A stretch of 63,999 bases of DNA, filler included, from Polymyxa betae A26-41 (GCA_003693705.1; 5 parts of 5 records of this genome joined end to end with filler, not necessarily neighbours in it), one strand, 5' to 3'; positions 1 through 63,999 are shown, counted from the whole stretch's first letter. Made by a program: numbers and translations. Notes: generated by a model from the sequence alone, not told the origin.

Positions 1-12867: not shown

Positions 12868-13926
12868 ATGAGGCGGTCGACCTCGCGCACGACGGACTCC
12901 GTCGACGAAATCATCGACTACACCTACGGAGGGAACGGTACGACGTCGACGACGGTGGCAGCCGCCGCATCGCCCCGGCGTCGGACTTGGTGCCCAACGC
13001 CGCAGCTGCTTGTGGCCGTCGCCACGTTTCTGTTCGGCGCCTTCATCAACAGCTTGGCGCAGGCCGTCCTACAACGCCAGCAGAACCCTGTTAAGCAAAC
13101 GTTACCGGACCTGGGTTTTGATACGTTACATTTCGTGCCAGAAGATTCGTTTTACGCAGATCTCACCTTGTTTCTGATCGACGGTGCCGCTTTCTTACGT
13201 TTCATGGCCGACCCGCTGTTACGTTGCGTGTTCCTGAGGCGGCGTCTGTTCGTCCATGGGGTTGTATTCCTGCTGCGGTCCGTGGCGATTTCCGTCACGC
13301 CGCTCCCGAATCCGTACCCGCATTGCAAGGCGCCACCGGTCAGCTACGGACCAGGCGTCACTGCCGTCCTCATCATGCTGGGCATGGTGAAGACATGTAA
13401 CGACGTCATGTTCAGCGGTCATGCTGCCTCTATGACGTTATCAGCGCTGTTCATGCTTTGGCACGGCGACTTCACGCGATTCCACGGCAAAATCAGTACG
13501 ACTGAGATTCGCCTTCACGTTTCGTTTTGTTCGTTGCCCTGCGGAATTATCACTTCACGGGTTTCTCTTACAGAATTAGTTCAATTTTAGATCGTTTCTT
13601 CGATGAAAATTGTTAAGTTTGATTCAGGTTATTCGTTCCTGCGGATATTGTCGATAGTGATGAAGGCGATAGTGATGGTTGGATGGATCATGGGCCTATT
13701 AACTCTAATCGCTACCAGATTTCATTACAGTCTGGACGTATTTATCGGTACCCTGATCGCTACATTGACCTTTCTACTACTCTATTCGCTGATCGCATTG
13801 GTTCGCCTATTCGACGATGATTTCGAAGAATATCCACCGGAGATGTGCGGCCCTATAATCTCATTCGTCGCGTGGTTTGAACACCACGAGACGAAATCCG
13901 CCGATCCAATCGGCCACCAGTTATGA
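12868..13926 (+). CDS. Sphingomyelin synthase / inositol-phosphorylceramide synthase family (PAP2-like); probable intron 13496-13627
   Basis: Family motifs LPDLGF, LRS..I.VT.LP, C.D.MFSGH and RFHYSLDV (catalytic His/His/Asp), with several TM helices. A phase-1 GT-AG intron joins the two ORFs. Confidence 0.88.
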
Positions 13927-14299
13927 ATCCATGGGCGGAGATATATGCTGCTCATCATGTAATGTTACAAACCCTATGCCGGAATGCTCGGTATCGGATG
14001 CTAATTGCATTTAATATCACAATCGACTTGGTTCAAGTTAATGCAATCAAATCAAACTTTCAATTCAATTCTCTTTGTAAATATTGTAGCTGGATATTAA
14101 GATGATCTTGTGAAAGTGAAGTGACTGACTCTGCAGTATCAGAAAGTCGTGTGTTTTGTTTAGGGTTCCAATCATAGCAAATTTTCGTCTATCTGCAGAT
14201 AGTCTTAAGAGATTGCTGCCTTGACGGAGCCCACAGCGTCGTCTTTAATACGCCGTATCAGAAAAATCTATCATCGATATCAGCACGATACACAGAGCT

Positions 14300-15150
14300 A
14301 ATATTTCCTGCAATTTTAGAGTCGAATCGATTCGAGGGTGCACAGCATCGAGATCGCTGATGGTTGCTATGAGCACCGTAATGCTCCATAGAATCGTGAA
14401 CGTGAAGCTGTCGTTCAAGCTCGTACCTTGGCACGTATCCAATCATGGTGACAGTTTCATAGTGAATATTTTCGTCATCGGCCCCATCCCCTTCGTCTCA
14501 TTGTCCCTGCCCAACGGCCAGCTGGTCTCATTCCGCGCCTTTCTGACACTGATGGTGCTGGACGCCCTGGTCGTATCGTTGTAAGCATCAACCTGGCTCA
14601 AAGCCGAGCTACAACAATGTCATTTTGATCGCATGAAGGGGTTTGGTTTATGTTACAGCCTCAGGATAAATTAGCAGTGGGCGCAGCCACAGGATTTATC
14701 AAAGCAGTGGGCGCAGCCACCAGTCTTACAAAAGTCAAGGCGGAACCCCCGAACCTCTTCACATTGCTTCTCTTCATCATTCTGCCTCATATCATTTCAA
14801 AACATTTTAATGTTCGGAACACTGGCTCGCTGATCATGATGCTGACTATCAGCGGCAAGAAGATGAGTGATAGTGAGGAGCAGCATCGGATCCGCACGCA
14901 GTTTGGTTGAGAGGCGTTCGGCGCGTTGGGGATACAATGTTTTTGTAAGTATTGTTTGTAATATGGCAGCCCATGTACCGGCCTAGGCTCTGCTGATATT
15001 CTTTTTGCAATCGCTGGGCCTATCACTGTTTGCCATCCATACAATGGTGGAGTTAAAGCCGATGCCCAGAGCGCACTGCTCTCCAGAAAAGAAATCTCGT
15101 CGATGATGTCGTCACACTTTGTAGGACGTCGTGCCGATCGACCAGGAACA
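14300..15150 (+). pseudogene. Decayed tandem paralog of the 7TM gene at 15809-17146
   Basis: Fragments FRAFLTLMVLDALV, GFIKAVGAATSL..VK..P..FTLLLFI.LPHI...FN.RNTGSL and SDSEEQHRIR match the downstream protein. Broken by stops, frameshifts and a short internal duplication at 14673-14720. Confidence 0.8.
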
Positions 15151-15808
15151 TTCAATCATCCCGAATACAACTTCCAACATCACTCACTAGACGCTAACCG
15201 CCAGTCTTGATTGTGAGCTAATATCTGTATGGCTCTCAACGTTTGGCGTAGTTCGCCGATCCCGAATTGGGGATGTCCAGGAAGATTGGTATTGCTGCTG
15301 TCGTCGCAATCTCCCTCGATTTCTTTATTGAAGAGCAAACGTTAAAAACCGATGTTCGCATCACTATTCAGTCATAGTTTCCACATGATGGCAGTCCATT
15401 CAAGTGCAATAAGACAGCCGCAATGAAAGGCGACGATGATCCATCAAGATTTGCATCTTCTCAGAAAATTCCTTGAATATTAGAATGGCTTGTATGGGTA
15501 TATTGCAATTCGTCCAGCCTCTATGGTTTCGTGTCTCGTCAATGAAAAGTTTTCTGGTTGTAATATAACACAGGTAGAAATGCTGGAAGGCCAAATTTCT
15601 GTTAACGACAGATTACTATTACTTATTGAATCGTTTGATTTACAGTCTTCTCAAAACAATTACATTCACCATTGTCGAACGTGTTTATCCACGAATATCT
15701 GTAGACAGATCGAAGTTTCTTACGATCCCCAAGATATTTACGATGCTCGAGAAGTTTGTTAACTTGTTCACCATGGCAAAATTTTAAGCATTCAAGTTAC
15801 TGTGTGCT

Positions 15809-17146
15809 ATGATGAGATTATTCCTTCTCAGCGCTCTCTTCCTAACGTCATTCTGGAAAGCCGCTTCATTAGAAGTCATCGACTCCAATCATATAACGTA
15901 TGATATCCCGTCATTCGAGTTCGGCTCGCAATCAAAGGTGAGTTTCCGATCAACTGTCGCTCGAGAGCGATTCCTTCCAAATGTGACCTCGTTAGTGCAT
16001 GTAACTGCTTTAATGTTTCCCATTCAAGAATATGTCGATCGATGCCAAGCTGCCGGTTGCCGAGGGCTTATCTTGTACACCGACTCCGATCTCCAGGCGG
16101 TCTTAGAGATCGCCGCCTGGACAGAACCTGTCGAATCCGCTTCGATTCCAGTTGTCGCTCTTGGACGAACTGATGTTGATCTCAGCAAAATTACAGAGAC
16201 GCGATTCTTGACTGATTCCGCTGCAAACCGGTTCGGAGAGGCGAATCAATCTAGAGCTCTCATCATGCTCATGAATGCCGTGTTTTTCCACCGTATTATC
16301 AATACCTTCTACTGCATCTACAAATTGGTCGAATTCATCAAGTCCCGCAGCAAAATTGTTTATCCCATCTTGGTCATCATCTCGTATGTGATCTCCGGCG
16401 TTATCGGAATCGTTGCCTTCGAATCGCTTTCGCTGCACGGCGCCACTCTGCTATCATTTCGGGGCATGATGTTTCTGATGATGCTGGACGCCCTGGTCCT
16501 TTACTGCGGTCGTATTGCCATGGGCATGAACTTGGCTGCGAGCCGAACGAAAACGATGTCAAGCAAGACCTATTCGTTTGATGCCATTAAAGATCACATT
16601 ACAGCGTTAGGGTTTATTATAGCAGTGGGCGCGGCCGCCTCCCTTTGTACAGTCAAGGTGCTACCCTCTGGCTTCTTTACGTTGCTTCTATTCGTCATCA
16701 CTCTTCCTCACATCATCTTCATTGCTTTCAACGCTCGCAACACCGGCTCGCTGGTCAATCTACTAATTTCAAATGGACGGACGCTGAGCATCAGCGATGA
16801 ACAGAGGCGTATCAGAATGTCGTTCGCCTGGAAGGCATTCGGGGCTACCGTCGCCGGACTTGTAACCGTTTTATTGCAGGTGCTCTTTATATTCCTTCAG
16901 TCTTGGGGGCCATTTGAGTTTGTATTACTATATTCGCTGCAAGCGTTTAGCATATCGCAGGTCGCAATCTACACCGTGATGGCGTTGAAGCCTGCAGTTA
17001 AAAGCTCAACAGCTCCTGGCAAGCAATCCTCGCAACCTCACACGAAACAAGAAACAGCAGCGCGACGTGTTAATTCAACTACAACAAATACTGTTGGCAC
17101 CGCACAGACTGCCAGTTCGAAGCATTCAGTGATTCCAAACACTTAA
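15809..17146 (+). CDS. Signal peptide + PA-domain-like ectodomain + 7 TM helices (GPCR-like receptor), intronless
   Basis: 445-aa ORF with an N-terminal signal. RCQAAGCRGLILY...IPVVAL resembles the PA domain consensus. Seven hydrophobic segments, then a S/T-rich tail. Confidence 0.75.
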   Translation: MMRLFLLSALFLTSFWKAASLEVIDSNHITYDIPSFEFGSQSKVSFRSTVARERFLPNVTSLVHVTALMFPIQEYVDRCQAAGCRGLILYTDSDLQAVLEIAAWTEPVESASIPVVALGRTDVDLSKITETRFLTDSAANRFGEANQSRALIMLMNAVFFHRIINTFYCIYKLVEFIKSRSKIVYPILVIISYVISGVIGIVAFESLSLHGATLLSFRGMMFLMMLDALVLYCGRIAMGMNLAASRTKTMSSKTYSFDAIKDHITALGFIIAVGAAASLCTVKVLPSGFFTLLLFVITLPHIIFIAFNARNTGSLVNLLISNGRTLSISDEQRRIRMSFAWKAFGATVAGLVTVLLQVLFIFLQSWGPFEFVLLYSLQAFSISQVAIYTVMALKPAVKSSTAPGKQSSQPHTKQETAARRVNSTTTNTVGTAQTASSKHSVIPNT

Positions 17147-17414
17147 ATCTCTGCTTTAAGCTAGACCGGTTAACATATATGATTTCTTTATATGGAGTCT
17201 TACCTTCAGGTTCGATACAGCCTTTCATATGCAAATTGTATATTGTGGTCAATTGATTGGCGAGACTATACTGTACGCAACCAGAGTCTGGACCTGTCAG
17301 GACCCAGCAGGTATAATTTGTTAGCTGATTGGAAACCCGTTATTGGGTCAAGAAATGCCTTGATAATAACCGATACATTCATTAGTTTTAAAGAATAAAT
17401 ATTGTATTAAAGTA

Positions 17415-17684
17415 ATGGAAATTGAGATTAAAGCGAAAACACGAGGACGAGGCCCAGATAGGAAGCCTCGTGATAGGAAGCCTCGTGTTGTGATGTTTTC
17501 TCATAAGATTCACGACCTTGGAATAGAATGGCGTCAAGATAAACAAGAGTATTTTAATAGATATTATATTGCATTTGGTTCTGAGAAAATTCCTTGCCAA
17601 TGCGGTCGTGTAATAAAAAAATTCCGTCTTACGAAACACCTGAAAAGTAATTGCCACAAAAAGAGGGTTGAATCAGTTTTATAG
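17415..17684 (+). CDS. Small basic protein with C-terminal C2H2-type zinc finger, virus/Polinton-like
   Basis: KQEYFNRYY...KIPCQCGRVIKKFRLTKHLKSNCH (CxC...H..S..H). Intronless with AT-rich flanks. Internal 15-bp duplication (DRKPR x2). Confidence 0.55.
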   Translation: MEIEIKAKTRGRGPDRKPRDRKPRVVMFSHKIHDLGIEWRQDKQEYFNRYYIAFGSEKIPCQCGRVIKKFRLTKHLKSNCHKKRVESVL

Positions 17685-17756
17685 TAATAAAGCCAAACCG
17701 ATTTCTTTATTAATAATAATGGTGGCTGTTTCAGAACTTACACGAGGTGATTTAAG

Positions 17757-18191
17757 ATATTCGGGATTCAATGGTTAGGCTTTGTGAATCTCGGGTTGCC
17801 CAACACAACCCGTAATTCTGGCTATTTAGAACAGACTCGCAGGGTTCTAGCAATGAATCGACCCCGAACGAATTATGAGATTCAAGCGAGTTGTTAGAAC
17901 TACGGTTCCAGTCGGCAACGTAACAGCGTCGGGGAAGCGTCAAGATAGCCGTACTGCCATGAGAGCGTGCGTTAGATGGGGCCTAACATCATGTCTGATT
18001 GTTTATTAGGGTCACATGCCCCATTAGTACGTTACGATCGATAGCACGCGATCGCACGGAGTCTGTCAACTCCAACACGAGTATTAGAAATCACTATGTT
18101 CAGAGTTAATGAACAAAGGGAATTACAACAAAGAATCAAATTACATACAAAGAATTGAAAGGATTCCCGACGCGGCATATCAAGAGTCATA
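17757..18191 (-). mobile_element. Possible solo-LTR-like insertion interrupting a viral-type ORF
   Basis: Non-coding block with AATAAA on the minus strand, lying between an ATG-led fragment (17719, MVAVSELTRGDLR) and resumption of coding-like sequence at about 18192. No TSD confirmed. Confidence 0.25.
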
Positions 18192-19510
18192 CTCAACTTG
18201 ACCGTTTATTGGAACACATTAGAGGAAACAATACGAAACGTCTTGTGAATAGTCTGCCCGAAGGTGTTCCGAGTAATCGGGAGGAATCACAGCGGACGAT
18301 GGATTGTTGTTGGCGAGCTACATTACGTCTATGACCAAAGCGAAAAAGAAACCAGAATAGAACCTTATATGCCAGTAGAGATAACAAGTAAGACAAGACC
18401 AAATACAGAACAGATTCGCGAAACTGCTATTGACGTTCTTAATGAAACAAATTGGTGGAATTCGCGAATACGAAATCGGTGATATAACGCGATTGATAGT
18501 AATGAGCTGTCACAATCCTAATCAAATTCTTATGCGAGGCATCGGTGACGGTGGCTGGCATAATTCAGCTATGGCAAGATACAAGACTGGGGATTACACT
18601 CAGCAATAACGACATTGTGTTGTTGATAGGTTGTATGAGAAATTTCGTTATGAAGGATGGATGATATCACAGAGGTAGTTCGAGCAGCGTTTCTATACTT
18701 TCTGTGGTGATTGTCCAGATAGAGTTGGTCCAATACATTCAAGAGGATCACACTAATGTTTCATTGATTGTATTGGACGCTTTGGGTGATGTTATCGCTC
18801 GATTGGGTGCTAAGCGACGACGAACAAGAGACAATCACATCTGGCGTGGTGCTGTTTGTTGTAATGAGCATTTGAATCCCATTGATGATGTTCGCGATAT
18901 CAAGAAATTAATGAATGCAAAAGTCGGCGATGACTACATTTCCGAATTATTGGGAATCTGTAAGATTAATTTTGACTTTCGTAATGCTATGTATACTCAC
19001 ATTGAAGACCGAAAGAAGGAGGATACTGATTTGGATTTTACGATTGGAGACAAGAAGACACCAGTTATCACGAATGTACCGATTAGCATCTTATTATGGC
19101 ATTCCAATTGAGATATCCACGAGTCTTGATTTCAAATAATAGCATCGACAAGAAGACGTTTGTGAATCGCTTGACTGAGGGAATTGTGTGCTCAATGACG
19201 GACTACAACGAGCGAAGAAAAGCATTGGATTGTATTCGCGAGACGTTTGGTGATGATACTCCCAGGAATTTTTGGAATTCGAAGTCAATACCTTTGCTGT
19301 GATGGCTTGCGACTTGTTCAGCTATCGTTTTGGCTCGATGGAAAAGTCATACATCAATGACTTGATTTTCGACTTGAAAATGAGACATGCGCCCAAGGCC
19401 AATAATCAAGTGTTTATGAAACCAGAAGACGTTGATAGATACAAGAACAAAGCGTGTATTGATATTAATGGAAGCTACTACAATGCTGTCCTTGATTATT
19501 TCGATGCCAC
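18192..19510 (+). pseudogene. Frameshifted large viral-type replication protein (degenerate family-B polymerase-like)
   Basis: Stitched frames give CVVDRLY...ELVQYI...VSLIVLD...NEHLNPIDD...KACIDINGSYYNAV. The last segment resembles PolB motif A (D.NS.Y). No introns; several stops and frameshifts. Confidence 0.45.
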
Positions 19511-21386
19511 TCCGAAAAGTGAGTGCAGGTCCGACGTCTCGTTGTGGGAGGGAGGTCGTGAGCGACGATCTGATCTGGGCGACGACGCATACAGGCGCTG
19601 GGGTCCACCGTTAGGCAATGGCAAGATAAGTACAGTCTCTCAACTGATCCCGCCGACGATACTCACGATAGTCGAGCGGCACAGAGAGGCCCCGCCATCA
19701 CGCTTTCAGGCCCGACCTTCATGGTAAAGCCCAGAAGGCGGCCTTTTTAGCGGCGGTGATCAGGACTGGACGAATCTCGATTCGATTCCAGTTCAGTCTA
19801 AATGGCCAATTGATTTGCTCGACAAATCATGGCCATGGACTCGCTCAAAAATCTCAACCAAACTCAATCAATCAATATTACAAAAGCACGCAAAACAACA
19901 CTCCACCTAGATAGGACGAATCATGATAGAACACGACAATACTATACAGCAAATTTCATAGCAGCACAGACCCTAAATAATCTTTCCATACAACGATACG
20001 AAAAAGCACAACCAACGAAATCATTCATCAAAATTCTAATAAAATACCTAAATCCGTGTCGGACTCCGCCACGGTCACCTCGGCGGAGCCCAGCCAGGCT
20101 CCAGACTAGCCCTTCTCTCGACCATCAAGAATGGCATCCCAACAGAGAGCTGCAGGAGCTCGCATGCTGACTGACCACGGAAGTTGCTAACAGCGGACGC
20201 TTCACAGATTCTGTCCCCACCGGATGCATTGAGTAGGCACTCGAAAAGAACCAAAACAGATTAAAACGTCCCAACTAACAAACCGAAAAAACGAATCAAC
20301 CATTACTCGGAAAGTTAATGGGCTATGAACCTCCACCCAAAATCAAGCGCGATGATTCTAACGACACGTCTGCAATCATCAAATGCGGAAAACCCAACGA
20401 AGAACAAAAACAGACCCATTGGATCGAACTTCAGAATATGCTCCCAAAGCCCCATTCCTTAACAAACTCACATCCCAATATATAGATTTTAATGCTAACA
20501 ACGGAAACATCACCATAAAGTCTCTCAAACCAGGTCTGTACCCCGAAATTTTCGTAGTCAAGTCGACAACCAATAAGAAATATACATCACAGGCCGATTT
20601 AAAATACTAAAAAAAGCCGCCGAATCCCTCAGCCGAACAGACTGCGTCATTCCCCATCCGGCGGCAAAAGGAGATTGGGATCGTCAAATCACAGACTTTT
20701 CTTCTTGTCACTACAGTATTACTTTGTTTTCCTAGTCCAATTTGGTGTTCGCTGCCTGGGTACATTACTCCCAGCGCAATGATAACGCTATGTCGACATG
20801 GAATCTTCTGAAGGAGAAGCTGCCGTCGATTGTTTCGTTGGAGGTAAGCGGTTACAAGGAGCGATACTGAAAAACCGGTGGAAAAAATTCTTCTCAAAAC
20901 AACAAATACTGTTAAGATCACTTTTAACACGGCTGCAGAAGCCCAGGCTGTCTGCGCAAGAGGCCATATCATCATCCTCGGTCACCCATACAAAATCAGT
21001 CAGTCTACCTGGCGTCGCCAAAATACATCCAGTGGAGCCGACATTGCTTAATTGAATTAGAACAAATTGCGTTTTCTGTTGAATGGCAAAATTNNAATTA
21101 CAAAATTTACATTTCATTTTATTATTATAATTTTCATTTTTTTAATATAATTTTTGAAAATCCTATATTTTTATAAATTATCATAAATTTACAAAGATTC
21201 GCCGAAAAATAAGGTTATTGGGTGTTATAACGTGGATTATTAAGGTTTTTGTATGGGAAAAAATGGATTTTCAAAATCCGTTCTCAAACCATACGGATCG
21301 TTCACTGCTTGTAATACCAAGAGAATTATCATTAAAATTAGAAATAAATTCTGTGATATTATAATTTCCTTCTGGTAATGTAATAT

Positions 21387-21486
21387 NNNNNNNNNNNNNN
21401 NNNNNNNNNNNNNNNNNNNNNNNNNNNNNNTTAATTAATTAANNNNNNNNNNNNNNNNNNNNNNNNNNNNNNNNNNNNNNNNNNNN
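21387..21486. other. Artificial contig linker (44 N + TTAATTAATTAA + 44 N)
   Basis: Six-frame-stop 12-mer centred in a 100-nt gap. The same structure occurs four times in the window. Confidence 0.97.
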
Positions 21487-22030
21487 CTGCTCTTTCATCC
21501 TGCTGTTCCGTGGCCTTTTTCGCCTGTTTCGCTTGCTTCGCGCACTCGTTATCGGCGTCCATGAGCGCGATTATTTCTTCGAGCAGCTCGATTTTTCATC
21601 GAACTCTTCATCGACGCCGCTTTTCCGAAGAGCATCCAAGTTAGTCTCCCTCATTTTTTCTTGACTTCTTTCAATAAGGCGGCCAGTAGGCTCCGTCCTT
21701 GCATCTTGCATCCGAAATTCTTTGTGCTCATTAGGGTTTGGGCTATGTCGTCGTACATCGCCTCACTGCTCTTGCCTCCACAACTTTTCCATGGCTGCAC
21801 TTTCAGGACCTCTTGATACAGCATGATGCAGTCAGATGCATTGAGGTTACGTCGTGGTGGAACCATTCCATCTGCGATTGTTTGATGGACGAAGAACTCG
21901 CCATCCGTCTGTAGTTGTGTCTGGTGGGGCACCGGACTTGAAATTCTCGTCATTGTTTGCTGGTCGATATGTTCGAAGTTCATCGTCATAGCCGGGGGTC
22001 AGGTCAGCGAATCTCTTTGCAGCCATCGTG
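21487..22030 (-). pseudogene. PIF/Harbinger Myb/SANT-like accessory gene (frameshifted, runs into contig end)
   Basis: CIMLYQEVLKVQPW...YDDIAQTL followed by ALRKSGVDEEF..ELLEEII. Lies divergent from a Harbinger transposase. Confidence 0.65.
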
Positions 22031-22124
22031 AAATTACGATCAGTAAAGAGCACAGCTAATATGAAAATGAATCTACAGACTGGTTTGAAAAACGATTCAG
22101 CGCTACAGAACCTCAGTCCTGGTT

Positions 22125-22280
22125 CTTCTATGCAGCTTCTAGAACTGCATTGAAATATATTTCCAGTTTATTGACGTTACAACTGTATATCTTCTAGAAC
22201 TGCACTGAAAAATCTTTCCTATTTGCTGGCGCGCGGTACAACTGCAGCTTGGAGAGCTGCACTGAAATATCGTTCCAGGA
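22125..22280 (+). repeat. Three ~60-bp imperfect repeats in the bidirectional intergenic region of the Harbinger element
   Basis: agaactgcattgaaatat, agaactgcactgaaaaat and agagctgcactgaaatat recur at about 56-60 bp spacing. Confidence 0.65.
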
Positions 22281-22309
22281 CATAGTTATTATCGCTGTCT
22301 TCTGAACAC

Positions 22310-23571
22310 ATGGAAGCGCTGGTTAACAGGGCATTGTTTTGTCCTTTCACGTTTGAAGAACTGATCTCGTTGTACGTTGCTGAAATCATTGACAGTGATC
22401 AGGTTCGGAGCTAAGCATTGTTTTTTGGATGCTCATTGCATTTTTAACCAGAAGACCTCTTTGTGTTGAGATCAATGGACGTTCCAACTCCTCTCTATAT
22501 CCCGAATGTCAAGTTTGATCTGTCCACTATTGAGGATCAAAACGCTCTGCATGATTTCCGCTTCACAGCTCATCAGATTAAGCAGATCAGCATCCATTTA
22601 CAATTACCAGCGGTTTTCATCACTTCGGAGTGAGATCGAACTCTTCCTCCAGAAGGGCTAGCTCTGGTGCTGCGACGGTTTTGTTATCCAAACCGTCTTG
22701 AAGACCTAAGGTTCCTGTCTGGACGTTCGATTCCCTCTATGTCACGAATCATTCGCACGACAGGTACAAATAAGAATTTCGATATCTTTTATTATAACCA
22801 GCTGTTTAGTTGATTTAATTTATCAGCGTCACAAAGACCGAATCTATCTTGCAGAAAACATTTTACTGCAACGATTGGGAATGTATTCGGAGGCGGTCCA
22901 TCGGAACAATGCTCCCTTGCAGACTTGCTTTGGGTTTATCGACGGCACAAAGCAAAAAGTCTGTCGGCCGAGCTCCAGAGTGGGTCGTCTTGGCTGGCAA
23001 AGAGGAGAAAACTTGCAACACCAGCTATTCAGCGCCCATAAGAGGCAGCATTGTCAGAATTACCAGGGTATATCAACACCCGACGGCTTGGTAATCAGCA
23101 TGTTCGGTCCGATTGAAGGGCGCAGGCATGATAGCAGTCTTCTGCGCGAATCCAGAATTCTACAGAAACTGGAGGGATTGCCTGCTGCAAATGGTTACTT
23201 AATCTACGGCGATCCCGCCTACGGGATTAGCAGATATATCTGTAGTCCATTCAAGGGCGCTGCGCTAACTCCAGTAAGTGCACATCATGGAATGCTGTAT
23301 TACTTTTAAATGAGATTTGCAGGACGAGCAGGAATTCAACTCGAGAATGAGTGCGGTCAGAGCCAGCGTCGAATGGGTCTTCGGACGCATTAAAACTCTT
23401 ATTGCGTTTGTGGATTTTTCCAAAAACTTAAAAGTGATGCATGGCCCTGTTGGTATGGATTTCTTGGTGGCGACGCTGATGACTAACATCCATTGCTGCA
23501 TCAATGGTGGCAACCAGATCAGCGATGTTTTTGGCATTAAACCGCCAACTTTAACTGAATATCTACAATAA
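22310..23571 (+). mobile_element. PIF/Harbinger DDE transposase (HARBI1-like), intron-containing, probably inactivated
   Basis: GFIDGT, HKRQHC..YQ....PDG, GP.EGRRHD, YGDPAY and FN..MS.VR.SVEW.FG motifs. Upstream helix-turn-helix-like EGLALVLRRFCYPNRLEDL. In-frame TGA at about 22631. Short introns near 22403-22452, 22763-22810 and 23274-23322. Confidence 0.9.
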
Positions 23572-24299
23572 ATGAATCGAGGTTCCGTCATGCTTGCCAT
23601 CTGACTGAAATCTATATTCTATGTACATACTCGTCTGCGAAACAGGCAAATCCGCGAATGCAAATATATACACAGCTGTGACGGACATCTATGTCTATAT
23701 ATTTTGAAAATCGGTTGCGAAAACTGTCTATTGTGGCTGATGCTCGATAATTGACAAATCAGAATATATTACGATAGATGAAATTTTGATGAATTATAGA
23801 GCATCAAAGAAGAAAATTTCTGTATTGCGATTACGTCTCATGTTGAAAACCCTAACAAAAGCCAAAAAACATTCCAAACTACCAACGAAAGATAACGGAA
23901 AAGCCGATAATCGATATCATTCATTCAGAGCTCTCCTGAAGAGATCTTTCAGAAAATCGAGAAAGCGAAACCTATTGAGATTGGCGACCAACATTCAGAA
24001 ATACGAAACCGCGATCTCCTCTCAGAGACGATGTTAGTATGAGAATCGTCGGTTCATTGATGCGATGTCCAGCAACGATTTTCCATTGAAGATTTTGTGT
24101 CATCATCAACATTGCAAACATTGGCACCAAAAAAGCACAAGAACGACATCCGCGTCATCTAGGCTAGAAAATTCCGTCTCTTGTTTACAATATGAGAGCT
24201 GGAACTAGAAGCTGAAATCAGCGTTTCCAATTCAGAGAAAATCCGCTGAACGTCTCTCCAGCAGAAGTCAAAAATTTTAAAAGGAACCCGTTATAACAG

Positions 24300-38967: not shown

Positions 38968-40388
38968 TCAAGAAAGAGCCAAATTATGGAGCAACACTAA
39001 ATTACACAGAGGTCGCGGATCATCCAATAAGGTGGCGATCTCCGAACCTTCAACAGCATAAGAACGGGCTGTGCGGTTCTCATTATCGAGAAGGTTCAAA
39101 TCGATCAGTCCCTCAATTGACAGCAGCTCACGAACGGCTGCGGCATTTTGAATCGGACTAGGATCTGTAATAGAGGCGACTTCGTGCAGCAGACCGTCCC
39201 GGAACGGAATCTGCAGTAGAGTCCGTAACAGGGCGTGCTGGTTCGCGGGGTCCGAGCTCTCGCTCTCGATCAACAGCAGAATGATACCGTGAATATTCTC
39301 ACTGGACGCAATTCCGATGTTCTCGCACTCCATGACGGCGCTGATCACGTCGAAATTTCTGTTTCTGATCAGGAGACCAATTTCTCTACAAAGCGAATAG
39401 TCTGATCCTGTAACAAAAGGCAAAAACAATCGCAGCTGGGAAGCGGTGAAATATGTGAGATGGAAATACTTCAAATTAATGGGGAGCCCGATAAAGAAAA
39501 AGACCTTGGCGAGTTCTGGGGCTTGTTGAAGAAAGCGGTTTTCTGAAAAGGTCTCGCAAACCCTTATTGTCGTCCCATAGCGAAAACTGCCATATAGTTG
39601 TGGAACGGGTTCTGGAAGACGAGCTGCAATCTCGTCGGGCTCAAAGTTGCTGGAATATTTCCGAGCTATAGGGCTAAGAAAATACTGAATACTGCCCCTG
39701 TCCGATGTAATCGAGCCGATCTCCTCCGGAACCCGCTGCACAATTTTGCCCAGAATCTCTCTTAATTTCATCTCTTCGTCTTGATTATCTGTCAATGAGA
39801 GAATGGATAAAACCCATCCTGAAATTAATCTGCCAACTGATGGAATCTGTCCAACAACGCTCTGTGTGAACAGATCCAGCACGGTGTCCGGGGAATAACG
39901 AGCGGCCATCTGCAGCCGACTCAAGAACCGTCCGAGAATTTCGTCGGTGAAGAAGTCGGAGTAAACAGCGGGAGGATACGCAAACAGCTGCCGACATGCC
40001 CGCAGGAAGTCGTTGTCCGACGGCCGCATTCGGATTGCGAACAGGAACCGATTTCGGAGTTCGGCCTTGAGCAGCGGCATATCGAGAGCCCGGCGCCGGA
40101 CATTTTCGCCGAGGGTTTTGCTGACCTGGACGAACGCCGAAGCCAGCTTCAGGCCGAACTCTGCGTGCTCAATAATGAGATCCAGCTCATAATAGCGTTC
40201 AGGCTCATCGGGCGACCAGTTGGGCGGGGCCAGTACGGCGGGTGCAGCGATGACTGCAGCGTCGATGCTGGAACCTGTCTTGGTGTTGCCTTCGCCGCCA
40301 GGGACGCGACCATGGCTGGGTTCGGGGTGTTCTGGGTGGCGGACACCGTCACGGACAGGAGAGCAGCGATCACAATAGCAATATTCAT
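38968..40388 (-). CDS. Secreted ankyrin-repeat protein, family A copy 2 (1-nt frameshift just after the signal peptide; pseudogene or sequencing error)
   Basis: ATG at 40388 gives MNIAIVIAALLSVTVSATQN. The long ORF is in another frame because of a missing C (cagaac-acc vs cagaaccac in copy 1). C-terminal ankyrin-like AVRELLS..GLIDLNLLDNENRTA. Confidence 0.75.
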
Positions 40389-40911
40389 GATCACACGACA
40401 ATAGAAGATTGAGGCGGAAGTAGACGATGACAATTCCAGGTCTCAAAGGTCTCGTCCTGACCCGGTCTGGGTCATTGGCGGACTTGTGTCCGGATTAATA
40501 TCACTGGATCAATCATTATCTTCGATTGACTCCGAATGCCAATTTGAGGTGAGACAATCATGTTACACAGTTGGTATCGAGTGCGGAACATCACAGAAAC
40601 AAATCTACTTTCATAAAGATAAGGACGAATGCGTGATGACTGTGTAGCATCTGTAATGTTACCATGGTGGTACTGGCCTGCAGTATTGGGGAATACTGAT
40701 CCAGTTGGCGATATGTTCCCGGATTCTCCAGCATTCTCTCCTTTGATTGTCGATAAGACGATAACTCGCTTGTATAATGTCTTATTGGAGGATGTTTAAG
40801 TACAAATCATTTTTTTGATATTGAATCCGTGGGATTTTGCGTTTTCTAGTATTATAACGGTAAAATACGGAAAATTCGAGATAATATCGTGATATTCACG
40901 GAATAGCACAA

Positions 40912-43233
40912 TGTCTACAACGAGCTATGACGACTCGTTTTCGCTTCGAGCATCTAAAGCAGTCAGGAAACCATCCTTCATAACAGGATTCGTCCAGAAT
41001 CGCCAAAGCGAATTGACTGCGCCCAATTGTAAATCGAACCTGCTAGTTGTACGACGGGTCGTACAACTATGTAATTGTGCGACCACGTGTCGTGCCCCAG
41101 CTATAGGAAGGCCGCGCCTCTTCTAAGGCCGCGTCCTAAGATTGCAGCACCTGTTTTTTGTGCTTGCCGTTACAGCACAGTGGTCATTTGCCACGCTACC
41201 TTTTCTCTTTCATTCTATTTTGAATACATCGGAGGGTTTATTCCGCTCAGACTTTCTGTGTGTTAAATCTAGGATCATCTCATCTTTTTTTGAGCGAGTC
41301 CCTGACCTTCCGAACGAATGGCCAGCCAGGATTCCGTCGTTCAAAATGGACATGATGCCTCACAGCAGAATGCTCCCATGCCCAACGTCCAGGACGTGCG
41401 GGCCAGTATCTCACGCCGCATAGAGATTCCTCAACGATCAATGGCTACACACAGCGCAGAACTGGAGTCATTGTACAACCAGGATTACGAATCCATGTGT
41501 TCAACCAACAGACGGAAGGTGGACAATCGCATCAATGCCCTCATCGAATTGATCAAGTCGACTGAAGTCCGAATCGATGCGGCTCGGAGGAGCTTCTTAG
41601 CTCTGGCTCCGATTCAAATACAGGCTCCAGCTCCGGCGCCTGTATCCGCACCCACTCAACCAGAACACGCAGCTTCCGTACATTCGTACATTTGGCCAGA
41701 CAAGCGCGGCTGCCGTCCGGTCTACCCAAGTTCAAACGACCAACAGCCCAGGATCCGAGCGCCGCCGAGGACTTTCTCTCGGAGTTCGAGCGTCGCCTCG
41801 CTGCTTACGGATATCCGTTGGAGCGATACCCGGAGGCTCTCGCAGCCTGTTGTGAGCGCTTGGAAGGCGACTGGGTCTTCGAAAATCTTGTCGGAAAAGG
41901 CCTCACCTGGTCTGAAACCCGGGAATCGTTCCTCAAGCATTTTGTTAGCGACGATACCCGCTTCTACTTCGAAAACGATCTAATTCACTGCCAACGGTTT
42001 CAAGGAGAGTCCATAATGGCTTTCGCGGACCGGTATCTTGGACGGATGAAAAGGGCTAATAGGAGTCCGGATCAAGTTCATGAATTCACCACCGAGTTCA
42101 TCGGCCAGCTGCCTCGTTCAGCAGTTAACTGGCTATATGGAATCAATGCCGCGAATCCCGAGAAGATCAACTCTGTTCGTAAAATCGTCAATGCCTTGAC
42201 TTTATTTTGTTCAGCGGATCGTTCCTCGGCCAAGAACGTTCATCAGGCTGCATCGCACAGCAATAACACGAGCGCAGCCCCATCCTCGTCGTCGTCATCT
42301 CAATCACGCAGCACTTCCCGGAACTCCTCTCGCCAGCAACTATTTGCTCCGCTCACGGCCACTGCGGTCATAAGTCCGAGGACTGCAGAAAACTCCAATC
42401 GGAAAAGGCTACCAAAAACTCCGTCGCAGCCAGCAACAGTAACACATCTACTCAGTCTAGGGCCAGTACGTCTACCGGACCGAAATGTCATCGATGTCAG
42501 AAACATGGACATGTCGCTCGGACCTGTCGCGCACCTAATCCCGTTGATGATCCCGATTCCGGCAAAACGTCGTCCGCGTCCTCGAATGTTGCTGCTAATC
42601 ACTGTATTCAGGGCGCCTATATTGAGGAGATTGACGAGTCCGACCCCGTGTTTACCAACGACTCCGTGGATGGTTTCCATAAACTATTCGATAATGTGGA
42701 GTCAATTCACAGCTCCGAATCCGAGTCTCATCCAGCAGTCGCCAATCGTATCGACTATTCAACTGCCATTTTCACAACAATTTCTCTCGACGGCAAAGAG
42801 GTGCAGGCTTACGTCGATACCGGCGCTTCCAACTCTACCATTTCTAAAGATTTATTCGGCACTTTCTCTGAGCGGTCGCGCTCGTCTTATCAGAACACTA
42901 CGAAGGGTCAGCTTATCTCGCTCGGTGTGAAGGGCCAGTACGCCCCGCGACCGGGCTGGGCACAGGTCCCGGTTCGCTACGGCCACAGTGACTTTACGTT
43001 TCAGTTCGACCTAGGTGAACCCCCGGAAGGTGTTGCCGTCATAATGGGGCGTGATCTGCGGCGTCGTCTCGGCATCGGTGTCTGCGGCCTCCAGCTGCCG
43101 CGCTCCGTGGCGTTTTCGGTGGAACCGGCTCCTGATGATGTGTCTCCGCCACTGACGGACAGTATCCGGGATGGTCCGCCTCACCCCTTGGCAACTCATC
43201 CGAGGCTTCGGAGCGCTATTCAGCGTAATCAAT
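40912..43233 (+). mobile_element. Ty3/Gypsy-like LTR retrotransposon 5' half (putative LTR about 40912-41282; gag-protease 41318-43233 with two frameshifts), truncated by contig end
   Basis: Gag core LPKF...AEDFLSEFERRL...W...RESFLKHF...Q.QGESI..F..R. Zinc knuckles CSAHGHCGHKSEDC and CHRCQKHGHVARTC. Aspartic protease AYVDTGAS...IMGRD. Confidence 0.88.
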
Positions 43234-43333
43234 NNNNNNNNNNNNNNNNNNNNNNNNNNNNNNNNNNNNNNNNNNNNTTAATTAATTAANNNNNNNNNNN
43301 NNNNNNNNNNNNNNNNNNNNNNNNNNNNNNNNN
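43234..43333. other. Artificial contig linker
   Basis: N44-TTAATTAATTAA-N44. Confidence 0.97.
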
Positions 43334-43476
43334 GATTAGCAATGTATCGGAGACAGAATTTGATGAAGTTCTGAAGACGTTCTTCACCAAAATATTCTCT
43401 GATGCTGGTTGAGCCAAGAGAGTCGCCTTTACGAAATGATACGAGTCCATTCTCAGAGAAGCCATAATCGAATTCA

Positions 43477-45848
43477 GTGACACATGAATCACCGAGTTGC
43501 TCCTTGATCTTGACCAAGTCAGCACCACCACCATCATCTCAATATCGCCCTGCACCACCACCATCATCTTATCCTGCACCTCCTCCATCTCAACGTCAAT
43601 TTACATCTGCTCTTCCTCAACATCGTCTTACTGGTCCACCACCTCACCCTCGCTTTGCTCCTCCTCTCGCTCAGCGTCGTTCTGTACCTCCTGCTCCCTC
43701 TCAACCTCGCCGTCCTCTTTCTCCTCAACGTCGTTTCAACGGTTCTGTTGCAGGACGTGGTGTTGCAGGACCTGCACAGCAACGTGATGGTGGAAGATGC
43801 CAATTAGATGGACATATATTATGTGTTGCAGAGAAGCCATCTGTAGCTCGTGATCTATCACGTATATTATCTGGTGGACAATCTCGATCACGTCCTGGTA
43901 TATCCAGATATAATCCTATACATGACTTTCATATTGTATTATCTCTACCTGGAGAGGGACATGCTCCTACTAATCCACGTCCAATGCAATTCACATCAGT
44001 ACTTGGACATTTAATGCAATTAGAGTTTGTATCGCCTTATGATAGATCATGGCAATCACATCCTCCATCTGTATTATTTCATTGTCCATTAATAAGTAAG
44101 GTTATTGATGGACAAGAACCAGTACGTGATAATATTGCAGCATGTGCTAATAATGCACGTGCTGTAATATTATGGTTAGATTGTGATCGTGAAGGTGAGA
44201 ATATAGCATGTGAAGTAGCAGGATTATGTTGTCAGATACAACCAAATATACCTATATATAGGGCTAGATTCTCTGCATTAATTGAACCAGAGATCAGAAG
44301 AGCTCTCTCTAATCTGGGACCTATCAATATCAATCTTAGTCTAGCTGTTGATGCAAGACAGGAGATCGATCTTCGTACTGGTAAGACATCTGTTAGGGTT
44401 TTAGGGTTTGATCCCATCATTGACTACATTAATAGGTTCAGCATTTACTCGATTACAAACATTATCATGGGCTAAGAAATTTGCTGGTATGCCTAAAGTA
44501 TTATCATATGGACCATGTCAATTTCCTACATTGGGTTTTGTTGTTGAACGTCATCTGGAAATTCAACAATTTCTACCTCAAGATTATTGGAACTTAACAT
44601 TAACTATATCAGCTGATCCAGAACCTGGTATATACAGTAATATCTCTCATCAGACAACTGATCCAGTACGTCCAGGTACCAATGGGCCATCATCCTGTAC
44701 GACCTTGTCATGGAGACGTGGTCCATTATATGATCGTTCATCAACATTGGTATTTTATTCGTTATGTCTACAAGGGTCTCAAGCAGTAGTTGAATCTGTT
44801 CAATGTTCACGAATCAGTAAATCGGCGCCCGTCCCATTAGCGACCGTATCATTACAAACATCAGCAGCACGATATCTTCATATGGGTTCTGCTCTATGTA
44901 TGGAAGTTGCTGAGAATCTATATAGACGTGGTCTTATATCATATCCACGTACTGAAACAGATTCATTCTCTAATGAATTCGATCTAAACCCCATACTTCA
45001 ACAACAAACACAATCTCCGGACTGGGGGCAGTACGTCCAGCAACTGCTCGCCCATGGGCGAGTACGTCGACCCCGACCCGGTGGTCATGATGATCATGCA
45101 CATCCACCTATATATCCAACAGAATTTGTGGCTCCTGCCGCCCTGAAAGACCAGAATGAACGTCGTCTCTATGAATATATCGTGCGTCATTTTATTGCAT
45201 GTTGCTCTCCAGATGCAATTGGCGATCAAACACGTGTTGTAGTACGATGTGGAGGTGAACATTTCTCTGGACAAGGTTTGACTATCAGATCTCGTGGATA
45301 TTTAGATATATATCCTTATGAGAGATGGTCCAATATACAATTACCTGTATTACAGAATGGACAAATATGTATACCTACTGCTATTACAATGACACAGAAT
45401 CGTACACAACCACCATCATATCTATCTGAAGCTGATCTAATCTCATTAATGGATCGTAATGGTATTGGTACGGATGCAACTATTGCACAACACATTGAAA
45501 CTATTCAGAAACGGGTATGTACCAACGATCTCATTACATAATCATACATTGTCACTAACAAGCTCATATGTGCAGCATTATGCTATCAAACGGCCTGATC
45601 GATGTTTCGTTCCAACAGCACTTGGTGTAGCCCTAGTTGTTGCATACAATTCTCTTGGATTTGATTTATCAAAACCTAGATTACGTGCTGCTATGGAAGC
45701 TGATATGAGACGTATTGCATTAGGTCAAGTATCTAAATCTGATGTTGTTAAACAACAATTAGAGTTTATGGCCAATGTATTTGCATCTGTTAATGAGAAA
45801 CGTCCTCTTATTACTGCTGCTTTAGCTAGATCTATGCAACCTATATAA
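43477..45848 (+). CDS. TOP3A: DNA topoisomerase III (alpha-type, type IA); introns 44381-44435 and 45515-45575; true start not visible
   Basis: VAEKPS, TSVLGHL, WLDCDREGENI, RQEIDLR.G.AFTR.QT, SYGPCQFPTLGFVV, catalytic ISYPRTET, AHPPI.PT and GIGTDAT motifs. QFPTLGF favours TOP3A/Top3 over TOP3B. Confidence 0.93.
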
Positions 45849-47348
45849 TTTATCACATTCGTCAAATGTATTATTGTCAATGTACATATTCTGTAAACAT
45901 AGAAATAATTTTCTCACTAGATAACGTCTCTTGTTGAAATTGTATCTCAATTCAGTTCATTATAGGCCCTCAAACAATGAACAAACCAATGTCACTGCCG
46001 CAGATACAATTGTAGAAACAATGAGGCTCATATATTGTTGTCATGTAAAACACTAAGATGATTTAGCAATTTGCTTTATTTAAATATCGACTCAGAACAA
46101 AGTGATGAAAGGAGAATGGATTATTGGCAATCCGGGTAGCCAGACCGTCCTTCTATATGAATGAAAACCACGTCTATAAATTCAAACAACTGCTCAATCA
46201 CCTGGCACAGGTGTCAAACCCCTTTTTGAAATCTCCTTTTCAATGAGCAACTTGTATGACATTATTGATGACGGTAATCGCTTGCTGCATGCGAAACAAG
46301 ATGTGTGATTGATTAACAAAATCGAGATGTTCTTAAACGATGAAACGGGTGAAAAAGGCCAGAACGATATACCAGAAATAACTGGTTTAAACAACAGAAA
46401 CAGATGCGAATGAAAATGTCTGAGAGAGCTGCACCCACACATGTTAATCTAACTTGGTAAGTTGAATGTTGTGTCCTTCTTCATGATCCGACATAGTAGT
46501 CACATATGCACTCATGACTATTATATTATATCCATACATTTCAATCATAGAGTGTCACTATGATGGGGAAGACGACAATGAGTCTATCTTTGGTGTCACT
46601 AAGTAATGAAGCATCTGGGCCTTGATAATTATACAATAATTGATGTTAATGCAGCTAAATCAACATACTTATGCAGAACACGAGCTATACGCATATGGAG
46701 ATTGAGGTTGATTGATCCCTAACAAATTCAAAATGTTATGGTCCACGTCCCCTAGGAAGCGGCTGCGTTCTCCCTTAGTTTATTACCGACCCCAAAGCTA
46801 AACGTGATTGCAATTATTATGTGAATAAAAGCAGTAGCAGCTCTTGCTTACTATGATAGTTACTTGGTAGTGATTTTGTTCGGGTTGTTTCCGTGGGCAG
46901 GTTTTACAGATAGGGTTTAGGGTTTCTGCCGTTTCTTGGTCATTCCGAAAATGCTGCCGTGAGCACAAACCTGTACTCTGTAGACAACACTACAGCATGC
47001 TAACGATGTGGTTATGATCTATCGATCTATATAGTTCATCATGGCTCAAAGAGTTGCTTTCAAATATAAAGCACTTGGTAGGTATAGAGGGCGGAAAATA
47101 CCCCGACAATAAACAATCTGGTAGTCAATGATTTTAAAATTTCTTAGCAATTGACATTAATCGGTGGTCATTTTGTGGATTAACTGACACCAAAGCAGTC
47201 TAGGTACGACAAACGTAGCTAAAACCCTTCTTTCACAATTAACTGAGCCTACCTACATGAATTGCAAACAAATGTTTTGACTTCATTGTCGTAATAAGTT
47301 ATTGGAAGTAGAAAATCTTCTAAATGCAATATAAACAAGTTAAAGAAA

Positions 47349-48464
47349 TTAGGCAGATCGGGACCTTGTCGAATTCGAGCTGGGATCGCTGACCTGACTG
47401 CTTAATCGTGAACTAAGCACAAATGATGGATCGGATTCTTCAACGAATTCAAACCCATCATGAACATATCGGGTCATGATCGGATCGATATCATCAGCAT
47501 CGAGTTCATAAATATTAAAAGCCGATTGTCTTACACCAGATGCAAATGAACATCCTCCAGATCCCGGATTATGTACAGGAATTCCTTCAAATTGTGCAGA
47601 GAATCCTCGATGTGCATGCCCATGTAATATCATACAAGGTTTACGATGTGAACGGGATAGGATTGATAGAAGATCTTTACCATTCTCAATACTATGCCAT
47701 GTATGCTTCTTATGATATGCGAGACCATCATGATCTACAACTGGATAATGAGTTAACAGAACAACCCGTTTATCCTATTCAAGAGAGTGCTTAGATAAAT
47801 ATAAGATGGACGATAATCTGTAAACAAAATCTGAAAGCTCAAAATTCTCATGACGAAATATCCTTGGCGGAAATCGCAACCAAAATCATGCAAATCTGTT
47901 ACGTACTGATTGTTTGGCTAAGATCTGATTGAGATGATGTATTTGTGAATAGGGAACGAGACCACGAGACCCAATTGCAGTAGGGCGACAGCAATCCATC
48001 CCGACGAACATGATATCACCAAATGCTTTCGCCTGTAATCCAGAGGGAAACCGCTGCCCCATCCATTTCCCGAATTTCGCTTCGAACCGAGCACGCGAGT
48101 CTTTGGTGTAAATATCGTGATTACCCGGAATGACTAGAGATGGGATTGATTCTAACAGAGGCGATAGAGCTTGCAGAGCGGCATCGAATTCGGGGTCCAG
48201 GGCTAAAGCACTACCAAATATTCAGTATAGGCTGAAACAAGATTGCCTAAAGCGAGACCTTAAATCTCCAGTTATCGCCACAAAATCAGGTTTCAAGTCG
48301 GCTATGCTTTGAACAGCACACTGAGCGACACGCTCGTCGAAATGTTTATCGCGGCCGAGGACACGCAGGTTAAAAGCTCCGATGGCCCGTTTTCCAATCA
48401 GATCCCGCCAGCTGGCCCGATCTAATCGCTGAAAGTGTAGATCGGTAATATGAGCGATACGCAT
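47349..48464 (-). CDS. Calcineurin-like metallophosphoesterase (CpdA/Icc-like), multi-exon
   Basis: All five motifs present: HITDLH, ITGDL, PGNHD, LLTHYP, LHGHAH. They are separated by short introns. Confidence 0.88.
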
Positions 48465-48725
48465 GGGTCTGGGAACCTAACCCGACAATGTCAATAGACA
48501 AATGACCATCTCAATTAAACCGTAACATATTAACATGGTTGCAGCCAATTGTAACATTATCCATTACATGACAAATTTTCTGGAAAGTTTCTCATTCCTT
48601 GTTAATTTTTAAAGACTTCATCAGGCCGGTAAAACGGTTCTTAGAGGTGGCATCAGAACAGAGCTGTGTCTATCTATCGGTAAGGCAGATTCACGCAGTG
48701 ACTATAATAGCCTGGCGTCATCATC

Positions 48726-50199
48726 ATGGTTAACTGGGCACAAACAACACAACGTATCATCTCTCAGCAGACGTTCGATGAAGCCGTCCAAGATAACATT
48801 AATGATTTCGAGATGGCGCTGGACGAGGCTATCCAAGAGGCTCGAAGTCAGTTCGAGGCTCAAGGCGTTGATCTAACTACGATTTTGGGAGAACGAAGAT
48901 CAGTGATGGATGACCTGAACCTGGCCATTGCTGCAAAACATGAAGATGATATTATGAACGTTTTGAAAGCAATAGACGATGATGAAGCTCGAGGTCTTGC
49001 TGATCAAGGCCTGATTGGAGCTCTGTTGCTTATCTGCCGAGAATATCACGAGCAGAAACCGCTAGTCATGGCCTCACTTAATGTATTACTGGTTTCGACG
49101 AAATTTTCAGTTCCATCAATGGTTCCAGAGCCTGGTCTCATCTCTCTACTTGAATGTCTGCGTCATCATATTAATGACATCCAGATTCAGACTCGAGGTA
49201 GGAACTATAGCAGTCTCCTTGATAATTGCTGCTCAATTATTACAATGCACTTTTGTTTCATAATTGAGCCTATTTTCAATTATTATCAGTAACCTTTGAC
49301 TGATGTGTCTAACAGGATTAAAAATCCTAGCTCAGGTTGTTGGGGGATTCGAGCCGCATAAGAACACTATCCATTCAAATGGTTTCAATGATTACATCTG
49401 CGATATACTAACGAAACATCAGGTCGAACATGAAGTTTTTTTACGAGCATGTAATGTTATCAAACGGTATCTTTCTGATGACGACAGACGTCCCGGTGTG
49501 CATCCGCATACTTTCACCAGAGCCCGAGAGCTCGCAGCAATGAACGATTCGGAGATTATCTCAAAGATGCTTTCAGCATTGAAGCAGAATACTGGAAATC
49601 CCGCTTATGTTTCTGCGATTTGTGCAACGCTGCGTTGCATTGCTGTCACCGACGCCATTTGCCAAGCCATATCTCGTGATGTCCTCGGCGATTTAATCCA
49701 AATCGCCAAATTGCATTTTGATCGTGACAATGTTGTTGAGAAAACTTTTTCATTATTTAAGATCATGTCTCGTAATGATCAGGTAAAGGTTTCCGTTTGC
49801 TCTCAAGAAGGCGTAGAGTTGGCAATGCTGACACTGAAGCATCATACTTCCAATCAGAAAGTGATTAGTCAAGTTGTGGGAATGATGGCTGCTATTACTC
49901 TTCGACAGCCTGAAAATTGTCTCATGTTGGCCAATAATGGCATCATTCCTCTCCTCGTCTCCGTTATGTCGGGCAATTCAGATCATATCGCTATTCAGAG
50001 AGGAGCGATTTCCACTCTGCGTAATATGGTGTCAAGTTCCAGAACAAAACAGCTAGCAGATCTGATTTTAGAGGAGAATGCAGAAGAGCTCATCTGCAAA
50101 GCACATGACACACATGAACAATGTAAAGATGTTGCTTATGCAGCGTTACGTGATCTCGGACGACCTTACAAAGCTACTTGGAACGGAATCGATTCGTAA
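48726..50199 (+). CDS. ARMC6: Armadillo repeat-containing protein 6-like; intron about 49198-49315
   Basis: N-terminal ISQQTFDEAVQDNINDFEM..DEAIQEA..QFEAQGVDL..I, DDD.R, ARM repeats and C-terminal AYAALRDLG match ARMC6. Confidence 0.85.
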
Positions 50200-50227
50200 T
50201 GATACAGAATGAACTATACTGTTTAAT

Positions 50228-53208
<2,981 letters not shown>

Positions 53209-54694
53209 AATCGGCTCTTACTACAGATTAGTGACGAAATCTGAATAAAAGTCGACCAACAAGCTGGACAGAGGCGGACCACAACATCGGGCTGCGCCAC
53301 AACACAGAACTTCAACGAAGGACGCTGATTATATTCATTGACAGAATCATTGTGCAAGCAACTAAGCATTTACATACGGTAGTTTAGTCACCTGCAGTGA
53401 AGTACTTTTTCAACGGTTTCTAGTTTGAAGTTATTCACCAGAATCGCATACAGATGTCACTGCCTTGGCGCATCTGTATATCGCCACCTACGCAAGAGGG
53501 TAGAATCCTTTATCCAATCGTTTATCCGACTATTAATGTATTAGACTCGCTATCTCTGTAAGCTAGCCTGTGTCGAATGTAATTAAATGCTGGGCGGTCG
53601 GCGAACAGCTGTAAAGTGCAATAGCTTAATACGCATGTCCCTGACGAAAGCATTTGGCTACAGTTGAGAATTATTCGAAACAATATAAGCTGTTGGAGCG
53701 CTTATCACCGGCAATCAGTAGACATGTTCGTTCACCAGAGCAATGCAAGTTGTTGTTGCTCATTACGCATTGGATTTCATGATAATCATCGCTAATCTAC
53801 AGTAGTTTAGCTGCCTCAAGTATTCCACAGATAATGATAGGGGATTCAAGTTCATTGACGTCATACTTGATGTACTTAAAGAGTTATAAATGTAAGGATT
53901 CAATGTTCATCTTCAGATGGCAGGCGGCAAACTAATCCTATTCCTGATTTCAGACTTCGACATGCGGCTAACGACACTGATTTTGGTTTTGCGCTTGATG
54001 ACGCCTTAACTCAAGGAGTCATGGCAATCTGTCGAGAATTGTATGCCTTTACTTATTCAAAAGGTGTCGATTGCAGTTAGATCCAGGCTTGGACGAATAT
54101 GATATTATTCGGAATATTTTCACCTTAAACTTGTTCAAGCTGGCGAGAAAACCAGTTAGCACACCTGGTGAGGTATGTGTGTTTTCGTAATATACGGTAG
54201 GCTCTAGCAGCTTCAGGCTGACCTTGATCTGCATAAACACCGGTGTCTCAGGTTAGGCACAGGCAAACAACAGCAGCGGAATTACGTCAGTGAATACCTC
54301 CTGACGACGAGACTAATTGCTGTTTCCAACATCTGCCGAAGCCCATTTCATCAGAAGAATCTGTCTGCAGACGCAGGCAAAGAGTTCATTGATGAGAAAT
54401 TACGCTGAAACTCATCGGTGAAGGAAGAAAAACACGATATCCAGGATAAAGAACAATTCTCTTCCGAAACTCCATGATTTCGAAAGGATGCGACGAATGC
54501 ATTTTTATTGCATTCCAAAAACAACGTAGAATCAAGGGACACTGATCAAGCTTAGCTCGATTTTGTGCGAATCACCGAATATCGTTTGTAAAGGCTGCGA
54601 GTCGGTGGTAAAGTTAAGACTGGAAATTTCCTGGGTGTTGGAGAATTCCTAGATCTCGAGTTCTGAGCAGATTTGATGCCTGGAATAACATTAT

Positions 54695-56093
54695 TTATGA
54701 CGGAACCAGGTTGTTTTTGATAAACTCACCACCACCGCCTCCGGCAGCACCTGGAGGTCCAGGCAACCGAGCACTTGTAGGCTGAAACAGTTTTGACAAT
54801 CTCGTCCTCGACGAGATTTTGGAACTGGATTTATGGAGGGTTGAAACGGAAGACGCGGAAGTGTTAAACAAAGGTAAAGACGATGCACCTACTGAAACCA
54901 TTGAAGTAGATGAAGCTTCAGTGCTGGTTGATGGTGTTAGAGTAGCTCTGGACGTACTTGAAGAGGATGCGACTTGGGCATATAATACTGCAGATGATGT
55001 GGCACCAGCTGAGGTTGAGGTGACCGTTGACGAACTCACAGCAGCTGAGGTGACCGGGAATGATGAGGCCTTAGCAGAGATCGTCGGCAATGACATTGCA
55101 ACTGCAGAAGTATGTAGCGATGACGTAATTTCAGCGCTTGTAGCCGGTGATGACGACGGTGCGGCAGGGGACTTGATCGGTGGTGACATAACTAGAGAGC
55201 TTGTAACCGAAACTGACGTTACAGCTGCAGAAGAAACTGGTAAGGATGAGGCTTCAGAAGAGGACGTCGGCGATGAAGTTGCAGCTGCAGAAGTAAATGG
55301 TGAAGATATGGCTTTAGCAGAGGTTATCGCTGACGAAGTCGCAGCCGCCGAAGTCCCTTGTGAGGATGTGTATTCAGCAGAGGTCATTGGTGATGAAGTC
55401 ACTTCAGCGCTGGGAGCCAGTACGGGTGCAGTAGCAGCAGCTGGCGAAGACGTGGCCTGAGCAGATGAAATCGGTGACGAAGTTGCAGCTGCAGAAGTAA
55501 GAGGTGATGACGTGACCTCAGTGCTTATAGCTTGTAAGGACGTTGCGACTGCAGAAGTAGCAGGTGACGATGTTGCCTCAGCTGAGGTCACCGGCGATGA
55601 CGTTGCAGCTGTAGAATCAACAGGCGGGGACGAGGCTTCAGAAGAGGTCATCGGCGATGAAGTCGCTACAGCAGAGGGTAGCGGTGACGACGTAGATTCA
55701 GCGCTTGTAGCAGGTAAGGACGTTGCAATTGCAGAAGTAACTGGTGATGAAGAGGCTTCAGAAGAGGTCATCGGCAATGAAGTTGCAGCTGCAGAAGTAA
55801 GCGGTGACGACGTCACTTCTACGGTCGAAGCCGGAAAGGACGTTGCAATTGCAGAAGTAACTGGTGATGATGAGGCTTCAGAAGAGGTCATCGGCGATGA
55901 AGTTGCTGCTGCAGAAGTAGCAGGTGACGATGTTGCCACAGATGAGGTCATCGGCGATGAAGTTGCAGCTGCAGAAGTAAGCGGTGAAGATGTCCCTTCT
56001 GCGCTTGAAGCCGGAAAGGACGTTGCAGATGCAGAAGTAGCAGGTGACGATGTTGCCTCAGATGAGGTCACCGGCGATGAAGTTGCAGCTGCA
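54695..56093 (-). CDS. Mucin-like Ser/Thr/Ala-rich repeat protein (10-aa unit, about TSSP.TSA.A); 5' end lost in gap, 3' part possibly decayed
   Basis: Open frame of more than 450 codons with 30-bp periodicity. Confidence 0.75.
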
Positions 56094-56193
56094 NNNNNNN
56101 NNNNNNNNNNNNNNNNNNNNNNNNNNNNNNNNNNNNNTTAATTAATTAANNNNNNNNNNNNNNNNNNNNNNNNNNNNNNNNNNNNNNNNNNNN
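56094..56193. other. Artificial contig linker
   Basis: N44-TTAATTAATTAA-N44. Confidence 0.97.
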
Positions 56194-56842
56194 ACCTGGG
56201 CCTTACGGTTTGGTAGAGGGGTACTGAACTAAGACGTTCAAGACATCCTACCCGAGGACAACCAGGTATTGGATGGGATTGTATCCACGGGCCGGCATAC
56301 AGTATCAAGGCAGATCGATTCTACTATTCAATTATCTGTCGCTAATTTGCGATCGTGAAATCTTCGACCTGATTTTCAGCCTAACCAGCTAACTGTCCAA
56401 CGTGACAAGAATACTGATGAAATAAAATTCGCTTTATCAAAATCAGGAAGAATATAAAAAAAAAACATTACTCGAGCGGGAATCGAACTCGGACTTTGCG
56501 ATTTGCCCTATCATTTGGCTATCTCTGATTCTGTCTGCAAAGCTACAGAATTGGAATTCAAAGAGGGCTTGCCGAAAAACCGCTAAACTTTCCTACGCCA
56601 AAATTGGTAAGGAGGTGTCGGGACACCAGATAAACGGATAGCTGGAAATAAGTTCCTAGAAAGTAAAAAAAAACACGTGTAGCAACCCTAAGGTTAGGGT
56701 TTATGAGATTTGAATAGTTCTCAAACCCATTTCCAGCACTGAATTTTGAATTTAAAGTGTTTATTACCCAAATTTACAGTACTATCGGTCTGAGAAGAAA
56801 AAAAAGCGAGTTTCATTCAAGAGCGAAGAAACGTTTCAGCGT

Positions 56843-58396
56843 TTAGGTTTCAGATGTTGTGTTACACTTGTGGTCGTCAAGTAATATCTGATAGATGAGG
56901 TTATCATGATCTCGGGCGATTTCAATGAGTTCCAGTTTGTGTATGAGCGGGATATTGACATAGAACGAATATTGTATGAGAGCACGGAACTGTTCTACAT
57001 ACTGACTTTTCATGAAGAATTTCAGAGCTGAAATTAGAGATGGAATGTCCCCAAGAATCAAAGAAACAAATTTCGGACTTTCCAGAAATCCGCGAACATT
57101 CGCATCCGATCGACAGCATAAAAGGTATTTAATAATATGCTTGATGCCGAGATTATCAGTTTTTGCAGCAAATAGAGAGATAGTCGGAATTCGCATCAGA
57201 GTCCGAGCAATATCGAAATGATGGTTAACAATGGCCCAATCCATTAGCGTACACCGATCGTGAATCCCATTGGAAAGTTTCACAAAAACCTGGAAATTGG
57301 CGATCCTGTGCATGAACGGAAGTGCGATCAGGCCCTCCAAAAACCCCTTCGATGCATTCAGCAACAGATTCGAGAAGTGGCAGAAATCGTCTTCCGGGAA
57401 TCTATCAAAAAATAATCGTTGAACGAACGGAATCCGCAACAGAGCCAGGGTTCTCTGCTCTCCAATATCTCCGGCGCTGATTAGATCACACGCAGTTAAC
57501 AGGATCTCGGACAGCGACGAGAAGTTCAACATAGGGACGATATCCGCCACGGACTCCGGCGAGATTTCCACATTCCTCATGTAAGAACGCAAGTCAAACA
57601 GAATGCCGTTCTGGCGCAGAGCCAGTACGGCCTGCCAGTTGGACAGCGGATGGGAATGTTTGCGCCGGAGATTGCGGATAGCACGGGAAATGTCCGTCTG
57701 CGAGTATGATGAGAACGTTTTCAGGACGGGTTCCTCGGCACGAATCCGATGACGAGGAGATCGACGGAAGCGCTGAATGAACGACGAAATGCGCCAGCTG
57801 CGCTTCGATTGAGGCCCTTTTTTATCCTCGAAACAACAGCTCAAATCCTCACAGCGATCATCTGGGATAGACTGAAGCGGAACCGATGTGATCAAGTCCG
57901 AAAATGCGAATTTCTCGTCCCAAAATTCGTCCCGATTATACAGCGATGTCTCATTCGTCAGAACAGAGAGGCCCAGCCTTGTGATCAAAATCCGTAACAG
58001 ATCGGATTTCTGTCCAGTCTTCAATGATTTGCTCGACATGATCTGGTGGTACAGGCCCAGGACCAGCTGCGGGCGTACAGCAGCGTCGACGTCCCGGGAT
58101 CCGGGGACGCGACGGACCAGCTCGTCCAGAATACGGATCAGCATGGGGATCACGGATTCCGAGATCGTCGGCGATTCGAACAGGGCGTGTACGACCCCGT
58201 GACGAAACGATGGCAGCCAGAGGCGGCATGCCCGAGTGAGATGGCACAATTCCGTGGGCGACCGGACGTGATCGCTCATGATCTTGAACTGGAGATCAGA
58301 GGGAAGAACCTCGAAATCGAAGGTCGTTTCATCGGCGGAGGCCGCACCCAGGACCAGTACGGTCACGGCCAGCAGAATCGCAACTCGGACGTACAT
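56843..58396 (-). CDS. Secreted F-box protein with C-terminal ankyrin-like/helical repeats (family B), intact and intronless
   Basis: Signal MYVRVAILLAVTVLVLGAASA. F-box-like FEVLPSDLQFKIMSDHVRSPTELCHLTRACRLW. Ankyrin-like TLMDWAIVNHHFDIARTLM. Confidence 0.8.
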   Translation of the reverse strand: MYVRVAILLAVTVLVLGAASADETTFDFEVLPSDLQFKIMSDHVRSPTELCHLTRACRLWLPSFRHGVVHALFESPTISESVIPMLIRILDELVRRVPGSRDVDAAVRPQLVLGLYHQIMSSKSLKTGQKSDLLRILITRLGLSVLTNETSLYNRDEFWDEKFAFSDLITSVPLQSIPDDRCEDLSCCFEDKKGPQSKRSWRISSFIQRFRRSPRHRIRAEEPVLKTFSSYSQTDISRAIRNLRRKHSHPLSNWQAVLALRQNGILFDLRSYMRNVEISPESVADIVPMLNFSSLSEILLTACDLISAGDIGEQRTLALLRIPFVQRLFFDRFPEDDFCHFSNLLLNASKGFLEGLIALPFMHRIANFQVFVKLSNGIHDRCTLMDWAIVNHHFDIARTLMRIPTISLFAAKTDNLGIKHIIKYLLCCRSDANVRGFLESPKFVSLILGDIPSLISALKFFMKSQYVEQFRALIQYSFYVNIPLIHKLELIEIARDHDNLIYQILLDDHKCNTTSET

Positions 58397-58599
58397 CGAC
58401 GTTGCAGACGGAGAGCGATTCGTGCTTTGGATCCTTCCCCATGTGTCACGAACTTCAACGGTCCTTCTGAGCAGTTTGCGCAGATTGTTTCCAAACTGGT
58501 CATAGACTCCGGCATGCGTAACTCATCCGCAACAACGACGATCGACCTCCCTGAGCCGGGTTCCCTGAGCCTTCATATCCTGACACTGACAGCGGTCGT

Positions 58600-58707
58600 A
58601 CTGAGCGTTCATATCCTGACACTGACAGCGGTCGTACTGGTCCTGAGGTCGGTATCATCTATAGCGCGGGACTCGGACCTCCGTCTTATCCCGGATCACA
58701 TCCAGCA
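58600..58707 (+). pseudogene. Truncated 5' relic of a family B gene (signal peptide + start of F-box), head-to-head with 56843-58396
   Basis: Translates SVHILTLTAVVLVLRSVSSIARDSDLRLIPDHIQQ, similar to the N-terminus at 61413. Preceded by a 36-bp duplication. Confidence 0.5.
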
Positions 58708-59075
58708 ATGTTTATTTCAAAATTCAGCAATAGGCTGAAAAACTCATTTGAGTTTCTTGAGAGTTTTCCGAGAATTGCGTAAAATATTTTCAATTCTGCA
58801 ATGTTCCATGACGGTAACAGAATCCAAAACTTGCTTTGCTGAGACACCGATCGCTCTTATGGATTATTGAGAGGCTTCATTGTTTAACAATTGTCCGAGC
58901 CGAGTGAGCATAAGTCACGCTTCTGATGATAATTGAGTTCCGAATACTGAGAGAGTCTACAGAGAGTTGTTGCTGAAGACGCATCGCTGTGATTTAGTCG
59001 AGATCATCGCAGTCTTGAGGCGCTCAATCCGTTCTCCTCCTCTGTGCAGCACTGCTTGAATCAAAACTTGAAATA

Positions 59076-59530
59076 CGAGATTGCGTGACTGACGCTGAAA
59101 ACCTTCAATTGAGAACAAGATAGTGCGTAATGACGCTAAAAAAAATTTTATGAGAAGAAGATTGTGCGTGACTGACACAGAAAGCTTTCCTTTGAGAAGA
59201 AGCATGTGCGTGATAGACTCAGAAAACTTTCAATTGGAAGACGATTGTGCGTGACTGACACAGAAAGCTTTCCTTTGAGAAGAAGCATGTGCGTGATAGA
59301 CTCAGAAAACTTTCAATTGAGAAGAAGATTGTGCGTGACTGACACAGAAAGCTNNNNNNNNNNNNNNNNNNNNNNNNNNNNNNNNNNNNNNNNNNNNNNN
59401 NNNNNNNNNNNNNNNNNNNNNNNNNNNNNNNNNNNNNNNNNNNNNNNNNNNNNNNNNNNNNNNNNNNNNNNNNNNNNNNNNNNNNNNNNNNGAAAGCTTT
59501 CCTTTGAGAGAAGATAGTGCGTGACTGTCA
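59076..59530 (+). repeat. Minisatellite of ~42-bp units (alternating A/B, ~84-bp dimer), partly unresolved (N-run)
   Basis: gagaagaagattgtgcgtgactgacacagaaagctttccttt alternates with gagaagaagcatgtgcgtgatagactcagaaaactttcaatt. Confidence 0.9.
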
Positions 59531-59663
59531 GACGAGAGTGTAGACTGTAGAGTCCATTTGTATCAAGTCGGCACAGCATCACCGTTCTATGCGAGATTGT
59601 AAGAGCAAGAGTGATAGAATTTATCTTACACAAAATCGGTTTAAGAAGAAAAAAACAAGAGTT

Positions 59664-60640
59664 TTATTCAAAAGTAAAAAAACGTTTCAGAGTTTGGATC
59701 CCAAATGGTGTTGGGGCGATGTTACTGTTGTCCGTGATATCTGATAAATGAACGCTTATCGTTGACCGTAATATCTGATAGATGAGGTCATCATGATCTC
59801 GGGCGATTTCAAGGATTTCCATTTTGTGTGTATACGGGATCATGATATAGAACGAATATTGTATGAGAGCACGGAACTGCTCTACATACTGACTTTTCAT
59901 ATAAAATGTCAGAATTGAAATCAGAGATGGAATATCCTCGAGTATCAGAGCAACAAATTCCGGACTTTCCAGAAATTCGCGAATATTCGCATCCGATCGA
60001 CAGCATACAAGACCTTCAATAACATGCTTGATGCCGGGATTGTCAGACATTTTCGAGTATAGAGATGCAGTCGGAACTCGCATCAAAGTCCGAGCCATAT
60101 CGACATTACGGTTAACAAATGGCCCAATCCATCAGAGTACAATCTTGGAGCGTCCCTTGAAGTTGCAGATAAAACTGGAAATTGACGATCGTGCGCATGA
60201 ACGGAAGTGCGACCAGGCCATCCAAGAGCACATTTGATGCAGTCAGCATCAGCGTCGTAAGGGCGTCGAAAACGTGCGGAGAGGAATCACGAATAATTCC
60301 TCGCTGGAAGAACGGAATCCGCAACAGAGCCAGCGCTCTCTGCTCTCCAGAAACTCCGCCGCGGATTAGATCACACGCTGTATACAAGACCTCAGACGGT
60401 GAAGAGATGTCCAACATAGGGACGATATCCGCCACGGACTCGGGCGAGACGTCGACATTTAGCATGTAAATCTGCAACTGAAACACGATGCCGTACTGGC
60501 GCAGAGCCAGTACGACGCACCAATCGGCGAGCGGATGGGAATGTTTGGGGAAAGCGATCAGGAGATTGACGGCAGGACCCCCGACGGCGTCCGAATGCAG
60601 GAAACAGAACGGAGCGGGGTAACGTTGACGGAGTGCGCAG
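59664..60640 (-). pseudogene. 5'-truncated, frameshifted paralog of 56843-58396
   Basis: KHSHPL..W..VLALRQ.GI.F, SPESVADIVPML, CTLMDWAI and MKSQYVEQFRALIQYSFY are shared. Frameshift at about 60110. Signal peptide and F-box are missing. Confidence 0.85.
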
Positions 60641-60759
60641 AGGGGGTCCTCGTCCTGAGCTGTTTTTTTTTGCATATTTTTCCAAACACTACGTGAAGGC
60701 CGCTCCGGCTTTCGTCACTACGACTCTCTCAACAACGCTCGACCTCCTTGAGTCGGCTA

Positions 60760-60866
60760 CCTGAGCGCTCATTAGCTGACACTGACAGCGGTCGTACTGG
60801 TCCTGAGGTCGGTATCATCTGTGGCGCGGAACTCGGACCTCCATCTTGTCCCGGATCACATCCAGC
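60760..60866 (+). pseudogene. Second copy of the truncated family B 5' relic
   Basis: Near-identical to 58600-58707 (ctgacactgacagcggtcgtactggtcctgaggtcggtatcatct...cccggatcacatccagc). Confidence 0.5.
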
Positions 60867-61412
60867 CCGGGTATTCTTCTTGTGGTTGAATGAGATTTTT
60901 CGGATCTATTGATGATCCGGAATCTGCGTGATTCAAATGCCTCTTCCGGGTCTTCAGTGTTACCTCTCGTTTCGGATCTAATAAAGGGATTGGGCCGGCC
61001 TCATTTCACCACAAGTATCCTAACATCTCTTTTAGTATCGTTCTATTTAAACCGCTCTCTTGCGTCTCCGACATCGTGTTCAACAGATTGAGCAGTTTTG
61101 AGAAATTCCCGAGAAATTTCACTGGAATGCCGTAAAACAGGTTTTAGATTCAATTGTGGAAATCATAGAACAGCAGAATTTGCAGAATCAAACATGCTGC
61201 GAAACTCTGTTTGGGCAGAACCAGTTTATAATCAATAACGGAAATTTGACATCTATGACTGCGAATCCACACCTTCAAACTCTGGGTTTCAGCTCAGGCT
61301 CAGTCGCAGTATTTTTCGCAGCAACTTGGAAAAAAGTGCGTTACAACGCCGTACGCAGGGTTCCGTAACTTGACCGCTGCCATTCCCTGACGCCATTCCC
61401 ATTTCCACTACG

Positions 61413-61720
61413 ATGTACGTCCAGGTCCTGGTCCTGATGGCTGCAGCCGTACTGGGCCTGGGGGAGGCGGCCTCCTCGGCAGAGCCCGAATGCGGGTTCG
61501 ATCGTGTCCCGGATGAGATTCTGGAGTTGATCGTGGCCGGCATCTCCGCCGCCACGGACTTGGGACGTCTGAGTCTGACCTGCCGCCGCCTGCTTCCTCT
61601 GGGCCGTCCCCAGGTCGTACAGGCCCTGTTCGAATCGCCCACGATTTCGGACTATCAGATCCACGACCTGGTCCGTATCGTTGCCGTCCAAGTGCGATAC
61701 GACCGCGAGACCGTCGCGCT
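61413..61720 (+). CDS. Secreted F-box protein family B, 5' part (runs into gap)
   Basis: Signal MYVQVLVLMAAAVLGLGEAASS. F-box-like FDRVPDEILELIVAGISAATDLGRLSLTCRRL. VV.ALFESPTIS is shared with 56843-58396. Confidence 0.8.
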
Positions 61721-61820
61721 NNNNNNNNNNNNNNNNNNNNNNNNNNNNNNNNNNNNNNNNNNNNTTAATTAATTAANNNNNNNNNNNNNNNNNNNNNNNN
61801 NNNNNNNNNNNNNNNNNNNN
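61721..61820. other. Artificial contig linker
   Basis: N44-TTAATTAATTAA-N44. Confidence 0.97.
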
Positions 61821-63999
61821 TGATGATGAACTGATTGAGATTCTGATCGGTAAGATAAACATTTGTGTTTATAGGAAAGTGTCGATCTGGACTTCGAATC
61901 TGAATCCACTCATCAATTTCATACCTCCTCGGCAATCGATAAACTTACTCTTAGGACATACAGCGATTGCAAACCTGATTTCTGGCTGATCAACAACAGT
62001 CCTAGATGCATATTCAAAGAGAGAGATACAAATTGTGATGACATTACCAGTGAATAAATCACAATCAATACTGCAGATCTGGGATCTACAGGATATAATA
62101 TGCTACTCTTCAATTATGATCCAGACATCATGGTCAGCGTCTATTACTTACTGCAGGAGGCGTCTCGCTTGTGGCTGAAACTGAGTATAGAAGCAGCCGA
62201 TCTCCTGAACCTAGTCATTGCAAAACACAGGTTAGTTAGGGAACTGATAGCAATATGCCGCACCTGCAGCGATAATGTGATTCCCAATCCAATACAGTAT
62301 TTGATAAGATTGATCAGACCAGATCTCCCACCTAAATTGATGTGCAGCTTCAATAAGGGTATTTTCATCACAATGTGAAATTATAACATAAGACAAAACT
62401 AACCAGAATCAGTGTCTCGGTTTTCAAAAGAAAATTTGCAAAATCGATAATACGAAAATAACTCATGATTATTGCTTTTCAGCTTGAGAAATTAAGTTTA
62501 ATGATAAACCCGGAAATAAGTATAAATCACGAATGAATATGGAAAAACAGACTTGAAGGTCGATCTGCAGAACAACGCGAATTTTGTAGAAGAAGCAATC
62601 GCAAGGTTTTCTCCATTGGCAGAGACAACAGCTGTTTGAAGATAATCATTGACAGAAACGAAACATTGTAGAGGGATTTTCAATTCCTAGAGCAATGAGA
62701 CGATTGTTTAGCTCGCTTTTGGCGCTATTTCAACACTGTTAACAGTCAAACTGACCTGATAAATCTGTTGCTGTTTGTTCCAAAAAAATACCCGATCTCG
62801 GCCTAATAGGGTTGTGGACGATCTCGACAGAATTCGCGCAAGGTCAATTCGGTAAATGCTCTTCGGATTGGCATAGACAAAGCAATGTTCGTTCATGAAA
62901 ATGTCGACAACCGGATCGGTCTATCAACATCAAATACTCAGAAAAGAATGGTTAAAACATGGTATCGATTCTGAACTGAATTAATGGAATAGATGCAAGA
63001 CATAGACAATAAGGAAAATACAGCTGCACCATGATATCGCCATCGTACACAGAACCCGGTCCCATTCTGTACAATATCAATATAGAAGCCATACGTAAAA
63101 CGCAACCGACTTGAAGGCAGAAAATATCCTCTGCTGGCCCTGTGTGTTCGTAAAGCTCAGGACTGTCAACTCGATTTGGGATTGAAATCAGTTCAGATGA
63201 GCATATGGACGATTCAGTTACAGATAATGTGGTGAAGAACAATGAGCCGTTCTGGTCACCCACAATAAGGCGATTCCCACAGAATCCAATGCGGTAAATA
63301 TCTGCAAACCTGATTAGATCACATAACACTATTCTCTCTCTAAATGACAAAAATAAAGGCTGAGATCGACACAAGGGTTTCAATAGTAAAAAGTAATTGC
63401 AAACTCGCTTGATCGCACAGATTCCGAGAAAGGAAATAACAGCAAAGGCAACGAAACAACTTTCGTACGGAAACAGAGCGATATCCGAAGAGAAACTAGC
63501 TTGATTGTGAAGCAAAAATCACCAGAAACGATTCTGCATTATATTACAAAACAGACCAGAGTAATTGGACAGATTTTGCATGGGCACAAGCTGGGCAAAG
63601 TCGTCGTCTGCATTGAGAAAACTGGACATTTGTAAAGGTGTAAGATGATAGAGAATGAGTTGTTGATTGCCAGTCAGAATGGCAAATAACGATAGGTGCT
63701 CAGAGTACGACATTGATATTATCATTTGGTCAGCTGACGATAGCAGACGTCGCTTTGCAAATGTCTCTATGGAACCAATAAATATTTGCTGTTGTCAATT
63801 TGGCATGGTAACTTCAATACGCGTTCGAGCTGAAGAGCGATGTTGCCGACAGTTAAAGACCCAAATGAAACCATCGGCGGTGCCCAGAATTAGATAACGA
63901 CTAAATGACATCGACCTATGCTCGAAATAAGAATGGAGTTCAAGCTGCAACAACGGGATTGCATCTAACGCAGAAATCTCCACAGATTCGGGTGGCAGC
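61821..63999 (-). CDS. Internal part of an intron-rich gene, possibly WD40/beta-propeller-like
   Basis: Chain of short same-strand ORFs with beta-strand-like motifs (YLILGTADGFIWVF, RLIVGDQNGSLFF, NLAIASSTKFALF). Not identifiable to family. Confidence 0.45.

Follow-up and report, generated by a model that had tools for sequence, protein, structure and literature searches.

The window (the whole stretch of DNA analysed, 63,999 nucleotides with filler included) contains a cluster of related genes and gene remnants whose intact member combines a predicted signal peptide, an N-terminal F-box-like motif and a C-terminal domain of alpha-helical repeats (Table 1). The layout is that of a head-to-head and tandem birth-and-death cluster with segmental duplication and decayed copies, and the family is nearly orphan and fast-evolving. 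Tentatively, we consider it possible that these genes encode secreted F-box-like proteins that co-opt the SCF ligase of a host in the manner of SSGP-71, with an unrelated target-binding domain. In such a model, the protein would be exported via the secretory pathway by an organism living on or in another cell and would arrive in the host cytosol, where the F-box-like module would bind the SKP1-CUL1 of the host and the helical repeats would pick host proteins for ubiquitination. Skp1 binding, delivery into a host and, indeed, the existence of a host at all are inferred. A first-pass annotation of this DNA had proposed a secreted SCF adaptor; the signal-peptide-like N-terminus with an F-box-like motif in two paralogues, the fast evolution and the near-orphan status all speak for that proposal, whereas the F-box scores are sub-threshold and the ankyrin component is unsupported.

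Table 1. Features of the gene cluster (positions counted from the first nucleotide of the window)
Feature	Position	Strand	Evidence
3′ end and 3′ flank of gene 1	56784..56860	-	Direct repeat D8; 78% identical to paralogue 2 at 59635-59711
Gene 1	56843..58396	-	ORF list, paralogue alignments, exhaustive phmmer matches P0001 (E 2.7e-20) and P0002 (E 1.1e-10)
Conserved family domain, gene 1 codons 246-510, all-alpha helical-hairpin repeats	56867..57661	-	AlphaFold2 on alignment A5
F-box-like motif, gene 1 codons 29-60 (LPSDL..KI....V.....EL..L..ACRLW)	58217..58312	-	Pfam PF12937, sub-threshold
Predicted cleavable signal peptide, gene 1 codons 1-21	58334..58396	-	Hydropathy and charge layout; MYVR / VAILLAVTVLVLG / AASA, then DE
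Stub 1 (tentative), decayed 5′ remnant of a family member	58559..58738	+	Inverted repeat I2 to gene 1 signal-peptide codons; translation
Minisatellite between genes; each 83-nt unit comprises two 42-nt half-units	59082..59530	.	Tandem Repeats Finder; repeat family D4
Paralogue 2, truncated and broken copy	59664..60675	-	Two ORF pieces, 60112-60675 and 59664-60098
Stub 2 (tentative), same type of remnant as stub 1	60755..60870	+	Direct repeats D6 and D7, inverted repeat I3; translation
Gene 3, 5′ part of a paralogue cut by the piece edge; F-box-like motif at 61500-61592	61413..61720	+	PF12937, alignment A3

Gene 1 is the intact intronless gene that had been annotated initially: a single uninterrupted ORF of 517 aa. 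The chance of 517 stop-free codons at the local composition is approximately 1e-11 by an arithmetic estimate, and an AATAAA lies approximately 80 nt downstream of the stop codon. The encoded protein consists, in order, of the signal peptide, the F-box-like motif, a helical extension, a basic low-confidence linker and the alpha-helical repeat domain. In the N-terminal sequence, MYVRVAILLAVTVLVLGAASA/DE, the n-region is basic, the hydrophobic core spans 13 residues (Kyte-Doolittle mean 3.0), and four acidic residues come after an A-x-A site. The signal-peptide call was made by inspection and hydropathy only, on the basis of an n-region, an h-region of 7-15 residues and small residues at -3 and -1, all of which gene 1 has. 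Gene 3 begins with a similar signal peptide (aa 1-24; 13 of 22 residues in common), but its n-region has no basic residue. The signal peptide claimed for the start of both genes was confirmed as a prediction, with a classical-looking layout in each. The predicted peptides would be cleaved and the proteins secreted, and the acidic flank on the far side of the core speaks for translocation of the part C-terminal to it.

This arrangement bears on the idea that the family is an endogenous set of F-box proteins with substrates of their own, like the families of nematodes and plants, in which the hydrophobic N-terminus would be a membrane anchor or another targeting signal. Nematodes and plants have large, fast-evolving F-box families, and families that are large, tandem, fast-evolving and rich in pseudogenes occur in free-living eukaryotes. 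However, the hydrophobic core measures a mere 13 residues, and the basic residue before it, together with the A-x-A and the four acidic residues after it, points to a cleaved signal or to an F-box on the lumenal side, not to a cytosol-facing anchor. The family is also missing from every annotated proteome searched, and an endogenous role appears quite unlikely.

The F-box-like motif of the proposed secreted adaptors begins 8-9 residues past the predicted cleavage site in both gene 1 and gene 3. To our knowledge, the F-box has no use in the secretory lumen. PF12937 (F-box-like) is the sole Pfam match of gene 1, at aa 29-60, with 17.5 bits and E 0.0037 for the whole protein, and 18.7 bits and E 0.0015 for the N-terminal half alone; it is also the best Pfam match of gene 3 (aa 30-60; 21.8 bits, E 1.6e-4), which scores 14.6 bits against PF00646 (F-box). 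The Pfam gathering scores are 24.3 for PF12937 and 20.5 for PF00646, and neither gene reaches that of an F-box family, so the initial report of an F-box right after the signal peptide holds for the position, which is the same in both genes, but not at the gathering threshold. The PF12937 E-values (1.6e-4 to 3.7e-3) are suggestive only. Alignment A3 places the F-box core positions in both proteins, namely L-P, acidic plus I/L, spaced hydrophobics and C-[RK]-x-[WL] in helix 3 (gene 1, LPSDL..KI...V....EL..L..ACRLW; gene 3, VPDEI..LI...I....DL..L..TCRRL), and each may adopt a true F-box fold.

Sub-threshold scores of this kind are also what would be seen if the F-box likeness were fortuitous. In that case, the N-terminal helices would simply open a helical protein particular to this family, secreted or at the surface, whose function lies outside the cell or along the secretory pathway and is unconnected with SCF. 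Weak matches come easily to a short motif with many leucines and helix formers; among solved structures, a profile of the two N-termini retrieved designed helical repeats (E ~1) and no protein with an F-box; and the mature part carries 11 cysteines and four N-glycosylation sequons. Yet the F-box-like family is the sole or top Pfam match, at the same position, in two paralogues that share their layout at just 44% identity (over 96 aa), and there is conservation at the diagnostic L-P, acidic, I/L and C-R positions. An ESM feature search with gene 1 aa 22-140 independently ranked F-box clusters first and placed them in the top three, at a weak 0.81-0.86. MAFFT misalignments had suggested that the F-box-like module was a copy of the C-terminal repeat; this was rejected on an hhalign probability of 0.3%, and the distinctness of the N-terminal module from the repeats likewise argues against a chance likeness. 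The single-sequence AlphaFold2 model is unreliable at the N-terminus, with pLDDT of 33-42, below 50, over aa 20-70. We regard a fortuitous likeness as doubtful; were it real, this would be an ordinary lineage-specific secreted gene family.

For the secreted-adaptor reading, the domain of interest as a target binder is the C-terminal one. Folding was confined to A5, the clean alignment of the C-terminal domain; the full-length alignments A4 and A6-A8 were dropped because fragments were misplaced in them. The resulting AlphaFold2 model has a mean pLDDT of 68.6, with gene 1 aa 250-370 at 85-93, and shows helical hairpins that repeat every ~25-30 aa. The ankyrin-like repeats of the first-pass annotation could not be substantiated: ankyrin HMMs (PF00023, PF12796 and relatives) gave no Pfam match at E <= 10 with either the whole protein or the C-terminal 268 aa, and fold searches returned generic helical repeats. 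The C-terminal domain had no Pfam match of any kind, LRR included. Foldseek found no PDB fold match to the model at E <= 0.001 (the best were MO25 and armadillo, at TM ~0.3), and the highest Z from VIA-align was 7.5, its matches being nothing more specific than generic helical repeats. A fold search of the ESM Atlas returned one ankyrin cluster at TM 0.48, and whole-protein language-model features lean towards ankyrin at low recognition. The model is consistent with a generic alpha-helical repeat of roughly 270 aa that is specific to the family.

The copies differ greatly in their state of preservation. The description of an expanding family is right in that there are several copies, but only gene 1 is demonstrably intact in the piece, alongside one edge-cut copy, one that is truncated and frame-changed, and two tentative 5′ stubs. 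Paralogue 2 changes reading frame near 60116-60118 and is without the entire counterpart of gene 1 aa 1-245, signal peptide and F-box included; it was kept unrepaired and was searched as separate pieces only. Over the ungapped DNA repeats D1, D2 and D5, whose copies lie 2885-2887 nt apart, it matches gene 1 at 78-84% identity, and the duplicated unit extends to the conserved 3′ end and flank. Stub 1, head-to-head with gene 1, reads ..LTLTAVVLVLRSVSSIARDSDLRLIPDHIQQ.. and contains a 36-nt internal duplication (tandem repeat 58565-58639); it is below the length that tblastn can find. Stub 2 is 92% identical to stub 1 and lies head-to-head with paralogue 2, and both stubs are devoid of a start codon. 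An assembly gap (59354-59491) falls inside the minisatellite, whose array occupies 59082-59353 and resumes at 59492-59530 as a D4 copy, with no gene touched. Two ORFs across this gap, 59206-59517 (plus) and 59313-59633 (minus), were rejected as artefacts of reading through N, and scans of the piece for tRNA and Rfam families found nothing.

The truncation and frame change of paralogue 2 and the absent start codons of the stubs would fit a decaying, non-functional repeat family, its pseudogenes spread by segmental duplication and gene 1 intact only through youth. The dN/dS values between copies range from 0.63 to 0.96: paralogue 2 against gene 1 gave 0.96, in the central region, and 0.63, and values of 0.63-0.68 apply to the other segments and to gene 1 against gene 3. 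A dN/dS near 1 is expected of decaying genes too, and the central-region value, like the interruption of both relatives in a Beta assembly (described below), agrees with decay. Effector families are often fast-evolving and nearly orphan. Decay of the whole family is nevertheless very unlikely in our view, as the 517 codons of gene 1 stay open, dN/dS falls to the lower values outside the central region, and the core domain is 37-41% identical to distant relatives and has a confidently modelled fold.

The near-orphan status of the putative adaptors emerged from searches of several kinds. An exhaustive phmmer search of 1.84 billion representative proteins found only two relatives, P0001 and P0002, both of them fragments from contigs of 1.1 kb that are filed under Beta vulgaris (AYZY01066425 and AYZY01065298). 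Both are interrupted, L001 by a change of frame and L002 by an in-frame stop. A family-profile search found only P0002, and P0001 as a query found only itself. Gene 1 had no match among 5.8 billion proteins in a word-indexed search, and its best PDB sequence match had E = 2; NCBIfam yielded no match either. Back-translated scans of JGI metagenomes, IMG/VR viral contigs and GTDB bacterial and archaeal genomes detected no relative; a bacterial or giant-virus origin is therefore without support, despite giant-virus ankyrin clusters in the feature search.

Host SCF hijacking by this family is a reasonable reading that would have a direct precedent in SSGP-71, which combines a signal peptide with an F-box and binds wheat Skp. 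The SSGP-71 proteins of the Hessian fly (Mayetiola destructor) are secreted eukaryotic F-box effectors, members of which are reported to associate with a Skp1-like protein of wheat (Zhao et al. 2015, via PMC4617103 and PMC10317074). SSGP-71 resembles the present family in being eukaryotic, in having a signal peptide, an N-terminal F-box (here F-box-like) and a C-terminal repeat domain, and in forming a large, fast-evolving family with some members that have no F-box; it differs in carrying ~13 leucine-rich repeats, whereas the all-alpha C-terminal domain here matches neither LRR nor any other Pfam family. The comparison is by description. The exhaustive search of 1.84 billion representatives found no insect homologue, and the likeness would be one of mechanism, not membership. 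With this precedent, the novelty of a 'convergent eukaryotic version' of SCF hijacking had been overstated. It is somewhat unlikely that the cluster represents a new, sequence-unrelated family of secreted F-box adaptors from a plant-associated eukaryote, with a new alpha-helical target-binding domain, and hence a second independent case, after SSGP-71, of eukaryotic host-SCF mimicry delivered by a signal peptide. If the proteins are exported and bind SKP1, secreted F-box mimicry would have arisen more than once in eukaryotic parasites, each time with a different target-recognition domain, and the family would supply a new helical-repeat scaffold with which host targets could be sought.

Other systems resemble the family in part. 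Legionella AnkB, Orientia Ank and the poxvirus ankyrin/PRANC proteins likewise join an F-box or F-box-like module to a helical repeat domain and co-opt host SCF ligases, a parallel already drawn in the first-pass annotation, but they reach the host through type IV or type I secretion from bacteria or by synthesis directly in its cytosol, whereas a eukaryotic signal peptide is predicted here; they have true ankyrin repeats, which are undetectable here, and the F-box-like PRANC domain of poxviruses is C-terminal instead of N-terminal. The RipG/GALA proteins of Ralstonia solanacearum act as mimics of F-box proteins of the host and associate with SKP1-like proteins of Arabidopsis (PMC4617103); they share an N-terminal F-box and a repeat domain with the family, but belong to the type III effectors of bacteria, carry LRRs and have no sequence relationship to it. 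Among eukaryotes, the plasmodiophorids Plasmodiophora and Spongospora have secreted ankyrin-repeat proteins, 17 of which also have a domain of the SKP1/BTB/POZ type, which is linked to ubiquitination (PMC12503489). These combine a signal peptide with helical repeats and are expanded in an intracellular eukaryotic plant parasite, but their ankyrin repeats are recognisable and PMC12503489 does not mention an F-box; no plasmodiophorid protein was matched among the 1.84 billion representatives.

The two Beta-filed contigs resemble the window in composition, with CpG observed/expected of 0.92-1.13 and TpA of ~0.4-0.6; both favour CGN for arginine and TCG for serine, and CpG is not depleted. Set against the general composition of plant nuclear DNA, the undepleted CpG and the CGN/TCG preference led us to reject a plant nuclear source for the contigs and the window alike. 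Polymyxa betae was considered but not adopted as the source, although its GC content of 45.1% would be compatible (PMC6328671). The composition suggests a plant-associated contaminant, and AYZY01066425 and AYZY01065298, although deposited as sugar-beet genome, probably belong to another organism.

Five sequences in the piece at positions 56194-61720 are related to a single gene family, and they range from a complete gene to candidate short remnants (see table). The first-pass annotation had proposed an intact gene at the first of these loci, and gene 1 can indeed be read through its whole length without interruption. Gene 3 shares 44% identity with it across 96 residues. Paralog 2 shows 60-72% identity to the corresponding part of gene 1, but its reading frame switches near 60116-60118, and any counterpart of gene 1 residues 1-245 is wholly absent. 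DNA comparison identified paralog 2 as a segmental duplicate (78-84% identity to gene 1, spacing 2885-2887 nt), with a match that extends into approximately 60 nt of the 3′ flank. Searches and alignments treated its two pieces as separate sequences, with no joining or repair. The remaining two sequences, short plus-strand segments 92% identical to each other, each lie head-to-head with a minus-strand copy; in translation, a hydrophobic run precedes ..DSDLRLIPDHIQ... We tentatively regard these as decayed 5′ stubs of more family members, retaining a putative signal peptide and the start of an F-box; neither was recovered by tblastn, as both fall below its detectable length. Opposite the GC-rich 5′ end of gene 1, on the antisense strand, lies a 230 aa ORF that extends in the same frame into stub 1; most likely it merely reflects high GC and is no gene.

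Family copies, neighbouring features and outside relatives.
Feature	Position	Strand	Description
Gene 1	56843-58396	minus	uninterrupted ORF, 517 codons
Stub 1	58559-58738	plus	candidate decayed 5′ stub
Paralog 2	59664-60675	minus	two-frame copy matching gene 1 residues 246-505
Stub 2	60755-60870	plus	candidate decayed 5′ stub
Gene 3	61413 onward	plus	5′ part of a paralog (102 codons), truncated by the edge of the piece
Antisense ORF	58046-58738	plus	230 aa, most likely no gene
tRNA-like stretch	56462-56560	reverse	resembles a tRNA T-arm end
Minisatellite array	59082-59353		further copy at 59492-59530
Assembly gap	59354-59491		inside the minisatellite array
L001	AYZY01066425.1, 1-1101		deposited as Beta vulgaris
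L002	AYZY01065298.1, 1-1190		deposited as Beta vulgaris

The N-terminus of gene 1 reads MYVR, VAILLAVTVLVLG and AASA, followed by DETTFDFE. In it, a basic n-region leads into a hydrophobic core of 13 residues (mean Kyte-Doolittle 3.0); positions -3 and -1 hold small residues, and the flank is acidic. Gene 3 repeats this layout apart from an n-region that lacks any basic residue. Because the core of gene 1 is short by membrane-anchor standards and the arrangement of charges favours passage of the C-terminal side across the membrane, a predicted cleaved signal peptide is the best reading by inspection. The same features bear on an alternative in which the family consists of endogenous F-box proteins held by an N-terminal anchor; the short core and the charges speak against such an anchor, and we consider this alternative unlikely.

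An F-box-like motif begins 8-9 residues past the predicted cleavage site. The only Pfam match of gene 1 is PF12937 (F-box-like) at aa 29-60, scoring 17.5 bits (E 0.0037) when the full-length protein is searched and 18.7 bits (E 0.0015) when only its N-terminal half is. Gene 3, too, has PF12937 as its best match (aa 30-60, 21.8 bits, E 1.6e-4), and it matches PF00646 as well at 14.6 bits. None of the F-box matches in either gene reaches its Pfam gathering score (24.3 for PF12937, 20.5 for PF00646). The order of elements described in the first-pass annotation, a predicted signal peptide and then an F-box-like motif, stands as a layout in both genes. Both genes, at 44% overall identity, keep the diagnostic F-box positions: L/V-P, an acidic residue with I/L, spaced hydrophobic residues and C-R-x-W/L. 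A language-model feature search with gene 1 aa 22-140 placed F-box clusters in its top three positions, with values of 0.81-0.86 that lie in the lead-only range. No F-box protein was found when a profile of the gene 1 and gene 3 N-termini was searched against solved structures, and single-sequence AlphaFold2 gave an unreliable model of the region (pLDDT 33-42). On balance, the motif is probably a true, divergent F-box. A secreted family in which the F-box resemblance is merely fortuitous would sit well with the sub-gathering scores and the negative profile search, and less well with the positions kept in both genes; we judge it a doubtful explanation, to be taken seriously.

The C-terminal domain had been described as ankyrin-like, a claim that the Pfam search did not confirm: neither ankyrin nor any other family matched the domain in gene 1, even at E ≤ 10. 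Folding of gene 1 residues 230-517 with the clean six-row C-terminal family alignment A5 gave a model in which helical hairpins recur every 25-30 residues or so, with a mean pLDDT of 68.6 and a confident core at residues ~250-370 (pLDDT 85-93). Foldseek found no PDB match to this model at E ≤ 0.001, its best rows being MO25 and designed armadillo proteins at TM ~0.3. A Foldseek-independent search reached a top Z of 7.5, in the range common among helical repeats, and matched the confident core to TOG, B56 and Get4-type solenoids. In the ESM Atlas shape search all matches fell short of TM 0.5, with one ankyrin cluster at 0.48. Whole-protein language-model features lean to ankyrin clusters (0.92-0.95) with low recognition, and by eye a few gene 1 segments, such as CTLMDWAIVNHHFDIARTLMRIP, resemble degenerate ankyrin repeats. 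A fair description of the modelled domain is a family-specific alpha-solenoid, not demonstrably ankyrin.

We also considered whether the N-terminal module is a copy of the C-terminal domain, and rejected this, as hhalign found no significant similarity between the N- and C-profiles. A short motif, ESP/SPE followed by a hydrophobic pattern and I.P.L, occurs three times in gene 1 (aa 73-92, 278-297 and 437-458) and repeatedly misled MAFFT. The poorly modelled linker at aa 196-249 (57650-57811) carries basic clusters, ..KRSWRISSFIQRFRRSPRHRIR.. and ..RNLRRKH.., that look like putative nuclear localization signals.

The best-supported reading, which we hold tentatively and at somewhat short of an even chance, is that the protein would be secreted by its producer, that its F-box-like module would engage SKP1 inside a host cell, and that the solenoid would pick the targets. 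The first-pass annotation had presented this as a convergent eukaryotic version of a bacterial and poxviral strategy, but the concept is already known in eukaryotes from SSGP-71, the Hessian fly (Mayetiola destructor) effector family, in which the F-box, absent from some members, is followed by approximately 13 LRRs (PMC4617103, PMC10317074). The likeness lies in the working mode on paper; the family described here has an all-alpha domain without LRRs, and is hence similar to SSGP-71 without being a member. No insect homologue was found. SCF mimicry is likewise the principle behind Legionella AnkB, the Orientia Anks, poxvirus ankyrin/PRANC proteins and Ralstonia RipG, which differ from this family in their delivery routes and their recognizable repeats. 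In plasmodiophorid secretomes, ankyrin proteins are abundant, some with SKP1/BTB/POZ-type domains (PMC12503489).

The family is nearly an orphan. Only P0001 (E 2.7e-20) and P0002 (E 1.1e-10) emerged as true relatives from exhaustive phmmer searching of 1.84 billion representative proteins; a third match (E 2e-4) was rejected as a repetitive bacterial protein aligning to a different stretch. JGI metagenomes, IMG/VR and GTDB genomes yielded no relative. P0001 and P0002 each form a cluster of their own, carry the annotation of a partial hypothetical protein from Beta vulgaris, and come from contigs of 1101 and 1190 nt in assembly GCA_000510975.1 (L001 and L002). Each contig begins mid-gene, around the equivalent of gene 1 residue 139. 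In L001 the reading frame changes near positions 900-924, beyond which the C-terminal-domain match continues; L002 is interrupted by an in-frame stop near position 70 and loses similarity past the core.

In composition, CpG depletion is absent (observed/expected 1.0-1.3), TpA is strongly depleted (~0.5), and CGN arginine, TCG serine and CTG leucine codons are favoured; both contigs carry the same signature. Undepleted CpG, low TpA and such codon preference are unlike plant nuclear DNA. Because their CpG is undepleted and their composition resembles that of the window, L001 and L002 are probably contaminants, from an organism carried on or within the plant material used for sequencing and related to the source of the window; this is a hint, short of proof, at a plant-associated owner of the family. 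The GC content of Polymyxa betae, 45.1% (PMC6328671), is compatible.

Nei-Gojobori dN/dS between gene 1 and paralog 2 was 0.96 for the central domain and 0.63 for the C-terminal part, and between gene 1 and gene 3 it was 0.68; with few sequences, these values fit a rapidly diversifying effector-like family and relaxed constraint in decaying copies equally well. A decaying repeat family without function would accommodate the frame changes, the in-frame stop and the candidate stubs, set against the intact gene 1 and the lower of the dN/dS values, and we regard it as quite improbable. Third-position GC in gene 1 (56846-58396) falls steeply from 0.73 to 0.38 in the 5′-to-3′ direction, and the same downward trend in GC occurs in 59667-60675, 61413-61718 and L001; recombination or gene conversion biased to 5′ ends is one possibility.

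A minisatellite lies in the intergenic stretch that separates stub 1 from the 3′ end of paralog 2; its 83 nt unit consists of two 42 nt halves with the core ..TGTGCGTGACTGACACAGAAAGCTTTC... No gene crosses the assembly gap within it, and two ORFs listed across the gap were rejected as artefacts of reading through N. ARAGORN and Rfam made no call for the tRNA-like stretch (..GTTCGATTCCCGCTCGAG), which may be the remnant of a tRNA-derived SINE.
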